Shown one piece after another: positions 1 through 64,000 of a stretch of 64,000 bases of DNA; positions within the stretch are counted from its first letter, which is position 1, and each line of letters begins with the position of its first letter. Under the pieces are notes generated by a model. It ran no database searches. It was not told where the DNA came from and saw only the letters and a list, made by a program, of their open reading frames with translations. Origin of the DNA: an uncultured Candidatus Saccharibacteria bacterium (lineage in GTDB: Bacteria; Patescibacteriota; Minisyncoccia; Phycocordibacterales; EsbW-18); assembly GCA_964447415.1 (NCBI GenBank), contig CAYUSN010000003.1, forward strand, positions 5,418-69,417, given 5' to 3'. The position numbers were made by a program, and so were the translations under genes.

Positions 1-41
1 CAAATCTAGCCCCAAACGGGGAAAGATGAGGTCGATGCATC

Positions 42-73
42 CTTTCCTGCGCGGAAAGGTCTTTTTTATTTCT
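42..73 (+). terminator. Putative rho-independent terminator of the gene upstream of the window
   Basis: Stem CCTTTCC-tgcgc-GGAAAGG followed by TCTTTTTT, about 15 nt before metK. Confidence 0.4.
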
Positions 74-87
74 TATTTCAAACACAT

Positions 88-1068
88 ATGATTCATACAG
101 CAGAATCAGTTACCCTCGCACATCCCGACAAAGTGTGCGACCAGATATCAGACGCCATCTTAGATGCATGTCTTGCACAGGACCCGTATGCGCGCGTGGC
201 GGTGGAAACCGTCGGCGGGCACGGACTCATTACCATCACGGGGGAGGTGACGACCTCAGCTTCCGTGGACTTCAGAAAAATTGCGGGTGAGGTATACCGC
301 GACTGCGGATACACGACCCCTGTGGGCATCACGGTCAACATCGTGTCGCAAAGCCCTGAGATTGCGCACGGCGTAGACCGAGCAGGAGCAGGGGATCAGG
401 GCATCATGGTGGGCTACGCAACCGATGAAACCCCTGAGCTTATGCCGCTTCCTGTGGTGCTCTCCCGCGCACTTACCCGTGCGATGGGCAGACACGACGG
501 CAAATCGCAGGTGACCGTTGAAAACGGGCGCGTGACACGCGTGCTCACGTCTTTGTGTGAAAGCGGGGATATGAGCGATGTGGCGCTTGAAGAAGCGGTG
601 GCACGCGAGATTGTGCCGCGCTTGGCAGACGGACTCTCACTGCAAGAGGCGTGGATGCGCAATCCCAACGGTTCGTGGAGTATCGGCGGATTTGATGCGG
701 ACACAGGACTCACGGGGCGCAAAATTGCGGTTGATACATACGGACCGACCATTCCCGTGGGAGGCGGTGCGTTTTCGGGAAAGGACGCGACGAAAGTGGA
801 TCGGAGCGCCGCGTACATGGCGCGCAAAATCGCGTGCGGGTATCTGCGCGCGCGAGGTGCGCGGGAAGTGTTTGTGCACCTTGCGTATGCAATCGGTGTC
901 GCAGAGCCCGTGATGGCGGTGGCAACCGTTGACGGCGTGCAGGAGAAAATCGTCGGATACGACCTCACACCGCGCGGCATCATTGAGGCGCTGGACTTGC
1001 GTCGCCCACAATTCCGCGAGACGGCAAAGTACGGCCACTTCGGCAACGGCTTTCTGTGGGATAGGTGA
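88..1068 (+). CDS. metK: S-adenosylmethionine synthetase (short form, 326 aa)
   Basis: GAGDQGIMVGYA signature motif; N-terminal HPDKVCDQISDAILD typical of MetK. Confidence 0.88.
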   Translation: MIHTAESVTLAHPDKVCDQISDAILDACLAQDPYARVAVETVGGHGLITITGEVTTSASVDFRKIAGEVYRDCGYTTPVGITVNIVSQSPEIAHGVDRAGAGDQGIMVGYATDETPELMPLPVVLSRALTRAMGRHDGKSQVTVENGRVTRVLTSLCESGDMSDVALEEAVAREIVPRLADGLSLQEAWMRNPNGSWSIGGFDADTGLTGRKIAVDTYGPTIPVGGGAFSGKDATKVDRSAAYMARKIACGYLRARGAREVFVHLAYAIGVAEPVMAVATVDGVQEKIVGYDLTPRGIIEALDLRRPQFRETAKYGHFGNGFLWDR

Positions 1069-1080
1069 TAAAATAGGAGA

Positions 1081-1539
1081 ATGTCTGAAAAATACTGGCG
1101 AGAAGAGGACAAAAAAGCGCTCCATGCAGCCCGTTCATACGGCGAGCTTTTTGAGGTTGCACGATGTGTTATGGAGCGAATGCCACGTCCTCGCGGACAG
1201 ATGTGTGGCCCGATTTCAACAGGCGGGGCAGGATCGATTGAAGCAAACCTAAAACGTTTTGAAATCGCATACGAGCACGCCTTGAAGCATGGGGTGGAGA
1301 TTTTTGACCAAACACCTTTTGAGCGGCACATTCACCGCATCCAAGAAAACAGCGATGAAGCAAACACATACTCCATGGGTATTCTTGAAGAGTTCTACCT
1401 TCCTATATTTGAAAACAGGCTCGTGGACAAACTTTTTTTCTTGCCCGATTGGCAGACATCACGAGGTGCTTCCTGGGAACACGAGCAGGTGAAGCGTCTG
1501 GGTCTTGAAATCGTCTACCTGCCTGAGGATATGTTCTAG
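1081..1539 (+). CDS. Hypothetical protein, possibly a Rossmann-like nucleoside 2-deoxyribosyltransferase-like (DUF4406-like) fold
   Basis: 152 aa ORF with a glycine-rich loop CGPISTGGAGS near the N-terminus. TGATAAAAT lies 6 nt before the ATG (extended -10, probably leaderless). Confidence 0.5.
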   Translation: MSEKYWREEDKKALHAARSYGELFEVARCVMERMPRPRGQMCGPISTGGAGSIEANLKRFEIAYEHALKHGVEIFDQTPFERHIHRIQENSDEANTYSMGILEEFYLPIFENRLVDKLFFLPDWQTSRGASWEHEQVKRLGLEIVYLPEDMF

Positions 1540-1554
1540 TGATAAAATGAGAGC

Positions 1555-1941
1555 ATGAAAACCATACTCGTTGATGCGGTATACGTGTTTGTAGATAAAG
1601 AGGGGAATATTGATGCGGGGCTCCACAAGCTTTTAGAGACATACCCGAACCGAAAAATTCTGCTCACCGGCGCTGATGATGTGCAGTTCAAAACATGGAA
1701 ACTCGACACAATGCCGTATGAAGTATTCACGCTCAAACATAACACTGAAAAATCAGACCCCGCGTACTATCAAAAGATGCTGGAATATTTCGGTCTCTCC
1801 GCAAACGATGTAGTGTATTTCGAGCACAGCCCCGACGCAGTCAAAAGCGCCGAATCTGTCGGCATTACCACATTTCTCTTCGATCACGAGACGCGGGATA
1901 TGAGCGCTCTCAAAAATTTCTTGGATACGAATTTGGGGTAA
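1555..1941 (+). CDS. HAD-superfamily hydrolase-like small protein
   Basis: 128 aa, begins ILVDAVYVFVDKEG (D-x-V-like motif I region) and has a later conserved D. The same TGATAAAAT-6 nt-ATG arrangement as the preceding gene. Confidence 0.5.
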   Translation: MKTILVDAVYVFVDKEGNIDAGLHKLLETYPNRKILLTGADDVQFKTWKLDTMPYEVFTLKHNTEKSDPAYYQKMLEYFGLSANDVVYFEHSPDAVKSAESVGITTFLFDHETRDMSALKNFLDTNLG

Positions 1942-1950
1942 GATGAACAC

Positions 1951-2484
1951 ATGCGTTATTTTATCGGTTTTCTTATTGAGGGAGAGGCAGGCACGTGGCA
2001 TGAGGCGCTCACCCGCGACATATCCGAGCGCTTCGGCACCCGCAAACTCCACGAGCGCGTGGTCCCGCACATAACTCTCTATAGGCCGTTTGATGCCGAT
2101 GACATCGCGCCTGTTAAAACCCTGCTTCAGTCATGGACAAAGCAGGAGCATGCCCCCGGAACAATTACGCTCTCCGGATTCGGTCACTTCACCGACCGCG
2201 TTGTGTATGCGTCTGTCACACTCGAAGCAAAAGCACAGCAGAACATTCTTGCTCTGCGCAGGGAAATTATGACCCTTCTTCCCAAAGAGGACTTTCCGAA
2301 CTGGGTACCGCACGCAACACTTGCCGATGAGTATGAGACACCGGAGATCATCACCGAAGTATGGGAATATGTGCAAACACTTCCAAAACCTGAATTTACC
2401 GTTCCGTTTAATAACGTCACGCTCTTTCGCAACAGAGCAGGCGGAGGTTGGGATGTAGATGAAATTTTTCAAATTTTGCACTAA
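1951..2484 (+). CDS. 2H phosphoesterase superfamily protein (LigT / 2'-5' RNA ligase-like)
   Basis: Two H-x-T-x motifs (PHITLY and PHATLA) at the expected spacing. TAAGAT lies 6 nt before the ATG. Confidence 0.7.
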   Translation: MRYFIGFLIEGEAGTWHEALTRDISERFGTRKLHERVVPHITLYRPFDADDIAPVKTLLQSWTKQEHAPGTITLSGFGHFTDRVVYASVTLEAKAQQNILALRREIMTLLPKEDFPNWVPHATLADEYETPEIITEVWEYVQTLPKPEFTVPFNNVTLFRNRAGGGWDVDEIFQILH

Positions 2485-2498
2485 CACATTCAACATTT

Positions 2499-2747
2499 AT
2501 GACCACGAGGATTTCAGGAGGTACCGTGCACACACTGCCCGCTGATTTCAAAAAGATGCTTCTTGCGCATCCGAAACTGCACATACTGTGGGAAGACATC
2601 ACGCCCTTGGCGCGCAATGAGTGGATTTGCTGGGTGACATCGGGCAAAAAAGAGGAGACACGGCGCATCCGTATTGAAAAGGCGCGCTCAAAGCTCGCTT
2701 CCGGCATACGCCGCCCGTGTTGCTGGGCAGGGTGTACGCATCGGTAA
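2499..2747 (+). CDS. YdeI/OmpD-associated family protein
   Basis: LARNEWICWVTSGKKEETRRIRIEKARSKLASG matches the conserved core of this family. Confidence 0.55.
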   Translation: MTTRISGGTVHTLPADFKKMLLAHPKLHILWEDITPLARNEWICWVTSGKKEETRRIRIEKARSKLASGIRRPCCWAGCTHR

Positions 2748-2763
2748 TGGTATACTTGAACCC

Positions 2764-3351
2764 ATGGACACAGTTAGTAGAGGACCGGAACAAAAAAAGA
2801 ACCGTACGTTTCTCATTCTCGTGCTTTTTTGGGTGATGTATCTTGCACTGATAAGCCCCCTCGTTCTTGGTAAGCTTGACTATCTTTCATCCGGAAAATT
2901 ATTCCAGTTTGAGGAAACAATTACCGCAGGTCGCGGAGGCACAGCATCTTCTGCTGAAGAAGCGCTGCAATATGCAATCCAAGAGCAGCAAAACAGCATG
3001 CTTTTTTCTCAAAAATATGGATTCTGTGACTCTTTTCTTGAAAGAACCCGACCACTTAATTCGTGTAAGTATGACTGTAAGAACTTCACGATTAGCAAAT
3101 CAGATCCTTCAAACAGCTACTACATGGTAGATTATGAGTGCCAACACACGGTTGTGTTTGACGAGTACCGATATACCCTCTTGTGGGCGACAGTCTTACC
3201 GATACTGATGACGCTGCTTTTCCTTCTGCTTAAAAAAAGAGGTGACCCTCATCTCGTACCAAAAATCATCGCGTTTATCCTCTTCTTTTTGTTTCTTGCA
3301 ATACTGGTTGGTTTCTATTTGGGTGCCTACAAACTATACATTGGCTTCTAA
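2764..3351 (+). CDS. Hypothetical membrane protein
   Basis: Hydrophobic helices at both ends (FLILVLFWVMYLALISPLVL; ILFFLFLAILVGFYLGAY) flank a soluble loop with several Cys. TGgTATACT lies 7 nt before the ATG. The longer track ORF from 2674 overlaps the previous gene. Confidence 0.5.
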   Translation: MDTVSRGPEQKKNRTFLILVLFWVMYLALISPLVLGKLDYLSSGKLFQFEETITAGRGGTASSAEEALQYAIQEQQNSMLFSQKYGFCDSFLERTRPLNSCKYDCKNFTISKSDPSNSYYMVDYECQHTVVFDEYRYTLLWATVLPILMTLLFLLLKKRGDPHLVPKIIAFILFFLFLAILVGFYLGAYKLYIGF

Positions 3352-3384
3352 CATCAATAAAGGTCTTAAAAAAATTCACCAAAC

Positions 3385-3786
3385 ATGAAACCAAATCCTG
3401 TCGTACATTTTGAATTACCCGCAGACAATCGCGAGCGCATGCGCGCCTTTTATGAAAAAACATTCGGCTGGCAGACGCAACAGTTAGGACCTGAGATGGA
3501 GGATTACGTTGTTGTCACGACGACTGAAACGGATGAAAACCGAATGGTAAAAACTCCCGGCACCATCAACGGCGGTTTTTACCAAAGAGACGCGGCGCAG
3601 GGAGCGGTACATCCGTCCGTTGTTATCTCCGTTGCAAACATTACCGAGAGCATGGAACTTGTGAAGAAAAACGGCGGCACCGTCTTAGGTGAACCGATGC
3701 CGATTCCCGGAGTAGGCACGTTTGTATCGTTTACCGACACCGAGAGCAACCGCCTGAGCATCCTCCAACCCAACGAGGGGATGTAG
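3385..3786 (+). CDS. VOC family (glyoxalase/bleomycin-resistance-like) protein
   Basis: 133 aa; HFELPADNRERMRAFYEKTFGW and GGTVLGEPMPIPGVGTFVSFTDTESNRLSIL are typical VOC beta-alpha-beta-beta-beta modules. Confidence 0.7.
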   Translation: MKPNPVVHFELPADNRERMRAFYEKTFGWQTQQLGPEMEDYVVVTTTETDENRMVKTPGTINGGFYQRDAAQGAVHPSVVISVANITESMELVKKNGGTVLGEPMPIPGVGTFVSFTDTESNRLSILQPNEGM

Positions 3787-3812
3787 TGCAAAAAATGCTA
3801 TAGTGACACCAT

Positions 3813-4562
3813 ATGGGTTTTGAATCAGGCCTTGGGTTCGGTCTTCGGCACGAATTACGGCCCCAACTTCGGCTCGAACAAAAACAAGCACTCAAACACC
3901 TGCTTGAGCTACGCCTTACCCTCAGGCATGAAGGTTTTTTTAAAGATGCCGTCCAAGGCATCGAAGGTATGCGAGTTGCCGACGGCATCCTAACCGATCA
4001 AGGATTGCGCGGACTCCTTATTGGGGGTCTCGCAGAAGCTGTTTGGAACCCTCGTCATACACAAAAAGATTTTGACACCCACAAAGATGTTGATGTACTC
4101 GTGGCCGAGTCTCCCGATGTCGGAAAAATCAATCGGCTTCAAGGAGGTGTTGACTGGTGGCTACCACAGGAAGAGTATATGAAAATATACCATCGAGGTG
4201 TTGATTCGACAGAGGAAGGAGTGCGGTGCTTTTGGGAAAATGCATATGGGGTGCGTTTGGCATTCGGTGTGCATAATGACTACTTTAATGATTTTGCGCC
4301 CGGCCTTTATTTGCCAGACCCAAGTTTTGTAATCGGTATGCGGAAAGCGGAGGTGTTCGCAAAAATTAGTACCGAAAAGGTCTCTATTGATTATGATGTA
4401 GAAGAAGCGTTCACAGAAAAACTGGAGAAATCGATTAAGTATGATCGCGCACCGGTCGTCAAAAAAGTGAAGAGTTGGGATGAAGACACGCTTGTGACGG
4501 TAAATGCACTTGACGATTTTGGTCACGAAACGTATGTGGCAATCAATAGTGTTGGAAGATAA
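3813..4562 (+). CDS. Hypothetical protein, possible nucleotidyltransferase fold
   Basis: 249 aa; GGLAEAV...DVDVLVAES loosely resembles the G[GS]...DxD motif of minimal nucleotidyltransferases. This assignment is weak. Confidence 0.4.
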   Translation: MGFESGLGFGLRHELRPQLRLEQKQALKHLLELRLTLRHEGFFKDAVQGIEGMRVADGILTDQGLRGLLIGGLAEAVWNPRHTQKDFDTHKDVDVLVAESPDVGKINRLQGGVDWWLPQEEYMKIYHRGVDSTEEGVRCFWENAYGVRLAFGVHNDYFNDFAPGLYLPDPSFVIGMRKAEVFAKISTEKVSIDYDVEEAFTEKLEKSIKYDRAPVVKKVKSWDEDTLVTVNALDDFGHETYVAINSVGR

Positions 4563-4576
4563 AAAGAATCCCCCGT

Positions 4577-5335
4577 ATGAATCATGACATCGCTTTCAAC
4601 GCCGGTGAATACGACGCGCATGCACAGGAGTGGGAAGAATCACTCAAAACAAACATTGCGCACAAGTACATGGAAAAACCCGCCATGGAGGCACTGCTTC
4701 CGGCAGACCTCACCGGTATGTCGGTGCTGTGTATCGGCGTGGGAAGCGGAGAAGAGTTAGAGGAAATACAAAAGAGAGGAGCGGGGAAGATTGTCGGCAT
4801 CGATATTTCGGAGCAATTGCTCGCATCCGCCCGTACGAAATTTCCTCAGGCGGAGTTTTTCATGTTAGACATGATGAATGTCGGCATATCATTTGAAAAA
4901 GAATCGTTTGATATTGTGTATTCAAGTTTGGCATTTCACTACTCTCCCGACTGGGACACCCTGCTTTCGGGCATCCATGCCGTGTTGAAGCCGCAAGGAA
5001 TGCTTGTGTTTTCGACACACCACCCGACGTACTGGGGAACAAAGGAGACGGACGGAACATTTGCTGAAAACGCCCGCGGAGTAAAGCTCACCAAACACAC
5101 GGCGATGCTGGGAAACATCAGGATTTTGTACTACAACCACCCGAATGAAGAATCCATCATTGAAAGCGTGCGGTATGCCGGCTTTAAAAACATTTCGTAT
5201 CACGTTCCGAAAGTCGTTGATATTTCCGAGGACCACAGAAGAAACATGGGCGCCGACGAACTGCAAAAATACGAAACGTTGAAAGAAAAAAGTATTGCGC
5301 GGAACCTTTTTCTTGTTGTCCGCGCGGAGAAATAA
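4577..5335 (+). CDS. Class I SAM-dependent methyltransferase
   Basis: VLCIGVGSGEE (motif I) followed by GIDISEQLL and the acidic FFMLDMMNV region. Confidence 0.75.
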   Translation: MNHDIAFNAGEYDAHAQEWEESLKTNIAHKYMEKPAMEALLPADLTGMSVLCIGVGSGEELEEIQKRGAGKIVGIDISEQLLASARTKFPQAEFFMLDMMNVGISFEKESFDIVYSSLAFHYSPDWDTLLSGIHAVLKPQGMLVFSTHHPTYWGTKETDGTFAENARGVKLTKHTAMLGNIRILYYNHPNEESIIESVRYAGFKNISYHVPKVVDISEDHRRNMGADELQKYETLKEKSIARNLFLVVRAEK

Positions 5336-5351
5336 TTTATACTAATTGTCT

Positions 5352-5397
5352 TCGTGACACGATTTTACTACATCAGTCTCACGACACGATTTTACTA
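5352..5397. promoter_or_regulatory. Two 19-nt direct repeats (TCGTGACACGATTTTACTA / TCACGACACGATTTTACTA), candidate operator upstream of the serine hydrolase gene
   Basis: Repeats start at 5352 and 5379 (27 bp apart); a third partial copy TTTATACTA lies at 5337. The second repeat ends 6 nt before the ATG at 5404. Confidence 0.35.
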
Positions 5398-5403
5398 AAT
5401 CGC

Positions 5404-5988
5404 ATGAAACAGGTCATCATCGTCCACGGGTGGGAGGGAAATCCGAATGAACCCGCACTGCAGTGGCTCAAAGGAAAATTGGAGGAAAAGGGTGTGTCGG
5501 TCACTGTGCCGGCAATGCCTGATCCAAGTGCGCCAAAAATCGAACCGTGGGTGGCAAAACTTGCGGAAGTATCTGTGTGTGGCCCCAACACTGTATTTGT
5601 CGGTCACAGCGTCGGTTGTCAGGCGGTGCTGCGCTTCCTGCAGACACTTTCGGAAGAACCGCAGGCGGCGGGTATTGTGTTATTGGCACCGTGGATGGAA
5701 TTGGATATGGAAACCATCAAAGAGGAGGGTCCCGAATCAGAAGCAATCGCGCGTCCGTGGGTGGAAACACCGATTGATTTTGCAAGAATCAAAAAACAGG
5801 TGGGGAAGACGGTTGCCATTTTTTCCGATGACGACGTCTTCGTTCCGTTGACGCAAAAAGACTTGTTTGAGAAAGCGTTAAACGCAGACACCGTCGTTGA
5901 ACACGAGCAGGGACACTTCAGTGTGAGCGAGGGGATTGTTGAGATTCCCGCAGTTCTGCGTGCTGTCGAAAAAATTCTCGGAATATAA
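5404..5988 (+). CDS. Alpha/beta serine hydrolase (RBBP9/YdeN-like Ser_hydrolase family)
   Basis: GHSVG nucleophile elbow, about 190 aa, IVHGW near the N-terminus. Confidence 0.7.
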   Translation: MKQVIIVHGWEGNPNEPALQWLKGKLEEKGVSVTVPAMPDPSAPKIEPWVAKLAEVSVCGPNTVFVGHSVGCQAVLRFLQTLSEEPQAAGIVLLAPWMELDMETIKEEGPESEAIARPWVETPIDFARIKKQVGKTVAIFSDDDVFVPLTQKDLFEKALNADTVVEHEQGHFSVSEGIVEIPAVLRAVEKILGI

Positions 5989-6023
5989 GTGCTACAAAAG
6001 AGGCGAGAGCGCCCGGAAACTAC

Positions 6024-6051
6024 TTGACTTTTTGTTTATTTCTGCTATAAT
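6024..6051 (+). promoter_or_regulatory. Near-consensus sigma70 promoter (TTGACT, 16-nt spacer, TATAAT)
   Basis: TTGACT at 6024-6029 and TATAAT at 6046-6051. A perfect 7-bp hairpin (GACCGCA-catttt-TGCGGTC, 6089-6108) follows in the 5'UTR, then SD AAGGAG. Confidence 0.6.
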
Positions 6052-6135
6052 AGCAAAGGATAGTCAAGGAACGCTCTTTGACTCGGGCGACCGCACATTT
6101 TTGCGGTCATCATAGACTAGATAAGGAGAAACCGA

Positions 6136-6459
6136 ATGAAGATTCGCATGCTGGTGGTGTTCGTCCTCGTCCTCGCGTCCTTCGGGACGCCGATGCAGGC
6201 GACGGATGTCGCCACCTCCATCGAGATCCTCCCGCTGGGAGCCGGTCTGGACAGGGTCATGTTGACCCCGGACTACTTCACTCGGGTCGGCGACGTCAGC
6301 TTTTATGGCTTCGTCGAGTACTCGGGTGAAGCCGGCGGATGGTACACCAACCATTCGGCGACGTGGCTCCCGGGTGGTTCCTGGATCGGTCTTCGGGCCG
6401 AGGTTGAGGTTGCCGGCAGCGATCGCACGGTGCGGTTCGGCGCTCGCAAGGTGTTCTAG
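6136..6459 (+). CDS. Small secreted protein (signal peptide) of unknown function in GC-rich islet A
   Basis: 107 aa with N-terminal MKIRMLVVFVLVLASFGTPMQA. SD AAGGAG lies 8 nt upstream. Roughly 62% GC with G/C in most third positions, unlike flanking genes. Ends ...RKVF (C-terminal Phe). Confidence 0.55.
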   Translation: MKIRMLVVFVLVLASFGTPMQATDVATSIEILPLGAGLDRVMLTPDYFTRVGDVSFYGFVEYSGEAGGWYTNHSATWLPGGSWIGLRAEVEVAGSDRTVRFGARKVF

Positions 6460-6503
6460 TTCTCCCAACCACAACCTTCGAAAGGAGGTTCGAGGAAAAA
6501 ACA

Positions 6504-6548
6504 AGCCGCCGAAAGAGTCGTCACTCTTCTCGGCGGCTCTTTCGTTTC
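6504..6548 (+). terminator. Rho-independent terminator
   Basis: 14-bp interrupted stem AGCCGCCGAAAGAG...CTCTTCTCGGCGGCT followed by CTTTCGTTTCT. Confidence 0.6.
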
Positions 6549-6664
6549 TAAGTAAATACGCCCGAGACGTGTTGTTAGAAAACACTTGCACGCGCACACA
6601 AGCATCCGTACACTGCTATACGGACGGACGCGCAATTCCGCGCACCTGACGAAGGGAGCACCTC

Positions 6665-6787
6665 ATGCGTAAGGCACGGCAGGGTCGCAACCGCCACTGC
6701 AAGAGGCTGTCGCTGCGGTTCTTTCTCCAGAACCGCTGGCCCAACCACCGGCGGGTGATCCTCGCTCTGCGGTGCAAGTTCGCCTGA
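6665..6787 (+). CDS. 40-aa arginine/lysine-rich peptide (not in the ORF track), islet A
   Basis: MRKARQGRNRHCKRLSLRFFLQNRWPNHRRVILALRCKFA. Own promoter-like TTGCAC-17-TACACT (6586-6614), SD GGGAG 6 nt upstream and own terminator. Confidence 0.35.
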   Translation: MRKARQGRNRHCKRLSLRFFLQNRWPNHRRVILALRCKFA

Positions 6788-6813
6788 ACGCGAACAAGAA
6801 AGACGTTTTTACA

Positions 6814-6847
6814 GGGGGCGCCACCACGGCGCCCCGCTTGTTTTTTT
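6814..6847 (+). terminator. Rho-independent terminator
   Basis: GGGGGCGCC-accac-GGCGCCCC followed by GCTTGTTTTTTT. Confidence 0.6.
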
Positions 6848-6877
6848 ACGTTACGACCGTATACTGAAAGAGTAGCG

Positions 6878-7068
6878 ATGACGCCGATAACACGGCCGAG
6901 CTTAGGGGAAGAACCTCCGCCCATAACGGAGCAGTAGAACCTCTCGGGTGCGCCCGACACAGCGCGCAATGAAGACAGAAGTGAGGTGGCACCGCGGTCT
7001 CATGATCGCCCTTACACATTCAGCAGACCTGCACGGTTTGGTGGATTGGTAAGGGTGATTTTTCGTTT
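6878..7068 (+). promoter_or_regulatory. T-box-like riboswitch leader of aspS (putative promoter TTGTTT-16-TATACT at 6838-6865)
   Basis: AGAAGUGAGGUGGCACCGCGG (6977-6997) matches the T-box consensus AAnnnGGGUGGnACCGCG. The UGGC bulge would pair with a G73 tRNA such as tRNA-Asp. An 11-bp terminator stem ATCGCCCTTAC...GTAAGGGTGAT plus TTTTCGTTT follows. GAC triplets are present in the putative stem I. Confidence 0.5.
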
Positions 7069-7090
7069 ATACTTAACAGTACGTACACAT

Positions 7091-8497
7091 ATGAACAACC
7101 GCATCTACATTAAGGATTTAAGCAGTCACATCGACAGCACTGTTACCATTGCCGGCTGGGTATCCGTACGCCGTGACCACGGCAAGCTTATTTTTATTGA
7201 TGTACGCGACGAAACAGGCAAAGTACAGGTTGTGGTTACGCCGAAAAACGCCGCAGCACTTGCAGTAGCAAACACACTGCGCTCCGAGTGGGTGGTAACA
7301 CTGCAGGGGGAAGTGAAAGCGCGTCCTGAAAATCTCGTGAACGCAAACGAGCCCAACGGTTCCATTGAATTTGGCGCAACGGCAATTACCGTGCTCTCAC
7401 AGGCAGTGACACCTCCGTTTGATCCGACACAAGACACTTTGGGCACAAACGAAGAAACACGACTGCAGTACCGCTACGTAGACCTCCGCTCCGCGCGCAT
7501 GCAGAAAAACATCCGCATCAGATCGGAGTGGGTGCAGAAATGCCGCGAATTTTTATTTGCAAAAGGATTCACCGAAATTGAAACGCCGCTGCTCACACAA
7601 TCTACTCCCGAGGGGTCGCGCGACTTTTTGGTGCCGTCACGACACGCGCCGGGCAACTTCTACGCGCTTCCGCAGTCACCGCAACAGTACAAACAGCTTT
7701 TGATGACGTCGGGGTTTGAAAAATATTTCCAGATTGCGCGATGCGTCCGCGATGAAGACCTGCGCGCCGACCGCGGGTACGAACACACCCAGCTCGACTT
7801 GGAAATGGCGTTTGTGACGCGTGACGAGGTGATGGACCTCGTTGAGGAGATGATTACCACGGTCGTGGAGCACTTCGGAAAAGAAATCAAACATAAACCG
7901 TTTCCGCGCATCACCTATACGGAGGCGATGAAAACATACGGCGCCGACAAATTTGATATGCGCACACCCGAAGAAAAAGAGAAGGGGGTTTTGGCATACG
8001 CATGGGTCACCGACTTTCCGTTTTTTGAAAAAGGAGACGACGGCAAGTGGACGTTTTCACACAACCCGTTTTCAATGCCGAAAGAAGAGCATTTGGAATG
8101 GCACATGAAAGGGGAGCACATTGAAGACATCGTCACCCAGCAGTACGACCTGGTTTGCAACGGGTTTGAAACAGGCGGCGGTTCCATCCGCGCGCACCGA
8201 CCTGAAATCCTTGAAGCAACGTACAAAATCATGGGATACACGTCCGAGGAAATACAAGACAGCGTGGGTCACATGCTTGAAGCGTTTTCACACGGCGCCC
8301 CTCCGCACGGCGGTATCGGCATGGGCATTGAGCGCGGGGTCATGATTGTCACCGGTGAGGCATACCTACGCGAGGTGCAGGCATTCCCGATGACCGGAAA
8401 AGGAAAGACCGCAGTCATGCACGCGCCGGGACCCGTCACACCGACCGTTTTACGCGAACTCGGACTCTCGGTCCTCAAAAAGGACGAGAAGAAATAA
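7091..8497 (+). CDS. aspS: Aspartyl-tRNA synthetase (bacterial-type core, no GAD insertion domain, 468 aa)
   Basis: OB-fold N-terminus; class II motifs QSPQQYKQLLMTSGFEKYFQIARCVRDEDLRADR and GGGSIRAHR. The track ORF extension from 6986 runs through the leader and is rejected. Confidence 0.9.
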   Translation: MNNRIYIKDLSSHIDSTVTIAGWVSVRRDHGKLIFIDVRDETGKVQVVVTPKNAAALAVANTLRSEWVVTLQGEVKARPENLVNANEPNGSIEFGATAITVLSQAVTPPFDPTQDTLGTNEETRLQYRYVDLRSARMQKNIRIRSEWVQKCREFLFAKGFTEIETPLLTQSTPEGSRDFLVPSRHAPGNFYALPQSPQQYKQLLMTSGFEKYFQIARCVRDEDLRADRGYEHTQLDLEMAFVTRDEVMDLVEEMITTVVEHFGKEIKHKPFPRITYTEAMKTYGADKFDMRTPEEKEKGVLAYAWVTDFPFFEKGDDGKWTFSHNPFSMPKEEHLEWHMKGEHIEDIVTQQYDLVCNGFETGGGSIRAHRPEILEATYKIMGYTSEEIQDSVGHMLEAFSHGAPPHGGIGMGIERGVMIVTGEAYLREVQAFPMTGKGKTAVMHAPGPVTPTVLRELGLSVLKKDEKK

Positions 8498-8506
8498 CCT
8501 CCTGCC

Positions 8507-9265
8507 ATGCCTGAGCCGTTTGTCATTAAAACACCTGTCTTTGAAGGGCCGCTTGAACTGCTGCTCTCGCTTATCGAAAAGCGCAAACTGCTGATTAACG
8601 ACATCGCGCTTGCCGATGTCGCCGACGAATACATGGAGCACGTGCGCACTCTGTCGCAGTTTCCGACGCGCGAGGTCGCGCAATTTGTGCTTGTCGCGTC
8701 AACGTTGGTGCTCATCAAGTCACGGTCGCTCTTGCCGGAATTTAACCTCACACAAGAAGAAGAGGGTGACATTCAGAATCTGCAGGACCGTCTGCGCCTC
8801 TACCAGCGCGCACGGGAGCTCTCGGCGCACGTGCGCGAGCGTTTCGGTGAACATGTTCTGTTTCCGCGTGAAGAAACAACACTGCCGTTTGAACCGGTAT
8901 TTGCACCGCACCCGTCCATCACCGCATCGCGTCTGTACGAAGCGCTCAAGGGCGTTGTCGCGCGGCTGCCGAAAACGGAGCAGCTGCAAAAAACCGTCGT
9001 TGAAAAAATCATGAGTTTGGAAGAGATGATGGACCGGCTTACGGGGCGCATCAAACAGGCGCTCTCCATGCGCTTCTCGGAATTTGCAAAAGCACATGCG
9101 CACGGAGGCACCACTGAGCGGGAGGTGAAAGTCAACACAATCGTGTCGTTTCTGGCGATGCTGGAACTCGTTAAACAGGGGATGCTTGCCGCGCGTCAGC
9201 ACGCGACATTCTCCGACATTGAAATGGAAAATGCCGCCGTCGGCACACCGCGCTATACTGCATAA
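8507..9265 (+). CDS. scpA: Segregation and condensation protein A
   Basis: N-terminal FEGPLELLLSLIEKRKLLINDIALADVADEYMEHV is the ScpA signature. Confidence 0.85.
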   Translation: MPEPFVIKTPVFEGPLELLLSLIEKRKLLINDIALADVADEYMEHVRTLSQFPTREVAQFVLVASTLVLIKSRSLLPEFNLTQEEEGDIQNLQDRLRLYQRARELSAHVRERFGEHVLFPREETTLPFEPVFAPHPSITASRLYEALKGVVARLPKTEQLQKTVVEKIMSLEEMMDRLTGRIKQALSMRFSEFAKAHAHGGTTEREVKVNTIVSFLAMLELVKQGMLAARQHATFSDIEMENAAVGTPRYTA

Positions 9266-9271
9266 ACCACC

Positions 9272-9841
9272 ATGACACCGTACGCTTCACAACTGGAATC
9301 CATTCTGTTTTTCAAAGGGGAACCCGTCTCTTCGCGCGAGTTGGCAAAAATGCTCTCGCTCTCCGAGTCGGAGGTGCGCGTTGCCGCGGAGGAACTGCAG
9401 GGTCACCTTGCGTCTGAGGGACGCGGCGTCCGGCTCATGCACAATGACGACGCCTACCAACTGGTAACGGCACCCGAAATGTCTTCAAAAATCCAACAGC
9501 TTATCAAAGAAGATTTACAAAAAGATCTCAGTAAGGCGAGTCTGGAGACGCTTTCTATTGTGCTGTACTACGGACCCGTTACCCGTGCGCGCATTGACTA
9601 CATCCGCGGCGTGAACTCGTCGTTTTCCGTTCGCGCGCTGTCCATCCGCGGACTCATTGACCGCGCGGAGAACCCGCACGATCAGCGCTCCTACATATAC
9701 ACGCCGTCGATGCAGCTGCTCTCATACCTTGGTGTTGAAGATGCGACGCAGCTTCCTGAATACACCGTCATGCGCGAAGAAATAACACAATTTGAAGCAC
9801 GCGAGAAAGAAAAATTAACCGATAACCCGCCGAACGCGTAA
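9272..9841 (+). CDS. scpB: Segregation and condensation protein B
   Basis: LESILFFKGEPVS...ELAKML winged-helix N-terminus; directly follows scpA. Confidence 0.85.
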   Translation: MTPYASQLESILFFKGEPVSSRELAKMLSLSESEVRVAAEELQGHLASEGRGVRLMHNDDAYQLVTAPEMSSKIQQLIKEDLQKDLSKASLETLSIVLYYGPVTRARIDYIRGVNSSFSVRALSIRGLIDRAENPHDQRSYIYTPSMQLLSYLGVEDATQLPEYTVMREEITQFEAREKEKLTDNPPNA

Positions 9842-9845
9842 CATC

Positions 9846-10754
9846 ATGACGGGCTACCACAACACCGTGCGACATGTGCCGTACGCGCTTACCGGAGTGC
9901 TCCTGGTGTGCGTTGCCGCGCTCATCGGTGTGTCGCTGTTTTTGAATAATCCGAAAACGCCCGACGCATCCGCACAGACAGAGATCGCAACAACAACACT
10001 TTCACTTGCATCGCCGCTTGAGGCAAAAGCCGCGTTTGTGTTTGATGTGCGCAACAACGCGGTTCTCTACGCGCATAACGCCGACGAACAGCTGCCGCTT
10101 GCGTCACTCACGAAAGTGCTCGCCGCGCTTGTTGCGCAGGAATTTTTCCCGGCCGGTACACAGGTGACCGTCTCAAAAACCGCACTCACCGAAGAAGGGG
10201 AGTCGGGGCTCGTTGAGGGAGAAGTGTGGGATGTCGATGAGCTGCTCAAATTTATCCTCATCACTTCGTCAAATGACGGTGTTGCCCTTTTGGAAGAGGT
10301 GTACGACTCGCTGGACGAGGAAACGTTTGTGCAGGCGCTTGACCGGCGCGCGCGCGAAATCGGACTCACCACGTTTTCCATACGAAACGCCACGGGACTG
10401 GACGCCGAGGACACCCTGCGTGCAACCAATTACGGCTCTGCGCGCGACGTAGCAAAACTGTTCTCCTACGCACTGTTGTCGATGCCGGATATCCTCGATG
10501 CGACCCGCGCGGGCACTAATTCCATTTCTTCACTGTCGCGAGTGCACAAGATAGAAAACACCAACGAAGTCATTGACCTCGTGCCGAATGCCGTCGGCGG
10601 AAAAACGGGTTTTACGGACGCCGCGGGAGGCAATCTGGTGATGTCGTTTGACCGGGACATCGGAAGCCCGATTATCATCGTCGTGTTGGGTTCAAGTAAA
10701 GAGGGACGGTTTTCCGATATGAAGACACTTGTGGACGCCGTCCGTTCACAGTAG
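9846..10754 (+). CDS. D-alanyl-D-alanine carboxypeptidase (peptidase S11, PBP5-like)
   Basis: SLTK (SxxK), SSND (SxN) and KTGFT (KTG) motifs in order; N-terminal membrane anchor. Confidence 0.8.
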   Translation: MTGYHNTVRHVPYALTGVLLVCVAALIGVSLFLNNPKTPDASAQTEIATTTLSLASPLEAKAAFVFDVRNNAVLYAHNADEQLPLASLTKVLAALVAQEFFPAGTQVTVSKTALTEEGESGLVEGEVWDVDELLKFILITSSNDGVALLEEVYDSLDEETFVQALDRRAREIGLTTFSIRNATGLDAEDTLRATNYGSARDVAKLFSYALLSMPDILDATRAGTNSISSLSRVHKIENTNEVIDLVPNAVGGKTGFTDAAGGNLVMSFDRDIGSPIIIVVLGSSKEGRFSDMKTLVDAVRSQ

Positions 10755-10781
10755 ATAGTTTTGGAGTACACTACATGAAGT

Positions 10782-11840
10782 ATGGAAATTACTGATGCAA
10801 TTAAAATCATCGCGCCGACCACCTTCTCCTTTTTTATCGGCATCCTCGTGACGCCGATTATCACGCATTACCTGTACACAAAAAGTATCTGGAAGAAGCG
10901 AGCAGGGAATACGCAGGGAATGGGGGATGACAAAGGCACGCCGATTTTCAACGAACTGCACAAGGACCGCGAGACGCACACGCCGCGCATGGGCGGACTC
11001 GTCGTGGTCTTTTCCGTCTTTATCACCGTCGCCGTGTTCTGGCTGCTGTCGTACCTCGGCACCGGCGGACCTTCAGGAAAAATTGACTTTCTGTCGCGCA
11101 CACAGACATGGCTGCCGCTTGCCGGATTTCTCATCGGCGCCATCGTCGGGTTCATTGAGGACCTGGTGGTGGTGTCCATCTCGCCGCGCTTTCCCGACGG
11201 ACTGCCGTTCCGCTACCGCGCATTGCCGCTTTTGTTGTTCGGACTGTTTACCGCATGGTGGTTTTATGAAAAGCTCGGCATGTCGGAGGTATTTGTGCCG
11301 TTTTACGGACATGTGGACCTGGGGCTGTGGTTTATTCCGTTTTTCCTTGTAGTGCTGCTTGCCGTACTTGCATCCGGCATCATCGACGGCATTGACGGGC
11401 TCTCCGGCGGCGTGTTGGCAACCGTCTTTTCGGCGCTCGGCATCATCGCCGCATTTCACAATCAGATTGATATGTCCGCACTGTCGTTTGTCATCGTCGG
11501 CGGACTTTTGGCGTTTTTATGGTTTAACATCCCGCCGGCGCGCTTTTACCTCACCGAAATCGGCTTTCTCCCGCTCGCCATCGCACTCACCATCATCGCG
11601 TTTCTCACCGATACGGTGCTCCTGCTCCCGATTATCGCGTTCGTACAGTTCATCACGGTCGGCACCAACATTCTGCAGGTCGCGTCAAAGAAGCTCCGCG
11701 GCAAAAAGATTTTTCTCGTCGCGCCCATCCACCACCACTTTGAGGCTCTCGGCTGGCCTCCGTACAAGGTTGTCATGCGCTACTGGGTACTCTCCGTTAT
11801 CTGTGCGACCATAGGCGTACTCATCGCGTTGTTAGGGTAA
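10782..11840 (+). CDS. mraY: Phospho-N-acetylmuramoyl-pentapeptide transferase
   Basis: DGIDGLSGG and APIHHHFE motifs; polytopic membrane protein. Confidence 0.9.
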   Translation: MEITDAIKIIAPTTFSFFIGILVTPIITHYLYTKSIWKKRAGNTQGMGDDKGTPIFNELHKDRETHTPRMGGLVVVFSVFITVAVFWLLSYLGTGGPSGKIDFLSRTQTWLPLAGFLIGAIVGFIEDLVVVSISPRFPDGLPFRYRALPLLLFGLFTAWWFYEKLGMSEVFVPFYGHVDLGLWFIPFFLVVLLAVLASGIIDGIDGLSGGVLATVFSALGIIAAFHNQIDMSALSFVIVGGLLAFLWFNIPPARFYLTEIGFLPLAIALTIIAFLTDTVLLLPIIAFVQFITVGTNILQVASKKLRGKKIFLVAPIHHHFEALGWPPYKVVMRYWVLSVICATIGVLIALLG

Positions 11841-11852
11841 GGTTTTCGTTGT

Positions 11853-12950
11853 ATGACAAAAAAAATAGACACACCGTTTTTGATTATCACCGTACTTCTG
11901 GTGCTTGCGGGTCTGTTTATTTTTGTATCCGCAAGCTTAGGACTGCTGGCGCGCGAAGGAGCAGACATGACCGGACAAGTCATCAACCAGGTCATTGCAA
12001 TCGTCGCCGGCGTTGTGCTCGCGGTCATTGCAACCAAACTGCCGACGCCACTGTGGAATAAATACGCGTTCTTTATTTTTCTCGGCGCCATTGCTTCGAC
12101 GCTTCTGGTGTTTGTTCCCGGACTCGGCATTGAACATGCAGGTGCGCGCCGGTGGATTGAAGTCGGGTCCTTTTCCGTACAACCGGCGGAGTTTTTAAAA
12201 TTCGCGTTTATTCTGTACTACGCCGCATGGTGCACCGCGGTACAGAAAAAAATCCACACGCTCCGCTACAGCATCTTTCCGCTTCTCGGACTCCTTGCGC
12301 TGTGCGCCGTTCCGCTTATCCTGCAGCCTGATTACGGAACACTTGTCATCATCGGTATTACCGGCTTTGCAATGCTTCTGACCGCGGGCGCGTCATGGAA
12401 ACACATCGCCATTCTCACGTTCGCCGGCGCCGCATTTCTTACCTTTGTCGTAATGACCGTCCCGTACGTGCACGACCGCGTCACCACACTCTTTGATCCG
12501 AGCCGCGATCCGCAGGGTGCGGGCTATCAGATTCAACAGTCGCTCATTGCCATCGGTTCAGGCCATGTCACCGGCAGAGGGTTCGGCCAGAGCGTGCAGA
12601 AGTTTAATTTCCTTCCTGAGCCGGTGGGTGATTCCATCTTTGCGGTCTTCGCAGAGGAGTGGGGCTTCGTCGGAAGTCTTATGCTGTTGGCGCTGTTTAT
12701 CGCGTTCCTGTCGCGGGGATACCATATCGCACTGCGTGCGCCGAAAACATTTTCACGAATTGCCGTCGTCGGTTTTATCACGGCAATTACCATACAATCT
12801 TTCATCAACATCGCGTCCATGCTCGGTGTGTTTCCGCTCACCGGCGATCCGCTCGTCTTCGTTTCGCAGGGAGGAACCGCAATTGCCGTCGCGCTCTTAG
12901 AAGTGGGTATCGTGCTGGGCATCTCCAAAACCATACCGCACACGGCGTAA
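11853..12950 (+). CDS. ftsW: Peptidoglycan glycosyltransferase FtsW/RodA (SEDS family)
   Basis: LQPDYGT and SGHVTGRGFGQS...LPEPVGDSIFAVFAEEWGFVG signatures. Directly follows mraY, with no murD between them. Confidence 0.85.
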   Translation: MTKKIDTPFLIITVLLVLAGLFIFVSASLGLLAREGADMTGQVINQVIAIVAGVVLAVIATKLPTPLWNKYAFFIFLGAIASTLLVFVPGLGIEHAGARRWIEVGSFSVQPAEFLKFAFILYYAAWCTAVQKKIHTLRYSIFPLLGLLALCAVPLILQPDYGTLVIIGITGFAMLLTAGASWKHIAILTFAGAAFLTFVVMTVPYVHDRVTTLFDPSRDPQGAGYQIQQSLIAIGSGHVTGRGFGQSVQKFNFLPEPVGDSIFAVFAEEWGFVGSLMLLALFIAFLSRGYHIALRAPKTFSRIAVVGFITAITIQSFINIASMLGVFPLTGDPLVFVSQGGTAIAVALLEVGIVLGISKTIPHTA

Positions 12951-13015
12951 GACGACGTACCGCTTTTTTGGTATACTACAGGGGTATTCGCAGTGCGCGG
13001 ATACCTACTTTTTAT

Positions 13016-14170
13016 ATGCGCATCGTACTAACGGGAGGCGGTTCGGGAGGACATTTTTATCCGATGATTGCGGTTGCTCAGCAAATCAGAGCGCTTGCAA
13101 AAGAACAACGGCTTCTTGAACCTGAGTTGATCTACATGGCACCTGAGGAATACGACGCCGACGCGCTGTATGAAAACAGCATCGTCTTCAAACACATCAG
13201 TGCGGGCAAACGGCGAAAATACAGATCACTCCTTAATATTACCGACGGAATAAAAACAGGGTGGGGGATTCTTAAGGCAATTCTGAAGATGTATTCCGTC
13301 TTCCCCGACGTTGTTTTTTCAAAAGGCGGATACGTGAGTGTGCCGGTGGTGCTTGCCGCGCGTATTTTCGGCATCCCCATCGTTATTCATGACTCAGACG
13401 CCGTACCGGGACGCGCGAACTCATGGGCGGCAAAATATGCGCGCCGCATCGCCATTTCATACCCTGAATCCGCGCAGTATTTTGAATCCATCATCCAGAA
13501 GAAAAAAAACAAACCCGTCATCGCGCTAACCGGTAATCCTGTGCGTCACGAAGTGGAAACGCTTGCGACTGCAGGTGCGCATGAATTTCTCAAACTTTCG
13601 CGTGACATCCCGACAATTCTGGTGCTCGGCGGCTCACAGGGCGCACAGATGATAAACGAAACGCTCATTGAGGCGCTCCCGGAGCTTGTCGAACACTATC
13701 AGATACTTCATCAAACCGGCAAAGAACACCACACCATCGTTTCGGAAAGCGCGAAGATGATTCTTGAGAACAGTCCGCACAGAGATCGGTACCACTCGTT
13801 TCCGTTTCTCAACGTCGTTGCTCTGCGCATGGCGGGCGGCGCCGCCGACCTTGTGATATCACGCGCGGGCTCGGGTGCTATTTTTGAAATCGCGATGTGG
13901 GCAAAACCGGCTATTTTGATTCCCATACCGCAGGATGTGAGCCACGACCAGATTCACAATGCGTTTGCCTACGCGCGCACCGGCGCCTGTATTGTCATCG
14001 CACAAAATAACCTCACACCGCACCTGCTTTCCTCTGAAATAAACCGGCTTATGGACTCGCCTGACGAACGCAAAAAAATGGTCGCAGGAGCAAAAAGCTT
14101 CGCACAACCGCAGGCTGCACGAAAAATCGCACAGGAGGTGCTTGATTTGGCGCTTGAGCATGAAGAATAG
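13016..14170 (+). CDS. murG: UDP-N-acetylglucosamine--N-acetylmuramyl-(pentapeptide) pyrophosphoryl-undecaprenol N-acetylglucosamine transferase
   Basis: MRIVLTGGGSGGHFYPMIAV glycine-rich N-terminal motif. The track ORF 12659-14170 is an upstream extension overlapping ftsW. Confidence 0.85.
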   Translation: MRIVLTGGGSGGHFYPMIAVAQQIRALAKEQRLLEPELIYMAPEEYDADALYENSIVFKHISAGKRRKYRSLLNITDGIKTGWGILKAILKMYSVFPDVVFSKGGYVSVPVVLAARIFGIPIVIHDSDAVPGRANSWAAKYARRIAISYPESAQYFESIIQKKKNKPVIALTGNPVRHEVETLATAGAHEFLKLSRDIPTILVLGGSQGAQMINETLIEALPELVEHYQILHQTGKEHHTIVSESAKMILENSPHRDRYHSFPFLNVVALRMAGGAADLVISRAGSGAIFEIAMWAKPAILIPIPQDVSHDQIHNAFAYARTGACIVIAQNNLTPHLLSSEINRLMDSPDERKKMVAGAKSFAQPQAARKIAQEVLDLALEHEE

Positions 14171-15497
14171 TATGAGCTCTGTCGTCACCAGATTCGCGCC
14201 CTCACCGACCGGCTTCCTCCATATGGGAGGCGTCCGCACCGCGCTGTACAATTTCCTGTATGCTCGCAAACACGCAGGAACATTCGTTCTGCGTATTGAA
14301 GACACCGATGTCGCCCGAAACCGGCAGGAGTGGGCGACGGGACTCGTGGATGACCTCGCGTGGCTGGGACTCTCGCACGACGTATTTGCAAAACAGTCCG
14401 AAAGAACACAATTGTACCGTGACGCGGTCAAGAAACTTATCGACTCGGGACACGCATACATATCAAAGGAAACGCCGACCGAGGAAGGTCAGCGCGACGA
14501 AGTTGTGCGTTTCAAAAACCCCAATACCGTGGTCACCGTCACCGATATCATTCGCGGCGAAGTATCCGTGGATACTACCGACTTGAAAGATTTCATCATT
14601 GCGCGCTCGGTTGATGAGCCGCTGTACCATCTTGCGGTCGTCATCGACGACGCCTTGATGGGTGTTACACACGTCATCCGCGGTGAAGAACATCTCTCAA
14701 ATACACCGCGCCAGATTCTCATTCAGGAGGCGCTCGGCTACTCGCGACCGGTATATGCGCACCTGCCGCTGATGCTTGCCACCGACAAAAGTAAACTCTC
14801 CAAACGCAAACACGGGGAAGCGGTGTCGCTCACACACTACCGCTCCCGCGGGTATCTGCCCTCTGCAATTCTTAACTTTCTGCTGCTTATCGGATGGAAT
14901 CCCGGAACCGAGCAGGAATTTTTTACACTCGAAGAAATGATCGCGCAGTTTGACCTTGCAAAAGCGCAGAAGGGAGGCGCGGTGTTTAACGTCGAGAAAC
15001 TCGACTGGATCAACAAGCACTACATCATGCAGATGACGGCAGATGAACAATGGGAGTGGATTGACCGCTTTACACCGCCTGAATATGACCGCGGGATGCT
15101 CAAAAAAATTCACGCACTCGTTATTGACCGCATTTCCGCGTTCGGTGAAATTTCAGATTTATTTGCGAAAGGGGAGTTCACGTATTTTTTCTCGGCTCCT
15201 TCATACGACGGTGTCTCGCTCTCATGGAAAGACGCCTCGCCGGAGGATACAAAACGACACCTCGCACAGGTAGCCACGCTTCTGGAGGCCGTTTCAGACG
15301 ATGTATTCACCGCAGATGGTGTAAAAGAAGCCGTGTGGGGCTACGCCGAGGAACACGGACGGGGCGCCGTGCTCTGGCCGCTGCGTGTCGCGCTCTCCGG
15401 ACAGGAAAAATCAGTTGATCCGTTCACCACCGCCGGTATTGTGGGTAAAAAAGAAACGCTCTCACGTCTCTCATCCGCAACCGCACACCTCTCATGA
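14160..15497 (+). CDS. gltX: Glutamyl-tRNA synthetase
   Basis: HIGH-region PSPTGFLHMGG and KLSKRK (KMSKS); start overlaps the murG stop. Confidence 0.88.
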   Translation: MKNSMSSVVTRFAPSPTGFLHMGGVRTALYNFLYARKHAGTFVLRIEDTDVARNRQEWATGLVDDLAWLGLSHDVFAKQSERTQLYRDAVKKLIDSGHAYISKETPTEEGQRDEVVRFKNPNTVVTVTDIIRGEVSVDTTDLKDFIIARSVDEPLYHLAVVIDDALMGVTHVIRGEEHLSNTPRQILIQEALGYSRPVYAHLPLMLATDKSKLSKRKHGEAVSLTHYRSRGYLPSAILNFLLLIGWNPGTEQEFFTLEEMIAQFDLAKAQKGGAVFNVEKLDWINKHYIMQMTADEQWEWIDRFTPPEYDRGMLKKIHALVIDRISAFGEISDLFAKGEFTYFFSAPSYDGVSLSWKDASPEDTKRHLAQVATLLEAVSDDVFTADGVKEAVWGYAEEHGRGAVLWPLRVALSGQEKSVDPFTTAGIVGKKETLSRLSSATAHLS

Positions 15498-16786
15498 TGC
15501 TCAATCGCCTCATCACACAAACCATTTTGATTACCATACTCTTGGCACTTTCAGCCGGAGCCTCTGCGGCGTCACTGGATGACCTGTACGATAAAATCAA
15601 CGAGAAGCAGGACCAAATTGAGCAGGTTGAGCGGGATATTAAAAAGTATGAAGCAGAGCTCCAGAAAGTCGGCGCCGAGCGCGGTACGCTTGAGGCCGCG
15701 ATTGCGGAGCTGAATCTCACGCGTCAAAAGCTGCTGTCTGATATCTCGCTCACGCAGAAAAAAATCGAACAGACGGAATACTCCATTGAAAAACTGTCGT
15801 TGACCATCGGCGAGCAGGAGGCGCGCATACAGCGGAATAACAACGTGCTGCGAGAAGCGCTCCGGACCGTGCATGCCGCCGACAACGAAACATTCGTTGA
15901 GGTGATGCTCGGACGCGACTCATTTACCGACGTATGGACCGAGATTGACCAGCTCGGACAGATACAGGAAACGGTACAAGACGAGCTCATCGCGCTCCGT
16001 GAACTGAAGGCGGAACTTTCCCAGCAACGCGAAGAAGAACAAAAAGAATATGATGCACTCTCGTCATACAAATCGAAGTTGAGCGGTCAAAAACAGGTCA
16101 TCGAAGTCAACAAACAACAAAAAGACCAGCTCCTCTCTACCACCAAAAGCAAAGAAGCCGAGTACCAGCGTCTTCTTGAAGAAAAACGTGCGGCTGCAAA
16201 AAAGTTTGAAAGCGAACTGCAGGATTATGAGGCGCAGCTCCAGTACGCACAGGATCCGAGCAAGCTTCCGCAAAAGGGAAGCGGGGTGCTCTCGTGGCCT
16301 ATTGAGAATCCGTACCTGACCCAGGGCTATGGCTTGACAAGTTTCGCAAGAAGTGGTGCTTATGGATATGACAAATCGGGCCAACCGAACCCGCACCGCG
16401 GTGTGGATTTCCGCGCATCCGTCGGCACGCCGGTTTTGGCGGCCGCTCCGGGAACCGTGCGCGACGCGGTGAACATGGATGCGGCAAAAGGATGCTATTC
16501 GTACGGCAAGTGGATTCTGATTGACCACGACAACGGGTTATCCACACTGTACGCGCATCTCTCGGTCATGTCGGTTGCCGCCGGCGACTATGTGAAGGCA
16601 GGTAAAATTATCGGCTATGCAGGCGCATCAGGCTATGCGACGGGTCCGCACCTGCACTTTACGGTCTTTGACCGCGACGCCGTGAAAGTATCGCCGTTTT
16701 CTTGGAGCATCGGCTGTAAAAACACCAAAGTACCGTACGCGCCGTACGAAGCATACCTTGACCCGAACGCGTACCTGCCGAAATAA
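15494..16786 (+). CDS. Peptidase M23 family murein endopeptidase with N-terminal coiled coil (EnvC-like)
   Basis: Signal peptide, long Q/E/K-rich coiled coil, then C-terminal HRGVDF...GPHLHF M23 zinc site. ATGA overlap with the gltX stop. Confidence 0.85.
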   Translation: MMLNRLITQTILITILLALSAGASAASLDDLYDKINEKQDQIEQVERDIKKYEAELQKVGAERGTLEAAIAELNLTRQKLLSDISLTQKKIEQTEYSIEKLSLTIGEQEARIQRNNNVLREALRTVHAADNETFVEVMLGRDSFTDVWTEIDQLGQIQETVQDELIALRELKAELSQQREEEQKEYDALSSYKSKLSGQKQVIEVNKQQKDQLLSTTKSKEAEYQRLLEEKRAAAKKFESELQDYEAQLQYAQDPSKLPQKGSGVLSWPIENPYLTQGYGLTSFARSGAYGYDKSGQPNPHRGVDFRASVGTPVLAAAPGTVRDAVNMDAAKGCYSYGKWILIDHDNGLSTLYAHLSVMSVAAGDYVKAGKIIGYAGASGYATGPHLHFTVFDRDAVKVSPFSWSIGCKNTKVPYAPYEAYLDPNAYLPK

Positions 16787-16834
16787 AACTATCAACAGCG
16801 GGTGCGCGCGGCGCAAATAAACGTGCTATAACGT

Positions 16835-17146
16835 TTGTATATGAAGTTTCAGGTACCAAACCACCGCGGATTCATCCAATTGATCCTCATTATTGTCATC
16901 GCGGTTATCGTGCTGGGATACTTCAGCATCAACATTGCCGACGTCATGGCGTCTCCGGTCGTCAAAGAAAACCTGTCCTACGTGTGGAACCTCGTGAAAG
17001 ACGTCTGGGGGACGTATTTAAGCGGACCCGCGACGTGGGTGTGGGAACATATTGTGAGCGTTTTGTGGGATTTATTTTTACAGGGCGTCGATAACTTGAG
17101 AGACAACGGCGGGCAGATTCCTGCACAGGAGATAAACATTGAGTAG
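16835..17146 (+). CDS. Small hypothetical membrane protein
   Basis: One TM helix LILIIVIAVIVLGYF; followed by hairpin GGGG-ttattaaaa-CCCC plus T-run. Confidence 0.45.
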   Translation: MYMKFQVPNHRGFIQLILIIVIAVIVLGYFSINIADVMASPVVKENLSYVWNLVKDVWGTYLSGPATWVWEHIVSVLWDLFLQGVDNLRDNGGQIPAQEINIE

Positions 17147-17282
17147 AGGAAACGGATTACGACAAAAAAAGGGCTTGCAGACGGGGTTATTAAAACCCCC
17201 TTATTTTTATAGTATATAGGTCGGAAAAGATATATTGTGCGACGTTATATCTCTCGTGAAACAAGTACTCCCCTCATGGGGG

Positions 17283-17768
17283 TCATTGACAGTTTTTTGC
17301 TTTTGTGAGCCCTGCCTGTTGCGCCTGTAATTCGCTCTCAAACCAGATTTTATTTTCTTCTTTTATCTGGCTTGCCCCGGCACACCAGGGGTAGTGATAC
17401 TTAGTGCCGTTTTTGGAGGCAACGACCCTTCCCCCTGCCCCCGGCAGGGCATCACTGTTTTTTAGGCCTCCTGGAGACGTTATAGCGTTGTCTGCCGAGT
17501 GTTCTGCAGGATTTCCATCATCGGTGCCGACCTTTGAACCGCTGTCTTTTGGGGGTGCGACAGGGAGGATGTTTTTTATGGAAACGGGGCACTGCACTTC
17601 CCTTTCTGACTCTATTTTTGCGGCCCCGTAGGAAAGCACGGCTATGCAAAAAGCCGCAGATACCAGCACGGCGTCGCGGGCAAAACGAAGGCCTCGGGGC
17701 TTGTTTTTCAGCCACAATACCTGTATACTTCCTCTTGCTTTTTCAAATAAAAACGACATATGGCACAT
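17283..17768 (-). CDS. Hypothetical secreted/membrane-anchored protein with C-terminal Cys/His motif (YHYPWC...ELQAQQAG)
   Basis: N-terminal anchor [13 protein letters not shown]; conserved-looking C-terminal ~45 aa. The ATG-based start overlaps the rpmA start head-to-head, so the true start is probably an internal TTG/GTG. Confidence 0.45.
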
Positions 17769-18035
17769 AGGAAAGCCGGCGGAACAGCTAAAAACCTGCG
17801 CGATTCAAACCCGAAATTTTTGGGCGTGAAGATCGCAGACGGACAGACTGCAAAACCCGGCGCAATCATCGTCCGCCAGCGCGGCACCAAGGTAGAGGCG
17901 GGAAAAAACGTTCGCATGGGCAAGGACCACACCCTCTTTGCGGTTGCCGACGGCACCGTCAAGTTCCGCGTAAAGCGCACCACCAAATTCAACGGCGCAT
18001 CCGCCCGTCAAAAGATTGTAGACGTCCTCTCTTAA
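17760..18035 (+). CDS. rpmA: 50S ribosomal protein L27
   Basis: [24 protein letters not shown] matches the L27 N-terminus; upstream TTGTTT-17-TATACT promoter. Confidence 0.9.
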
Positions 18036-18044
18036 GAAAAAATA

Positions 18045-18076
18045 AAACAACCTCCCGTTCAGGAGGTTGTTTTCGT
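18045..18076. terminator. Bidirectional rho-independent terminator (rpmA / rplI)
   Basis: AAAACAACCTCC-cgttca-GGAGGTTGTTTT between convergent genes. Confidence 0.65.
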
Positions 18077-18093
18077 ATCTGTCCGTCTTTGTA

Positions 18094-18540
18094 TTACTTC
18101 TCCGCCTCAACGCGAATCGTAATCGTTCCGAGAATATCTCCAATGCCGACTTTCACCGACGTGTCCCCGACTTCTTTGATGGGTTTATCCAGATGAATGC
18201 ACTCGGGAGGAATCGCAACACCCAATTGATCGTACGCACAGCTTGAAATACGCTCAACATGCAACGCACCGAACAGGTGACCCTTGTCATTCACCTTCTC
18301 GGTGACCGTCACTGTTTTACCGCTGATTTTTTCGATACAGTGCGCAACTTCCGATTCATGCATTGTTTTCTGTTCGGAGAGTTTCGCTTTCTGCGCTGCA
18401 ACCATGGCACGCGCAGCGGGTGTCGCCGCCTGCGCAAGTCCTTTCGGAATGAGACTGTGCAACGCGTAGCCGTCGGCGACGGTGACAATGTCAAACCGCC
18501 TTCCTACCTTGGCAACGTCTTTCAATAAGATGATTTCCAT
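18094..18540 (-). CDS. rplI: 50S ribosomal protein L9
   Basis: MEIILLKDVAKVGRRFDIVTVADGYALHSLIPKGLA matches the L9 N-terminus. The 314-aa track ORF is a 5' extension. TGcTTATAT lies 6 nt before the ATG on the minus strand. Confidence 0.88.
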   Translation of the reverse strand: MEIILLKDVAKVGRRFDIVTVADGYALHSLIPKGLAQAATPAARAMVAAQKAKLSEQKTMHESEVAHCIEKISGKTVTVTEKVNDKGHLFGALHVERISSCAYDQLGVAIPPECIHLDKPIKEVGDTSVKVGIGDILGTITIRVEAEK

Positions 18541-18672
18541 AGAGGTATATAAGCATACTACACCTATTTCACGAGAAAAACATTGACAGTGTACTTCCAC
18601 AGGGGGCACAATAGCCCCAGAAGCATGGTCTGGCGCACAGACCGTACTACCCCGAAAGGAGGTGATTGGGCT

Positions 18673-18966
18673 GTGGATAAACGATTCGTGGAGGCGAAAC
18701 TCGTGGATGCGAAGGTCAAAACCCTCGTAGAGCGGCCGAACGGCGACATCAGAATCGTCGACTCCCTGCCCCTGGGCGGTGAAGTCGCGATTCATTTCGC
18801 CAGCGGCGTGCTCCGCGAAGACGGCACCGTTGAGCGCAGGGTCGACGGAGAAATTCACTCGACCATTACGCTCTCCGGCCGCACACTGTCGGAGGTCACC
18901 GAGGAACTCCTCAAACCGTTTCAGAAGCAGGAGGGATACCGTGCAAGGAGAACGCAGAGCAGCTAG
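18673..18966 (+). CDS. Hypothetical 98-aa protein in GC-rich islet B (start GTG; alternative ATG at 18583)
   Basis: SD AAAGGAGGTGA sits 7 nt before GTG 18673. Strong GC3 bias. Upstream TTGACA (18583-18588) and 5'UTR hairpin GGGGC-acaata-GCCCC. Confidence 0.45.
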   Translation: MDKRFVEAKLVDAKVKTLVERPNGDIRIVDSLPLGGEVAIHFASGVLREDGTVERRVDGEIHSTITLSGRTLSEVTEELLKPFQKQEGYRARRTQSS

Positions 18967-18992
18967 CACCGTGCGCCACACCCTGTCGTTGT

Positions 18993-19034
18993 GAGCCGAC
19001 CCCGCACCCCGCGGAACCACCGGCTCATTTTTCG
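18993..19034 (+). terminator. Putative terminator of the islet B gene (stem GAGCCG...CGGCTC plus ATTTTTCG), overlapping the ctpA stop
   Basis: 6-bp outer stem with a GC-rich interior, then a T-run. Confidence 0.35.
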
Positions 19035-20236
19035 TCAAGAAGCAGTTTCACCGCCGCATCCATCTGCGGATCAATATCATTTTCAAAATCCTCGGGCGTA
19101 CGCACCACTTCAATGTCTGGTGTAAGTCCGCCGTCTGAAATAGAAACACCTTCAGGTGTAAACCACTTTCCGATGGTGATTTTGACCGATGTGTCGGCGG
19201 TTACCGGAATCAGCTCCTGCACGGAACCTTTGCCGAACGTTGTTTCCCCCACTATTGTCGCCCGTCCGTGTTCCTGCAATGCACCCGCAAGAATCTCGGA
19301 TGCTGACGCGGAGCCGCGGTCGACAAGCACCGCCATGTCAATCCCGTCCGGAAGCAGCGGGTAACCGAAACTGCGGTACTCCTGTGTCTCTCTTCCCTGC
19401 TCAAACCGTTCCGACACGACCACCTGTCCTTCGGGTAAAAAGTAGCTGGCGATTTCAACCGCCGAACCCATGATGCCGCCCGGATTACCGCGCAAATCCA
19501 GAATCAGTTTTGTACTGCCCGACGCGAGAAATTCCTTCAGTGCGCGGTACACCTTCTGAACCGACTGCCCGTCAAAGTTGTACAGCGCAATCACATAAAC
19601 ACCGTCGTCACGGAGTTCGCCGGAAAGCGTCGGGATGGAAATCTCTTCGCGCGTAATACTCATTTCCAAAAATTCATCCTCCCCTTCACGCGAAATGGTG
19701 AGCGCTACCTGCGTTCCCACGTCTCCGCGAATGCGCGACACTGCTTCGTCAACCGAGAGATCGAGTGTCGGCTCATCATCAATTTTTACGATAATGTCGC
19801 CTGAGCGGATGCCCGCGCGCTCCGCGGGTGTTTCCTTCAGCGGTGCAATTACCACGATGCCGGCGTCTTCCTTTCCGATTTCCATGCCGACACCGCCGAA
19901 ACTGCCCGCGATGATGTCGTTGAAATATTGTGTTTCCTCAGGAGGAAGAAAAACGGAGTACGGGTCACCGAGCGAATTCATGAGACCGCTGATCGCGCCC
20001 CACACCTTTTCCTGTGATTCCACGGAGTCGGCGTCGTAGTACCGCTCATTGATGGTGTTCCAGACGCGCCAGAAATCCGAAAAGTCGGCGGGTACGGATT
20101 CCGGCGTCTCCACGTTGACCGCATCCGTCACCAACTCAACCGGCGCAACCGAGTCGCGGCCGATAAAAAAACCGGCGGCAAAAAGTACCGCTCCCAAGAC
20201 CACTACCCCGAGTTTTCTCGCACGCTCAGTATTCAT
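19025..20236 (-). CDS. C-terminal processing peptidase (S41 family, PDZ domain)
   Basis: N-terminal TM; PDZ GIRSGDIIVKIDDEP; S41 catalytic region LILDLRGNPGG...VLVDRGSASASEI. Start taken at MNTERARK. Confidence 0.85.
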   Translation of the reverse strand: MNTERARKLGVVVLGAVLFAAGFFIGRDSVAPVELVTDAVNVETPESVPADFSDFWRVWNTINERYYDADSVESQEKVWGAISGLMNSLGDPYSVFLPPEETQYFNDIIAGSFGGVGMEIGKEDAGIVVIAPLKETPAERAGIRSGDIIVKIDDEPTLDLSVDEAVSRIRGDVGTQVALTISREGEDEFLEMSITREEISIPTLSGELRDDGVYVIALYNFDGQSVQKVYRALKEFLASGSTKLILDLRGNPGGIMGSAVEIASYFLPEGQVVVSERFEQGRETQEYRSFGYPLLPDGIDMAVLVDRGSASASEILAGALQEHGRATIVGETTFGKGSVQELIPVTADTSVKITIGKWFTPEGVSISDGGLTPDIEVVRTPEDFENDIDPQMDAAVKLLLDEK

Positions 20237-20283
20237 AGCCAGACCAGTATCGCATAGAGTAGAATAGAGTATCAAGGAACAAC

Positions 20284-21657
20284 ATGCTGTCGCTGTACAA
20301 CACATTGTCAAAAACGAAGGAGCCCTTCTCCCCCGCCTCGGGCAACACGGCGCGCATGTACAACTGCGGACCGACCGTCTACGACCGCGTCCACATCGGC
20401 AACCTCCGCGCGCTCCTGTTCGCCGACACGCTCCGACGCGTGTTGCAGTACGCAGGATTTGACGTACAGCAGGTCATGAACATTACCGACGTCGGTCACC
20501 TCTCCTCCGACCAGGACGAGGGCGAAGACAAAATGATGAAGGGTTTGAAGCGCGACCACCTCCCCGTTTCCCTTGCGGGACTCAAATCACTCGCCGACCG
20601 CTACACGGAATTATTCGCGCAGGATATGGAGGCGCTCAACGTCCTGCCGCCTGCAGTCATGCCGCGCGCATCCGAACACATCAAAGACCAAATTGACCTC
20701 ATCCGTCGACTTGAAAAAAAAGGACTCACGTACACCACATCAGACGGCGTCTATTTCTCCACCGGCGACTATCCGGCATACGGAAAACTCGGCGGATTAT
20801 CGGAGAGTTCGGATGAGCACACACGCGTGGAAGAAAACGCGGAGAAAAAAAATCCGCGCGACTTCGCGCTGTGGAAATTCAATGCGGAGCTCGGTTGGGA
20901 GTCGCCGTGGGGCAAAGGATTCCCCGGCTGGCACATTGAGTGCTCCGCGATGTCCATGAAGTACCTCGGCGAGACGCTTGATATTCATACCGGCGGCATC
21001 GAACACATTTCCGTACACCACAACAACGAAATCGCACAGGCGGAAGGCGCGACCGGAAAAACGTTCTCGCGCTTCTGGCTTCACAACGATCACGTTCGCG
21101 TGAACGGCCGCAAGATGGCAAAGTCAGAGGGCACCGGACTCACGCTTTCTGATATTGAAAAAGAAGGTATCACACCGCTCGCCTACCGCTACTGGGTGCT
21201 CACCGCGCACTACCGCTCCGCGGTGAACTTCACGCTAGACGCCGCGCGCGGTGCGCAAACCGCGTATGAAAAACTGAAAGCGCGTCTCGCCGACTTCCCT
21301 GACGCCGGCTCCGTTGACGCGGCATACGACGCGAAGTTTCGCGAGGCCGTTGAAGACGACCTCAATACTCCGCAGGCGGTGTCACTCGTCTGGGATTTGC
21401 TGCGCGATGAGGATGTAAAAGACGAGGATAAAAAAATGACTATTCTCGCGTGGGATGCGGTGCTCGGATTGAAGTTAAACGAAACGGAAGAACTGGTCGT
21501 TCCCGAAGACGTGAAAGAACTCTTGCACCGCCGTGAACTCGCCCGCGAAGCAAAGCACTGGGATATGGCCGACACGCTCCGAAAAGAAATCGAGGAAAAA
21601 GGATTCGTGGTGAAAGACACACCGGAAGGACAAAAGATTTCGAAGTCAAACTCCTAA
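20284..21657 (+). CDS. cysS: Cysteinyl-tRNA synthetase
   Basis: MYNCGPTVYDRVHIGN (HIGH) and KMAKSEG (KMSKS). Confidence 0.9.
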   Translation: MLSLYNTLSKTKEPFSPASGNTARMYNCGPTVYDRVHIGNLRALLFADTLRRVLQYAGFDVQQVMNITDVGHLSSDQDEGEDKMMKGLKRDHLPVSLAGLKSLADRYTELFAQDMEALNVLPPAVMPRASEHIKDQIDLIRRLEKKGLTYTTSDGVYFSTGDYPAYGKLGGLSESSDEHTRVEENAEKKNPRDFALWKFNAELGWESPWGKGFPGWHIECSAMSMKYLGETLDIHTGGIEHISVHHNNEIAQAEGATGKTFSRFWLHNDHVRVNGRKMAKSEGTGLTLSDIEKEGITPLAYRYWVLTAHYRSAVNFTLDAARGAQTAYEKLKARLADFPDAGSVDAAYDAKFREAVEDDLNTPQAVSLVWDLLRDEDVKDEDKKMTILAWDAVLGLKLNETEELVVPEDVKELLHRRELAREAKHWDMADTLRKEIEEKGFVVKDTPEGQKISKSNS

Positions 21658-21663
21658 TACACT

Positions 21664-21691
21664 AAAAAACGGCTCAACAGAGCCGTTTTTT
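21664..21691. terminator. Rho-independent terminator after cysS
   Basis: AAAAAACGGCTC-aacag-AGCCGTTTTTT. Confidence 0.75.
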
Positions 21692-21779
21692 AGTGTGTTG
21701 CTATCCCCAAATAGCGCACAGGTACTCCCCCATTCTCTCTTTCTTGCGCACACACCCTCTGTGGTACTATGCGGATGCA

Positions 21780-23186
21780 ATGACACCGTCACACCAGACA
21801 AAACCGGTCCGCACACCTCCGCAGGACGTTGAGGCGGAAAAGGCGCTCCTCGGTTCCATTCTCCTTCGCCCTGAAGCAATCCACGAAGTCGTCGATATTC
21901 TCACACCCGACTCGTTTTACCTCGGCAAGCACCGCACCATCTTCGGCGCGATGTTTGATATTTTCAAACACGGCGAATCCGTTGACCTCGTGTCGCTCTC
22001 CTCGCGCCTCAAAGAACTCAAAGAGCTCGACAATGTCGGCGGCATGGCGTATCTCACCTCGCTCGTGGACACGGTGCCGTCGTCAATGAACGCAAAGCAC
22101 TACGCGGAGATTGTGCAGAAAAAGTACACGATGCGTCAACTCATTGAATCCGCGCACTACATCTCAGAACTCGGTTTTGCGGAAGAACAAGAGATTGAAG
22201 AAATTTTGGACAAAGCGGAAAAGAAAATCTACGAAATCACGTCGGCGCCGTCAAACCAAAAATTTGTTCTGCTCGGTGACGTCATCGGTGAAACATTTGA
22301 GCGTCTCGACCGTTTGCACAAAAGCGCAGGGGCGCTTCGCGGTGTGCCGACCGGCTTCCCTGAACTTGACCATAAAATCGCCGGCTTCCAGCCCTCTGAC
22401 CTCGTCATCCTCGCCGCGCGTCCTTCCATGGGAAAGACCTCGCTTGCACTGGATATCGCACGGCATACGTCCATCCGTCACAACACATCCGTCGGCGTCT
22501 TTTCTCTTGAAATGAGCGCACAACAGCTTGTTGACCGCATGTTGGCAGCTGAGGCACAGGTGGACGCGTGGAAACTGCGCACCGGCAAACTCTCCACCGA
22601 CGAAGAGTTTGAGCGTCTCAACGAGGCGATGTCAAAACTCTCGCAGGCAAAAATCTATATTGACGACCAGCCGGGCAACAATATTCTCAAGATGCGCTCG
22701 GTGGCACGACGCCTCAAGAGCGAAAAAGGGCTGGATATGATTATTGTGGACTACCTCCAACTCATGGTGCCCGCAGGCAAAAACCGCTCCGACAACTTAG
22801 TCCAGCAGGTCACTGAAATCTCGCGTTCACTCAAACAGCTTGCCCGCGAACTGGATGTGCCGGTCATCGCGCTCTCTCAGCTCTCGCGTGCCATCGAACA
22901 GCGCCGCGGACGCCCGCAACTCTCCGACTTGCGTGATTCAGGCTCCATTGAACAAGACGCCGACTTGGTGATGTTTATTCACAACGAAGACCGCTACAAA
23001 GAGGGTGCGGAGCGCTCAAATGTGGTGGAGCTTATCATCGCCAAGCACCGCAACGGTCCGACAGGCACACTCGAGCTCTACTTCGACGACAAGAAAGCCA
23101 CCTTCCGCTCCATTGAACGGCACGGACTGGACCAATTTGAAAAAATGCCCGCCGACAGCGGCGCGCCCGCTCCGGATATTTTTTAA
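21780..23186 (+). CDS. dnaB: Replicative DNA helicase
   Basis: N-terminal DnaB domain PPQDVEAEKALLGSIL; Walker A ARPSMGKTS; DYLQLM motif. Confidence 0.9.
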   Translation: MTPSHQTKPVRTPPQDVEAEKALLGSILLRPEAIHEVVDILTPDSFYLGKHRTIFGAMFDIFKHGESVDLVSLSSRLKELKELDNVGGMAYLTSLVDTVPSSMNAKHYAEIVQKKYTMRQLIESAHYISELGFAEEQEIEEILDKAEKKIYEITSAPSNQKFVLLGDVIGETFERLDRLHKSAGALRGVPTGFPELDHKIAGFQPSDLVILAARPSMGKTSLALDIARHTSIRHNTSVGVFSLEMSAQQLVDRMLAAEAQVDAWKLRTGKLSTDEEFERLNEAMSKLSQAKIYIDDQPGNNILKMRSVARRLKSEKGLDMIIVDYLQLMVPAGKNRSDNLVQQVTEISRSLKQLARELDVPVIALSQLSRAIEQRRGRPQLSDLRDSGSIEQDADLVMFIHNEDRYKEGAERSNVVELIIAKHRNGPTGTLELYFDDKKATFRSIERHGLDQFEKMPADSGAPAPDIF

Positions 23187-23196
23187 TGTCTACTAT

Positions 23197-23502
23197 ATGG
23201 AAAAAAACCAAAAAGAACTTGATGTGTGGTTTAAGGAAAAGGGTTGGGACTACTGGGAACCGCTCGCCATTACCGCCCGTCTCTTTGAAGAGTGCGGTGA
23301 ATTCGCCCGGCTCGTCAATCACGTGTACGGTCCGAAGAAAAAGAAGTTGGATGAGCACCAACAGGACATGGAGGAAGAAATCGGCGACATCATCTACACC
23401 CTCATGTGCTTCGCCAATTCGCACAATCTTTCACTGGACAACGCCATCCGCAAAAGCATGGATAAGGTCATGGAGCGCGATAAAGACCGATATAAAAAGT
23501 AG
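23197..23502 (+). CDS. MazG-like nucleotide pyrophosphohydrolase (small, 101 aa)
   Basis: EECGEFARLV...EEIGDIIYTLMCFAN resembles the EExxE/...D MazG/NTP-PPase helical motifs. Confidence 0.6.
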   Translation: MEKNQKELDVWFKEKGWDYWEPLAITARLFEECGEFARLVNHVYGPKKKKLDEHQQDMEEEIGDIIYTLMCFANSHNLSLDNAIRKSMDKVMERDKDRYKK

Positions 23503-23513
23503 CTAGTATAAAG

Positions 23514-23540
23514 GGCCCAGTGGACGAATCCACCGGGCCC
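23514..23540. terminator. Bidirectional hairpin terminator at the left edge of islet C
   Basis: GGGCCCAGTGGA-cgaa-TCCACCGGGCCC followed by CCTCTTTCCTTTCGG, between convergent mazG-like and islet gene C2. Confidence 0.5.
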
Positions 23541-23568
23541 CCTCTTTCCTTTCGGAAGAGCGTTCGTG

Positions 23569-23961
23569 TCAGGTGAGGAGCTCGACGGTGTTGGGCGACA
23601 TGGTCGCCTTCCCACCGCCATCGAGCATGACCTTGAGGATGAAGTCGCCCCGGATCTCGGCGACGACGCCCTTGGGCCTGCTCGCCATCGCCGCGTCGAG
23701 CACCTTCGTGCCGACGTCGATGCCGAGCCGCTGGATCACCAGCTTCCGGCGCGAGAGCGCCCTCCAGAGCGTGATGGCCTTGATGGTCTGGTGGAAGCCG
23801 ACGAAATCCGTGTATTGCATGATGCCACGGATCTCCGCCAGCATCTCGCTCTTGGCCTTCTTGTCCCTGGTCCTGTACGACCTCTCGGAGAGCTGGTCGA
23901 CCCGATCGAGTTGCTCCTGTGATTCGGCGAGGATGAACCTGTCCCGCAACTTCTCCTTCAT
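23569..23961 (-). CDS. Hypothetical 130-aa protein, GC-rich islet C (gene C2)
   Basis: About 62% GC with GC3 bias; SD GAGGGAGG 7 nt before the ATG; no recognisable family. Confidence 0.5.
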   Translation of the reverse strand: MKEKLRDRFILAESQEQLDRVDQLSERSYRTRDKKAKSEMLAEIRGIMQYTDFVGFHQTIKAITLWRALSRRKLVIQRLGIDVGTKVLDAAMASRPKGVVAEIRGDFILKVMLDGGGKATMSPNTVELLT

Positions 23962-23994
23962 GTGGTACCTCCCTCTCGTTGCTGGTTGGGTTGG

Positions 23995-24468
23995 TTAGGT
24001 GGACGGGTCGAGGATCTTGGCGACCGCCTCGGGCTTGACGATGAACCGACTCATGTCCGAGCCAGCGTAGAACGGCCGACGTTGATTCGTGCGCATCCAC
24101 GTGGCCAGCTCGCGACACTGGTTCGCCATCTCCTTCTCGATCTGTTCGACCGAAGCGATCTTCGGCGCGTGCCAGCCGCGGCGCTCCCTCCACCAGCGGA
24201 TGATGGGGTTGCGCTTGGTGTGCTCGCTGACGACCTCTTCGTGGCGCCGAACGGAGCGGTTGTGGAACTCCGTGGCGGCTTCCTTGAAGACCTCGACGAT
24301 CTGCTCGGGGGTGAGCGTCTCCCACTCCTTGCCGCCGAAGATCGGGACGTCGTCGAAGAAGGTGTGGAACCTATCGATTGGGTCCGTCGGCTTCTTGTTC
24401 AGATCGATCTCTTCGACCGAGACGACCCGCATTCCCTGCGCCGTCTTCTTGTAGCCGATTGTCAACAT
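23995..24468 (-). CDS. Hypothetical 157-aa protein, GC-rich islet C (gene C1)
   Basis: SD AAAGGAGGAG 8 nt before ATG (MLTIGYKK); basic W/R-rich centre IRWWRERRGWHAP; no recognisable family. Confidence 0.5.
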   Translation of the reverse strand: MLTIGYKKTAQGMRVVSVEEIDLNKKPTDPIDRFHTFFDDVPIFGGKEWETLTPEQIVEVFKEAATEFHNRSVRRHEEVVSEHTKRNPIIRWWRERRGWHAPKIASVEQIEKEMANQCRELATWMRTNQRRPFYAGSDMSRFIVKPEAVAKILDPST

Positions 24469-24555
24469 CTTTTTTACTCCTCCTTTACGAGGCAGTGGTT
24501 GATCAGAAAACCGAGATGGCATCCTGGTTCACCGCACCACTTACATCTGTAGAGT

Positions 24556-24583
24556 ATTATACACATTTTTGTCATAATGTCAA
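24556..24583 (-). promoter_or_regulatory. Near-consensus sigma70 promoter (TTGACA, 16-nt spacer, TATAAT) driving islet C
   Basis: On the minus strand, TTGACA (+24578-24583) and TATAAT (+24556-24561). It abuts the divergent recR -35 candidate TTGCAA at 24584-24589. Confidence 0.6.
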
Positions 24584-24629
24584 TTGCAAAAAGAAAAAGG
24601 TAAAAATAAATTTCTGTTAAAATACCCGT

Positions 24630-25235
24630 ATGCACAGCATTCAGAAACTTGCTGAATACTTCCAGAAATTCCCCGGTATCGGACCGAGGCAGGCGAAGCG
24701 TTTCGTCCATTTTTTGCTCACACAGGAAAAAAGCGTGCTGGAAGACCTCTCCAAACGCATAAGCGAGCTTCGCGGTTCAGTGACGCAATGCAAGCAATGC
24801 TTCCGCTTCTATGATGCCGACGGATACGCCGAAGTGTGCGATATCTGCTCCTCACCCAACCGCGACACGCATCAGCTTATGGTGTTGGAGAAAGACGCGG
24901 ACTTAGACGCCATTGAGAAAAGTGGTGCGTACACAGGACGCTACTTCGTGCTCGGCGGCACCGTTCCCCTTCTTCAGACACAGGCAAGTCCGTTGCGCAC
25001 AAAAGAGCTGAAAAAACTGCTTGATACAAATGCAGAAATAACAGAAATCATTATTGCCACCGGCGCACACCCCGAAGGTGAAATGACCGCACAGCACGTG
25101 CGCCTCTTCCTCCAGCCGTTTGCGGCGCATAAAAAACTGCGCGTCTCGGAACTCGGCCGCGGACTCTCCACGGGCACCGAATTGGAATATTCCGATGCCG
25201 ACACCATTAAGAGTGCACTGGAGAACAGAAAATAA
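24630..25235 (+). CDS. recR: Recombination protein RecR
   Basis: Helix-hairpin-helix LAEYFQKFPGIGPRQAKRF, C4 zinc finger CKQC...CDIC and Toprim domain. TAAAAT lies 6 nt before the ATG. Confidence 0.9.
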   Translation: MHSIQKLAEYFQKFPGIGPRQAKRFVHFLLTQEKSVLEDLSKRISELRGSVTQCKQCFRFYDADGYAEVCDICSSPNRDTHQLMVLEKDADLDAIEKSGAYTGRYFVLGGTVPLLQTQASPLRTKELKKLLDTNAEITEIIIATGAHPEGEMTAQHVRLFLQPFAAHKKLRVSELGRGLSTGTELEYSDADTIKSALENRK

Positions 25236-25262
25236 AAACACCCCGCGCGGGGTGTTTTTTAG
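25234..25262. terminator. Rho-independent terminator after recR
   Basis: AAAAACACCCCGCGCGGGGTGTTTTTT. Confidence 0.75.
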
Positions 25263-25263
25263 T

Positions 25264-26652
25264 TTAGATTTCCGAGAAACCGAGAAGATTAATCGGCGAT
25301 TCCTCGATAAGAACATCGTTTATATAGGAACGGGAAGAGATAATCTCTTGAAGATATTTGGTTTGCCCGGCTTGATATATATTCGGTTCGTTGGGAATGA
25401 TGTATGTTTTGATTCTCCCCACGTGCACAATCTCAAGTCGCGGCTCTTGCGGGTAGTGCTCCGCAATCCATTCATTCATTTCTCGCCGTGTCATAAACTC
25501 ATATTTTTGCCCCGTATCAACTTCAAACACGCCGTAACGCTTCATATTCACGACCACCTCATCCGCAGTATCATAGCCATGAAATGTCGGGGTAAAATCT
25601 CCCTGTATATCTCCACCTTTTTCCGGTTCTTCCCAGTAGTACGTGTACGCACGTGTATCTTTAATCCACCTCTCAAAATAAATAAATTTATATGCCCCCG
25701 AGAGATTCGTAGAGACAACAGTGCCGTCTTTCGTCGAACGCACAACTAATTTAGTGGGATACACATAATGGTTGCCGCGGTCCTCCGGTTCTCTGTCTTT
25801 ATCATCTTCGTGCACAACAACCAGCTCACCGTCGGTTGACACTACATCACCTCCAAACAGGTATTGATACGGACGCGGCGGTTCGACGAACTGTGAGATA
25901 ACTTTAGACCCCTCCACGGTGAAGACGCCCCATATATAATTGGGATAATTCTCACCGTAGTTCGTAATCAAAACCTTTGTCCCATCGTAAAACCCTATAT
26001 CGTGCCCCGTATAGAAGGTATCCGGAAGCGGCGCGGTTGTTGTGTCTTCGGGATTCTCCAAAGACAAGGTCAGCAAAACCTCCTCCATATCTCCGTATTG
26101 AATATCGGAGTCTTCTGCACACCAGCGGGGAGTCGTTTGAACAACAGCCATTCGTTCCTCATCCGTAGAGAGACGCAGGGTAAAAACAAAACCGGGGCCC
26201 TGCGCGAGCACGCGCTCTTTGGAATCACGGAGAGACCGCGCGACTATTTTGTAATTTTTGAAACTGCAATAATACCCAAAAGGGCTTTCAACAGAATCTC
26301 TTTCATTTATTACATACACATATTCTCCCGTTTTCGGAGAAACAAAACCGGCAAACCCCTCGCCCGTAGAAAAGAGCTGGCGTTTCTCTGAACCATCCAT
26401 ATTCGCAACAAGTATTTGGGTGCTCGTCGCTGTGGCGTTTGCAGGTGGTAATTTTGTATACACCACAACGGTTTTGCCTGCTTTCGCCTGCTGTTCTTCC
26501 CCGCTGGTGTTCTCGTTATTTTGTGCAGGTGTCAGATATGCGTACAAAAAGGCTCCCGCCACCACCGCGGCAGCAAGGGATACGGGGATAAGCCACTTCT
26601 TTGATGATTTTTGCGCCTCAGGAACTTGCTGCACGGGAGCTTGTAGTTCCAT
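25264..26652 (-). CDS. Hypothetical membrane-anchored protein (462 aa), AT-rich relative to its surroundings
   Basis: N-terminal TM WLIPVSLAAAVVAGAFLYAYL, then a long extracytoplasmic region with no recognisable domain; about 42% GC. Confidence 0.55.
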   Translation of the reverse strand: MELQAPVQQVPEAQKSSKKWLIPVSLAAAVVAGAFLYAYLTPAQNNENTSGEEQQAKAGKTVVVYTKLPPANATATSTQILVANMDGSEKRQLFSTGEGFAGFVSPKTGEYVYVINERDSVESPFGYYCSFKNYKIVARSLRDSKERVLAQGPGFVFTLRLSTDEERMAVVQTTPRWCAEDSDIQYGDMEEVLLTLSLENPEDTTTAPLPDTFYTGHDIGFYDGTKVLITNYGENYPNYIWGVFTVEGSKVISQFVEPPRPYQYLFGGDVVSTDGELVVVHEDDKDREPEDRGNHYVYPTKLVVRSTKDGTVVSTNLSGAYKFIYFERWIKDTRAYTYYWEEPEKGGDIQGDFTPTFHGYDTADEVVVNMKRYGVFEVDTGQKYEFMTRREMNEWIAEHYPQEPRLEIVHVGRIKTYIIPNEPNIYQAGQTKYLQEIISSRSYINDVLIEESPINLLGFSEI

Positions 26653-26694
26653 ATAAAAAACTTGATTAGTAACTTTTTTATTGTAGCACCAAAT

Positions 26695-26722
26695 AAAAAA
26701 TCCTCCTTGGGGAGGATTTTTT
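26695..26722 (-). terminator. Rho-independent terminator after rplU
   Basis: AAAAAATCCTCC-ttgg-GGAGGATTTTTT overlapping the rplU stop. Confidence 0.65.
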
Positions 26723-27029
26723 ATACTTTCTTGATGGTTGCTTTCGTGTACGGCTGGCGGTGTCCTCGTTTCTTGTGGTAGCGGCTTTTTTGGAGGTACT
26801 TCACGACAAGCACTTTCTTTCCCTTTCCTTGTTCGTTGACCTCAGCATCGATCTTTTCACCCGCAATGTATGGTGCACCGACAACGGTCTTGGAACCGTC
26901 ATCAGTAAGGATAACTTTGTCGAATACGACCTTATCGCCTGATTTTGCTTCAAGCTTCTCGGTAACTATTGACTTGTCGTCGGAAACAAGGTATTGCTTG
27001 CCCCCGCTCTCAATGACTGCAAATTTCAT
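26721..27029 (-). CDS. rplU: 50S ribosomal protein L21
   Basis: MKFAVIESGGKQYLVSDD matches the L21 N-terminus; it is not adjacent to rpmA here. Confidence 0.88.
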   Translation of the reverse strand: MKFAVIESGGKQYLVSDDKSIVTEKLEAKSGDKVVFDKVILTDDGSKTVVGAPYIAGEKIDAEVNEQGKGKKVLVVKYLQKSRYHKKRGHRQPYTKATIKKV

Positions 27030-27105
27030 AGAGGCATACTATATCAAACCACCCCTTAAAAAACAAGCAAAATACGCTATACTGGCCTCGTTTAAGCTGA
27101 TATTC

Positions 27106-27178
27106 GGGCCGTTAGCTCATCTGGTAGAGCGCATCCATGGCATGGATGAGGTGACCGGTTCAAGTCCGGTACGGTCCA
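27106..27178 (+). tRNA. tRNA-Ala (anticodon GGC)
   Basis: Cloverleaf folded by hand: acceptor GGGCCGT/ACGGTCC with a G3:U70 pair, anticodon loop AT-GGC-AT, T-loop TTCAAGT, A73; no encoded CCA. Confidence 0.85.
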
Positions 27179-27337
27179 CACTGCCCCTGTATGGGCTACC
27201 ATACGAGAGGTCAGTCGGACCACATGGATGCTGGAGCTCCCGTGTCCTCGGAGTCGAGAAAAAATAAAAACAAGCTTTTCTTTTTTCTCTTTCCTCGAAC
27301 ACTTCGCTCTGGCGCACCCGCGTGTCATCCCCTTTCC

Positions 27338-27409
27338 GCTCTCGTCGTTCAACGGATAGGACTCACGCTTCCGAAGCGTGTAATAGAGGTTCGATTCCTC
27401 TCGAGAGCA
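27338..27409 (+). tRNA. tRNA-Arg (anticodon CCG)
   Basis: Acceptor GCTCTCG/CGAGAGC, anticodon loop TT-CCG-AA, T-loop TTCGATT, A73. It ends 1 nt before the murI ATG. Confidence 0.8.
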
Positions 27410-27410
27410 C

Positions 27411-28232
27411 ATGATAAGAACAAAAAAGGTCGGGGTGTTTGATTCCGGGTTCGGCGGTATTGATATTCTGCGCGGCATCACCCGGGAGCTTCCCGAATAC
27501 GACTACCTCTACCTCGGTGACACCGCCCGTGTACCCTACGGTTCCCGCTCCAAAGAGGTGGTGTACGAATTTTCAAAACAGGCGGTGGATTTTCTCTTCT
27601 CACACGGCGCCGAACTCATTATTTTTGCCTGCAACACCGCATCCTCAGACGCACTCAGACGCATTCAACGCGAACATGTGCCCGCACACCATCACGGCAA
27701 AAAAGTGCTCGGTGTGCTGATCCCCGCCGCCGAAGCGGCCGTTGAAAAAACAAAAAGCGGTCGCATCGGTGTCATCGCCACCGAAGGCACGGTGCACTCA
27801 GGTGCGTTCCCACGTGAGCTTCGCAAGCTTTCTCCCAAGCTCACCATTTTCCAACAGGCCTGTCCCCTGCTCGTCCCGATTGTAGAAGAAGGAGAAGAAC
27901 ACTCTCCTGCAACCAAACTTATCATTGAGCGCTATCTTTCGCCCCTGCGCACCAAAAAAATTGACACGCTCATTTTGGGATGTACGCACTACGGCATTCT
28001 GCAGCCACAGATTAAAAAGGCGTTTGGAAAAAACATTACTATTATTGCAGAGTCGCGCGTCGTGCCGAAAAAACTGAAAAACTATCTTGCGCGGCATCCG
28101 GAAATCGAACGGGCACTCACCAAAAAAGGTTCTGTACAATTCTTCTCCACCGATCTCACCGAGCGGTTTCTGCGCCTCGGCAGCCGCTTCTTCGGCAAAA
28201 AAATAAAGGTAAAAAAAGCACTTCTCACCTAG
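27411..28232 (+). CDS. murI: Glutamate racemase
   Basis: VGVFDSGFGG, IIFACNTASS and LILGCTHYGIL motifs. Confidence 0.88.
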   Translation: MIRTKKVGVFDSGFGGIDILRGITRELPEYDYLYLGDTARVPYGSRSKEVVYEFSKQAVDFLFSHGAELIIFACNTASSDALRRIQREHVPAHHHGKKVLGVLIPAAEAAVEKTKSGRIGVIATEGTVHSGAFPRELRKLSPKLTIFQQACPLLVPIVEEGEEHSPATKLIIERYLSPLRTKKIDTLILGCTHYGILQPQIKKAFGKNITIIAESRVVPKKLKNYLARHPEIERALTKKGSVQFFSTDLTERFLRLGSRFFGKKIKVKKALLT

Positions 28233-28270
28233 TGGTATACTAGTCGCATATCCGCTAATTCATTCTTACC

Positions 28271-28582
28271 ATGGACACAACAACACAGGCATTGAACAAA
28301 CTTGAACAGACAATGAAGGAGGAAGTGCGTTCGCTCGAAAAAAAACAGGAAAAGCTCAAAGAGTTGCGGCGTGAGGCGGAAAGCAAAAAAAGAGCGTACG
28401 AAAACGCCCAGGCATCGGCGGATGAAAAACAAAAAGAAGCGAACAAGGTGAAAGAGAAACTTGGAGAAGCAGAAGCCGTTGTCGCTTCCCTCGAATCAGA
28501 GATCACAAATCTTGAAAAACAGCGGGAGGAAAACGAAAAAAAACTCAAGGAGCTGCAGGAAACTATCGAGGGCGGGAAGTAA
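28271..28582 (+). CDS. Hypothetical coiled-coil protein (103 aa)
   Basis: E/K/Q-rich heptad-like sequence throughout. Confidence 0.45.
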   Translation: MDTTTQALNKLEQTMKEEVRSLEKKQEKLKELRREAESKKRAYENAQASADEKQKEANKVKEKLGEAEAVVASLESEITNLEKQREENEKKLKELQETIEGGK

Positions 28583-28606
28583 TTCCTCCTTGGTTCACCG
28601 ATAGTG

Positions 28607-28677
28607 TGGACCTACCGGGAGTCGAACCCGGGATTCGGCAATGCGAATGCCGCGTAATACCACTTTACGATAGGCCC
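28607..28677 (-). tRNA. tRNA-Ala (anticodon CGC)
   Basis: On the minus strand: acceptor GGGCCTA/TAGGTCC with G3:U70, anticodon loop TT-CGC-AT, T-loop TTCGACT, A73. Its 5' end overlaps the last 13 nt of nadK. Confidence 0.8.
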
Positions 28678-29369
28678 TTTTCGTCCTTTACCCTGAGTAT
28701 TTTAGCAGTATTTTTTGATTTTTGAATGGTCACCGCGTCGCCTTCGGAGAGCGTAAAAAACGCCTCCTGGTTGTCGGCGTAACAAAACGCCGGTCCTCGG
28801 GTAATGATAAACGAAAGTGTTGCGTGTTCTGAGACAACGATGTGGTCGGTCTGTTCGGTGCTGTTATTAAACGCCAGTCCGATGCCCGATTCAAAAATAC
28901 TGTCGGTGACGGAACGGTAGTATCCCGTTGCACCCAGAGAGGTCGCGCACACCACACCGTCTCCGATTACTTCTTCGTGAATCTTCCGTCCGTCAATTGA
29001 GACGCTGTAGCGGATGGCATGGCGGGGGTCAGCGTTGTGAATAATGGCATCGTTGAGCGCCTCGGCGGTTCCCGACGGTGTCTCGATGCGCAATTTCAGG
29101 AGTTCTTTGATGTCGTATGCACCGCCGAAAAAAGATTTCAGCACGTATTCGTTTGAGTGTTCGTGCGCAAGTTTTGCAACCTTGCTGTTTCGGAGAAAAA
29201 GTTTCGGTACGCCGGGGCGTTGGTGCTCGGCACGCATGAGTGTTCCGTCGCCGCCGAAGGCGATGACACATTCGGGGTGTTCTGTGACGACGGAAAACTC
29301 CTCCGCAAACGGCGCGAGGAGTTTTTCGAGTTTTTCATTATCCGTACTGACAAGCGAAATCTTCTTCAT
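28665..29369 (-). CDS. nadK: NAD kinase (short, 234 aa)
   Basis: GGDGT motif (AFGGDGTLMRAEH). The track ORF 5' extension reads through tRNA genes and is rejected. Confidence 0.75.
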   Translation of the reverse strand: MKKISLVSTDNEKLEKLLAPFAEEFSVVTEHPECVIAFGGDGTLMRAEHQRPGVPKLFLRNSKVAKLAHEHSNEYVLKSFFGGAYDIKELLKLRIETPSGTAEALNDAIIHNADPRHAIRYSVSIDGRKIHEEVIGDGVVCATSLGATGYYRSVTDSIFESGIGLAFNNSTEQTDHIVVSEHATLSFIITRGPAFCYADNQEAFFTLSEGDAVTIQKSKNTAKILRVKDEKGLS

Positions 29370-29371
29370 TG

Positions 29372-29442
29372 TCGGGCTGCTGGGAATCGAACCCAGTCTA
29401 CACGCACCCGAAGCGTGCGTACTACCGGTATACGACAGCCCG
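29372..29442 (-). tRNA. tRNA-Pro (anticodon CGG)
   Basis: C1:G72 acceptor pair (CGGGCTG/CAGCCCG), anticodon loop TT-CGG-GT, T-loop TTCGATT, A73. Its 3' end lies 2 nt before the nadK ATG. Confidence 0.8.
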
Positions 29443-29443
29443 G

Positions 29444-29516
29444 TGGACCCGACCGGATTCGAACCGGTGACCTCCTCATTGCAAATGAGGCGCTCTACCA
29501 ACTAAGCTACGGGCCC
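29444..29516 (-). tRNA. tRNA-Ala (anticodon UGC)
   Basis: Acceptor GGGCCCG/CGGGTCC with G3:U70, anticodon loop TT-TGC-AA, T-loop TTCGAAT, A73; 1 nt from tRNA-Pro. Confidence 0.8.
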
Positions 29517-29586
29517 GTAGCGGAAATTAGGATACCATACAATCCTTTAAAAGAAAGGCTTTTTATGGCAGTATAGTTCTGTCTTC

Positions 29587-29660
29587 GGGCGATTAGCTCA
29601 GTTGGTTAGAGCGTTCGCTTCACACGCGAAAGGTCACAGGTTCGAATCCTGTATCGCCCA
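29587..29660 (+). tRNA. tRNA-Val (anticodon CAC)
   Basis: Acceptor GGGCGAT/ATCGCCC, D-arm GCTCAGTTGGTTAGAGC, anticodon loop TT-CAC-AC, T-loop TTCGAAT, A73. Confidence 0.85.
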
Positions 29661-29776
29661 CAGTAAATGCGTAGCATTTACGCGTGGATTCGAAAGTCGG
29701 AGCGCGACGGCGCGAGACGAGGTCGCGAAGATTTTCAACAGAAAATCATTCGTGACCGAATCCTGTATCGCCCACA
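29643..29776 (+). repeat. 20-bp direct repeat (CGAATCCTGTATCGCCCACA) duplicating the tRNA-Val 3' end and flanking a 94-bp insert
   Basis: Copy 1 at 29643-29662 (inside the tRNA) and copy 2 at 29757-29776, just before the PAP2 ATG. The insert begins with a perfect hairpin GTAAATGC-gta-GCATTTAC and is GC-rich. Confidence 0.7.
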
Positions 29777-29777
29777 C

Positions 29778-30308
29778 ATGAACACTGAACTTCTCTTTAT
29801 ACTCAACGGTATTCTCGGCAACTCCGCTCTGCTCGACGGGGTCGTGCTTTTTTTCGCTAAATACTACATCTACGCCATTGCACTCATTGCGGCAGTTACG
29901 TGGTACCGAGACATCTGGAAAGAATCGCTGTCTGAGTTCTGGCAGGACACAAAGGCGCTCATTGCGGCTGTTGTCGGCGCCGAAGCGCTCACGCTCCTTA
30001 TCCGCTTTTTCTACGACAGCCCCCGCCCGCTGTGGGAGCTTGATATTCCCTACCTGTTTGAAAAAACGTCCAATTCGTTTCCTTCGGGGCATACGATGTT
30101 TGCGTTCTCGCTTGCAACCGCGATGTACTTCTTCGGCAACAAAAAAATCGCCTACATGCTGTACGCGTCAGGATTCTTCATCGGCATCGCGCGCGTCGCA
30201 GCCGGCGTACACTATCCGACCGATATTCTCGGCGGCATTGTTTTAGGAACCGCCGTCGGATATGCGGCGCACTACTTTTTCAATCCGCGGGACAAATCAA
30301 GCACGTGA
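29778..30308 (+). CDS. PAP2-family phosphatase (undecaprenyl-diphosphatase / PgpB-like)
   Basis: PSGH and SRVAAGVHYPTD phosphatase motifs with multiple TM helices. Start taken at MNTELLF; the upstream track extension runs through the tRNA repeat. Confidence 0.75.
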   Translation: MNTELLFILNGILGNSALLDGVVLFFAKYYIYAIALIAAVTWYRDIWKESLSEFWQDTKALIAAVVGAEALTLLIRFFYDSPRPLWELDIPYLFEKTSNSFPSGHTMFAFSLATAMYFFGNKKIAYMLYASGFFIGIARVAAGVHYPTDILGGIVLGTAVGYAAHYFFNPRDKSST

Positions 30309-31174
30309 TCCAAAAAGTGCGGGAGCGGAATGCCGACTGCATCAAGTGAGTGCCGCAGCGGGGCGCCGTCGTGCAATACGGGCGCCGTTTTTGTTTCTAT
30401 GAGATAGATGCCGCGCGGTGATACCACAAGCTCAGACAGCGAATAGTGGCGTGCGCCCAGGCTTCGGTGTGCGCGCCGTGCCGTGTTCCATATTTCTTCA
30501 CGTTCCGCACCTGACAGCCGCGCGACAGAACCTGATTCCTGAACCGGTGATGTGGCATACACGTCTTCCCCGCGCATTCCCTCAACAGTCAGCACAAACA
30601 CAATTGTTCCTGGCACGTGCGCCTCAATAAAAACAACCGGGTGGTCCGCTGAGTACTTTTCAACGGCACGCTCCAGTGCATCATAAGAGCCGACGTGTTC
30701 TTTCGGCGACGTCGTCCACACCGAACCGACGTTTACCGGTTGCGGAAATGTGCGAAACAGTTCAAAAACATGTTCCCGCTTGTGTGTGCGCGCGTCAAAG
30801 TGCGTTGACAGCGGCATGCGGATGCCGTGTTCAACAAGACGTTTTCTGCCGTGCAGACGATGTGCGGAAACCGCGGACGCCAAGGGTTCCGAGCCGGTGT
30901 ACGGGATGCCAAGATTTTCAAGTGTGTGCTGGATGTCTCCCGCGGCGTGTTCTCCAAGGAGCGCATTCCATGCAACATCTATGTGCTTGAGCGCACGGTC
31001 AGGCGTAAGCGGATACCCGCCCACATGCCATTCTCCGCCTCGGTCTATAAAAATATCGATGGGATCGTACTTTTCGCGCGGCAGTGCCGAGAGTACCGTT
31101 TTTCCCGTTGTAAGCGACGCATCATACCCGCTCCCTACTCCCCCGCGCAGCACGCCGACTCGAGTTTTTTGCAT
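30272..31174 (-). CDS. ddl: D-alanine--D-alanine ligase
   Basis: N-terminal VGVLRGGVGSGYDASLTTGKTVLSAL and ATP-grasp body. Confidence 0.8.
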   Translation of the reverse strand: MQKTRVGVLRGGVGSGYDASLTTGKTVLSALPREKYDPIDIFIDRGGEWHVGGYPLTPDRALKHIDVAWNALLGEHAAGDIQHTLENLGIPYTGSEPLASAVSAHRLHGRKRLVEHGIRMPLSTHFDARTHKREHVFELFRTFPQPVNVGSVWTTSPKEHVGSYDALERAVEKYSADHPVVFIEAHVPGTIVFVLTVEGMRGEDVYATSPVQESGSVARLSGAEREEIWNTARRAHRSLGARHYSLSELVVSPRGIYLIETKTAPVLHDGAPLRHSLDAVGIPLPHFLDHVLDLSRGLKK

Positions 31175-31191
31175 GGATTCAGTATAGCAAA

Positions 31192-32397
31192 TCAGAATCG
31201 TGAGCGTTTTGCGCGGTGTTTGGAAAGCGAAAAACGGTGTGCTTCGGCATTTGCAAGCAGTATGGCGACTTCGTTCCCCGTTATGTGTTCCCTGCTCCCC
31301 AAAATTCTCTCCGGTCGGTGCCGTTCATTCTTGGTAACCGCAACAACGGGAATCTGATAGCCGAATTCTGTAAGCACTTTCTCAGCGGTGTTTTTCTGCG
31401 CTACGCCGCCATCCACCACAATGAGTCTCGGCAACGGCCATTCAAGATGGCCGAGACGCCGTTCAAGAATTTCCCGCAGCGCCGCCGTATCCCCTACCCC
31501 CGCACTTTTGATATTGAAGGTGCGGTATTCTTTTCGATTTGCCTCCCCATTTTCCACGACCGCCATTACGCCCACACGGTTTGTCTCTCCGATGTGCGCC
31601 ACATCATATGCCTCTATTCTGTTTTCGGATTTCGGGTTTCGAGTTTCGGATTTTAACAACGCGACATCGTTGATGTGTTTGAGCGCAAACAGTTCGCGTT
31701 TGAGCTCGGCGGCGCGCTCAAATTTTTTTTCTTTTACCGTTATTTTCATGTCGCGCTCAAGCGCACGCAACAGTTCTTTTTTCTTACCTTCAAAAAACAA
31801 AGTCACGTGCCACACCGTGCGGGCATATTCTTTTTTTCCGATAACTGAAACATCCGGTGCAAGTCCGATTTCCTGATAGAGACGCGATTTCCGTTTTTCA
31901 TCCGTAAGCGGCGCGTCGTTTTTACCGCGAAACGGGAAAATCCTGCGCACGAGCTTGAGCGCTTCCTGCAACTGTCCTCCTTGTGTAAACGGGCCGAATA
32001 TTTTTTTGTAGTGGGCGATGCCACCCGTTGCAAGCTCGCGCTGTCGCACGGTAAATACTCTCGGATAGTCCTCGTTCGTCACAACCACATAATTAAAACT
32101 CTTGTCATCCTTTTCAATCGCGTTGTAGTGCGGCTGATGCTTTTTGATAAGCGCCGCTTCAAGAATAAGCGCCTCGAGCACCGAGTCGGTTTGCTGATAC
32201 GAGACACCTGTTGCTTCGGTAAGCATTTTGACAATACGCGGTCCTCTGGTATCGCCGATATCGGATGAAAAATAGCTGCGCACACGGTCGCGGAGCGATG
32301 TGGCTTTGCCGATATACAAAATCCGCGCCCTCTTCTTGAAAAAATAGACGCCGGGAGCATCCGGAAGCCGTTTTATTTTGGCGACAGACACAGTCAT
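31192..32397 (-). CDS. uvrC: Excinuclease ABC subunit C, short form (GIY-YIG, UVR and RNase H-like endonuclease domains, no C-terminal HhH)
   Basis: GVYFFKKRARILYIGKATSLRDRVRSYF (GIY-YIG); ERAAELKRELFALKHI (UVR); C-terminal IEAYDVAHIGETNRVGVMAVVENG endonuclease region. Confidence 0.75.
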   Translation of the reverse strand: MTVSVAKIKRLPDAPGVYFFKKRARILYIGKATSLRDRVRSYFSSDIGDTRGPRIVKMLTEATGVSYQQTDSVLEALILEAALIKKHQPHYNAIEKDDKSFNYVVVTNEDYPRVFTVRQRELATGGIAHYKKIFGPFTQGGQLQEALKLVRRIFPFRGKNDAPLTDEKRKSRLYQEIGLAPDVSVIGKKEYARTVWHVTLFFEGKKKELLRALERDMKITVKEKKFERAAELKRELFALKHINDVALLKSETRNPKSENRIEAYDVAHIGETNRVGVMAVVENGEANRKEYRTFNIKSAGVGDTAALREILERRLGHLEWPLPRLIVVDGGVAQKNTAEKVLTEFGYQIPVVAVTKNERHRPERILGSREHITGNEVAILLANAEAHRFSLSKHRAKRSRF

Positions 32398-32439
32398 GCG
32401 GCTATGGTATCATGCGCCCCAGAGAACGGAGGAATCCTT

Positions 32440-32622
32440 ATGGAAAGACGTTGCCGTACGTGCGGTTTGCCGATTACCAATACGGCATATATCCTCGAAC
32501 GGAATTCGGTCTGGCACATTGCGTGCTATGAACATGAAGAGGAGCGCTGGGTTCATTTCAGGCCCGCGACAGAAGACCGGTATGTCGGAAGACCTTTTCC
32601 GAAGGATGAGGAGGATGATTAG
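32440..32622 (+). CDS. Small Cys/His-containing protein (60 aa), possible zinc finger
   Basis: CRTCGLPI...WHIACYEHEE; SD GGAGG 7 nt before the ATG at 32440. Confidence 0.35.
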   Translation: MERRCRTCGLPITNTAYILERNSVWHIACYEHEEERWVHFRPATEDRYVGRPFPKDEEDD

Positions 32623-32654
32623 TGCCCGCCGGCGTATCGTTGGCGGGCACCCTG

Positions 32655-33629
32655 TTATCTTTTGCCTGCAAGCTCCGTTTCAATCTTTTTCTTCTCATCC
32701 AGTTTTTTACGCAAGTCTGTGTCTATCCGTTTGAGGCGCTGTGCACGGTCTTCGGCCTTAAACTGCGATACGCGAGCTGTGTGCTGTGCGGTGACCGCCT
32801 CTCGAGATTCTTTCTGCGTCGCGGCTGCCGCCTTCTGCTCTTCCTGTGTAAACAACATCAGTTTTGCTTCTATTGCTTTCTCTTCCTGTTTTGTTTTCAA
32901 AAGTTTTTCCTTTGTTTCCTCCGCGTCGTGCCTTTGCTGTGCGTCCGTTTGCGCATACTGAGAACGCTCGGAGGCACCTAACATCTCCTCTGTCGCTATC
33001 ATCTGCTCTTCACGTGCCGTTGTTTGTTCTTCTACCTGTGCGCGTTTTAGCTCCGCTTCCACGCGTACAATGTCGCGGCGCAAATCCTCCAGTTTCTTTG
33101 CCAAATCCTGTACCTGTTTTTTTGCTTTCTCGTGTTTTTGCTCGATTGCTTTTTCTTTATCTGCGGTACGGCGGGCGCCGGCGGTGTGCATCGCGGCTTT
33201 CTGCGATGCGGTGCGTTGTTTTTGTTCAAGCTCACGCGTGTGTGTTGTCAGCAGCTCCTCTTCCCGCTTCAGTTTTGCCAACTCATCCCTAAGTTTTTTT
33301 TCTTCAGCTTCTGAAGTTTGCGCTATCGTTTTGTTTTTCCGCTCGTCGTTTTTTGCACGTTCAATGACGCTTTTTGCCTCATGCGCCTGACGGGTAAAGA
33401 GTTCTTCTTCATGTGCAAGCGTTTGTTTTTCCTGTTCCAGATGATGAATATCCTGCTCAAGTTTCGAGAGCTCCATGCGCAATATCTGCGCCCGCTGGCG
33501 CCACCTTGCTTCTTCGTTGCGCCTCTGCACTTCAAGCGCCTGTTTTGTTTCCGCCTCCGCTTCACGGCGGAGTTTTTCTTTATTTCTCGGATCCGTCGGA
33601 TCGAACGGGTTTATGGGTGAAAGCGTCAT
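32655..33629 (-). CDS. Hypothetical long coiled-coil protein (about 324 aa, E/K/R/Q-rich)
   Basis: Charged heptad-like sequence throughout. Its start overlaps the uvrA 3' end by about 50 nt in another frame, so the start is uncertain. Confidence 0.5.
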   Translation of the reverse strand: MTLSPINPFDPTDPRNKEKLRREAEAETKQALEVQRRNEEARWRQRAQILRMELSKLEQDIHHLEQEKQTLAHEEELFTRQAHEAKSVIERAKNDERKNKTIAQTSEAEEKKLRDELAKLKREEELLTTHTRELEQKQRTASQKAAMHTAGARRTADKEKAIEQKHEKAKKQVQDLAKKLEDLRRDIVRVEAELKRAQVEEQTTAREEQMIATEEMLGASERSQYAQTDAQQRHDAEETKEKLLKTKQEEKAIEAKLMLFTQEEQKAAAATQKESREAVTAQHTARVSQFKAEDRAQRLKRIDTDLRKKLDEKKKIETELAGKR

Positions 33630-36285
33630 AGGTAGTTTTTGTTTTTCGGAGCATTTTACGCACGTAGTGTCCGGTGTGCGTGTCCGTCCCCGCAATCTCT
33701 TCGGGCGTGCCGGTTGCCATAAGCTTGCCGCCGCCCACACCGCCCTCGGGACCGATATCTATAATGTAGTCCGCGTTCTTCACAATGTCGAGGTTGTGTT
33801 CGATGAGCATCACCGTATTACCGCGGTTAACGAGCATCTGCAGAATCTCAATGAGCTTGCGCACATCTTCGTAGTGCAGTCCGATGGTCGGCTCATCAAG
33901 CAGGTAGATGGTTTTCTGCACATGCTGACGGTAGAGCTCCGATGAAATCTTCACTCGCTGTGACTCACCTCCGGAGAGCGTGGTTGCCGATTGTCCGAGC
34001 GTGAGGTACCCGAGACCCACATCAAACAGCGTCTGCAGACGATCGTGGATTGCGGGAATGTCGTTGAAAAATGCGAGCGCCTCTTCCACCGTCATGGAAA
34101 GCACATCGTGAATATTTTTCCCGCGGTATTCAATCTCCAGCGTCTCTTTCATAAACCGCTTGCCGTGACAGACATCACACGTCACGTACACCGTCGGCAA
34201 AAAATGCATCTCCACCGCAATTTCTCCCTTTCCTTCGCATGCCTCACACCGTCCGCCCTTCACGTTGAACGAAAAACGGCTCGCCTTCCACCCACGCGCA
34301 CGCGCCTCAGCGGTCGCCGCAAACATGTCACGAATGTGCGTAAACGCGCCCGTGTACGTTGCGGGGTTGGAACGGGAGGTCCGTCCGATGGGCGACTGAT
34401 CAATTAAAATAGTGCGCGAAACATATTCGGAGCCCGTGAATGACGCACAGTTAAACGTCTGTGCGGAGCGGTACTTGCGCTCGAGGCGCGCCTGCAGATT
34501 TTTGTGGAGAATTTCGTACATAAACGACGACTTCCCCGAACCGGACACGCCGGTCACCACGATGAACTTATTCATCGGAATATCCACGTTGAGATTTTTG
34601 ATGTTGAACGCGTTGCCGCCGCGGATTTTAATGCTCCCCTTGTCCGCCGTGCGGCGCTTTTCCGGCACCGGAATTTCTTTTTCGCCGCGCAGATACGACA
34701 GTGTGAGTGATTTACCTTTCACCGGCGGCTCTTTCGCGGTAAGCAGTTCTTCAAGGTCACCGGCAACGACAATTTTTCCGCCGTGCACGCCCGCACCCGG
34801 ACCGATGTCTACGATGTAGTCGGACGACAGCACGGTATCCTCGTCGTGCTCAACCACAATAATCGTGTTGCCGAGATCACGGAGATTGTGGAGCGTTTTA
34901 ACAAGGCGGTCATTATCGCGCGAGTGCAATCCGATGGTGGGTTCATCCAGCACATACAGCGCACCGACCAGTCCCGAGCCGAGCTGGGATGCAAGCCGTA
35001 TGCGCTGTGCCTCACCGCCGGAGAGCGTATGTGCACGCCGGTCAAGTGTGAGGTACCCGATACCGACATCAAGCATGAATTTGAGCCGGTCGATAATTTC
35101 GCGCACCACCACTTTTGAAATTTCTTTCTCTTTATCGGTCAAATCCAACTCGTTGAAAAAGACATGCGCATTTTCCACGGACAACGCCGCCACTTCCACG
35201 ATATTTTTTCCCTGAATACGCACATGAAGTGCTTCAGTCCGCAAGCGCGCACCGTTGCACGCCGTACACGCTTCGTTGATAAAGAAATCCTGCGTGCCGA
35301 GTCCGTTGCACTCCGGGCATGCGCCGTACGGCGAGTTAAATGAAAAAAGACGCGGTTCGATTTCAGGGTACGAGTACCCGTCGTTCGGACACGAAAACTT
35401 CGAGGACATCAGCGTGCCGATATCATTCGTTCCTTTTTTTGAAAATGCATCTGAGTCGGAAAACACAATGCGCGTGAGACCGTTTGCCTCATGGAGTGAA
35501 CGCTCCAGCGCTTCACGGAGCCGCTCCACCGCGCCGTCGTGCCCGTCAACGAAGTCGGCAACCGTGATGCGATCAATAAGTATGTCAATGTCGTGTTTTT
35601 TATGTTTCTCAAGAATAATCTGTTCACGGAGTTTTTTGTGTGCCCCGTCCACCAACACCTCGCTGTACCCGCGGTTCAAAAAATCATACAGCTGCTGGTA
35701 GTATTCCCCTTTTCGTCCGCGCACAATCGGCGCATACAGCGCAATCGTCGGCGCATCCTTCGCATCTTTCACCGCTTCCTGCAAATCTTTTTGCGCGCGC
35801 GGTTTCATTCCTTTTGTTTTTACACGCACACGTTCGAGGATAAATTCCTGAATCTCTTCGTTGGTGAGGCGCCGAATCGGTTCTCCGCACACCAGACAGT
35901 GCGGCGTGCCGATGCGCGCATAGAGAATACGGAGATAATCGTAGATTTCGGTAATAGTTGCGACCGTTGAGCGCGGATTATTGGAACGTGATTTCTGGTC
36001 AATGGAAATTGCGGGTGAGAGCCCGATAATTTCATCCACATCCGGTTTGGGCATCTGTGAGATGAATTGCCGTGCATATGCAGAGAGCGACTCCACATAC
36101 CGGCGCTGGCCTTCGGCAAAAATAGTGTCAAACGCCAAAGACGACTTTCCCGAACCGGAAAGCCCCGTAAACACCACCATTTTGCCTCTCGGCATCTCCA
36201 CGGTGATGTCCTTCAAGTTATGAGTTCGGGCACCTTTTACAATGATGAAGTCCTCCTCTTTTTTGTTTTTGTCAGACTTGTTCAT
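33580..36285 (-). CDS. uvrA: Excinuclease ABC subunit A
   Basis: Two ABC modules ([14 protein letters not shown]; [10 protein letters not shown]), zinc fingers and LSGGE signatures; start taken at MNKSDKNKK. Confidence 0.92.
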
Positions 36286-36480
36286 AAAAATCCGAAATCC
36301 GAATATCAAAATCCGAGACAATATCGAATGTGTAAAACATTAGAATTTTTAATTTGTTTCGGGCTTTGTTTTTCGATATTCGTTTTTTCATCCATATACG
36401 CCGAATCGCCCCGGGGGTTGCCCTAGGGGTTGGTGTAGAGGAGTATAGCGCACGTACAGCACTTCTAAAAGCGGGAAAAG

Positions 36481-36512
36481 AAAAAGCGGCGGGCCGAGAC
36501 CGCCGCTTTTTG
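36481..36512. terminator. Bidirectional rho-independent terminator between the GNAT gene and uvrA
   Basis: AAAAAGCGGCGG-gccgagac-CGCCGCTTTTTG. Confidence 0.65.
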
Positions 36513-36514
36513 AG

Positions 36515-37081
36515 TTACACCGCGTTGTACGCACGCCACTTCGCCGCGAAATCTTTCTTCGTGAGCACAAAGAGGATTTCGTCGTGGTACTTCCCTTCAC
36601 GGAAGAACCACTTCGGGTACACACCGACTTGGCGGTACCCTTGCTTGAGAAGCGCCTTGTGGCTCCGTACGTTGTACGCGATGACCGAGGAACGGATGGC
36701 ACGGAGGTTCATACGGTGAAACGCGAAGAAAAGCAGTTGCATCTTCGCGTCCGTCCCATACCCCTTCCCCCAGTACTGCTTCTCCCCGATCATCGCGCCC
36801 GTGAGCGCAGTGCGGTTTATCCAGTTGATGCGATGAAGACCGACGGACCCGATGGGCACACCTTCCAAGGTCTCGATGACCAGAAAGATATCCTCCTCGC
36901 TCTGGGACAGGCGATCGAGGGATGCCGTTTCCATCGGTTCCGTCATGGGATGCCACATCGTGAGAAAGCGCGTGAGCTCCGGATCGTTGACCCAACGGAG
37001 CATGAGCGGAAGATCCGTATCTTTTTGATACGGGCGCAGGATGACCTTCTTCCCGCGCAGGAACACCGGTTTGTTTTCCAT
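36515..37081 (-). CDS. GNAT family N-acetyltransferase (RimJ/RimL-like)
   Basis: 188 aa with a ...GYRQVG acetyl-CoA-binding region and EKQYWGKGYGTDA. Confidence 0.7.
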   Translation of the reverse strand: MENKPVFLRGKKVILRPYQKDTDLPLMLRWVNDPELTRFLTMWHPMTEPMETASLDRLSQSEEDIFLVIETLEGVPIGSVGLHRINWINRTALTGAMIGEKQYWGKGYGTDAKMQLLFFAFHRMNLRAIRSSVIAYNVRSHKALLKQGYRQVGVYPKWFFREGKYHDEILFVLTKKDFAAKWRAYNAV

Positions 37082-37120
37082 CTGATTCCCCTTTCATTTT
37101 TTGGTTGTGAAAGAACACGC

Positions 37121-37156
37121 TAAACAAAAATCTCGGCTTTTGTTCAGCCGAGATTT
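37121..37156 (-). terminator. Rho-independent terminator about 130 nt downstream of the uvrB stop
   Basis: Minus strand: AAATCTCGGCT-gaacaaa-AGCCGAGATTTTTGTTT. Confidence 0.6.
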
Positions 37157-37289
37157 CTCATTACGTAACTGAAGAGAAATAAGCACTCACGGCCGAACAC
37201 AAGGAAAAACGCCCCACACGCCCATTGAGAGCGCGCAGAAGTGTTTATCGATATTCGGCTGTGTGTATGCTGTATGCATAACAGACTGA

Positions 37290-39377
37290 TTATGACTTCC
37301 TTCTTTTTTTTGTCAATGTTGGTGCGCGTACAGCTTTTTTCTTTGCAATACCAAGCACTTTCTCAATCTCCGCAATTTCGTCGCGGATGATGGCCGCGGT
37401 TTCAAAATCAAGCACCTTCACCGCATCGCTCATCTCCGCTTCTTTGCGTTTGATGAGTTTTTTCACGTCTTTCTCCCCTGCCCCGATATCCAGCGCAACC
37501 AACTCCGCGACGGTGCGGTCGTGTTCGCGCAGCATGTAATCGGTAATGTCGGAGATTTTTTTGTGAATGGTCTGCGGAGTAATGCTGTGTTTCGTGTTGT
37601 ACGCAATTTGAATCGCGCGACGTCGGTTTGTCTCACCGATTGCGCGCTCCATGGAGCCGGTCATCACATCGGCATAAAGAATAACGCATCCCAACACGTT
37701 TCGTGCGGCGCGTCCGATGGTCTGAATCAAAGACGTTTCACTGCGCAAAAACCCTTCCTTGTCGGCATCCAATATTCCGATAAGCTCCACCTCGGGCAAA
37801 TCCAGTCCTTCACGCAGGAGGTTGACCCCCACAAGCACATCAAACCCGCCACCCTTCGCGCCCTTTCTGAACTTGGTCAGCAGTTCTATACGCTCGATAG
37901 TTTTGATGTCGGAGTGCAAATACTCCGCCACAATCCCTTTCTCTTTCAGGTAGTCGGCAACATCTTCGGCCATGCGTTTCGTCAGCGTCGTCATCATCAC
38001 GCGCGCACCGCTCTCCACAACCTTTTTTGTTTCTTCAATAAAATCGTGCACCTGCCCTTTAAATGCGCCCTTCTCGGTAATGGGCCGTACGATGATTTCA
38101 GGGTCAATGAGCCCCGTCGGACGGATAATCTGCTCGACGACGCCGTCTTCCCCGCTTTCTTTCAGCTCATATTCGGCGGGTGTTGCCGATGTGTATACCG
38201 TCTGTCCCGTGCGCTGTGTAAATTCATCAAATGTGAGCGGGCGGTTATCAAACGCCGACGGCAGACGGAATCCGTACTCCACAAGGTTTTTTTTGCGTGC
38301 CTGATCGCCCGCATGCATCCCGCCGATTTGCGGCAATGTGACATGCGATTCATCAATCACTGTGAGAAAGTCAGGTGTGCCATCTTTCTTTTTCGGAAAA
38401 TACTCCAAAAGTGAGAACGGCGGCTCACCGGGTGCACGGCCGTCGAAGTGCCGTGAATAGTTTTCAATGCCGTTGACATACCCCACCTCGCGAATCATCG
38501 CCAGATCGTAGTTTGTCCTGCGTTTCAGGCGCTCCGCCTCAAGTGGTTTTCCTTCCGCTTCAAGTTTCTTCAAATGCACCGAAAGCTCCTCTTTGATGGT
38601 TCCAATTGCACGCTCAATGCTTTTTTTGTCGGAAACGAAATGTTTTGCGGGAAACACAAAGATATGTTCAGCACTCTCGCGGATAGTGCGCGACGTTGCG
38701 TCAATAGCATCAATTCCCGAGACCATATCGCCTTCCAAATCAATCCGATACACGATTTTCTCGTTCACCGGCATAATCTCAACTGTATTGCCGATGGCGC
38801 GGAACGTTCCCGGGGAGAGGTCGCCGGTAGTGCGTTCAAAATAAATACCGACGAGTGCACGAATAAGGTCTGTGCGCGGATACGACTGTCCTTTTTCAAT
38901 TTTTAAATGCACTTTTTCATACTCCTCCGGTCGCCCGAGGTTGTAGATGCATGACACCGATGCCACTACAATCACATCCTCTCGTGTGAGAAGTGCTTGT
39001 GTTGCGGCGTGACGCAAACGGTCAATCTCTTCGTTGATTTGTGTTTCCTTTTCAACGTACGTATCGGTCACCGCAACGTACGCTTCCGGTTGATAGTAGT
39101 CGTAGTATGAAACAAAATAATGCACCGCGTTGTTCGGAAAAAAGTCGCGGTATTCCTGCGCCAGCTGCGCCGCAAGCGTTTTGTTGTGCGCAATCACCAG
39201 TGTCGGTTTGCCTGTTTGCGCTATGACATTTGCCATCGTAAAGGTCTTGCCGGATCCTGTAACGCCTAAGAGCGTCTGATGTCGTTTTCCCTTCTCCAGA
39301 CCCGCTACGAGCCCGGAAATGGCCTTCGGCTGGTCTCCTGCGGGTTTAAATGCGCTGTGTAAGTCAAAAGTTGCCAT
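37290..39377 (-). CDS. uvrB: Excinuclease ABC subunit B
   Basis: GVTGSGKTFT Walker A, DESH helicase motifs and C-terminal UVR domain. Confidence 0.92.
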   Translation of the reverse strand: MATFDLHSAFKPAGDQPKAISGLVAGLEKGKRHQTLLGVTGSGKTFTMANVIAQTGKPTLVIAHNKTLAAQLAQEYRDFFPNNAVHYFVSYYDYYQPEAYVAVTDTYVEKETQINEEIDRLRHAATQALLTREDVIVVASVSCIYNLGRPEEYEKVHLKIEKGQSYPRTDLIRALVGIYFERTTGDLSPGTFRAIGNTVEIMPVNEKIVYRIDLEGDMVSGIDAIDATSRTIRESAEHIFVFPAKHFVSDKKSIERAIGTIKEELSVHLKKLEAEGKPLEAERLKRRTNYDLAMIREVGYVNGIENYSRHFDGRAPGEPPFSLLEYFPKKKDGTPDFLTVIDESHVTLPQIGGMHAGDQARKKNLVEYGFRLPSAFDNRPLTFDEFTQRTGQTVYTSATPAEYELKESGEDGVVEQIIRPTGLIDPEIIVRPITEKGAFKGQVHDFIEETKKVVESGARVMMTTLTKRMAEDVADYLKEKGIVAEYLHSDIKTIERIELLTKFRKGAKGGGFDVLVGVNLLREGLDLPEVELIGILDADKEGFLRSETSLIQTIGRAARNVLGCVILYADVMTGSMERAIGETNRRRAIQIAYNTKHSITPQTIHKKISDITDYMLREHDRTVAELVALDIGAGEKDVKKLIKRKEAEMSDAVKVLDFETAAIIRDEIAEIEKVLGIAKKKAVRAPTLTKKRRKS

Positions 39378-39384
39378 AGTCGTA

Positions 39385-40638
39385 CTATATCGTTTTTCGG
39401 CGTCTCATGAGGTGGTAGAGCCATTTCCAGGCCACCTGGATCTTCAGGTCCCACCGCACCACCGAGAATACATAAATGAGGTGTGTCACATGCCACGCTA
39501 AAAACCCCGAGAACTTGAAACCGAATACTTCGGCAAGTCCGTAGTGTTTTCCTATCGGCATCAGAAACCCGCTCGGCTTCGTTTCAAACGGCACAAGCGG
39601 CTCTCCGCGCAACAGCCGCAGAATGTTTTTCGCCGCATGACGTCCTTCGCGAACCGCAAACTGCGCCTGCATGCCGTATGTGCCGCCGTTTTTTTTCGGA
39701 ACACTCGCCGCATCGCCGACAACAAAAATATTCTGATACTCGGCAAGATGCAGCTCGGGCACCACCGTCATTCGCCCGCGTGTATCGTGTAGCAGCGGTT
39801 TTTGTGCGCTAGTCGCGACAGGCGCGCCCACGACCCCTCCCGTCCAAATAACGGTGCGTGATGCAATGAATCCTCTGTTGGTTTGTACTCCCTCATCTGA
39901 CACGGCAATTGTGTGCGTGCCGAACAGCATCTCAACACACGGAAGTTTCTCCAGACGCTTGTATGCTTCCTCGCCGAACCACGGATGTCCGCCAAGAGAG
40001 ATATCTTCTTTGTTGTTAATAAGAACGACCCGTGCAGAACTGCCCAGCCTCGGGTATTGCCGCGCTATTTCGTTTGAAAAAAGATTTGAAAGTTCTCCGG
40101 TAAGCTCAATACCCGTCACACCCGCGCCGAGGCAGACAAAAGTGAGCAATTTTTTCCTTTCTTCGGCATCATCGGTTTTCTGCGCTTCGGCAAACCGCTT
40201 GAAGATAGTCTCGCGTACGGCTTGTGCATCAGAAAGCGTCCGAAGATGCAGTAGGTGTTCCGTTGCGCCCGGCACATCCGGCACCGACGGCACTGAACCA
40301 GTGGCAACCACAAGGTAATCAAACCAAAGTACGCTGTGTTCCCCCGCACGATTAATAAGTATTTCCCGCTTGTTTGCATCAACAGACACAGCCCGGCCGA
40401 ATACGAGTTCGTGTGCGGGACAGTCGATGTATTCTTCAAGCGGCCATGAGACAACACTGCTTGGGAGCGCGGCTGTCGCCACCTCGTGAATAAGCGGTAT
40501 GTGTGTGAACTGCAGGTCGTCGGAGATAAGCACAATATCAAACTCGCGCCCGCAGTGCGGACGCAGTGCCCGATACACTGAAATGCCCGCAAATCCTCCG
40601 CCGATAATAACGATTCGTTTTTTCGAAGCCGTTTCCAT
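39385..40638 (-). CDS. ndh: Type II NADH:quinone oxidoreductase / FAD-dependent pyridine nucleotide-disulfide oxidoreductase
   Basis: Two GxGxxG dinucleotide folds (IVIIGGGFAG and VCLGAGVTGIE); C-terminal membrane-association region. Confidence 0.75.
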   Translation of the reverse strand: METASKKRIVIIGGGFAGISVYRALRPHCGREFDIVLISDDLQFTHIPLIHEVATAALPSSVVSWPLEEYIDCPAHELVFGRAVSVDANKREILINRAGEHSVLWFDYLVVATGSVPSVPDVPGATEHLLHLRTLSDAQAVRETIFKRFAEAQKTDDAEERKKLLTFVCLGAGVTGIELTGELSNLFSNEIARQYPRLGSSARVVLINNKEDISLGGHPWFGEEAYKRLEKLPCVEMLFGTHTIAVSDEGVQTNRGFIASRTVIWTGGVVGAPVATSAQKPLLHDTRGRMTVVPELHLAEYQNIFVVGDAASVPKKNGGTYGMQAQFAVREGRHAAKNILRLLRGEPLVPFETKPSGFLMPIGKHYGLAEVFGFKFSGFLAWHVTHLIYVFSVVRWDLKIQVAWKWLYHLMRRRKTI

Positions 40639-40764
40639 GCACCATATGATACCAAAAAACGGCTTAAACAAAAGGCATTTCAGGATAGATAAAGTTTTTA
40701 TAAAATGAAATATAAAAAATATAGACAGCAGGAAGAGATTTGTGGTATAGAATTTGCAACGACT

Positions 40765-41439
40765 ATGAGGATATTGGCCGTAGAAGATGAGCCTTTAATC
40801 CGATCCGTCATTCAGTCGACGCTTCAAGACGAGCGTTTTGCGGTTGATACCGCTTCTGATGGTGATGAGGGTGCTTATTTGGCGAAAACGAACGACTACG
40901 ACCTCATTATCCTCGACAACGTGTTACCGAAAAAAGACGGGTTAACCATTTGTAAGGAAATCCGCGCGTGCGGAAAAACCACCCCTATTCTGTCGCTCTC
41001 CGTACAAGGAGATACGGGAAGAAAAGTACAACTTCTCGAAGCGGGTGTTGATGACTATCTCACCAAACCTTTTTGCATCGATGAGCTCATCGCGCGCGTC
41101 CGCGCGCTCTTACGCCGACCGAAAACGTTTACTGAGGATATTCTGCAAATTGACGACCTTGTACTTGATGCAAAACGCCACACAGTTGCGCGCGACGGAA
41201 AAGAAATACGACTTACACGAAAAGAGTTCATGCTCCTACACTATCTTATGCAACATGAGTCATGTGTCGTAACGCGAGCAATGATACTTGAACATGTATG
41301 GGAAAAAGACATTGACCCGTTTTCAAATACGATTGAGGCACACATTCTGACGTTGCGAAAAAAAATTGAGCACCCGAAAAAGCGAAAACTTATCCACACC
41401 GTTCCCGGACAGGGCTATAAGATAGCGGCACTCACATGA
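40765..41439 (+). CDS. OmpR-family response regulator
   Basis: Receiver domain (MRILAVEDE...DLIILD) and winged-helix trans_reg_C domain (HTVPGQGYKI). Confidence 0.85.
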   Translation: MRILAVEDEPLIRSVIQSTLQDERFAVDTASDGDEGAYLAKTNDYDLIILDNVLPKKDGLTICKEIRACGKTTPILSLSVQGDTGRKVQLLEAGVDDYLTKPFCIDELIARVRALLRRPKTFTEDILQIDDLVLDAKRHTVARDGKEIRLTRKEFMLLHYLMQHESCVVTRAMILEHVWEKDIDPFSNTIEAHILTLRKKIEHPKKRKLIHTVPGQGYKIAALT

Positions 41440-42194
41440 GCACAGGGACTGGAAGCGGCGCGCGGCGCCGTTTTTTACAAAAGAAAACGTCATACGCGGC
41501 ACAACGCGCAAATGAAGAGGTCGTGCGTATTTTTACCGACATCGCACACGCACTGCAAACACCGCTCACCTGCCTCATGGGAGAGTTATCGGCACTTGAG
41601 CGCCATACCCCGCGTGACGCCGCCGACCACATCCGGCACTGTGAACGAATCACCCAGAACATGTCCGCGCTCATTCACAACGCACTCTATATCTCCCGCC
41701 TCGAACAATCTGAGTTCGAGGCTTTTATGACAGACGTGTCGCTCTCCGATTTGCTCGGGGATATCATCGAATACATCACCACACTTACTTCCCAACGACG
41801 TATCGCACTTTCGTCCTCGGTACAAGATAACGTATGGGTGCGCGGTGTACCGGACAAGCTTGAGGAGCTCATCATCGCGGTTCTTTCCAACTCAATTAAG
41901 TACTGCAAACCGCGCGGAAAACGCGTCATTGACGTCTCACTCCACGCAAATAACACCTCAGCCGTTATCCACATCCAGGATAACGGCATCGGCATTGCCA
42001 CCGAAGATATGCCGCATATTTTTAACCGGTTTTACAGAACACCAAACGCGGCACAACAGTCCGAGCGAGGCACCGGTTTAGGGCTTGCGATTGCAAAAAA
42101 AATCGCCGACAAACATTCGGTGACCATCGACGTTGAAAGTACTCTCGGAAAAGGAACGGGGGTTCGCATCATCTTTCCGCTTAAAAAAAGCTAA
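41436..42194 (+). CDS. Cytoplasmic sensor histidine kinase (HisKA + HATPase_c, no TM or sensor domain)
   Basis: H-box DIAHALQTPL and G-boxes DNGIGI / GTGLGLAI; overlaps the regulator stop. Confidence 0.8.
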   Translation: MSTGTGSGARRRFLQKKTSYAAQRANEEVVRIFTDIAHALQTPLTCLMGELSALERHTPRDAADHIRHCERITQNMSALIHNALYISRLEQSEFEAFMTDVSLSDLLGDIIEYITTLTSQRRIALSSSVQDNVWVRGVPDKLEELIIAVLSNSIKYCKPRGKRVIDVSLHANNTSAVIHIQDNGIGIATEDMPHIFNRFYRTPNAAQQSERGTGLGLAIAKKIADKHSVTIDVESTLGKGTGVRIIFPLKKS

Positions 42195-42871
42195 CGCTTC
42201 TGCATCTCGTCGGAATCGATGATGCCGTCTTCCATGTGGATGACACGCTGCGCGTACACGGAGTATTCGGGCTCGTGGGTCACCATCACAATCGTCTGTC
42301 CGTCATTGTGGAGACCTTTAAGCACCTTCATAACACTGTCGCCGGACACCGAGTCGAGGTTGGCGGTCGGTTCATCAGCAAAGAGAATGTCGGGATCAAG
42401 CGCAACTGCACGCGCAATGGAAACCCGTTGTTGTTCGCCTCCTGAAAGTTGGGAAGGTCGGTGTTCATGCACATGCTCAAGACCGACGGCATCGAGCGCC
42501 TCGTGTGCCTTGCGTGCGGCCTCCGTGCGCGTCATGCCGCGCATCAGAAGCGGAACCATGACGTTGTCCTCGGCGGTAAGGTCGGGCAGGAGTGCGTAGT
42601 CCTGAAACACATACCCGAGTTTGTGGAGACGAAAGTCGGTGCGTTCCTGCTCGGTAAACACCTCGGTGGGGATACCGTCCAGCGCAATCGTTCCTTCCGT
42701 CGGCGTATCCAGCAAACTCATCTGATACATGAGCGTTGACTTCCCCGCCCCCGATTTTCCCATAATGGCGACAAACTGTCCTTCGGGAATGTGCAGATCA
42801 ATACCGCGAAGCACCCGTGTTATCACGGAACCGCTTTTGAAATTTTTTATAAGATTTTTAACTTCAATCAT
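42191..42871 (-). CDS. ABC transporter ATP-binding protein (MacB/LolD-like)
   Basis: Walker A GKSGAGKST, LSGGEQQRVSIARA signature and Walker B ILFADEPT. Confidence 0.85.
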   Translation of the reverse strand: MIEVKNLIKNFKSGSVITRVLRGIDLHIPEGQFVAIMGKSGAGKSTLMYQMSLLDTPTEGTIALDGIPTEVFTEQERTDFRLHKLGYVFQDYALLPDLTAEDNVMVPLLMRGMTRTEAARKAHEALDAVGLEHVHEHRPSQLSGGEQQRVSIARAVALDPDILFADEPTANLDSVSGDSVMKVLKGLHNDGQTIVMVTHEPEYSVYAQRVIHMEDGIIDSDEMQKR

Positions 42872-42875
42872 AACG

Positions 42876-44135
42876 TTATCTTCCAAGGATAGAATCCAGC
42901 GTGTTTTTCTTAATAATCATCCATGCGGGTATGTAGCCGGCAATGATGGTTGAAAGAATGAGAATAACGAGCTTGAACGTGGTTGATGACAGCGGGGCAA
43001 CGAGAATACCGTCGGAGAACGGAAAATCAATCGGATACGCGTTAAACAGCGGCACCAGCGCGGCATAGATAAGCGCGAGCGCGACGGCAGAGCCGACGAG
43101 TACATAGAGCAACGATTGAAACACGTATGAAAGTTCAATGGCACCGGCGCGGATACCGATGCCCTTCAAAATACCGATATATTTTCGACGTGTAATGGCG
43201 TTGACGAACACAACGATGAAAATAGTGATGGACGACACCACAAGGCTGATGGAGCTGATGGCATTACCGAGCATCGTCATCGTCTCGATCATGTCGATAA
43301 GAAACTGCGGCAACCCTTCGCGCGACAGCCGAACAACCGCTGAACCGTCAACACCGTTATCAAGCAAAGCCTGTTTGACCCCCGGTGCCCGTGCAACATC
43401 GTCTGCGCGCACGGCAATTTCGTTGACGTTAAGATTCGTGCGTTTTGCAAGACGAATAAACTCGCTCTCCGGCAAAAACACCCGCATGGAAACCTGATCA
43501 ACTTTTGTGTCGACGATACCTTTGACCACGTATTCTTTTGTCGCATCACCGACGGTAAGTCGGATACGCGAACCGATGCCCACATTTGAAAGCGTCGGAA
43601 ATCCGTATTCGTCCCCCTGCCCCAGCGGAGAATATTGCTCAAGGTTCATAGAACCGAGCATGACGTAATTTGTATCGTCGGAAGAAATATACTCGCCCTC
43701 AATAATTTTTTCGGAGAGGTTTGTGACCGAGTCCTCGATTTCAGGATTGATGCCTGCGACCGTCGTGCGAACCATGTCCCGCAAAGCGTTCGGATCACGG
43801 CGCTCCCGGTAATTTGCCTCAAGCGTTACCGCCTCCGTGTAGCGCGCCGTATACCCGCTAATGCCCGGAAGCGTATCGAGCGTCGCGATAATGCTTCGGC
43901 TTCCTTCAATGTCATCTTCGCCGACTTTTGTCGTAAGAAACACATCACCCGTATACTGATCACTGTATGCCTTTACCGAACCTTCAATAATGCCGACAAG
44001 AATGCCGGACACGACAACAAGGTTAAGAAACGTCAGCATCATCACGAAGATGATGAGCCCCGTGGTCCAGATGCTCGCGTGGCGCACCTGGCGCACCCCG
44101 AGCAAAAAACCGACCCGTATGGTGTCTTTCCACAT
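42876..44135 (-). CDS. ABC transporter permease (FtsX/MacB-type, 4 TM with a large periplasmic loop)
   Basis: N-terminal TM, large extracytoplasmic domain, three C-terminal TM helices; operon with the ATPase. Confidence 0.75.
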   Translation of the reverse strand: MWKDTIRVGFLLGVRQVRHASIWTTGLIIFVMMLTFLNLVVVSGILVGIIEGSVKAYSDQYTGDVFLTTKVGEDDIEGSRSIIATLDTLPGISGYTARYTEAVTLEANYRERRDPNALRDMVRTTVAGINPEIEDSVTNLSEKIIEGEYISSDDTNYVMLGSMNLEQYSPLGQGDEYGFPTLSNVGIGSRIRLTVGDATKEYVVKGIVDTKVDQVSMRVFLPESEFIRLAKRTNLNVNEIAVRADDVARAPGVKQALLDNGVDGSAVVRLSREGLPQFLIDMIETMTMLGNAISSISLVVSSITIFIVVFVNAITRRKYIGILKGIGIRAGAIELSYVFQSLLYVLVGSAVALALIYAALVPLFNAYPIDFPFSDGILVAPLSSTTFKLVILILSTIIAGYIPAWMIIKKNTLDSILGR

Positions 44136-44140
44136 GAGCG

Positions 44141-45502
44141 TTAAAGCGAGATGAGAATGCGGTCGTTTTCCGAAAGTCCTGAACGCACCTCAAAGAAACC
44201 GTCCGAACTTCTCATGCCCGTTACAATATCTTTTTCCAGCGCGTCCCCGCCCGCAGAATTTTCAACAAGAACGTACTGTGTCCCGTCTTCCCGGTATTTC
44301 ACCGCACGTACCGGAACTGAGAGCGCGCCTTCCTTTTGATCGGTGGTAATGGCAACTTCAGCCGTCATACCCGAAGTAATGCGCTCATCACGCTCATTAA
44401 ACGATACCCGCGCCTCGTATACGGCCACGTTGTCCACGAGCGTTTCCGTACGGTTCACGGACACCACCGTTCCTGCAAATATTTCATCATCGCCGAATGC
44501 ATCAAGAGTGATGGAAACCGGATTGCCGACTGTTACTTTCACGCTGTCTATCTCGGGCAAATCCACTTCAATACCGAACCCGTCGTTTGAAATAAGAGAC
44601 ACTGCCGGACTGTTGACGGACACCGCTTCTCCCGGATCAACATACACGGCGCTTACGATACCGTTAAACGGCGCGGTAAGCACCCGCTGAGCAATTTGCG
44701 CCTGTATTCGCGCCACTTCCGCTTCCGCTTTCAGGAGCTCCGCCTCCGCAATTGACGATCCGTTTTGCTGCGCGCGCAGCTCCGCCCTGGCGCTGTCGTA
44801 GACGCTATAGTTTGCGGCATATGACGTTCCTTCAGTGTTCGGAAGCGTTACATACCATGTGGTGTCGTTGTATGTGGCAAGTTCGTCAGGAAAACTGACA
44901 TAGAGTCCGCGCGTCCCAAACGGCGTCGGACCTGTTTTTTCTATTTCAACCGGACCGACGGTTTCAAGGTCAAAAACCAAAAGATCAAATTTACCGGGTT
45001 GTGTTTGGCGGCGGACTCGAAATTTATATGTACCCTCAGGACCATCATACCGTCCGGTGATCCTTGGGGCTGTCTGTGTATAGGTCGAGCCCTGCGGTTT
45101 TGCAACAAGATCATCGGAAAGAAGCTCGCTCCACGCGTTATCAAGGGCAATCTGCGTGTTGGCAACCTCCGCGCGTTTAATCGCCGCATCCGCCTGCGCC
45201 GACTGCAGTTCGGCCGAGAGCGTTCCAAGCGAAAGCGACACGAGCGGCGTTCCGCGCAACACGGCGTTATTTTCGGTCACCGAAACGCTCTGAACGGTAC
45301 CTGAAACCTCAAAACCCAAATCTGCCACGACGCGCGCCTCGACGGTTCCGGAAAGTACCACCTGCTCAACAAGATCGCGTCGTTCTACGGCAATCTTCTC
45401 ATATTCCCCGTTTCCGGAACGCATAAAAACACCGATGCCGGCAATGACCAGCACCGCGCCGGCGGCAATCATCCACGTTGTGCGGGAAAATTTCATCTGC
45501 AT
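44141..45502 (-). CDS. Efflux periplasmic adaptor (HlyD/MacA-like membrane fusion protein)
   Basis: N-terminal TM, coiled-coil hairpin (LQSAQADAAIKRAE...) and beta-barrel/lipoyl-like regions; upstream of the permease. Confidence 0.7.
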   Translation of the reverse strand: MQMKFSRTTWMIAAGAVLVIAGIGVFMRSGNGEYEKIAVERRDLVEQVVLSGTVEARVVADLGFEVSGTVQSVSVTENNAVLRGTPLVSLSLGTLSAELQSAQADAAIKRAEVANTQIALDNAWSELLSDDLVAKPQGSTYTQTAPRITGRYDGPEGTYKFRVRRQTQPGKFDLLVFDLETVGPVEIEKTGPTPFGTRGLYVSFPDELATYNDTTWYVTLPNTEGTSYAANYSVYDSARAELRAQQNGSSIAEAELLKAEAEVARIQAQIAQRVLTAPFNGIVSAVYVDPGEAVSVNSPAVSLISNDGFGIEVDLPEIDSVKVTVGNPVSITLDAFGDDEIFAGTVVSVNRTETLVDNVAVYEARVSFNERDERITSGMTAEVAITTDQKEGALSVPVRAVKYREDGTQYVLVENSAGGDALEKDIVTGMRSSDGFFEVRSGLSENDRILISL

Positions 45503-45595
45503 AACGTATGTAGTATACCACACACGAAAACAGGCCGTTTTCGTATTTAATCTCGTTTCTTTTTCAGGCAGCGCTGCGGAATACGAGCGTTTTAT

Positions 45596-46147
45596 TTAAT
45601 AGGATCTAAAATGCAGCCGCTCGTGCGAATCGGACATTTTCCGGTAAAAACCGAGTTCAGGATTAATATTCTTTGAATTAAAAATTATCTGATCCATTCC
45701 TTCCCACAAAAGAAACCACGCCGCCGGCTCCAAAAAAATGATAAGAAACGACAAAAATAGGTTGCGTGTCGGATCCTCAAACATAATAAATGTAGCCGCA
45801 ATCATGCAGATAACGCCAAATACCACCATACCAATGCCAAGCGACAACACCTTCCTTTTTTCTTTTACAAGCAGTTCGTAGTGCCTCTTAAAATGCGCCG
45901 CGAGGCGTTCTTTTATGGTCGCCTCCTGTGAATCGCTTCTTTCTTTTTCCGGCACATAAAGCACCAGATCGATTCCCCCGCCGTTTTTGTCGTACGTCGC
46001 GCGTTTAATTTCCTCAAGAAAATCAACGGAAAGAGCGCGCTTTGAATACGGACGTATGTCAAAGTCCGAAAAAATATCATCGTACAACTCAAGTTTTATG
46101 TAGATTTCCTGCGGTTGAAATATCGGGCGTCGCATATTCGAGTACAC
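45596..46147 (-). CDS. Hypothetical membrane protein (183 aa), AT-rich
   Basis: Two TM helices (GIGMVVFGVICMIAATFIMF; LSFLIIFLEPAAWFLLW). Confidence 0.45.
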   Translation of the reverse strand: MYSNMRRPIFQPQEIYIKLELYDDIFSDFDIRPYSKRALSVDFLEEIKRATYDKNGGGIDLVLYVPEKERSDSQEATIKERLAAHFKRHYELLVKEKRKVLSLGIGMVVFGVICMIAATFIMFEDPTRNLFLSFLIIFLEPAAWFLLWEGMDQIIFNSKNINPELGFYRKMSDSHERLHFRSY

Positions 46148-46153
46148 TATTTT

Positions 46154-46738
46154 TTAAATACCTTTCGGTATAAACCTAAACGACTTCACCATACCCGCAA
46201 AAACCGTCCGCTGCGGTGATTCGGTGTCCATGAATGCACCGCTCATAAGAACAATGCGTGTATCGTGAGCAACAATAACGTTGTCGCTTCGATATAATCC
46301 GTCCGCCTCAAACAGAACCGCAAATTCTCCGTCAACTTCTATCGGGTTGGGTTCCTGCGCTTGCGGAGGAATATACTGGATGATATCCGGTTTTTTCATC
46401 CACGCGTCAATACTGAGCCCTTCGGGATTGTTGAACACGAGAATAGTGATCGCCGGCGGTCCTTCCGTTCCCTCAAGCGTGCTTACTATGTCGTAGTCTT
46501 CCTGCGGCATAAGCACGAACGACTTCACCAAATCGCGGTGGTCCTGCGGCACCGGCAGTATTTCCTGCAACGCATAACCGGCCGGATATGAAAACGTTAT
46601 ACCGGCTTCCGCGTCAACTTTTGTAATATCCCGTGAGCCGAAATTTCGGACGCTGTCCGGCATACGATCCTCATAGACGGTCAGCAGCCACGCAACAGCG
46701 ACAAGAACGACAACAAGAGCAACTCTTTTTATAAGCAT
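46154..46738 (-). CDS. Hypothetical membrane-anchored protein (194 aa)
   Basis: N-terminal TM VALVVVLVAVAWLL. Confidence 0.45.
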   Translation of the reverse strand: MLIKRVALVVVLVAVAWLLTVYEDRMPDSVRNFGSRDITKVDAEAGITFSYPAGYALQEILPVPQDHRDLVKSFVLMPQEDYDIVSTLEGTEGPPAITILVFNNPEGLSIDAWMKKPDIIQYIPPQAQEPNPIEVDGEFAVLFEADGLYRSDNVIVAHDTRIVLMSGAFMDTESPQRTVFAGMVKSFRFIPKGI

Positions 46739-46747
46739 GATTCTTTT

Positions 46748-47224
46748 TTACTGGATGGCGAGTAACTCAACCTCAAATATAAGTGTTGCGTTCGGCGGAA
46801 TAACACCGCCCGCGCCGGCGGCGCCGTATCCGAGTTCCGGAGCAATGGTAAGCTTACGCTTCTCTCCGATTTTCATTCCGGCAACGCCCTGATCCCACCC
46901 CGCAATAACCTGTCCGACGCCGAGCGTAAAAGAAAACGGCTGACCGCGGTCAACGCTTGAATCAAACTTCGTTCCGTCCTCAAGCCATCCTGTGTAGTGA
47001 ACGGACACCGTGTCCCCCGCCTTCGCCTCGCCGCCGTTTCCGTTTGTAATAATTTCCGCTGTAAGACCGTTTGCAATCATAAATTTTGTTGGTGTGCCCG
47101 TCTCGGTTCCCGCGATCTGCTCCTCCGTGCCGTTTGTAGGAGCCTCCGCTTTCCTGCCCCAAGAGACAAGTGCGATAAGCACAATAATAAGTACAAGACC
47201 GATACCGACAGTTTTGATGCTCAT
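46748..47224 (-). CDS. FKBP-type peptidyl-prolyl cis-trans isomerase (membrane-anchored)
   Basis: [21 protein letters not shown]...[16 protein letters not shown]...LIFEVELL is the FKBP domain. Confidence 0.85.
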
Positions 47225-47228
47225 GTGT

Positions 47229-48383
47229 TTAGAGGTTAATTTCCGACTCAATTGCTCCCAGTCTAGCATATTTTGCCCAGCGTTCTTTCTGAACCGATGC
47301 CCCTATCTTTATGCCGTCTGCACCGACCGCGTACGCAAAATCCGCGATAAATGCGTCCTCCGTCTCTCCCGAGCGGTGTGACGCGATAATCTGCCAACCG
47401 TACTGCCGCGCACGCGCCGCCGCCGAAAGCGCCTCCGTCACCGTCCCGATTTGGTTCGGTTTAAGAATGACGCCCGTCACGCTTTTGTTGAGAAACGCCT
47501 GTTCCATACGGTCGGTGTTTGTCGTCGTCAGATCATCGCCGACGCACACAACGCCCGGCATCGCATTCTGCAGACGGGCGAACATTCCAAATGCCTCTTC
47601 TCCGTACGGGTCTTCTATATACACCAGTGGAAATTGCGAAACCATCGCGCCGAAAATTTTCGTCCGGTCGTCATCCGTATACGCGCTCTCTGTCGCCGCG
47701 ACGTCAATTGCAAACGCACACTCACCTGCTGTGACGTTTTGCAGAAATACAAGCGGTTCCATAGGGTCTTGCGCGGGAAGCGCGAACCCGCCTTCGTCTC
47801 CGAGCGCCACATCCGGATATTTTTGTCTGATGCTCTCGCCGAGTCTTTGGCGCACATCATCGACGTATGCAAGAGATTCTTTCATTGTGTTGTGCTGCGG
47901 TATGATCATGTACTCCTGAAAAATTTTCGTATTCCCCGTGTGCGCGCCTCCGTTAATAAGGTTGACGAACGGGCGCGGAAAGCGTGAGGCAAAAATTTCC
48001 ACACCGGAAATTGACCGCAGATATTTCCACAGCGGCACGCCTGTTTCAAGCGCGTACGCGCGGGCAACCGCAATAGAAACCGCAAGTGTTGTATTGGCGC
48101 CGAGCAGTTGTTTTTGTTCTCCGGCGGCAGCGCACAGCGCGTCATCGATAGCGCGCTGGTCCGCACTGTCCTTGCCGACAAGGAGCGGCACAACAACCTG
48201 CGACAGTTTCTGCAGCGCGACGGCAGCAGGAACGCTTACCGCCTCATGCGAACCGGTGCTTTTGCCGTTGGGGACTGAACTTTCAACTGTCACGCCTCCG
48301 TCAAGTGTTAGTGTGCACGCCAGCGTTTCTTCTCCCCGAGAGTTTTGTATCACCCGCCCTACGATGTCTCTGATGGCACTCAT
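47229..48383 (-). CDS. eno: Enolase (short form)
   Basis: N-terminal [17 protein letters not shown] and C-terminal [18 protein letters not shown] signatures. Confidence 0.8.
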
Positions 48384-48387
48384 ACGT

Positions 48388-49404
48388 CTACACAACGAGA
48401 TTTTTCGGCGTTCCGGAAATAAATCCTTCTATAGAATCAAGTGTTGATTCGAGTATACGTTCAACCGCTTCTTTCGTATTAAAGGCAATGTGCGGCGTTA
48501 TCACAACGTTAGGCATGTCCACCAGCACATGATTGGCAAGCACAGTTTTAAGATCATGTTCTTCGGGGTCTTTTGACAGCAAAAATTGCATTTCATCCTG
48601 CACAACCCCCTCTTCTTCAAGCACATCGAGTCCAGCACCGCCGAGATGCCCGCTTTGAAGCGCGGAAAGCAGCGCCTGTGTATCGACAACCGCGCCGCGA
48701 CTTGTGTTTATCAATACCGCTCCTTGTTTCATTTTTGAAAGCGCCGTTGCATCAATAAGGTGCCGTGACGTATCGCTGAACGACACGTGCAGTGTCACAA
48801 TGTCGCTTTGTGCCAGAAGATCGTCGAGGGAAACGTAGGAAAATCCCGCCTCCTGTGAGAGTGCTTCGTTCGGGGAAATGTCGTACGCGAGCACACGCAT
48901 ATCAAACCCGCGTGCGATTTTTGCAGCATGAAATCCGATTCGCCCCATGCCGACAATGCCGATGGTTTTTCCTTTTAGATCAAACCCTTGGAGCGCGTCC
49001 CAGTGAAAATTCCCCTGTTCGCGAATCTGGTCGTAGCCGGCGTAAATACGCTTGGAAAGCGAAAGCAGCAGGCCGAAGGCATGTTCCGCAACCGTGTTCT
49101 CTCCGTAAAACGGGACGTACGAAACGATAATGCCGCGTTTTTTTGCCTCCGCAATGTCAATGTGGTCAAATCCCGTCGAGCGGGTAGAAAGCAGTTTGAG
49201 GTTCGGCAACTGTACAAGGTGCGATGCGTGCACCGGAGAACCCACGAAAACCGACACGATTTCGGCATCCACTGCGCGGCTGATTGTTGCATCGTCTATT
49301 TTTTCCGCCACAAACTCCGTCTCCACGCCGATACCCCGCTCCGCAATACGACGTGACAAAAATGATTCGTGTTCGGGCGTACAGCCAAAGAAAACTGCTT
49401 TCAT
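48388..49404 (-). CDS. D-isomer-specific 2-hydroxyacid dehydrogenase (D-lactate / phosphoglycerate dehydrogenase family)
   Basis: NAD-binding GIVGMGRIGFHAAK plus catalytic R/E/H region. Confidence 0.8.
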   Translation of the reverse strand: MKAVFFGCTPEHESFLSRRIAERGIGVETEFVAEKIDDATISRAVDAEIVSVFVGSPVHASHLVQLPNLKLLSTRSTGFDHIDIAEAKKRGIIVSYVPFYGENTVAEHAFGLLLSLSKRIYAGYDQIREQGNFHWDALQGFDLKGKTIGIVGMGRIGFHAAKIARGFDMRVLAYDISPNEALSQEAGFSYVSLDDLLAQSDIVTLHVSFSDTSRHLIDATALSKMKQGAVLINTSRGAVVDTQALLSALQSGHLGGAGLDVLEEEGVVQDEMQFLLSKDPEEHDLKTVLANHVLVDMPNVVITPHIAFNTKEAVERILESTLDSIEGFISGTPKNLVV

Positions 49405-49405
49405 A

Positions 49406-51826
49406 TTATTTTTTTAACGACTGTTCCGTTTTATAAATTGACTCAATGGTTTTTATAACGACGTCAGGGTTCAGTGACATGCTCTGAATTCCCTCCCGCA
49501 CCAAAAACCTTGCAAACTCAGGTATATCCGACGGTCCCTGACCGCAGATACCGATATACTTTCCGCGCCGGTTGCATGCGTTGATTGCCGTAGAAATCAG
49601 GCTCTTTACCGCATCGTTGTTTTCGTTGCCGATGTACGACAATGCGCCCGCATCACGATCGAGACCGAGCGTCAGTTGTGTCAGATCATTTGAGCCGATG
49701 GACATTCCGTCAAACATATCCAAGAATTTGTCGGCAAGCAGAACATTTGAAGGGATTTCGCACATCATATATACGGGTACCGTTTTTTCCGAACGCTTGT
49801 ACCCTTGCAGCTGCGCATACTCCGTCACCAGCCCTTCTTTCGCCATTATGGTAAGTGTTTGTTCGGCTTCTTTCAGTGTACGGCAAAACGGAATCATAGG
49901 GATAACGTTATCAAAACCCATGTCGTCGCGAACACGCTTAATCGCCTGACACTCCAGCGCAAATGCGGGCGCAAACCGTGCATCGGAGTAGCGGGACGCG
50001 CCGCGCCATCCGATCATCGGATTTTCCTCGGCAGGTTCGTATGCATCCCCGCCCAACAGTGTGCGGTACTCGTTTGTTTTAAAATCGGAAAACCGCACAA
50101 TCACCGGTCGCGGGTGAAACGCGGCCGCAATCGTGGCAATGCCGAACGCGAGCCGGTCAACATAGAACGCGACTTTGTCCTCCCATCCTTTTGTTTTTGC
50201 GTCAATCTGTTTTTTCAGCGTTGTGGGTAGTTTTTTATAGTCCAGAAGCGCGGAGGGATGCACGCCGACTGACGCGATAATAAACTCCTCGCGCGCAAGT
50301 CCGACGCCGGTAACCGGCAACATGGACGCCTCAAATGCGTGATCGGGAGACGCGACGTTGACCATCACTTTTGTTTTCGGTTTCGGTAGGTGTGCGATGT
50401 TGTGCTTCGTCGTCTCAAAACGCAATATTCCTTTCATTACCAGACCCTGCGTTCCGGTCGTATCAACGGTCACTTCCATTCCTGTTTTGATTTTACTCGT
50501 CGCGTTTCCGGCGCCGACGATTGCGGGAATGCCCAGTTCACGTGACACAATCGCCGCGTGCGACGTTCTGCCGCCCTTGTCGGTGACGATAGCGGACGCG
50601 ATTTTCATAATCGGTTCCCAGTCCGGGTCGGTCATGTCAGTCACCAGCACCTCGCCTTTTTTAAACGTGTGTGCCTGTTTCGGCGACAAAATAACGTGTG
50701 CCGTTCCCGTTGCGACTCTGCTTCCGACCGACATTCCCTCGCACAACACCGGCCCGTTTTCTTTTCTCTCGTACTCAATAATGGTGCTGTAATCGCGAAG
50801 CGCGTGAATCGTCTCAGGGCGCGCCTGCACAATGTAGAGTTTCCCGTCACGGCCGTCCTGCGCCCACTCCATGTCCATCGGCGTCCACTTCCCCGCCTTG
50901 GCAGAGTAGTGCTCTTCAATCGTAATCGCCCACTGCGCAAGCGTTCTGATGTCACGGTCGGAAAGCACCCACGTATCGCGCTCTTTCGGTTTGGTCGGCA
51001 CCACTTTCGTCGGTTTTGTGCTGCTACCGTAAATCATTTTCGTCATTTTACTGCCGAGTGTTTTTGAAACGATAGGAAGTTTTCCTTTTGCGAGCGGCTG
51101 TTTAAATACAACATACTCATCGGGCGTCACCTTTCCCTGCACCACCATTTCTCCTAAGCCCCACGCCGCGTTGATAATGGTCACATTCTTAAAACCGGTT
51201 TCCGTGTCGATAGAAAACATGACTCCTGAGGCGCCGACATCCGAGCGCACCATTTTCTGAACACCGACGGACAAGGCGATGGTTTCCTGCCGGAATCCCT
51301 TGTCCACACGGTATGAAATCGCACGGTCGGTAAACAGCGACGCCATTGCTTTTTGCGTCGCAACGATAACCGCCTTGGCACCGCGAATGCCGAGATAGGT
51401 TTCGTGTTCTCCGGCAAATGACGCGCCGGGGAGGTCTTCTGCGGTTGCCGACGAGCGCACTGCAACATCGACATTTTTCCCGTACTCTTGCTCCATAAGA
51501 CGGTACGCTTCGGCAATTTCTTTCGCGAGCATTTCCGGCATCTGTACCTTAACGATGGCGGTGCGTATTTTTTTCCCGCGAACCGAAAGATCGCGAATAT
51601 TATGTGTATCAAGACCGGCAAGCGTTTGAACAACAAAAGCATCCATACCGGTTTCTTTCATAAAATACCGGTACGCGTCCGCGGTAATGACAAATCCTCC
51701 GGGGACCGAGACCCCTTTTGCGGATAACTCCTGAATCATTTCTCCTAAACTTGCATTCTTTCCCCCGACACGGGAAACATCTTTCATGGAGACATTCTGC
51801 ATCTGCAGGATAAACGGTGTGGTCAT
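49406..51826 (-). CDS. ppsA: Phosphoenolpyruvate synthase (pyruvate, water dikinase)
   Basis: N-terminal VGGKNASLGEM, phospho-histidine region GGRTSHAAIVSRELGIPAIVG and C-terminal PEP-utilising TIM barrel. Confidence 0.88.
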   Translation of the reverse strand: MTTPFILQMQNVSMKDVSRVGGKNASLGEMIQELSAKGVSVPGGFVITADAYRYFMKETGMDAFVVQTLAGLDTHNIRDLSVRGKKIRTAIVKVQMPEMLAKEIAEAYRLMEQEYGKNVDVAVRSSATAEDLPGASFAGEHETYLGIRGAKAVIVATQKAMASLFTDRAISYRVDKGFRQETIALSVGVQKMVRSDVGASGVMFSIDTETGFKNVTIINAAWGLGEMVVQGKVTPDEYVVFKQPLAKGKLPIVSKTLGSKMTKMIYGSSTKPTKVVPTKPKERDTWVLSDRDIRTLAQWAITIEEHYSAKAGKWTPMDMEWAQDGRDGKLYIVQARPETIHALRDYSTIIEYERKENGPVLCEGMSVGSRVATGTAHVILSPKQAHTFKKGEVLVTDMTDPDWEPIMKIASAIVTDKGGRTSHAAIVSRELGIPAIVGAGNATSKIKTGMEVTVDTTGTQGLVMKGILRFETTKHNIAHLPKPKTKVMVNVASPDHAFEASMLPVTGVGLAREEFIIASVGVHPSALLDYKKLPTTLKKQIDAKTKGWEDKVAFYVDRLAFGIATIAAAFHPRPVIVRFSDFKTNEYRTLLGGDAYEPAEENPMIGWRGASRYSDARFAPAFALECQAIKRVRDDMGFDNVIPMIPFCRTLKEAEQTLTIMAKEGLVTEYAQLQGYKRSEKTVPVYMMCEIPSNVLLADKFLDMFDGMSIGSNDLTQLTLGLDRDAGALSYIGNENNDAVKSLISTAINACNRRGKYIGICGQGPSDIPEFARFLVREGIQSMSLNPDVVIKTIESIYKTEQSLKK

Positions 51827-51832
51827 ACGGTC

Positions 51833-53110
51833 TTATTTTAACGCAATAATGAGATCAGATACATTCGAGCCGGTATCGCCGGTGATAATGTGTCCGTCGG
51901 TCGCCTTAAAAAACGCATACGAGTCATGTCGGGTAAGAAAGTCCTCCGGGGACATACCCTGCCCTTTTGCGCGCTCCGCAATATCGGTATCACACACTGC
52001 TCCCGCCGCATCAGTGTTGTCCCGTCCGTCGCTTGCGCACGCAATCAGTAATTCCCCGTTTTTGATTTCGGAAAGTCCCGCAAGCGCAACTTCCTGATTT
52101 CGTCCGCCGACGCCGTGCGCAGCACCGGAAGCAACGGTCGTTTCACCACCGAACAGAAGCGCGGTTTTTTCAGGTTCATTGTGCAGTCGGGATACGGTAT
52201 CGCGCGAAACTTCCTGCGCTTCTCCAGAGAGCGTGGCGGTCACCGTCGTTGCTGTATAGCCGAGCCCGGTCGCTTTTTGTTTCATCGCGTCAAGCGCCAC
52301 CGTATTTGAAACCACCACGGTATTGAACACTTTTTCAAAAAACTTTTCTTCTTTCGGTGTTTCAAAAAGAAATTGTGTTGTATCGGAGAGATTGTATTTT
52401 GAAAGAATCTGTTCGGCGTCGGCAACTGTTGTTGCATCAAGCACCGTCGGACCCGACGAAATAAACGCAATGTCATCTCCGGGAACATCGGAAAATATAA
52501 GCGACACCACCGTTGCCGGATACGCATGTTTGGCGATACCGCCCCCGCGCGCCTTCGACAGGTGCTTGCGAACGATGTTTGTTTCCTGAATAGTTGCTCC
52601 GGCGCGCATCAATGACGACACGATATGCGCCTCGTCTGCAACCGTCGTTCCCTCGCCCGGCTGACACAGCAGTGCGGAACCGCCTCCGGACACAAGAACA
52701 ATAACCAAGTCTGTTTCAGTAGAGTCATTGAGGAATGAAAGGAGGTGCGCAGTTGCCGTGATGTTTCGTTCTTCTGACAACGGGTGCGAGCCGACAAACA
52801 ATTTAATTTGTTTCGGCATTTCATGTTCGTGCACGTCAATAACCACACCGTCGGATAACCGGTCTCCGAGTACTTCTGCAAGCGCACACGCCGCATCTGC
52901 AGAGCACTTTCCCGCCCCAACAACACGAATACGGGAAAACACAGACGCATCGTATACGGTGCCAGCAATACTAATCTGTGATCCGGACAACGAAACCGCC
53001 CTTCGGACAGCCGAATAGGTGTCTATCGCCTCAAGACCGGCATCAAGGATGGAGAGTCCGTCGATTCGTTTTTGCGTCGTTGCTATCTCTGAAAAATTCT
53101 TAATTTTCAT
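51833..53110 (-). CDS. Glycerate 2-kinase (MOFRL family)
   Basis: VVGAGKCSADAA and LVSGGGSALL motifs plus a MOFRL C-terminal domain. Confidence 0.7.
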   Translation of the reverse strand: MKIKNFSEIATTQKRIDGLSILDAGLEAIDTYSAVRRAVSLSGSQISIAGTVYDASVFSRIRVVGAGKCSADAACALAEVLGDRLSDGVVIDVHEHEMPKQIKLFVGSHPLSEERNITATAHLLSFLNDSTETDLVIVLVSGGGSALLCQPGEGTTVADEAHIVSSLMRAGATIQETNIVRKHLSKARGGGIAKHAYPATVVSLIFSDVPGDDIAFISSGPTVLDATTVADAEQILSKYNLSDTTQFLFETPKEEKFFEKVFNTVVVSNTVALDAMKQKATGLGYTATTVTATLSGEAQEVSRDTVSRLHNEPEKTALLFGGETTVASGAAHGVGGRNQEVALAGLSEIKNGELLIACASDGRDNTDAAGAVCDTDIAERAKGQGMSPEDFLTRHDSYAFFKATDGHIITGDTGSNVSDLIIALK

Positions 53111-53217
53111 AGGATATGAACACATCTATTGTAACAGACCGGAAGACGGTATGCTTCGCGGAATACCGGCCCAAATGAAAGAGTTTTTCGTCAGAACTTG
53201 ATACACTACAGGCATCT

Positions 53218-53835
53218 ATGCGACGCTTCCCCGCACGTGACGTACAGGAATTTCGTGTTTTCAAAAAACTGGACACACCTGAAAAAATACAGGATTTTCT
53301 GAATTCTCTTCCGTTTAATTTTGAAAAAGGCGGCGACACCATGCGTTCTCCCCTTGAAACACTCAGGTATTCAAAGGCGCACTGTTTTGAGGGCGCGCTT
53401 CTCGCCGCGGCGGCACTGTGGTATCACGGAGAAAAACCACTCCTGCTTGATTTGGAAACCACACTGAAAGACCAGTCGCACGTGGTGGCGTTGTTTCGAC
53501 GCGACGGTTTATGGGGTGCGGTTTCAAAAACGAATCATGCGGTACTCCGCTACCGTGATCCGGTGTACAAAACCGTCCGTGAACTCGCAGTGTCGTATTT
53601 CAATGAATATTTTCTCGACTCCGGTGTAAAAACGCTTCGCACGTACTCACGACCGTTTTCTCTTCTTGGTCTCGGAGACGACTGGCTTACCACAAACAAA
53701 CCGCTTTGGTCCATTGAAAAAAAACTCATCGCGTCTGCGCATACACCGATTGCACCGACGCGTACGCTTAAAAACCTTCGCCGCGTAGACGCGGCTGAAA
53801 TCGCCGCCGGAAAAATAATCGAGTGGAAAAAATAA
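53218..53835 (+). CDS. Hypothetical protein (205 aa)
   Basis: No clear family; conserved-looking Cys in KAHCFEGALLAAAAL. Confidence 0.45.
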   Translation: MRRFPARDVQEFRVFKKLDTPEKIQDFLNSLPFNFEKGGDTMRSPLETLRYSKAHCFEGALLAAAALWYHGEKPLLLDLETTLKDQSHVVALFRRDGLWGAVSKTNHAVLRYRDPVYKTVRELAVSYFNEYFLDSGVKTLRTYSRPFSLLGLGDDWLTTNKPLWSIEKKLIASAHTPIAPTRTLKNLRRVDAAEIAAGKIIEWKK

Positions 53836-54228
53836 CTACTCGGTCGTGACACCGTCGAAATGTTCTTCAACCGCATCCGTTTTTGTCGGATGTACCGTAC
53901 CGTCTTTGTGTTCGGCCGGCGAATATATCGTATAGAGTTTCAAATCATCCGTTCCTGAGGTATTTATGACGTTGTGTTGCGCCCCTGCGGGAATGACCAC
54001 CGCGCTGCCGTCGTGCACTTCGTGCTCTGCGCCGTCAATCACCACTTTTCCTTCACCTTTTTCAAAACGGAAAAATTGGTCAACGTCCTCGTGCACTTCC
54101 GAACCGATATCTTCACCCGGTGCAAGACTCATGAGCACAAGCTGGCTGTGCTTGCCCGTGTACACCACGCGGCGAAAATCAATGTTTGTAATCGTCGCCT
54201 CTTCTATATTGTGTATGTATCCTTTCAT
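53836..54228 (-). CDS. Cupin domain protein
   Basis: GEDIGSEVHEDVDQFFRFEKGEGKVVIDG...VVIPAGAQHNV is a two-motif cupin signature. Confidence 0.7.
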   Translation of the reverse strand: MKGYIHNIEEATITNIDFRRVVYTGKHSQLVLMSLAPGEDIGSEVHEDVDQFFRFEKGEGKVVIDGAEHEVHDGSAVVIPAGAQHNVINTSGTDDLKLYTIYSPAEHKDGTVHPTKTDAVEEHFDGVTTE

Positions 54229-54319
54229 GTTGTTTTTTTACTGTTATGTATATGCTGACGTACTACTATAAAAAACATGACGGGGCTGCGCCATTGCGAT
54301 ATACACCCCTGCTGGTTCT

Positions 54320-55570
54320 CTACTCAATAAACGTAAGTGCCGTACCGCTTTTGTTGCTGCGGCCGGTGCGTCCGATTCGGTGAATATAGTCGTTATAGGT
54401 CTGCGGCAGGTCGTAGTTGATAACGTGCGTAATGTCGCTGATATCAAGACCGCGTGCCGCAACATCGGTTGCGACAAGCACCTGCACGTTGTTTTCCTTA
54501 AACGACTTCAGTGCCCGCTGGCGTCGTGAGTGGTTTTTGTCGCCGTGAATTGAATCCGCCTTAAACCCGCGTTCAATCAGTTTTCGGGACAGTTTTTCAA
54601 CGCCGTGTTTGGTGCGCCCGAAAATAAGCACCTTGCTGAATTCTTTTTTGTTGAGAAGGTCGTGCAGCACATCAAGTTTATCGGCACCGGGTGCAACCCG
54701 CACGATGTCCTGGTCTACATTCTGTGCAGTATCCTGCGTTTTAACCGAAATAGAGACGGGATCAACAAGAAAATCTTTGATGAGTTTTTGAATATCCGGT
54801 GAAAGTGTCGCCGAGAAAAAGAGCGTGTGTCGCGGCGTCGGCATTTTCCCCATAATTGCGCGCATGTCGCCGATAAATCCCATATCAAGCATTCGGTCGG
54901 CCTCGTCAAGCACGACATTGCCGAACTCTTCAGGACGGATATTTCCGCGCGCAATGAGGTCTTTGAGGCGCCCCGGCGTGCCGATAATCACGCTGTGCTG
55001 CCGGCGCAAGTCCGCAATCTGCTTGCCGATGCTCATGCCGCCGACGCAGCATACGGAGAACAGGCGGATGCCTTTTGTAAATTCCTTAAACTCCTGATCA
55101 ATCTGAATGGCGAGTTCCCTTGTCGGCACCATGATAAGCGCCTTCTCGCGCGGCGCCTGCAGAATTTTATCGATGAGCGGAATAAGAAACGCCGCGGTTT
55201 TTCCCGTTCCGGTGTTGGCGATACCAACCACATCTTCTCCGTTGAGAATGTGCGGAATGGTTCGGTCCTGAATCGGCGTCGGCAACAGATACCCTTTGGC
55301 GATAATCGCCTTTTTGAGCTCCGGTGCAATTTCAAAATCATCAAAGCGATGCTCGGGCATAAAATGTTCCGTCTTCTCCGTAATCACCGCTTTGCTGATG
55401 AAACGCGCGACATCAATCCGCTCGCCTCCTCCACGGCCGCGGTTTCCCTGCGGTCGGGACCCGCGAAACGGCGCGCGCTGAAAACGGCCCGCTGTGCGTA
55501 TTCCTGAAAATCGTTTGGGGTGCGCGTGCCGTCGTTGGCCGCCCTGCCCGCTGTGTGCGTGTGTATGCAT
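54320..55570 (-). CDS. DEAD-box ATP-dependent RNA helicase
   Basis: Q-motif, AQTGTGKT-like GTGKTAAF, PTRELA, DEAD (VLDEADRM), SAT and HRIGRTGR motifs. The N-terminal R/G-rich 70 aa may be real or a 5' over-extension (alternative start MPEHRFDDF at 55360). Confidence 0.8.
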   Translation of the reverse strand: MHTHAHSGQGGQRRHAHPKRFSGIRTAGRFQRAPFRGSRPQGNRGRGGGERIDVARFISKAVITEKTEHFMPEHRFDDFEIAPELKKAIIAKGYLLPTPIQDRTIPHILNGEDVVGIANTGTGKTAAFLIPLIDKILQAPREKALIMVPTRELAIQIDQEFKEFTKGIRLFSVCCVGGMSIGKQIADLRRQHSVIIGTPGRLKDLIARGNIRPEEFGNVVLDEADRMLDMGFIGDMRAIMGKMPTPRHTLFFSATLSPDIQKLIKDFLVDPVSISVKTQDTAQNVDQDIVRVAPGADKLDVLHDLLNKKEFSKVLIFGRTKHGVEKLSRKLIERGFKADSIHGDKNHSRRQRALKSFKENNVQVLVATDVAARGLDISDITHVINYDLPQTYNDYIHRIGRTGRSNKSGTALTFIE

Positions 55571-55749
55571 AAAGAATGACGAAAACTAGTGTCCCGTCAG
55601 TCTTGTATGAGGCCTAAAAAAGTAATGATGCCTCGCATGTACGAACGTATGCCGTACAAAAAACTAATGAGAGTAGTACCGTGCTCTGAGTATATCCTAT
55701 ATCGGTGTGTTTGTCAAACGCTGTAGTAATACCGCTCTCGTTCAAACAT

Positions 55750-55781
55750 AAAAAACACCCCGCCGAGGCGGGGTGTTTTTT
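55750..55781. terminator. Rho-independent terminator
   Basis: AAAAAACACCCCGCC-gagg-CGGGGTGTTTTTT. Confidence 0.75.
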
Positions 55782-55788
55782 GAAATTA

Positions 55789-55977
55789 TTATTTCTTGAG
55801 CTTCATCGCGTCGTCTTTTGAAAGAAACTTGAACATGTTGCCTCCGCACTTTGCACACTTTCCTTTTGCTGACCATCGGTTGTTTTTTTCCGTTACGACC
55901 GGGTTGAGCATCTGCTGCATCGTCGGCTTGTTATTTTTGTCTCTGCATTTCATGCAGAGCGCCATAAGTTCCGCCAT
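55789..55977 (-). CDS. Small zinc-ribbon protein (62 aa)
   Basis: CxxC...CxxC pattern (CMKCRDK ... CAKCGGNM); good terminator downstream. Confidence 0.45.
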   Translation of the reverse strand: MAELMALCMKCRDKNNKPTMQQMLNPVVTEKNNRWSAKGKCAKCGGNMFKFLSKDDAMKLKK

Positions 55978-56045
55978 ATAAAATAGTTAATGTATAAACT
56001 ACTTGAAATAGTGCCACAGAGACGCCCCGCTATCAATACTTCTGT

Positions 56046-56627
56046 TTATTGGGAATTGAAGTCCTTTTTTACGGCTTCAATAAAGCGTTTTCCGAAGCCC
56101 GACACCCACGCCCCGACAACAAGCACCGCAAGGAAAAACAATGATACAAAAATGAGTCCTTTTTGAAACGACATGCCGCCGAGATAGTACACAAGAAACA
56201 TAAACGGCAACGTTCCGATGAACGTCGAGAGCACGTAGTGCGACACGCGCATTTTGGTGAGCCCCGCCGCGTATGACACGTAGTCGAAATACGACGTGAC
56301 GGTAAACCGCAGCAGCACGAGCACCCAGAATTTTTGTTTTTCCGAATAGGAGTCTTCCCATTCATGTACAAGACGCAGCGATGCAAGGCGCCGCACTGCG
56401 GGTTCGCGGAAATATCGTCCGATATAAAACGCCGCAAGCGCACCGAGGTTTACCCCGATGACACCGAGCACAAAACCGAATTGCCAGCCGAACACCGCGA
56501 TGCCGAGCACATCAAGCAACAGTCCCGGAATCGGCGCAATAACAATAGGTACCGTGCGCAAAAGTACAAAAATAACCGGTGCAACAACCGGGTAGTGAGA
56601 CAAAAATCCTTGCAGTACGTCAATCAT
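56046..56627 (-). CDS. DedA/TVP38 (SNARE-associated) family membrane protein
   Basis: Hydrophobic profile plus the G(x)nF/YxxR-like IGRYFR region typical of DedA. Confidence 0.65.
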   Translation of the reverse strand: MIDVLQGFLSHYPVVAPVIFVLLRTVPIVIAPIPGLLLDVLGIAVFGWQFGFVLGVIGVNLGALAAFYIGRYFREPAVRRLASLRLVHEWEDSYSEKQKFWVLVLLRFTVTSYFDYVSYAAGLTKMRVSHYVLSTFIGTLPFMFLVYYLGGMSFQKGLIFVSLFFLAVLVVGAWVSGFGKRFIEAVKKDFNSQ

Positions 56628-57037
56628 TACGAAGAAGTTCGGCCAAGCTGTTCACGGATCTTTTCAATAAGACCGTCGACAGATGTATCTGTTTTTTCAA
56701 AATAGTATGTCGGTGCAAACTCTGCCAGGCTCTTCATGGCTTCGTTGTCGGGACTCGAGACATTCGTCAGGATAAATACCGGTACGGTACTTCCCCATTC
56801 GCCCGACATGCGGAGTTTTCTGAGCATCTCAACACCGTCCATAACCGGCATGATAATATCCAGCAAGATAACATCGGGATGTTTTGCGAGCGCGTCTTCA
56901 AGACCGACGGCGCCGTCTTGCGCACGGATAACGCCGAATCCTTCTTTAATGAGCTTCTCGGTCAAAATACGCTGATAGGTCGGTTCATCCTCAACAACTT
57001 CAACCACAAGCACCGTTTTTTGTTTTGTTTCTTCCAC
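56627..57037 (-). CDS. Single-domain response regulator (CheY-like receiver)
   Basis: VLVVEVVEDEP...ILLDIIMPVMDG...K receiver motifs; 136 aa. Confidence 0.8.
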   Translation of the reverse strand: MEETKQKTVLVVEVVEDEPTYQRILTEKLIKEGFGVIRAQDGAVGLEDALAKHPDVILLDIIMPVMDGVEMLRKLRMSGEWGSTVPVFILTNVSSPDNEAMKSLAEFAPTYYFEKTDTSVDGLIEKIREQLGRTSS

Positions 57038-57051
57038 AGGAGTGCCGGTGG

Positions 57052-57420
57052 TTACAGTATCTTTGCCATTAAATCTTCAATCTGCGTATCCGCTTTGACA
57101 TAGTACTCAACCCCGCCGTCGGCAAGTGCAGCCGCAACCGCCTCGTTGTCGGAAAGATTCGTAAGCATAATGACACGTGCGTTTTTGCCCCAGCTGTCAT
57201 CACGAATTTTTTTGAGAACGGCAATGCCGCCGAGTTTCGGCAGCACAATATCAAGCAAGGTCACGTCAGGATGTTCCTTAAGCGCCATCTCAACGCCTTG
57301 TTCTCCGTCAACCGCAAGAAGTACCCGGCAGCCTGCGCGTGACAGACGGTCCATCAAAATCCGTCGATATGCCGCGTCGTCCTCAACCACCAGTATTGTT
57401 TTTGAAGAATGTTGTTCCAT
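57052..57420 (-). CDS. Single-domain response regulator (CheY-like receiver), paralogue of the adjacent gene
   Basis: ILVVEDDAAYRR...TLLDIVLPKLGG...K; 122 aa. Confidence 0.8.
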   Translation of the reverse strand: MEQHSSKTILVVEDDAAYRRILMDRLSRAGCRVLLAVDGEQGVEMALKEHPDVTLLDIVLPKLGGIAVLKKIRDDSWGKNARVIMLTNLSDNEAVAAALADGGVEYYVKADTQIEDLMAKIL

Positions 57421-57435
57421 ATAACTAACGAGTGC

Positions 57436-59685
57436 CTATTTTAGCATACCGCTTCCTGTTTTCTCTTTTTTCCTCATTCCCGTCACCGGAAACGCCGCGC
57501 CGAACTCGGTGTCTTCGCCTTCGCGGGAAACCGACCAGACCCGCCCTCCACCCTCCTCGACGACAGACTTCACAATATATAACCCCAAACCGGTGCCGTC
57601 CGGATCCTGTTCCTGTGCGTTTCCGGCACGGAACAGTTTTGTAAAAATCTTGTCCTGGTCGTCTTTCGGAATCGGTGCGCCGTTATTAAACACCCGCAAG
57701 ACAATCTCGCCGTTTTCAATCCGTATAGTAATGCGTATACGTCCGCCGTCGGGCGTGTATTTTACGGCGTTGGACAAAAAATTCTGGAATATTATCCGCA
57801 GAAGTTTCGGGTCAGCGGGCACCAGCGGTAGTGTATCGTCATACTCTTTCATGACGGTGTGTTTTTTTTGGGTTATCGGCGCTTCAAGCTCCTCGAGTAC
57901 CTCATCACACACATCGGCAAACTGCATCGGCTCGGGTTCGATAGCAAGCGTGCCGAGGTCAATCCGCGACACGTTCAAAAGTCCGTCCACCAACTGCTTC
58001 ATGCGTAGGTTTGTCCGATACATTTCCTCGACGACCTCGCGTTGTTTCGGGTGCAGTGCGCCGTAGTCGCCGTGAAGAAGCATTTCCGCATCCCAGCTGA
58101 TTGCTCCGAGCGGTGTTTTGAGCTGATGTGATGCAAGCGACACAAATTCTGTTTTTGCCCGGTCAATACTTTTTTCCAGCGTAACATCGCGTGACACTCT
58201 GACAATTCTTGAAGCTGTGCCGTCTTCTCCCACAACCTGTTTTCCCTGATCGTTTACCCACCGTGTCTCGCCCCCTATCACGATCCGGTATTCAACGTGA
58301 TACTCGGTTCCGGTCCGCACACATGCGTCATAGGCGGTCTCAACCGCCTGTCTATCTTCAGGATGTATGAAGGTAAGCCACACACGCGGATTTTTTTTAA
58401 GAACCCCCCGAGACATACCCCACAAGGGCTCAAACGCGGGACTCACATACATAACGTGCTCAGCCGGCGTCAGTTCAATGATCCAGTACACCTCGGTTAT
58501 TTTTTCGGTCAGCTGTACAAACCGCTCCTCATTTTGTTTTGCCTGTTGTTCGGCACTTCGGATATGCGTCACATCCTCTTCGGTTCCGATAAAACCGATG
58601 ACTTCACCCGCCTTATTTTGTATCGGCGCGATATGCGCTATGACGGTGTACAGTGTTCCGTCTTTTTTTCGGTTAACAATCTCCTCGTTGAAGGAGCGTC
58701 CTTCGAGAATGGTCTTCCACATATCCGCGTAAAACCTGTGCGGCATAAGTCCGCCCCATAAACGGGGTGTCTGCCCCTGCATTTCGGCAAAGGTGTACCC
58801 CGTCACGTCCTGGGCTGCTTTGTTGCAAAAGACGATACTGCCGTTGCTGTCGGTAATGATGATGTGGTGCGAAGAACTCTCAACGGCGGCAAGCAGTACG
58901 TCAGGTTGTGAGCCGGGTTTTGGAGACACGCCCACGTTCTCGTGTGCAGTGATGGTTTTAAACATCTCCCCAAACGACGCCTCCGCCGGTGTCGGATAAA
59001 AATTTTCAAACCTGAACCGGTGATCAAAAACGCCGTTTTTTTTGAGCAGTGTGTGCACGTAATCTACAAACCCCTGCGTACCGCTGACGTACACCAACGA
59101 TTTTGAAAGTTCCGGAATATCTTTAAAATCTTTCCATGCGAGTTTTTTTGTGATGCATTTGCCCGTACGCGCCGGTTTTTTTTCGGCGATAGCTTCAATC
59201 TCCTGTGCATATGCCATTCGCTCTTGTGCATTGTCCGCATACACCACCGTCACAGGATGTCCGAGATTTTTTTGTCTGATATACCGCACGAGACACAGAA
59301 ACGGCGCAATCCCGACACCGCCGGCGACCAACACAAGCGGTATATGCGGATTCTCCGGAAGACAAAACGACGTTCCGAACGGTCCGACAATGAACACCTC
59401 GTCACCGTCTTCAAGCGCACGTGCTGTTTTTTTGAAACCGCTGTCGTTTCCGCGGAAAAGAAAGTGAACCTCACCGCTTGCATCGGGAGGATTAATGATT
59501 GAAAACGCGCGCCGGTCACCGCGCACATCCGGATACTTCATGTTCGGAAGCTGCAGCCATGCATACTGTCCCGCCTCGTACGAAAGCGGTTGTTCGAGTT
59601 TAAAACGAACCTCGAACGTTTCATGTGCGACTTCAGTCCGGCCGATGAATTTTGCGGGGTGCACCCGATTTTCTTTTGGCGGCAT
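57436..59685 (-). CDS. Multidomain sensor histidine kinase: N-terminal ferredoxin-NADP reductase-like FAD/NAD(P)-binding domain, two PAS domains, HisKA and HATPase_c
   Basis: FNR-like RAFSI (RxYS-type FAD site) and GGVGIAPF (NAD site); PAS regions; H-box LASHQLKTPL; ATPase GTGLGLYIVKSVVEEGGGRV. Confidence 0.75.
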   Translation of the reverse strand: MPPKENRVHPAKFIGRTEVAHETFEVRFKLEQPLSYEAGQYAWLQLPNMKYPDVRGDRRAFSIINPPDASGEVHFLFRGNDSGFKKTARALEDGDEVFIVGPFGTSFCLPENPHIPLVLVAGGVGIAPFLCLVRYIRQKNLGHPVTVVYADNAQERMAYAQEIEAIAEKKPARTGKCITKKLAWKDFKDIPELSKSLVYVSGTQGFVDYVHTLLKKNGVFDHRFRFENFYPTPAEASFGEMFKTITAHENVGVSPKPGSQPDVLLAAVESSSHHIIITDSNGSIVFCNKAAQDVTGYTFAEMQGQTPRLWGGLMPHRFYADMWKTILEGRSFNEEIVNRKKDGTLYTVIAHIAPIQNKAGEVIGFIGTEEDVTHIRSAEQQAKQNEERFVQLTEKITEVYWIIELTPAEHVMYVSPAFEPLWGMSRGVLKKNPRVWLTFIHPEDRQAVETAYDACVRTGTEYHVEYRIVIGGETRWVNDQGKQVVGEDGTASRIVRVSRDVTLEKSIDRAKTEFVSLASHQLKTPLGAISWDAEMLLHGDYGALHPKQREVVEEMYRTNLRMKQLVDGLLNVSRIDLGTLAIEPEPMQFADVCDEVLEELEAPITQKKHTVMKEYDDTLPLVPADPKLLRIIFQNFLSNAVKYTPDGGRIRITIRIENGEIVLRVFNNGAPIPKDDQDKIFTKLFRAGNAQEQDPDGTGLGLYIVKSVVEEGGGRVWSVSREGEDTEFGAAFPVTGMRKKEKTGSGMLK

Positions 59686-59740
59686 ACGCGTATCCTTAGT
59701 GCTCCATTGTAGCAACTCGGATGACGAATAGTAACGATAC

Positions 59741-60880
59741 CTATGCCTCACTCGACACCAGCGCACTGCCGACCGCTTCTGATACCGACAAAAAACCGTC
59801 GCGTGTAAGCAACCGCGCTATGCCATAGTTAATCTCAGCCGCCAGTTGCGGTCCTTCATATATAAGTCCTGTTATAAGCTGCACCAACACCGCGCCGAGT
59901 CTAATTTTGCGGTATGCGTCCTCGGCCGAAAAAATACCGCCGCAGCCGATAATTTTTATTTGTGAACCGTATTCCCGATACGTAAGTGCAATCAATTCAT
60001 CCGAACGCTCACGACACGGCAATCCGCTGAAGTTTCCTTTTGAAAAACGTCCGACTTCGTGCGGTTTGAGTGTGTGGTGTGTATTGTCTCTCTGTAAATT
60101 ACCGAATACCACCGCCGACACAAACGAATGCGCCACAATAACGTCCAGCATGGAGCGAATCTCCTCGTCAGTTTTTGAAATCGGCATCTTCACCCACACA
60201 GGGCGCGAGAGACGGAGCGCACCGACTGCAGAGAGAAGTTGTGTAAGATGTGTCGGCTCGTAAAATTCCACAGAGCCCGAGAGATTCGGACAGCTGATGT
60301 TGAGTTCGTAGTACGCAAACGGCACGCCGGAGCGCTCCGCATCCTCAAACGCGGACACCACATCCCGCACTGCATCTTCTTGTGTGGTAATGTCCGTCGA
60401 ATTCGTTTTACCGATGCTTACCCCCACCGGATACAAAAACTCGGCACCACGCAAACGACGCAATGTCTCCGTAACGCCCAGGTTTTTAAATCCTTTGTTT
60501 ACCAAAAGTGATTTTGATTGCGGCAATCGTCCGAGCATCGGACGCGCGTTTCCTTCGTACGGATGTTTGGTGAGCGTGCCGACGGTGCCAAACCCAAATC
60601 CTACACACGGCAACACGGAGGTGAGGCGCGCCTCATAATCAAATCCCGCGGCAAGACCCACAGGTGATGCAAACGAGACACCGAAGACGTTTTGCGACAG
60701 CGACGGATATGATGCGGAAAAAAGTTTTCGCAGAACCGCACGTGCAGACCGTGATGCTCCGAGATACTCCCCCGCCCGCACGGCACCGTGGTGTACTTTT
60801 TCCGGATCACACAAAAACAGTACCGGCTTGATAAGCAGTTTGTATACCCACCTCACACTGGTCAAAAAGTCGCGCTTCAT
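59741..60880 (-). CDS. pyrD: Dihydroorotate dehydrogenase (quinone), class 2
   Basis: GLAAGFD, NISCPN and IIGCGGI motifs; N-terminal membrane-association extension. Confidence 0.8.
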   Translation of the reverse strand: MKRDFLTSVRWVYKLLIKPVLFLCDPEKVHHGAVRAGEYLGASRSARAVLRKLFSASYPSLSQNVFGVSFASPVGLAAGFDYEARLTSVLPCVGFGFGTVGTLTKHPYEGNARPMLGRLPQSKSLLVNKGFKNLGVTETLRRLRGAEFLYPVGVSIGKTNSTDITTQEDAVRDVVSAFEDAERSGVPFAYYELNISCPNLSGSVEFYEPTHLTQLLSAVGALRLSRPVWVKMPISKTDEEIRSMLDVIVAHSFVSAVVFGNLQRDNTHHTLKPHEVGRFSKGNFSGLPCRERSDELIALTYREYGSQIKIIGCGGIFSAEDAYRKIRLGAVLVQLITGLIYEGPQLAAEINYGIARLLTRDGFLSVSEAVGSALVSSEA

Positions 60881-60881
60881 A

Positions 60882-61598
60882 TCAGATTCCCGCACTGCGA
60901 ATTACCGCATACATCACCGCAATACCGAGCACGGTCGCAAATGTCGTCCACTTCACCGGATGCGCGTGGTGGCTTTCCGGAAGCAAATCAGACGCGCCGA
61001 TGTACAGGAAAAAACCGGCAAATACCGCAAGCAGCAGCGCGAGCACGGTGTTCGTAACCGAGAAAAAAAGCGTTGCCACAACACCCGCAACCGGCGCAAC
61101 CGCATCCGTCAGCAGCCATTTAAGCGCACGCGTCCGGTCTCCCCCGCTTTTTAAAATAAACCCGACCGTGTTGATGCCGTCGGAAAAATCATGCGTGAGC
61201 ACGGCAAGAGCAACCACCATGCCGACTTCCGGCGATACTTTAAACGCCAGTCCGATGCCCATACCGTCAAGAAAACTGTGAAGCGACAAGCTCCCCGCAC
61301 CGGCAACACCGCGCCCGTGATGATGCCCCTCAGCTTCCTCGTGTCCGTGCATGAGAAGCAGCCGGTCTAAAAGCAAATACACCACAAAACCGACGGCCAC
61401 GACCGTCATGATAAATGAAGCATCGTAGACGCCGCCCCCCAACTCAAGCGCTTCCGGAATCAGATCAAAAAACGCAACGCCGATAACCGCACCGGCTGAA
61501 AACCCTAAAATCAAGTGGAGTCGATCTTTTAGGTGAAGCGCAAACAGACCGCCCAAAAGCGTCGCCGCAAAAGCTGCAACAGTAAAAAAGATAAGCAT
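60882..61598 (-). CDS. ZIP family metal cation transporter (ZupT-like)
   Basis: Multiple TM helices, HHGHEEAEGHHHG His-rich loop and HSFLDGMGIG motif. Start taken at MLIFFTV; the track N-extension is rejected. Confidence 0.7.
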   Translation of the reverse strand: MLIFFTVAAFAATLLGGLFALHLKDRLHLILGFSAGAVIGVAFFDLIPEALELGGGVYDASFIMTVVAVGFVVYLLLDRLLLMHGHEEAEGHHHGRGVAGAGSLSLHSFLDGMGIGLAFKVSPEVGMVVALAVLTHDFSDGINTVGFILKSGGDRTRALKWLLTDAVAPVAGVVATLFFSVTNTVLALLLAVFAGFFLYIGASDLLPESHHAHPVKWTTFATVLGIAVMYAVIRSAGI

Positions 61599-61640
61599 AC
61601 GCGGGTTATTGTACGCCGTCTCAGAGAAAATAAAAATGCA

Positions 61641-61672
61641 AAACCCGCCCCTTTTAGACGGGGCGGGTTTTT
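61641..61672 (-). terminator. Rho-independent terminator after the secreted-protein gene
   Basis: AAACCCGCCCC-ttttagac-GGGGCGGGTTT with T-runs on both sides. Confidence 0.65.
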
Positions 61673-61701
61673 GCCGCGCATTATCTGCGCCGAAATACCG
61701 G

Positions 61702-62892
61702 TTAGTCAGTGACGAAGTGCTGGATCGTTGAGGTCGAGATATTTCCCGCCTCATCCGTCGCCACGACGATGAAGTAGTAGTCAGTCGAAGTGCTTAGGCC
61801 CTCCAACATGATACTGTGTTCCGTGTCGAACGCGGACACAGACTCTCTCATGGTGACGTCGAGGTCAACGGAGCTGTCGTCGTCATACCAGACGATTCCC
61901 GATGCATCCTCATCTGTTTCCCACGCAATTTCCGCCGACGTAGTGCCGATGTCGTTGATGTCGATATCTTCAATGTCAGGGTCGGTCGTGTCTGCGGGAG
62001 TGTCTCCCGTCTCGAAATGCTGGACGCTTGAGGTCGCCGTAGTACCGTCCTTGTCGGTCACGACAACGATGAAGTAATAATCAGTTTCATCTTCAAGGTC
62101 TTCCAGCGTCACCTCGTGTGAGTCGTCATATGTAGTGACGGACTCCTTCATTGCTGGGTTGAGATCAACGTTGTTGTCGTCATCGTACCAGACAATTCCC
62201 GTCGCCTTTTTATTCGTTTTCCATTCAATCGTCGCCTCATTTTCCGAGATATCCGTCACATCAATATCTTTAATGTTCGGTGACGTTGTATCATCGTCAT
62301 CATCATCGTCGTCATCATCGTCATCATCGTCGTCTCCCCACCAGTCGTCCGTCAGTTTCTTCCAAATACCGCCGGGAACTTTCTCACAACAGGACACATC
62401 AATTGATACGTTGCCGATTTTTTTCTTCTGACCGGGTGCAATAAGCTTACCCCACGCCTTGCAGGCAAAGTCACCGTCTGCAACGAGCGCATTCATCTTC
62501 GCGCGCGTCTTCGGTCCGACAACACCAATCTGCTCAAGACCGTGTTTTTTCTGAAATCTCTTCACCGCCTGTTCGGTAAGCGGTCCGTAAAAACCGGTCA
62601 CCAAACCTTCCGGATATACTTCCGGATCAGCGGCAAGAATTTCCTGGAGCGCCGCGACGTCGTCGCTCGTCATACCGAGGCGAAGCTCGCGCACAAGCGC
62701 TGCTGTTTCCTTTAATTCAACAAAAGCATCTGACTGTTTTTTGGAGAGCTCTGCTATCTGATCCTGGAGCGTTTTAATCTGCTGCAGGAGTGTTTGCATC
62801 TGCTCTACCGTCGTCGTCGCCTGTGCAAGCCCCGGAATAAACGAGGCAAGAAAAAGGGCGCTGACACCCAAAGCAAGTAATTTCTTCTTCAT
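61702..62892 (-). CDS. Secreted protein: signal peptide, coiled segment, PG_binding_1-like domain, D15 poly-aspartate linker, two tandem ~90-aa Fn3-like repeats
   Basis: MKKKLLALGVSALFLASFIPGLAQA; LVTGFYGPLTEQAVKRFQKKHGLEQIGVVGPKTRAKM; 15 consecutive Asp residues encoded by (GAT/GAC)n at about 62290-62335; repeats share the ...TDYYFIVV.TD..G....S..QHF.T motif. Confidence 0.75.
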   Translation of the reverse strand: MKKKLLALGVSALFLASFIPGLAQATTTVEQMQTLLQQIKTLQDQIAELSKKQSDAFVELKETAALVRELRLGMTSDDVAALQEILAADPEVYPEGLVTGFYGPLTEQAVKRFQKKHGLEQIGVVGPKTRAKMNALVADGDFACKAWGKLIAPGQKKKIGNVSIDVSCCEKVPGGIWKKLTDDWWGDDDDDDDDDDDDDDDTTSPNIKDIDVTDISENEATIEWKTNKKATGIVWYDDDNNVDLNPAMKESVTTYDDSHEVTLEDLEDETDYYFIVVVTDKDGTTATSSVQHFETGDTPADTTDPDIEDIDINDIGTTSAEIAWETDEDASGIVWYDDDSSVDLDVTMRESVSAFDTEHSIMLEGLSTSTDYYFIVVATDEAGNISTSTIQHFVTD

Positions 62893-63102
62893 AATTTGTG
62901 TAAAGTGCAAAATTACGTAGTAATGTGGCCGCACTGACTGGTACGGCGTGCCAAAAAAATGGCCTTACAGGAAGTATATATCATCCTGTTGAACAGACGT
63001 TACGGCACGGAAAATGAGGAAAGGGTGAAGAAGTCACGGCTCCTTATACAACAGGAGCCGCAAAATTTTCCATTGTTGCCGGACTAGGACTGCGAGTAAA
63101 AT

Positions 63103-64000
63103 TCAAGATTCCTCTTTCGGGGAACGTGTATTTTCATCCCCCGCATCTCTTTCTGCAACAAAGTCCTTTACTTCCTGATAACTCATCTGTTTCGGCCAGA
63201 GAAGATTCCCGTTGGTATCATAAATCGGGAGAAGCAACTTACTGGAACGTTCATCATAATTTTTTATTAATTCATTTATTACTTCTCTTAGAACGTCAAT
63301 GATAGTTTTTTCTGTTCGAATATCATTGAAATATATTGTCTCCGGTTTTATTACAATTCCTTTCAACTCCACCCTGTCAAAACCGGCGCTGGGCATACGA
63401 TAACCATCGTCGTCATGTGGAATGAATCTACCATCCTTATCTACCATGCCCCATTTTACCATTTCCTCAAAACGTGGGTTCTTTTTAATTTTTTCCGGAT
63501 CAAGTTCGGCTGAATCCTTCCCTATTCCAAAACTTTTCCGCTCATCACTCCCGATATTAAACACATATGGATGGTACGTTCCTTCTGGCTGTTCGGAATC
63601 ATCTCTTATTGGAGGAATTTCTTTTAAATTGTCTAATGAAAATATTATTCCCACCCTTCTTTCCCCGCTTGCTTCTTTTTGAAACCAATAGGATCTTTTT
63701 ATTTCCATTCCACCGCTTAAACCTCTCATCTTACCCACAACGTTAAAAAACAAACCACGAAACGAATTACCCAAGACCCCTTCCTCTAGAACATACTTAA
63801 AATACTTTAATTCGTCTTTCGAGCCAGCACCAATAACCGTAAAGGCCGTCCCGGGCTGGTTAATGTCTTGCACTTTTTCCAAAATTCTTTCGACTATTTC
63901 CGGTCGAATTTCGAATTCAAGTTTTTCTCTGGTTGGTTTTTGTTTTTCGTACTCAACCTTTAGTTCGGCGTGTGAATAATCAGCCGCCTCGCCTGAGTCA
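63103..64000 (-). CDS. Hypothetical protein, AT-rich, 5' end beyond the window
   Basis: The reading frame stays open from 63103 to the window edge. The track start at 63882 is a TTG, and no family is recognised. Confidence 0.4.
   Translation of the reverse strand, partial: DSGEAADYSHAELKVEYEKQKPTREKLEFEIRPEIVERILEKVQDINQPGTAFTVIGAGSKDELKYFKYVLEEGVLGNSFRGLFFNVVGKMRGLSGGMEIKRSYWFQKEASGERRVGIIFSLDNLKEIPPIRDDSEQPEGTYHPYVFNIGSDERKSFGIGKDSAELDPEKIKKNPRFEEMVKWGMVDKDGRFIPHDDDGYRMPSAGFDRVELKGIVIKPETIYFNDIRTEKTIIDVLREVINELIKNYDERSSKLLLPIYDTNGNLLWPKQMSYQEVKDFVAERDAGDENTRSPKEES

Follow-up and report, generated by a model that had tools for sequence, protein, structure and literature searches.

The window, i.e. 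the whole stretch of 64,000 nucleotides that was analysed, carries between a Ser-hydrolase gene and aspS a compact islet of about 850 bp (islet A), whose elements are collected in Table 1. Unit 1 is a complete monocistronic cassette with its own promoter, leader, gene (ORF107) and terminator; unit 2 comprises a short leader, a small basic ORF (ORF40) and a second terminator, and the T-box leader of aspS forms the right boundary. An earlier note, made from the letters alone, had listed these elements, and all of them are found where it had placed them: for unit 1 the promoter, the perfect hairpin, the Shine-Dalgarno (SD) sequence, the 107-aa ORF ending in Phe and the strong terminator, and for unit 2 the SD, the 40-aa ORF and the GC-clamp terminator.

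Table 1. Features of islet A and of its right border (positions in the window)
Feature	Position	Strand	Remarks
Unit 1, promoter-to-terminator cassette	6015-6549	+	block kept in relatives L083 and L093
Sigma-70-type promoter TTGACT-16-(TG)TATAAT	6024-6051	+	11/12 match, extended TG
Structured 5' leader	6058-6135	+	two hairpins and SD AAGGAG
ORF107	6136-6459	+	107 aa ending in Phe, GC3 0.82; predicted signal peptide, strands beta1-5 and beta12 of a predicted 12-stranded porin-like barrel
Deletion junction	6391-6404	+	microhomology CCGAGGT inside the imperfect repeat CTTCGG..CCGAGGT
Intrinsic terminator, unit 1	6504-6549	+	15-pair hairpin (6504-6538) and T-rich tail
Window-specific spacer with the proposed promoter TTGCAC-17-TACACT (6587-6615)	6550-6627	+	no counterpart in L083 or L093
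Conserved short ORF40 leader	6628-6664	+	GCGC/GCGC hairpin, SD GGGAG (6654-6658); 100% identical to L093
ORF40, candidate small basic protein	6665-6787	+	40 aa, 10 Arg, 3 Lys, no acidic residue; GC3 0.85
Intrinsic terminator, unit 2	6815-6847	+	8 G-C pairs (hairpin 6815-6835), then GCTTG and T7
aspS T-box leader, right islet boundary	6869-7068	+	T-box motif AGGUGGCACCGCG, terminator hairpin 7009-7055 and T run

Composition and expression signals

The GC content amounts to 60-65% across 6015-6850 and reaches 0.65 at 6151-6450, whereas the left flank lies at 0.42-0.55 and aspS at 0.48-0.55. GC3 is 0.82 for ORF107 and 0.85 for ORF40, against about 0.36-0.71 for some 60 long host ORFs, which is the deviation in base composition and codon usage expected of a genomic island; only two other spots of the window (23569-24522 and 36515-37081) show comparable values. 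The sliding-window analysis resolved two GC3 blocks lying in different frames, 6115-6460 and 6650-6790, and the excess has a binomial P of 1e-5 for ORF107 and a permutation P of 4e-4 (same phase) or 1e-3 (any phase) for ORF40. The GC-rich patch with high GC3 is therefore real, and the description of the stretch as self-contained expression units, unlike the host genes in composition and signals, finds support. A 177-aa antisense ORF at 6064-6597, considered as the real gene instead, was discarded, since its GC1/2/3 pattern does not fit and Pfam gave no match.

The promoter of unit 1 is one of only four sites matching the consensus at 11/12 or better in the 64 kb, both strands included. The leader forms a first hairpin at 6063-6082 (GUCAAGGA/UCUUUGAC) and a second at 6089-6108 (GACCGCA/TGCGGTC, i.e. 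GACCGCA/UGCGGUC in the RNA), followed by the SD at 6123-6128, 7 nt ahead of the ATG of ORF107; its folding has a minimum free energy of -24.1 kcal/mol (z = -3.1). The terminator, kept in L083 and L093, is strong: the region 6455-6560 folds at -35.5 kcal/mol with z = -4.7. Searching 6000-6860 against Rfam at E <= 10 returned noise alone (freshwater-2 at 17.7 bits, ylbH at 14.2). In the related contig L085 the same leader is found ahead of two different genes, and L084 has a variant of it. The motif GTTCTTTSA combined with the GACCGCA hairpin, which seemed common to the cassette leaders, was nevertheless rejected as the mark of a regulon, the short motif being too common in a regex census and hairpin 2 displaying no covariation.

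Such signals are otherwise rare in the window, as the earlier note had stated: apart from the few consensus promoters just mentioned, SD-like motifs were seen ahead of 4 of the 62 host ORFs in a crude set of starts. By contrast a TANNNT -10 box lies 3-12 nt ahead of the ATG in 17 of the 38 host genes starting with ATG, against a background of 8%; this proximity suggests that the host mRNAs are mostly leaderless. One genome would thus combine two classes of genes, the native ones, leaderless, with a -10 box only and without SD, and a handful of cassettes, rich in GC3, with consensus -35/-10 promoters, structured leaders and strong SDs, which raises the question of why two regimes of translation initiation coexist.

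AspS is a short enzyme of the bacterial type. Its closest genomic relatives belong to Paceibacterota/Parcubacteria MAGs and do not exceed 77% identity, so that the source of the window is an unsampled species of Patescibacteria, of the Paceibacteria type.

Unit 2 and the aspS leader

The most informative relative for this part is L093, a contig of 34 kb with the order methyltransferase, (YdjM), hydrolase, intact 203-aa version of the unit 1 gene, 125-aa Excalibur-domain gene, 71-aa Zn-ribbon ORF, ORF40, terminator, T-box, aspS, scpA and scpB. The earlier note took units 1 and 2 for a single module; in L093 the Excalibur-domain gene, whose GC3 is host-like (0.58), and the Zn-ribbon ORF stand between them, and unit 2 stays linked to the aspS leader. 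Window positions 6628-7287 are 99-100% identical to L093, ORF40 itself being 100% identical, and the counterpart of 6628-6664 is there the intercistronic spacer after the Zn-ribbon ORF, which is also rich in GC3 and has its own SD. The promoter proposed for unit 2 did not fare as well as the other elements: its hexamers match the consensus at 8 of 12 positions, below the threshold of the promoter scan, and it is not conserved in L093. Unit 2 would then be the 3' half of a separate two-gene operon, GC3-rich and SD-led, made of the 71-aa Zn-ribbon ORF and ORF40; the operon is intact in L093, and here the Zn-ribbon gene and the upstream region would have been lost. ORF40 may still be translated, either by read-through or from a fortuitous weak promoter.

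Gene annotators did not call ORF40. Homologues were found neither by word-level search nor with a degenerate back-translated pattern in metagenome contigs, and tblastx against all loci returned identical contigs only. One could therefore see in unit 2 a structured small RNA, or a regulatory part of aspS, containing a chance ORF rather than a protein gene. Its linkage to the T-box leader, both being conserved together at 99-100% in L093, its GC-rich and rod-like predicted fold (z = -2.3) and its strong terminator would suit an RNA, as would the lack of any protein homologue in these searches and of a gene call. However, three-base GC periodicity in the frame of ORF40 (P = 4e-4, see above) is not expected for an RNA gene; the SD is well spaced, in a genome that rarely shows SDs; ORF40 trails another SD-led and GC3-rich ORF in L093, in operon fashion; the z-score of the fold is modest, and Rfam yields no match even at E <= 10. 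We thus consider the RNA unlikely: the frame-specific GC3 and the SD favour a coding function of ORF40. The pattern of substitutions is silent on this point, the sole relative carrying ORF40 being 100% identical.

The aspS T-box leader lies outside the islet proper. Its match to RF00230 over 6869-7016 is weak but recognisable: 28.9 bits, where the gathering score is 93, with E = 3e-4 for a search of 1.3 kb. The element shares with this family the T-box sequence, the terminator hairpin and a downstream aminoacyl-tRNA synthetase gene, and differs from it, besides the low score, by a drastically shortened Stem I region.

Copies in related genomes

L083 and L093 both carry an intact unit 1 gene at the same site, behind the same hydrolase gene (592 of 606 positions identical between the window and L083) and with the same composition. 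The 5' part of the cassette is identical to L083 at 382 of 383 positions and the 3' part at 138 of 149; the similarity stops exactly at 6549, and L093 yields identical block limits. Over the block 4576-7287 the identity to L093 is 94-100%, while the L093 backbone otherwise stays at 60-85%. Identity to L093 drops sharply at 7288, and L093 could be a chimeric metagenome contig. In L084 and L085, whose flanks are about 83% identical to the window, the cassette is located elsewhere, between a Pyr_redox_2 gene and uvrB; these two genes are adjacent in the window (39377/39385). At both sites the insert spans from the -35 box to the terminator. These comparisons support the view that the region is strain-variable. 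In the more distant relatives L003, L004 and L058 synteny is entirely absent, which leaves no orthologous site to compare, and among 80 Patescibacteria loci retrieved by an aspS-based genome scan none shares the upstream synteny nor, by tblastn, carries a gene of the family.

The copies differ enough to ask how the composition behaves in time. Between L083 and L085 the identity by codon position is 0.84/0.90/0.62, and GC3 stays at 0.81-0.85 though 23-38% of third positions differ between copies, which diverge by 16-20% at the protein level. Third positions being the most diverged while GC3 is maintained, the sequences show purifying selection on the protein together with a maintained compositional bias. 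The bias extends to other hosts: the GC3 of the family gene is 0.76 in L091 (neighbours 0.35-0.59), 0.64 in L090 (0.25-0.34) and 0.69 in L086 (about 0.5), and it exceeds that of the neighbours in all of at least six hosts, where the gene also has a long leader and a strong SD. High GC3 and dependence on an SD are a persistent signature of the cassette genes and not the mark of a recent import, because GC3 has been maintained through a turnover of about 38% of third positions.

This bears directly on the proposal that the whole 850 bp is one module, a small secreted effector plus a basic peptide, imported recently. The islet indeed differs strongly from the host genes in composition and SD usage, the region is strain-variable, L084 and L085 having the cassette at another locus (Pyr_redox_2-uvrB), and the contrast between the block 4576-7287 and the L093 backbone suggests that the wider region was recently exchanged between related lineages. 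The earlier note held that the idea of a recent acquisition would fall if related genomes had the same sequence, with matching composition, at the orthologous position: this is the case of L083 and L093, the latter even ahead of the same T-box-aspS. The absence from the orthologous site of close relatives that a recent gain implies is therefore not observed. High GC3, which had been taken as a sign of recency, is family-wide and, being kept across 16-20% protein divergence, provides no clock. Moreover the presumed mini-protein results from a deletion in a 203-aa gene (see below), units 1 and 2 are separate entities, and no donor beyond Patescibacteria-like contigs appeared among 1.84 billion representatives, nor in phage, plasmid and viral-contig collections. 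A recent import of the whole as one module is accordingly quite improbable. More generally, islands of GC3 should be read with caution as recent transfers, since these cassettes have maintained their composition over long divergence.

Islet A resembles small strain-variable islets of self-sufficient cassettes by its deviant composition, its own promoter and terminator, a presence and content that vary between close relatives, and the different chromosomal site used in L084 and L085. It departs from them in that it has no integrase, transposase, tRNA target, direct repeats or attC-like site, and in that its class keeps the compositional bias over long divergence, without fading. Neither islet-related repeats in the window nor direct repeats, a recombinase, a tRNA target or an attC-like site at the borders were detected, and an integron cassette or a transposon was discarded for want of repeats, attC site and integrase. 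An integron cassette is a promoterless ORF followed by attC, with an integron integrase beside it; unit 1 has its own 11/12 promoter, its flanks contain no integrase ORF, and its 3' hairpin, with a T tract behind it, looks like a usual terminator. Phage and plasmid collections, searched with DNA and protein, gave no match, nor did PHROGs and PADLOC, and an origin from a phage, a plasmid or a defence system was rejected within the libraries searched, all searches being empty.

A deletion allele of a porin-like gene

Neither Pfam nor NCBIfam matches ORF107 at E <= 1, and a word-indexed protein search returned only ORF107 itself. An exhaustive HMMER pass over the 1.84 billion representatives gave 10 matches, eight of them real, the complete ones measuring about 200-223 aa; the two others, P0008 and P0013, were discarded as spurious, being long and repetitive. 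A subsequent profile search brought in P0014 (203 aa), which is encoded by L083 and whose first 90 and last 11 residues are identical to ORF107. When ORF107 is aligned with the full-length relatives, about 96 central columns are absent, GLRAEV being joined directly to EVAG, and at the DNA level L083 and L093 align on both sides of a gap of 288 nt, the two BLAST segments overlapping at the junction. The same deletion occurs in two further independent assemblies besides the window: this in-frame deletion of 288 nt (96 codons) in the unit 1 gene is therefore real and very recent. The secreted mini-protein, or effector, of the earlier note is thus what such a deletion leaves of a 203-aa beta-barrel gene.

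The deletion, which would have arisen between the CCGAGGT microhomologies, takes out strands beta6-beta11 of the predicted barrel and leaves the signal peptide and six of the 12 strands. The signal peptide, MKIRMLVVFVLVLASFGTPMQA with cleavage before TD, is a candidate read by eye for a basic n-region, a hydrophobic core and an A-x-A-like cleavage site; its type is kept across the family alignment, and residues 2-16 form in the AF2 model of P0014 an N-terminal helix, taken as the signal peptide. This agrees with the Sec-type signal proposed for unit 1. The expression signals being also intact, the 107-aa product is probably still made and exported, and it would be unable to close a 12-stranded barrel. 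For this reason the truncated allele has most likely lost its function, and very recently. The closeness of the window copy to the intact alleles leaves too little difference for a test of relaxed selection.

An in-frame deletion leaving an even number of strands could in principle stay functional. The 107-aa product might then be a neo-protein, for instance a six-stranded form whose dimer would make a 12-stranded barrel, or a secreted beta-sheet protein. The deletion joins two homologous hairpins and spares the C-terminal Phe as well as the signal peptide and every expression signal, the AF2 model of the 107-aa form retains six strands, and the allele was found in several samples. The confidence of this model is low, however (pLDDT 71, pTM 0.55); no other member among all relatives found has the same architecture; the allele, nearly identical to the intact copies, is very young and untested by selection; and chance alone would leave a third of all deletions in frame. 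A functional neo-protein seems to us very unlikely. As to an artefact of assembly or binning joining foreign DNA to a Patescibacteria contig, for which one could invoke the foreign-looking composition and the fact that all data come from metagenome assemblies, it can practically be dismissed: the hydrolase and aspS junctions are identical in the independent assemblies L001 and L002 (two runs), the left junction recurs in L083 and L093, which come from other samples, and the microhomology at the deletion, 7-14 nt, is below the k-mers of assemblers.

Altogether, islet A is probably what decay has left of a strain-variable accessory islet between the Ser-hydrolase gene and the aspS T-box leader; this appreciation applies jointly to the decay of the islet, the deletion allele, the operon remnant and the persistent GC3/SD signature.

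The intact family and its possible function

The family of about 200 aa is undescribed and very rare. It is very small (about eight clusters), apparently restricted to Patescibacteria and predicted to be exported by Sec; its genes lie in Patescibacteria-like contigs, with RNase Y, HU, TrmB, ClpP and trigger factor as neighbours. Six full-length relatives have no match in Pfam or NCBIfam at E <= 1, and a sequence search of the PDB gave none either, so that no link to any porin family is visible at the sequence level. Scans of JGI metagenomes and viral contigs with the family profile returned nothing.

The AF2 model of P0014, built on a 9-sequence alignment, has a pLDDT of 86 and a pTM of 0.77, and consists of the N-terminal helix followed by 12 strands forming an antiparallel transmembrane beta-barrel, the fold of small porins. 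Of the 50 matches listed by Foldseek, 48 are barrels of this membrane type, almost all of them from natural outer-membrane proteins; the nearest folds are Tsx (the best match), PcoB, NanC and KdgM. Several strands alternate hydrophobic and charged faces, and the C-terminal Phe is invariant across the family alignment. By our own reading of this alignment, the C-terminal motif fits the classical BAM beta-signal only partly. The intact proteins are thus predicted, on the model, to form a 12-stranded barrel of the small-porin type, which would insert into a membrane and serve as a channel.

The resemblance to known porins is one of fold. Tsx (PDB 1tlw) shares 11% sequence identity with the family, which matches neither Pfam Channel_Tsx nor a PDB sequence; it has about 250 mature residues against about 180 (the window copy being half a barrel), and its hosts are diderm Proteobacteria whereas those of the family are Patescibacteria. 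Likewise the 12-stranded acidic-sugar porins KdgM and NanC, and PcoB, have no detectable sequence relationship to the family, and contrary to these proteins the family belongs to a lineage for which the contigs, incomplete, give no evidence of an outer membrane or a BAM machinery: no Omp85/BamA was seen on the contigs read, all from incomplete genomes. Our literature searches yielded no earlier account of porin-like barrels from Patescibacteria. The few Patescibacteria with a described envelope are monoderm (PMC8871954), so that a transmembrane beta-barrel has no obvious destination in these bacteria.

The islet has thus led to a rare family modelled as a 12-stranded channel of outer-membrane type, in bacteria that are obligate epibionts and regarded as monoderm. 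It is tempting, if rather speculative, to see in the intact proteins genuine small porins of epibionts lacking an outer membrane, inserted either in the outer membrane of the host bacterium or in an unrecognised outer layer of the epibiont, where they would open a channel for nutrients; the family would then be part of a separate class of cassettes for host interaction, rich in GC3, led by an SD and with consensus promoters, shuffled between related genomes. We regard this scenario as improbable in our present judgement. Patescibacteria such as these are unable to make nucleotides, and Tsx is a nucleoside channel. If the fold and the location were confirmed, there would be two readings: an outer barrier exists in some Paceibacteria, or these bacteria place porins in their hosts, and the latter, if true, would be a directly testable mechanism of nutrient piracy. 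On the small-porin reading one such cassette is seen in the window shortly after its inactivation; taken alone, the window copy is a decaying allele, a case of ordinary genome erosion.

Near-consensus promoters and host translation initiation

Over the whole window only 4 of the 62 host genes carry an SD, and a -10-like TANNNT box ends 3-12 nt 5' of the ATG in 17 of 38 host genes, against a background of 8% (example starts are listed in the table). The rarity of SDs, together with the frequency of this box so close to the start codon, suggests that this organism by default translates leaderless mRNAs.

Another self-contained GC-rich islet lies on the minus strand at 23520-24590. A GC-rich terminator closes it after both of its ORFs, and Pfam, PHROG and PADLOC gave no significant match for either of them. 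The GNAT acetyltransferase gene is preceded by the promoter TTGACA-16-CATAAT and then by a leader some 200 nt long, where GTTCTTTCA could pair with the SD region TGAAAGGGG. Counting the promoters of islet A (the GC-rich islet upstream of aspS), of islet 23520-24590 and of the GNAT gene, three of the four near-consensus promoters of the window thus stand upstream of SD-led genes with a high third-codon-position GC (GC3).

Elsewhere in the window, the tRNA genes of a six-member cluster are overlapped by spurious long ORFs, and a terminator-like hairpin (34-59) lies upstream of the S-adenosylmethionine synthetase gene.

Coordinates of features in the window and in contigs of its relatives
Feature	Location	Strand	Details
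Promoter of islet 23520-24590	window 24583	-	TTGACA-16-TATAAT, perfect
First SD-led ORF of this islet	within window 23520-24590	-	157-175 aa; GC3 0.82
Second SD-led ORF of this islet	within window 23520-24590	-	130 aa; GC3 0.92
GNAT acetyltransferase gene and upstream region	window 36515-37316	-	gene GC3 0.76
Six-tRNA cluster	window 27106-29661	both	Ala-GGC, Arg-CCG, Ala-CGC, Pro-CGG, Ala-TGC, Val-CAC
S-adenosylmethionine synthetase gene	window 88-1068		relatively GC-rich: 60% GC; GC3 0.65
Example host starts	window 1081, 1555, 3813, 24630, 31174(-), 39377(-)
Two-hairpin leader copies	L085 83-160; L085 1190-1256; L084 585-669; window 6058-6135
Three adjoining GC3-raised genes	L086 7101-9428		GC3 0.69-0.77 vs about 0.45-0.63 nearby
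Two GC3-rich genes	L083 1565-2202	-	GC3 0.80-0.81

The two-hairpin leader and the neighbours of the barrel genes

The leader reads, in order, GTTCTTTGAC..., then GACCGCAC..GCGGTC, then AAGGAG. In its hairpin 1 the 3' arm YCUUUGA, complementary to AAGGA, is kept while the 5' arm varies. On L085, a relative's contig, the same leader stands upstream of both the barrel gene (porin-like family) and an unrelated 311-aa gene, whose sole domain match, to a receiver domain, is weak and sub-threshold; that one leader type precedes the two genes hints at their common regulation.

Downstream of the cassette L083 has no aspS, unlike the window, and carries two other GC3-rich genes, including a fragment of an M50 site-2 protease, so that no two of three close relatives have the same islet content. 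The trio of L086, a 197-aa secreted protein, a 239-aa polytopic membrane protein and a 213-aa barrel homologue, lies between RNase Y and ClpP; the order barrel-ClpP-Tig recurs in the P0012 contig.

The aspS leader and the tract shared with L093

The aspS T-box leader (6869-7068) scores well under the Rfam gathering threshold, and its Stem I region is extremely short, 2 positions replacing 72 of the model. Upstream of aspS in L004, a more distant relative, the minus-strand translation includes the peptide ...QLGRVIGV..., like ...KLGRVIGV... of the T-box region of the window, a resemblance that hints at a similar putative T-box-like element at this place.

Window 4576-7287 is 94-100% identical to L093 6740-11095, over the methyltransferase, the hydrolase, the cassette, unit 2 (the small-ORF unit of islet A), the T-box and the start of aspS up to about codon 65. 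To the left of 4576 the genes are wholly unlike those of L093; at a breakpoint near 7288, within aspS, identity falls sharply to 55-88%, and it is still low beyond it in scpA/scpB. Either two species have recently recombined over this tract, or a metagenome contig is chimeric.

Follow-up and report, generated by a model that had tools for sequence, protein, structure and literature searches.

A selected small-protein gene with its own expression signals between ctpA and rplI in a Campbellbacteria-like CPR subclade

The interval between ctpA and rplI in the window (the whole 64,000-nucleotide stretch of DNA analysed here) carries a short open reading frame, ORF98. It is best explained as a monocistronic, self-contained gene encoding a small soluble protein, whose family (90–97 amino acids) is restricted to a single Campbellbacteria-like CPR subclade; we put the probability of this reading at roughly 0.8. 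The features of the unit, including all of those listed by an earlier note on this DNA, which are present where it placed them, are as follows.

18541–18575, minus strand: upstream region of rplI, with an invariant TAGTAT box, a TATATA box 5 nt before the ATG, and no Shine-Dalgarno (SD) sequence
18583–18588, plus strand: −35 hexamer of the small gene, TTGACA (promoter scan, 10 of 12 matches)
18603–18618, no strand assigned: palindrome GGGGC-ACAATA-GCCCC, overlapping the −10 box
18607–18612, plus strand: −10 hexamer of the small gene, CACAAT (promoter scan; 18-nt spacer from the −35 hexamer)
18620–18672, plus strand: 5' UTR of about 53 nt, counted from a putative transcription start
18627–18643, plus strand: palindrome or hairpin GGTCTG-GCGCA-CAGACC in the 5' UTR, with a conserved core, TGGCGCAC, at 18631–18638
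18654–18666, plus strand: SD block GAAAGGAGGTGAT, 11–13 nt complementary to the canonical 16S 3' tail
18673–18966, plus strand: protein-coding gene (ORF98), GTG start, 97 codons plus TAG
18686–18715, plus strand: in-frame tandem duplication of 15 nt (TCGTGGAGGCGAAAC / TCGTGGATGCGAAGG), direct repeat D1
18971–18985, plus strand: 3' UTR segment GTGCGCCACACCCTG, inverted repeat I3, complementary at 13 of 15 nt to the 5' UTR at 18624–18638
18992–19032, plus strand: intrinsic terminator, a hairpin (18992–19027) followed by a T5 run (19028–19032)

Coding status and descent of the small gene

Syntenic orthologs of 90–97 amino acids lie between ctpA and rplI in eight lineages: L004, L006, L009, L010, L013, L019, L020 and L062 (in L062 only the 5' part of the ORF is covered, the contig being too short for the whole slot; that of L061 is likewise too short). 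The frame is open in these orthologs, and the start codon, GTG in seven lineages and ATG in L019, does not change position. Substitutions in ORF98 fall on the three codon positions in the ratio 6/4/28, to be compared with 11/4/57 in rplI and 5/2/22 in ctpA, and the two indels that separate relatives (15 and 3 nt) are both in frame. Within clades, dN/dS is 0.10–0.29 for ORF98 versus 0.03–0.10 for rplI. A frame kept open in orthologs, substitutions concentrated at third positions, a dN/dS far below 1 and indels of whole codons together form the pattern of a protein-coding gene. Judged by these comparisons, ORF98 is a real, selected coding gene, evolving several times faster than L9 but still under purifying selection.

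The earlier note's proposal of a coding unit equipped with a promoter, SD and terminator of its own is thus borne out, as is the conservation of its ORF. The GTG at 18673 is present as described, but the length needs correction: 294 nt including the stop encode 97 amino acids, not 98. An overlapping structured RNA, which the same note had named as the finding that would undo a coding interpretation, did not materialize: there is no Rfam match and no consensus fold of the leader. A longer, 127-amino-acid ORF with a TTG start was also considered and is ruled out by a 2-nt indel upstream in relatives. Opposite the 15-nt duplication, L004 and L006 show a 15-nt gap; the five extra residues of this strain's protein result from the tandem duplication at 18686–18715.

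In the two outgroups, L014 and L017, ctpA and rplI are separated by 26 and 13 nt, respectively, and the unit is absent. The adjacency of the two genes in these deeper relatives suggests that the unit of ~460 nt was probably gained once, between formerly neighbouring ctpA and rplI, and inherited vertically from then on. The identity matrices of ORF98 and rplI give the same grouping, and vertical descent is indicated by the congruence of the two trees. Acquisition of the unit, as the earlier note had it, is supported as a lineage-specific gain by rplI–ctpA synteny in relatives, a check that the note had proposed (same slot in eight lineages, absence from two outgroups). Loss of the unit in both L014 and L017 is a formally possible alternative.

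Promoter, leader and terminator

The combination TTGACA-18-CACAAT is the best promoter-like site that the promoter scan found within 16500–21000. Its −35 hexamer is kept as TTGAC(A/C/G) in all nine lineages, its −10 box reads CACAAT, TACAAT, AAGAAT or TAGAAT, and the spacer varies in both sequence and length (15–16 nt in relatives). Near-TTGACA and near-TATAAT hexamers, a spacer within the allowed 16–18 nt and conservation of both hexamers at the orthologous loci characterize a sigma-70-type promoter. It would fire divergently from the rplI promoter, with transcription of the small gene starting at about 18619–18620.

The palindrome GGGGC-ACAATA-GCCCC, which had been described as a UTR hairpin, does exist. 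However, its loop is the −10 hexamer, and its arms are conserved in the closest relatives only (kept in clade A and partly in L010; absent from L013, L009, L019, L020 and L062). The probable transcription start, at or after the 3' arm, further counts against a hairpin in the UTR. The palindrome is promoter DNA and not a conserved RNA hairpin.

On the opposite strand, the rplI ATG lies at 18540–18538, and the block upstream of it, CCATAG.GTATATAAGCATACTACAC, is conserved in relatives; the L014 and L017 outgroups carry TACTAT 7 nt before the rplI ATG. Read from these boxes, the rplI promoter is of a leaderless or very-short-leader type, divergent from the small gene. The literature that we retrieved on SD and leaderless usage in Patescibacteria consisted of general papers on leaderless translation only.

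The 5' UTR of the small gene is 96% identical between the window and L004, and identity between clades is 0.48. No consensus leader structure emerges: RNAalifold predicts 0 pairs on nine leaders. The SD sequence, AAAGGAGGTGA at 18655–18665, lies within the full conserved block and is placed 7 nt before the GTG at 18673. The block has no other exact copy within the window and is invariant in eight of nine lineages. Its duplex energy, −21 kcal/mol against a median of −6.45 for ~70 ORFs, makes it by far the strongest SD in the 64-kb window. An SD of this strength should recruit 30S subunits very efficiently, and it may also protect the 5' end of the transcript, by analogy with strong-SD leaders in Bacillus. 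The small gene is probably highly expressed.

At the other end of the unit, a G+C-rich stem-loop followed by a U-tract on the transcribed strand forms an intrinsic terminator. The fold consists of a 7-bp outer stem (TGAGCCG/CGGCTCA), an asymmetric internal loop (AC / AACCAC) and an inner stem of 4–5 bp; it was missed by a simple scanner because of the internal loop. The ctpA stop codon (TCA on the plus strand at 19025–19027, the gene being on the minus strand) falls inside the 3' arm, in agreement with the overlap that the earlier note reported. Across eight sequences, 95.8% of cells are paired, with one compensatory pair and two G.U pairs that are compatible with the plus-strand RNA only. A model of the terminator (R1) finds one copy per locus. 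The stable hairpin and T5 run would end the transcript at the convergent ctpA stop codon, and would presumably shield ctpA from antisense transcription and cap the 3' end of the mRNA.

The two ends of the transcript are better conserved than the gene between them. The terminator is 0.85 identical across clades, compared with 0.48 at rplI third positions; the SD-start block and the terminator are 0.82–0.85 identical, compared with 0.42 for ORF98 and 30–40% for its protein. The invariant parts of the terminator are the outer stem and the internal loop, TGAGCCG-AC-(variable stem)-RACCAC-CGGCTCA-U5; in the neighbouring rpmA–rplI terminator, the stem sequence differs in every lineage. There is also the motif shared, in complementary form, by the 5' and 3' UTRs (duplex energy −23.5 kcal/mol), the core of which is kept in seven of eight lineages, with one compensatory pair (L010) and loss in L009. 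The 3' segment may serve in 5'–3' RNA pairing or as an inverted DNA motif, its status being uncertain. The candidate pairing segments are TGGCGCAC and GTGCGCCA.

Predicted product and base composition

The earlier note had recognised no family for the product, and searches agree: profile searches of Pfam, NCBIfam, PHROGs, PADLOC and PDB sequences gave nothing significant, Rfam likewise held no match, and an exhaustive HMMER search recovered the ORF98 family itself, with no homolog outside the clade. Two AF2 runs, one per subfamily and built on six sequences only, returned the same beta5 + alpha topology (pLDDT 79.7 and 80.8; pTM 0.67 and 0.68), so that the predicted structure of the protein is a meander of five beta-strands with a C-terminal helix as its cap. 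Foldseek found no significant match to these models. The product lacks a signal peptide, a metal site and a conserved basic patch; conservation in the family is concentrated at turn glycines, core hydrophobics and three acidic positions. The most likely role, proposed with low confidence, is cytoplasmic and either structural or in protein–protein interaction.

Several candidate relatives were rejected. A Phd/YefM-type antitoxin was suggested by phrog_375 (E = 0.014, in two of seven members only), but the gene is monocistronic and its predicted all-beta-plus-helix fold is unlike that of Phd. Bacterial Ig-like or HYR-type repeat proteins (the giant tandem-repeat HMMER matches P0003–P0008) reached E-values of 1e-13 to 1e-24 because 9–27 near-identical repeats were summed; each repeat scores at most 11 bits. 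The only match from a scan of genome contigs with the protein, in L005 (Bacteroidales), runs antisense within a 563-amino-acid gene and is spurious. PH-like and FERM-F3 (PTB-like) domains resemble the model in having a beta-meander followed by one long C-terminal helix, and chains of talin F3 and FERM F3 turn up repeatedly near the top of the Foldseek results, but all of these matches are insignificant (E ≥ 0.2, TM ~0.2). These domains have seven strands versus five in the ORF98 model, and we claim no membership.

In composition, the interval 18541–19034 has a GC content of 0.579, compared with 0.517 ± 0.038 for windows of the same size (z = 1.64, top 3.4%). The GC3 of ORF98 is 0.735 against a median of 0.568 ± 0.078 (~69 crude ORFs), among which it would rank second highest. 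Its GC by codon position (.64/.41/.735) follows the genome's normal coding pattern, cysS being.60/.39/.69. The block is thus GC-rich, as the earlier note described, but the excess is modest and the GC3 is not extreme. The further description of the block as compositionally foreign does not hold: the GC3 excess is kept in seven of eight lineages whose synonymous sites are saturated, and persistence over such divergence means that it does not reflect a recent foreign origin. It points instead to codon bias or expression bias.

Alternative readings and known parallels

The least tenable alternative takes ORF98 as spurious and attributes the rise in GC either to a structured RNA that escaped annotation or to an opposite-strand stretch that extends L9 at its N terminus. 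A minus-strand frame is indeed open from 19038 into rplI, giving a fused ORF of 314 amino acids, and RNAfold of 18595–18690 yields a three-way junction (z = −3.8) that would sequester the GTG. In relatives, however, the antisense frame is closed by 2–9 stops, and the junction has stems that are not conserved and would need a transcript beginning before the −10 box (the outer stem and the first hairpin either precede that box or span it). With no match in Rfam, and with third-position-biased substitution and in-frame indels in ORF98, we consider this reading already refuted by the comparative data and give it practically no credence. The idea that the interval is one member of a horizontally acquired family of GC-rich cassettes, related by common origin or mobilisation, fares better but is very unlikely. 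It was prompted by real observations: the unit is absent from two outgroups, its GC and GC3 exceed those of its neighbours, ORF98 has no homolog elsewhere, and two further units in the window, at 6024–6560 and 24583–23520 (probably islets A and C of the earlier note), have a similar layout, with near-consensus promoters, ~80-nt leaders, good SDs, a GC of 0.62–0.64 and no Pfam match. Yet the products differ in kind, one unit encoding a signal-peptide (secreted-type) protein of 107 amino acids, another comprising two genes, and ORF98 specifying a cytoplasmic protein of 97. When the three were compared, ORF98 shared no protein or DNA similarity with the others; in the window as a whole, the best non-self tblastn match had an E-value of 0.82 and blastn-short found no match longer than 14 nt. 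The layout that the units have in common is that of any well-signalled small operon, and the 'hairpin' of the present unit is, as described above, its −10 region. Nor are there marks of mobility: no integrase, transposase, attC-like site or target duplication at the borders, no recombinase within ±6 kb, and only one inverted repeat (I3), which is internal to the promoter–terminator frame. Each locus has just one copy of the unit, invariably in the ctpA–rplI interval, and no copy was found in IMG/VR (scanned with the protein profile and the terminator pattern) or in JGI metagenomes. Agreement of the ORF98 and rplI trees speaks for vertical descent, and the GC3 excess is not an un-ameliorated foreign signature. 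The proposal of a family of acquired cassettes is accordingly not upheld. The terminator pattern alone had 38 matches on metagenome contigs, all without a T-run and an upstream SD, which we attribute to chance in GC-rich DNA.

The remaining alternatives concern what the plain-gene model does not explain, namely the invariant outer stem and internal loop of the terminator, the strength of the SD and the conserved complementarity of the two UTRs. One possibility is that the transcript acts chiefly as RNA, or has a dual function, with the ORF secondary; possible roles would be a platform for a conserved RNA-binding protein, a 30S-binding element, or a very stable RNA circularised through 5'–3' pairing. 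This is in keeping with the high identity of the SD-start block and terminator relative to the ORF and protein, the free evolution of the ordinary terminator next door, the G.U pairs that mark the plus-strand RNA as the folding strand, the 13/15-nt complementarity with its one compensatory change, and a clade A ORF dS about half that of rplI. Against it, ORF98 makes up 70% of its transcript and purifying selection clearly acts on its protein, the main part of either UTR diverges at a neutral rate (0.45–0.48), and the leader has neither an RNAalifold consensus nor an Rfam match in any lineage (the best scores were ar15 at 18 bits and eiav_FSE at 13.7 bits, each with a gathering score of 40, and seven orthologous loci gave nothing). 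Moreover, the complementary motif has a palindromic GCGC core and is lost in L009, chance alone would be expected to give an 8-nt inverted match in ~500 nt, and the outer stem, being invariant, yields no covariation evidence. We consider primacy of the RNA distinctly unlikely. A related and somewhat broader proposal, that the invariant 3' hairpin, the 13-nt SD and the 5'/3' motif make up a clade-specific functional RNA module within a dual-function or specially regulated RNA, is unlikely rather than negligible; such a module could be a dock for a conserved RNA-binding protein, or part of a paired, ribosome-capped and unusually stable mRNA. Autoregulation, in which the small protein would bind the GGTCTG-N5-CAGACC palindrome lying about +9 to +25 of its own promoter as well as the inverted core copy of the 3' UTR, is highly improbable. 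The 6+5+6 palindrome is perfect and lies just downstream of the probable start site, its arms covary in L013 (CGGTCTT/AAGACCG), and its core recurs, inverted, 332 nt downstream. But the arms are broken in L010, L020, L019 and L062, and the protein evolves fast and lacks conserved basic residues or a recognisable DNA-binding fold. A constant motif is, furthermore, the opposite of the co-variation of protein and operator that would be expected.

The small-gene reading has parallels in known systems. Bacillus subtilis gsiB and the cryIIIA STAB-SD element exemplify monocistronic mRNAs that are both stable and strongly translated and whose leaders have an extended SD. The unit resembles them in its short leader, near-perfect long SD, strong terminator hairpin and small hydrophilic product, and by this analogy a 30S subunit kept at the 5' end by the SD may render the mRNA more stable. 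It differs in that there is no sequence relationship, and in its CPR host, where other genes of the window have weak SDs. SgrS/SgrT, RNAIII/delta-haemolysin and SR1/SR1P are dual-function sRNAs that also encode a small protein; like them, the unit would produce an autonomous transcript (~410 nt) with its most conserved sequence in the non-coding ends. Unlike them, its ORF is much longer and clearly selected as protein, no region for pairing with targets was recognised, and conservation does not extend to the UTR bodies. The unit is also akin to the orphan small-protein genes of CPR/Patescibacteria annotated as 'hypothetical protein', which share the short ORF, the narrow clade and the lack of any Pfam, NCBIfam or PDB relative; the present case differs in that its gain can be placed at a defined site and in that its regulatory elements are better conserved than its protein. 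But for a terminator and ribosome-binding site that outlast the protein in sequence, it is an ordinary orphan gene.

The result is mainly one of annotation: a 'hypothetical' 97-amino-acid CPR ORF turns out to be a real, selected and probably highly expressed gene, and its single gain is dated to one defined site within one subclade. Such genes are candidate contributors to what is lineage-specific in the biology of these little-studied episymbionts. The analysis also sets right the notion that a canonical promoter in a GC-rich islet is the mark of a mobile cassette family. Of wider interest is a single point: sequence constraint is stronger on the terminator and SD than on the protein. Should a bound factor be the cause, this would be an uncommon view of how CPR bacteria control expression after transcription. 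One member of the family has already been deposited, as 'hypothetical protein AMXMBFR44_4210 [Candidatus Campbellbacteria bacterium]'.

Layout and composition of islet B

Islet B (18541–19034), the block bounded by the rplI start and the ctpA stop, is in our reading a true orphan gene that is restricted to one clade and carries textbook signals for expression. Every element that the earlier note had listed for it (promoter, palindrome, Shine-Dalgarno (SD) sequence, ORF and terminator) was found, the ORF at 97 codons rather than the 98 aa first given.

Features of islet B and its flanking genes
18094–18540, minus strand: rplI (L9; Pfam L9_N and L9_C)
18583–18588: -35 box, TTGACA
18603–18618: palindrome, GGGGC-acaata-GCCCC
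18654–18666: SD block GAAAGGAGGTGAT, 7 nt before GTG 18673
18673–18966, plus strand: small-gene ORF (ORF98), GTG 18673 to TAG 18964–18966, 97 codons
18992–19027, then TTTTT: terminator hairpin, with the ctpA stop codon within its 3' arm
19025–20236, minus strand: ctpA, S41/CtpA protease gene

The islet had also been described as compositionally foreign, with extreme GC3. The excess is genuine but modest: islet GC is 0.579, against 0.517 ± 0.038 in equal-sized windows (z = 1.6, top 3.4%), and the ORF reaches 0.735 in GC3, where the median is 0.568 ± 0.078. GC1/GC2/GC3 values of.64/.41/.735 follow this genome's usual coding pattern.

A promoter scan paired TTGACA with CACAAT (18607–18612) across an 18-nt spacer (10/12 matches), the top site in the 4.5-kb neighbourhood. 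Across nine lineages the -35 box is kept as TTGAC(A/C/G), and the -10 box as CACAAT, TACAAT, AAGAAT or TAGAAT. The palindrome had been taken for a UTR hairpin; however, its loop holds the -10 box and its arms are kept in the closest relatives only, so it is promoter DNA. Transcription would start at ~18619–18620, at its 3' edge. No fold is conserved in the resulting leader of ~53 nt (RNAalifold predicted zero pairs among nine leaders), and the identity of the leader body between clades, 0.48, equals that of rplI third positions (the neutral rate). In two related contigs, differing ~100-nt insertions lie exactly at the -35 box (~18583 in the window): L019:1216–1393, with inverted repeats CCCCGTTACA...TGTAACGGGG and TTGAC on both sides, and L020:3800–3935, with inverted repeats TCAACCCCGC...GCGGGGTTGA. 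Both regenerate the -35 box at their right end, and they look like miniature inverted-repeat elements.

Coding status and descent of the small gene

Protein searches, both word-indexed and exhaustive, returned one identical protein and one 91-aa protein at 85% identity. Contigs around rplI relatives were fetched for inspection of the ctpA–rplI slot. An ORF of 90–97 aa, divergent to rplI and convergent with ctpA, occupies this slot in related contigs L004, L006–L008, L009, L010–L012, L013 (where the gene finder missed it), L019 and L020–L022, while L062 carries a 5' fragment. Between the window and L004, substitutions at codon positions 1/2/3 number 6/4/28 in the small ORF, 11/4/57 in rplI and 5/2/22 in ctpA, and both small-ORF indels (15 nt and 3 nt) are in frame. 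Within clades, Nei-Gojobori dN/dS is 0.10–0.29, compared with 0.03–0.10 for rplI. The start codon holds a fixed position (GTG in seven lineages, ATG in L019), and a 15-nt in-frame tandem duplication at 18686–18715 adds five residues (VEAKL/VDAK) absent from the closest relatives. Judged by these comparisons, the islet B ORF is a genuine protein-coding gene, conserved and under selection.

Two other reading frames were rejected: a longer, TTG-start ORF is excluded by an upstream 2-nt indel, and a 314-aa antisense ORF fused to rplI and spanning the islet (18094–19038, minus strand) contains 2–9 stops in relatives, marking it as an open-frame artefact. No Rfam family matched the islet or seven orthologous loci.

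The named rplI relatives are Candidatus Campbellbacteria or Paceibacterota, and one small-ORF homolog has been deposited as a hypothetical protein from a Ca. Campbellbacteria MAG. By rplI identity there are three groups: clade A (the window, L004 and L006; 93–94% identical), clade B (L010, L019, L009 and L020) and, outside both, L013. Small-ORF identities are 85–90% in clade A, 62–71% in clade B, 30–40% between the clades and 47% between clade A and L013 (rplI identities for comparison, 76–85% and about 69%). Since both genes give the same grouping, the small gene is, by this measure, passed on vertically, evolving several-fold faster than L9. In outgroup contigs L014 and L017 (rplI 55–61% identical), only 26 and 13 nt separate the ctpA stop from the rplI ATG, on the same strand; the most parsimonious account is that a unit of ~460 nt was gained once, between genes that had been neighbours. 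An exhaustive search of 1.84 billion cluster representatives found no homolog outside the clade, and nothing matching was found in IMG/VR. Giant repeat proteins were rejected as homologs (each repeat scored ≤11 bits). Elsewhere in the outgroup lineage, a tyrosine recombinase gene (Phage_integrase, PF00589; L014:5270–6241, L015:1789–2760) lies between the ORF beside rpmA and an M23 peptidase gene; it is absent in the window's lineage.

Expression signals and product

The comparative analysis shows a conserved ORF under selection, with a conserved promoter and a very strong SD ahead of it and, behind it, a terminator hairpin with U-tract. Pairing of the SD with the canonical 16S tail extends over 11–13 nt (-21 kcal/mol), and no other SD in the window comes close in strength; the stretch running from the SD into the first codons (GAAAGGAGGTGAT..GTGGAYAA) retains 0.82 identity between clades. 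Identity between clades is likewise high for the terminator, at 0.85: the 7-bp outer stem and both internal-loop strands are invariant, and variation is confined to the inner stem, where a single C-G pair has become U-A by a compensatory change. Two G.U pairs fit plus-strand RNA only. As a control for ordinary terminator evolution we used the bidirectional terminator between the convergent genes rpmA and rplI (18044–18073), 900 nt away, whose stem sequence differs in every lineage while its structure is kept. Searched with a covariance model of the small-gene hairpin, 175 kb of related DNA contained exactly one copy at each locus and no others; 38 exact-pattern matches in JGI metagenomes were judged to be chance. 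Terminator and SD are under stronger sequence constraint than the encoded protein, which is unexplained.

One candidate explanation, that the ends of the mRNA form a functional RNA module, seems unlikely to us. Leader positions 18624–18638 are complementary to 3' UTR positions 18971–18985 at 13/15 nt. Seven of eight lineages retain the core of this match (TGGCGCAC/GTGCGCCA); L010 shows one compensatory pair, and L009 has lost the core. It is partly palindromic, though, and in one sequence taken alone, complementarity of this length is close to what chance would give. We regard the pairing as unexplained rather than established. In the arrangement that we favour, an ordinary and probably strongly expressed gene, transcription would begin at ~18619, and the SD would capture 30S efficiently and, being long, might protect the 5' end. 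Termination at ~19030 would prevent antisense read-through of the strong transcript into ctpA, and the terminator would cap the mRNA 3' end. GC3 is raised in seven of eight lineages despite saturated synonymous divergence, and small-ORF dS in clade A is about half that of rplI, suggesting a codon bias due to high expression and not a foreign origin; constraint at the RNA level could also account for the pattern.

AlphaFold2, run on a six-sequence alignment with each subfamily in turn as target, gave one topology: a five-strand beta-meander, then a long C-terminal helix (pLDDT 79.7 and 80.8, pTM 0.67 and 0.68; all five models agree in the second run). Invariant residues comprise turn Gly/Asn/Asp, core Leu/Val and acidic E7, E37 and D50. 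The protein sequence contains no signal peptide, hydrophobic segment, Cys/His motif or conserved basic patch. Our best guess, held with little confidence, is that the protein is abundant in the cytoplasm and acts as a structural or protein-protein interaction module.

SD complementarity is weak in most of the ~70 window ORFs (median -6.45 kcal/mol against the canonical anti-SD, best of alternative starts chosen), so this genome may often initiate translation without an SD or on leaderless mRNAs. Upstream of rplI (18541–18575, minus strand) there is no SD; instead, a TAGTAT box, which is invariant, and a TATATA box end 5 nt short of the ATG, suggesting that the mRNA has no leader or almost none. 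In the outgroups, which lack the insert, TACTAT stands 7 nt before the rplI ATG, directly after the ctpA stop.

Other GC-rich units in the window

Two further units probably correspond to islets A and C, the other GC-rich blocks of the earlier note, since they fit its description.

6024–6560, plus strand: probably islet A; TTGACT-16-TATAAT, SD TAAGGAGA, ATG 6136
24583–23520, minus strand: probably islet C; TTGACA-16-TATAAT, SD AAAGGAGGAG

Both have near-consensus promoters, ~80-nt leaders, good SDs, GC of 0.62–0.64 and products without a Pfam match. The first (GC 0.64) has a leader hairpin (GACCGCA/TGCGGTC, 6088–6108), a terminator at ~6503–6545 and a 107-aa product with a signal-peptide-like N-terminus (MKIRMLVVFVLVLASFGTPMQA). 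The second (GC 0.62) encodes a 157-aa ORF (24468–23995), then a 130-aa ORF (23961–23569) with its own SD, and has a GGGCCC...GGGCCC terminator. ORF98 has no protein or DNA similarity to either unit, and the layout common to all three is generic; the idea of a family of acquired cassettes is therefore unsupported.

Two ORFs without a Pfam match also flank rpmA: 17283–17768 (minus strand, 161 aa) and 16835–17146 (plus strand, 103 aa). Relatives carry ORFs at the corresponding positions (134–160 aa and 101–103 aa), and so both are likely to be real, lineage-specific genes.

Follow-up and report, generated by a model that had tools for sequence, protein, structure and literature searches.

Two GC-rich genes divergent from recR

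The window, the whole 64-kb stretch of DNA that we analysed, comes from the tiny, streamlined genome of a member of Candidatus Campbellbacteria (Patescibacteria), and it carries a two-gene insert on its minus strand. The neighbouring genes are dnaB, cysS, recR, L9, a ctpB-like protease gene, murI, ddl, uvrC and gltX. The recR ATG lies at 24630 (+), and the cassette diverges from recR. A first-pass annotation of this DNA had described minus-strand ORFs of 157 and 130 aa (ORF A and ORF B) with Shine-Dalgarno sites and a 33-nt spacer, and we found all of these elements in place. The proposed transcription unit would run from a promoter through an 80-nt leader, ORF A, 33 nt and ORF B to a hairpin terminator common to mazG. 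The features are as follows.

23512..23560 (strand not assigned): two adjacent hairpins, predicted terminator common to mazG (+) and A-B (-)
23569..23961 (-): ORF B, 130 aa, the usual resident of the recR-proximal slot
23962..23994 (-): A-B spacer of 33 nt, with the ORF B Shine-Dalgarno site GAGGGAGG at 23968-23975
23995..24468 (-): ORF A, 157 aa, with the family alignment starting at this Met
24028..24412 (-): hypervariable core of ORF A, codons 19-147, from the comparison of the window with L044/L045
24469..24549 (-): 5' leader of about 80 nt, with the ORF A Shine-Dalgarno site AAAGGAGGAG at 24477-24486
24556..24583 (-): sigma-70-type promoter TTGACA-16-TATAAT, score 12/12, predicted to drive A-B
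24585..24629 (+): candidate recR promoter region, back to back with the cassette promoter, letters read directly

The perfect minus-strand promoter reported earlier was borne out at 24583..24556, and the pattern TTGACA-N15-19-TAWAAT occurs once in the 64 kb, where 0.08 instances are expected by chance. The leader of ORF A is not significantly structured (folding z -1.0) and is identical in L044, where the -10 element is also as in the window but follows GGGCGGGTGATTGACA. On the recR side, a candidate -35 element, TTGCAA, lies at 24585-24590 (+), and a candidate extended -10 element, TGTTAAAAT, at 24615-24623, 6 nt before the recR ATG. A block ATTTTA[AG]CAGAAA upstream of recR is common to the window, L018, L029 and L043. 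At the other end, the hairpins consist of a GGGCCC...GGGCCC stem at 23514-23541 and a smaller CTCTTCC/GGAAAGAG stem at 23542-23560. The first had been proposed as bidirectional; it folds on both strands, and the stem is kept in L018 and L020 through compensatory changes. Folding gave -34.4 kcal/mol for both hairpins on the minus strand (z -5.3) and -28 kcal/mol on the plus strand (z -2.9), and the pair is predicted to act as a bidirectional terminator for mazG and the A-B transcript. No Rfam match was obtained for the segment or for the slots of sister strains.

The composition of the insert stands out from its surroundings. The GC content estimated earlier, about 62%, agrees with our measurement of 0.59-0.64 across 23550-24449; the segment as a whole has 0.62, against 0.49-0.55 in the adjacent genes, 0.50 and 0.42 in the flanks and 0.517 in the window. 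The GC content at third codon positions (GC3) is 0.886 in ORF A and 0.924 in ORF B. Over 67 ORFs of the window, GC3 averages 0.563 (sd 0.075, maximum 0.76), which places ORF A 4.3 sd and ORF B 4.8 sd above the mean. The suggested foreign composition holds by both measures, GC and GC3. The first-pass annotation had also ascribed the many other open frames to GC content and chosen the two frames with Shine-Dalgarno sites, and codon-position GC agrees with that choice: GC3 far exceeds GC2 in these two frames only. We rejected a 285-aa alternative frame on the same grounds (GC1 0.85, GC3 0.43). The other open frames across the segment are GC artefacts.

Because many frames are open here, one could suppose that both ORFs are spurious as well, open by chance in GC-rich non-coding DNA. 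We find this hardly credible, and the conservation pattern in the alignments already refutes it. Both ORFs have homologues with conserved columns, dN/dS below 1 and Shine-Dalgarno sites, and both were modelled by AlphaFold2 (AF2) with pLDDT values of 90.4 (A) and 76.5 (B), in addition to the codon-position GC of the chosen frames. ORF A and ORF B are real proteins.

Families and folds of ORF A and ORF B

The model of ORF A shows an N-terminal β-hairpin followed by a helical bundle (pTM 0.75). An upstream in-frame ATG at 24522 would extend the protein to 175 aa, but the family alignment begins at the Met of the 157-aa form. The family is rare, with about 25 clusters of stand-alone proteins of about 155 aa, mostly from Patescibacteria, and only 3 of 185,579 species-representative genomes carry a copy. 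Across 22 family proteins the residues F38, P42, W49, W99, W124, R131, F133, D138, K145, P146 and V149 are invariant, and a dN/dS of about 0.2 indicates purifying selection. ORF B was modelled as a three-helix N-terminal domain and a small, SH3-like β C-terminal domain. An exhaustive HMM search of 1.84 billion representatives retrieved only relatives of 98%, 59% and 38% identity. Against sister strains, the dN/dS of ORF B is 0.32-0.65, compared with 0.03-0.10 in the flanking genes, although dS is unreliable at a GC3 near 0.9. ORF B is lineage-restricted, apparently evolves very fast and is the normal occupant of the recR-proximal slot in this lineage.

The earlier statement that neither ORF resembles a nameable family was confirmed in Pfam, NCBIfam, PHROG and PADLOC. 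The defence models of PADLOC-DB 2.0 gave no match to A or B with E values allowed up to 1, and none to the homologues of B with the limit at 0.1. When 21 ORF A family members were scanned, only scattered weak hits appeared, among them a match of 35 residues to DUF4411, a domain of unknown function, in three of the 21 (E 0.044). PDB searches with single sequences and profiles of A and B returned nothing below E 0.3. The Foldseek comparison with the PDB, suggested in the first-pass annotation, gave best E values of 1.2 for A and 0.8 for B, and neither protein has a fold match in PDB or BFVD. No relative of A or B was detected in phage, plasmid and viral collections, including IMG/VR and GenBank phages. 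No DNA-binding domain (HTH, RHH, AbrB or Phd) was recognised by sequence or fold, the model of B being of moderate confidence. With hhalign, A showed no significant relation to B or to the 255-aa slot occupant of L043.

ORF A occurs alone at 12 other loci, with its own promoter and among housekeeping genes, and no recurrent neighbour accompanies it across the thirteen loci. Units of 735-815 bp containing ORF A are 87-91% identical in unrelated flanks. Elsewhere, the promoter of these units reads TTGACA-17-TAAKAT and their terminator GGGCTCC...GGAGCCC with a T run after it, and the gene exceeds every host locus in GC content by 6-15 points. In one genome it is a pseudogene, with an in-frame TAG and loss of invariant residues. 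Comparison of the loci thus shows ORF A to belong to a mobile single-gene family, elsewhere always alone with a predicted near-consensus promoter and terminator. The units are not transposons by the usual signs, having no terminal inverted or direct repeats, and tRNA-linked integration was dismissed as tRNA genes are not consistently adjacent.

Alternatively, A and B might be ordinary lineage-specific genes whose high GC3 arises from strong expression or amino-acid content. The purifying selection on ORF A would fit, and the dS of ORF B, of the same order as in the flanks, is compatible with vertical descent. However, a GC3 4-5 sd above the mean of the window's 67 ORFs, the GC excess of A-family genes over every host locus, the near-identical A units in unrelated flanks and the pseudogene copy argue against it, as does the absence of A from five sister-strain arrangements with cargo unrelated to this cassette. 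We regard this explanation as very improbable.

Different loads in the recR-proximal slot of sister strains

All strain comparisons used metagenome contigs. The DNA flanking the cassette is 86-92% identical to that of sister strains, and homology breaks off at 23518/23547 on one side and at 24623 on the other. The dnaB-recR interval was found in seven arrangements.

Arrangement 1: A+B
Arrangement 2: B'+160 aa
Arrangement 3: B'+97 aa
Arrangement 4: B'' alone, no mazG
Arrangement 5: 174 aa + Trypco2, with neither mazG nor B
Arrangement 6: PemK toxin / mazG / 255-aa membrane protein + 64 aa
Arrangement 7: an upstream membrane-protein cassette, then A+B

The slot is small (0.4-1.3 kb), its content differs in every strain group, and none of the strains compared has an empty slot. 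The comparison shows that different loads occupy it in sister strains. The insert had been placed between two plus-strand housekeeping genes; this holds for recR but not for the mazG-like gene as a fixed neighbour, which is missing from two of the seven arrangements. In L018-L023 and L029, no ORF A separates the slot promoter from ORF B; in these strains and in L030, ORF B stands alone by recR or with unrelated partners. Other occupants are phage-like small proteins, some with phage homologues, and a PemK/MazF toxin and a Trypco2 protein occur in the adjacent sub-slot of sister strains. The two neighbouring sub-slots are opposite in GC content (0.59-0.63 versus 0.36-0.39).

The first-pass annotation speculated about a toxin-antitoxin, abortive-infection or defence pair, in which one protein would act as a poison, against the cell or a phage, under the restraint of its partner. 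The locus is indeed foreign, promoter-equipped and strain-variable, with conflict genes in the interval, but the pairing itself was not supported: ORF A is an unlinked singleton at 12 loci, ORF B occurs without ORF A, and neither matches toxin, antitoxin or defence models. The compact bicistron with its strong predicted promoter, the joint presence of A and B in two array contexts and the nearby PemK/MazF gene do recall type II systems such as mazEF/pemIK, in which two small genes share one strong promoter in foreign DNA. Unlike in those systems, A-B co-occurrence is not conserved, 33 nt separate the genes, it is the upstream gene that is mobile and distributed independently, and no fold or family of toxins or antitoxins (PemK, RelE, PIN, HEPN, Fic, Doc) was matched. 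Together with the lack of an A-B relation in hhalign and of any recognised HTH, RHH or AbrB-type domain, this makes such a module improbable.

How the loads are organised became apparent from sister strains. Unrelated ORFs in L018 and L043 are framed by a 129-nt 5' block (77% identity) and a 53-nt terminator block (89%), and a palindromic leader hairpin, GTCGCG-N6-CGCGAC, is kept in L018-L023, L029/L030 and L043. Every L018 cassette opens with GGGTGGGTRRTTGACA. Sister-strain cassettes end in terminators followed by the next cassettes' own promoters, and the identity between L018 and L020 breaks exactly between terminator and promoter. These alignments show the loads to be autonomous transcription units by prediction, with unrelated ORFs set in a common frame of promoter, leader hairpin and terminator. 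The window promoter has a layout homologous to that of the slot promoters in L018, L029 and L043, but the window copy has no leader hairpin, GGGYGGGT motif or platform terminator, so the conserved expression frame is deduced from the sister strains. We also considered a hammerhead ribozyme for the CUGAUGAG terminator, which folds as a plain long hairpin with no Rfam match.

Such a frame with sharp breakpoints and a retained palindrome could reflect site-specific cassette capture, with a recombinase acting at the leader hairpin or the terminator stem. As in integron arrays, small co-oriented ORFs, many of them without assigned function, vary between strains and shuffle beside a fixed expression platform. 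Unlike integrons, however, the slot has no intI, attC or attI and is bounded by recR and mazG/dnaB; its cassettes each carry their own promoter and terminator, and the A-B spacer measures only 33 nt. No integrase or recombinase gene lies beside the slot in the neighbouring ORFs scanned, no attC-like sites were found, and the window copy lacks the hairpin. We consider an integron analogue a poor candidate; exchange in the slot probably proceeds, unlike in integrons, by homologous recombination.

On balance, the segment is likely to be a horizontally acquired bicistronic cassette in a hypervariable slot, one member of a set of autonomous cassettes that resemble morons and are exchanged through recombination. 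Since A travels alone and B is the usual slot resident, the two appear to be unrelated passengers fused here into one operon. Homologous or illegitimate recombination at the recurring promoter and terminator sequences would allow cassettes to enter the slot, leave it or replace one another, as has been suggested for phage morons. The cassette products may be dispensable cytoplasmic accessory proteins in genetic conflict with phage, mobile elements or the host. Fast evolution of ORF B, two alleles of the ORF A core, phage homologues of other occupants and the adjacent PemK and Trypco2 genes suggest that the cassettes are probably conflict-related. Against this explanation, the phage, plasmid and defence-model collections searched contain no homologue of either protein, and in this lineage A is accompanied by B in both array contexts where it occurs; because of this linkage, the two may be functionally coupled. 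Homology to the B loci of L018 and L029 starts 5-11 nt upstream of the B start, and the beginning of the spacer, TAACCAAC, resembles the distal ORF B leader of sister strains over 8 nt, a likeness that is only suggestive.

In the passage of PMC4378225 that cites Juhala/Hendrix 2000 and Cumby 2012, a moron is a single coding region that brings its own promoter and terminator and is inserted between two genes found side by side in related phages. The cassette architecture matches this definition: a predicted promoter (12/12), an ORF and an intrinsic terminator hairpin (z -5.3) are inserted between genes adjacent in relatives, with a composition unlike the neighbours, and the cargo is accessory, often without assigned function, with phage homologues for some other occupants. 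In contrast to phage morons, the slot belongs to a bacterial chromosome and not to a phage or prophage, several units are grouped into a small array in which promoter and terminator sequences recur, and two ORFs share one promoter in the window. Because it is sited among core genes and has no relatives in the phage collections searched, the segment would work like a moron without being one in the strict sense. It also resembles defence islands and integration hotspots, being a short core-flanked interval with different accessory or conflict genes per strain, but it is very small, has two sub-slots of opposite GC composition, lies in a streamlined Patescibacteria genome and holds no known defence system in the window copy.

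How Patescibacteria, with their tiny, streamlined genomes, acquire accessory genes or trade them is little understood. Here, 1 kb of DNA flanked by core genes of replication and repair appears to behave like a miniature cassette array, whose expression signals can be reused and whose cargo comes in part from a phage-like gene pool. If general, such intervals would provide a tractable marker for gene flux at strain level, and for genetic conflict, in episymbionts that have not been cultured. The locus also yields two unannotated protein families for testing, one of them with a confident predicted structure and no PDB/BFVD fold match.

Two alleles of the ORF A core

The core of ORF A exists as two discrete alleles with 26% DNA divergence, within DNA that is otherwise 99-100% identical. 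Between the window and L044/L045, the core has 102 differences and no indels, spread over codon positions as 35/29/38, with dN 0.31 and dS 0.46, dS estimates being unreliable at a GC3 near 0.9. A diversity-generating retroelement was rejected on the mutation spectrum, which involves all bases (29 changes from A, 38 from C, 22 from G and 13 from T) and all codon positions; neither a direct repeat of the core nor a reverse transcriptase (RT) domain was found in the ORFs scanned.

These alleles enter a more far-reaching interpretation, in which the recR-proximal slot is a new integron-free cassette-exchange platform and ORF A a conflict protein of new fold with diversified core alleles. Unrelated GC-rich ORFs could be swapped into a fixed frame of divergent promoter, palindromic leader hairpin and terminator, and discrete divergent core alleles could be kept by diversifying selection together with recombination. 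Taken jointly, we judge these two proposals rather unlikely. Among the sequencing runs, allele 1 was present in six and allele 2 in two.

A GC-rich two-gene segment between mazG and recR

The genes surrounding the segment are housekeeping genes (metK, gltX, M23 peptidase, L9, ctpB-like protease, cysS, dnaB, recR, murI, NAD kinase, ddl and uvrC), with no integrase or phage gene among them. Proteins that share a 90% cluster with DnaB or CysS of the window carry the name Candidatus Campbellbacteria bacterium. The layout is as follows.

23206-23502, mazG-like gene (Pfam MazG, E 6.5e-14)
23514-23541, GGGCCC hairpin
23569-23961, minus strand, ORF B, 130 aa, strong Shine-Dalgarno site upstream
23995-24468, minus strand, ORF A, 157 aa, strong Shine-Dalgarno site upstream
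24583..24556, minus strand, A-B promoter TTGACA-16-TATAAT
24630-25235, recR, right-hand neighbour of the segment

Every element of the first-pass annotation's description is present: the ORFs with their Shine-Dalgarno sites and 33-nt spacer, about 62% GC, the promoter and the hairpin. Its claim of foreign composition also held, as the GC content is 0.59-0.64 in the segment versus 0.42-0.50 directly on either side and 0.517 in the window, and GC3 reaches 0.886 in ORF A and 0.924 in ORF B against a background of 67 window ORFs (mean 0.563, sd 0.075, maximum 0.76). A competing 285-aa frame has an inverted codon-position pattern (GC1 0.85, GC3 0.43), and we kept the frames originally chosen. That both are spurious ORFs in a segment open in more than one frame is less well supported than that they are genes. 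The promoter matches the consensus at 12/12 positions, and TTGACA-N15-19-TAWAAT occurs only here within the 64 kb (chance expectation 0.08). Together with a second small stem, the GGGCCC hairpin gives a minus-strand fold of -34.4 kcal/mol (z = -5.3).

On the recR side (24615-24632), only 6 nt separate an extended -10 (TGTTAAAAT) from the recR ATG and a Shine-Dalgarno site is absent, so the recR mRNA may be leaderless in the window strain, judging from these signals. On the sister-strain contig L018, this -10 block is found some 50 nt upstream.

A variable cassette position with a reusable expression frame

The flanking genes of the window and the sister strains share 86-92% DNA identity and 92-97% protein identity. 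This homology breaks at 23518/23547 and resumes at 24623. We observed seven arrangements of the dnaB-recR interval, where B' and B'' denote sister-strain homologues of ORF B and (-) the minus strand.

Arrangements of the dnaB-recR interval in the window and on sister-strain contigs
Window: dnaB, mazG, B (-), A (-), recR
L018 group: dnaB, 176 aa, mazG, 160 aa (-), B' (-), recR
L020 group: dnaB, 130 aa, mazG, 97 aa (-), B' (-), recR
L029/L030: dnaB, B'' (-), recR; no mazG
L042: dnaB, 174 aa, 104-aa Trypco2 protein (E 2.7e-6), recR
L043: dnaB, PemK/MazF toxin (E 3.5e-11), mazG, 64 aa (-), 255-aa membrane protein (-, 4390-5157), recR
L044: end of membrane-protein cassette, terminator, promoter, A (allele 2), B, mazG

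The recR-side cargo is GC-rich throughout (0.59-0.63) and the dnaB-side cargo AT-rich throughout (GC 0.36-0.39). The 160-aa occupant has homologues in Dulem virus 39 (56% identity, E 1e-27) and in Streptomyces phage Gilgamesh (gp28, 46% identity, E 2e-17), both sitting in early or lysogeny regions; phage matches of the 97-aa and 130-aa occupants are weaker.

The ORFs compared between L018 (B') and L043 (the 255-aa membrane protein) are wholly unrelated and are enclosed by two common blocks. The 5' block (129 nt, 77% identical) holds the recR -10, a TTGACA promoter, a leader hairpin (AGTCGCGTAAAATCGCGAC) and a Shine-Dalgarno site; the 3' block, a terminator of 53 nt, is 89% identical. Both L018 cassettes open with GGGTGGGTRRTTGACA, and the near-perfect identity of L018 and L020 breaks off precisely where the B' terminator gives way to the next promoter. 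In L044, the same terminator and then GGGCGGGTGATTGACA precede A-B. The window A-B promoter can be aligned with the promoter of this frame; the leader hairpin, the GGGYGGGT motif and the shared terminator are all absent from the window copy. Homology to B' begins just 5-11 nt upstream of the ORF B start codon, and ORF A with its leader thus occupies the usual position of the B leader.

The leader hairpin, GUCGCG-N6-CGCGRC, is kept in three strain groups (L018 1415-1495, L029 330-405, L043 5178-5195), folds with z = -3.1 in L018 and matches no Rfam family; its role may be that of an operator, a recombination site or an RNA stability element. Directly upstream of recR in L043 (Campbellbacteria MAG GCA_045863475.1, 5290-5412), a 12-nt inverted repeat (CCCGTTAGAGAT / ATCTCTAACGGG) encloses about 110 nt, perhaps a small insertion or else one long hairpin.

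The dnaB-mazG sub-slot is strain-variable too (L043 3159-4010, L042 3108-3993, L018 2880-3410, L020 2746-3138). Its cargo comprises a PemK/MazF toxin, a Trypco2-domain protein, an orphan of 176 aa and a 130-aa protein that matches phrog_1244 and combines a coiled coil with a zinc ribbon. The toxin gene of L043 lies directly 5' of mazG, an order recalling E. coli mazEF-mazG, and an obvious antitoxin ORF is absent.

ORF A and ORF B as proteins and as neighbours

Neither protein had been assigned to a nameable family, and we likewise found no match in Pfam, NCBIfam, PHROGs or PADLOC and no PDB sequence match. The fold searches agreed, with ORF A unmatched in PDB and BFVD and ORF B in PDB (best E-values 0.8-1.2). 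ORF A has 22 relatives, each about 155 aa long, whose alignment shows a clear set of invariant residues, and family dN/dS is about 0.2; the confident AlphaFold model of ORF A (pLDDT 90.4, pTM 0.75) predicts a helical bundle preceded by a beta-hairpin. For ORF B, an HMM search run exhaustively over 1.84 billion representatives returned only three relatives (98%, 59% and 38% identical), confined to sister strains of the window organism. Three helices and then a small beta domain are predicted for ORF B (pLDDT 76.5), and the beta region may form an SH3-like barrel, given its weak match to a protein that consists of SH3-like repeats.

In the ORF A homologue P0019, transmembrane helices replace the N-terminal hairpin. 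A motif, RWW-x-E/H-R-x-W ... L-x-x-W-M/I-R-x-N, is common to ORF A residues 89-126 (24090-24203) and residues 191-222 of the L043 255-aa protein, which is curious for two unrelated occupants of the same slot; the hhalign comparison was not significant (E-value 0.05, probability 1%).

The first-pass annotation proposed a toxin-antitoxin or defence pair, for which the compact shared operon of the window speaks, but the co-occurrence analysis showed that the pair is not conserved. At each of 12 further loci on Patescibacteria-type contigs (including Moraniibacteriota and Paceibacterota MAGs, ACD_56C and BH11PAT2), ORF A is a singleton amid unrelated housekeeping genes, and comparing all ORFs within 2.5 kb against one another revealed no neighbour that recurs. 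B' and B'' occur without ORF A, next to a 160-aa or 97-aa protein or standing alone. Homologues of both are therefore unlinked, the very outcome named beforehand as refuting a pair, which leaves that reading the less well supported one. Our conclusion is that ORF A and ORF B, two accessory passengers without relation to each other, were joined into one operon in the window strain. A reading of both as ordinary core genes is also less well supported. ORF A relatives occur in only 3/185,579 species-representative genomes.

Outside the window lineage, a near-consensus promoter precedes every ORF A gene by 80-100 nt and each gene has a terminator of its own, and the family gene lies 6-15 GC points above every host locus. 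On three such contigs (L001, L009 and L032), a common unit of 735-815 bp (87-91% identical) extends from the promoter to about 160 nt beyond the stop codon; it has no terminal repeats and lies in unrelated flanks of differing background GC (e.g. 39% in L001, 46% in L009). An in-frame TAG interrupts the L032 copy and invariant residues are missing from it, which marks it as a pseudogene.

In the Moraniibacteriota MAG, the gene of a 529-aa ABC-type ATPase (L032 1468-3057) precedes this decayed copy by about 0.9 kb. The protein matches defence models for AriA, PtuA, OLD and GajA, with E values as low as 6e-15, and no other ORF A locus adjoins a recognisable defence gene. The 3' stretch of about 160 nt is some 90% conserved (L009 2277-2439, L001 5577-5737, L032 4475-4637). 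It comprises a small hairpin, then a terminator and finally about 100 nt of tail, in which a perfect 15-bp stem (AATCCCTGCCGTTTT / AAAACGGCAGGGATT) encloses a loop containing TATAAT. This may represent a small RNA or a promoter directed outward, and the window copy lacks it. Upstream of the L001 unit (4610-4703) and, in the opposite orientation, downstream of the L032 unit (4750-4846) lies a sequence of about 95 nt, 84% identical between the two, that may be a small repeat element accompanying ORF A units.

Rapid evolution and a moron-like hotspot

ORF B evolves much faster than its neighbours in dN (0.32-0.59 versus 0.02-0.05, at comparable dS) and in dN/dS (0.32-0.65 versus 0.03-0.10). B' is identical in L018 and L020 (dS 0.011) amid flanks that differ (dS 0.1-0.3), which indicates, at the sequence level, a recent exchange. 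The window (allele 1) and L044/L045 (allele 2) are 99-100% identical across the leader, the ORF A ends and ORF B. Within ORF A, at 24028-24412, 102/385 positions differ without indels, spread evenly over codon positions (dN/dS 0.68). The alleles are equidistant from the remaining family, and six sequencing runs carry one and two the other. The substitutions are not specific to adenine, evidence against a diversity-generating retroelement acting on this core. The evolution of ORF B and of the ORF A core shows signs of the conflict type.

Morons of phages are defined as single coding regions with their own promoter and terminator between genes adjacent in relatives, of deviant composition and acquired by an unknown mechanism (PMC4378225). 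The slot architecture fits this definition (PMC4378225), although the recR slot is chromosomal and array-like. The cassettes are likely exchanged by recombination at the repeated expression signals, and their products probably serve in some genetic conflict. A reading of the array as an integron-like site-specific system is less well supported. Of the original interpretation, the foreign composition and the own promoter stand, and the toxin-antitoxin or defence pair is not supported; the segment also varies between strains. We regard it as moron-like accessory cassettes in a hotspot. What is notable is the conserved expression frame enclosing swappable ORFs in a Patescibacteria chromosome, and the hypervariable core, with its two alleles, of ORF A, for which PDB and BFVD gave no fold match.

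Other spots in the window include a 97-aa ORF of about 61% GC between the ctpB-like protease and L9 genes (18673-18966, plus strand), where sister strains have a 90-aa gene, and a GC-rich patch (6064-6969, minus strand) with two ORFs of 177 and 117 aa (GC 57-58%). Directly downstream of recR lies a 462-aa ORF on the opposite strand (25264-26652, minus), with a GC content of about 0.46, below the window average. None of these four has a Pfam match. The GC peak of the window at 500-1000 is metK.
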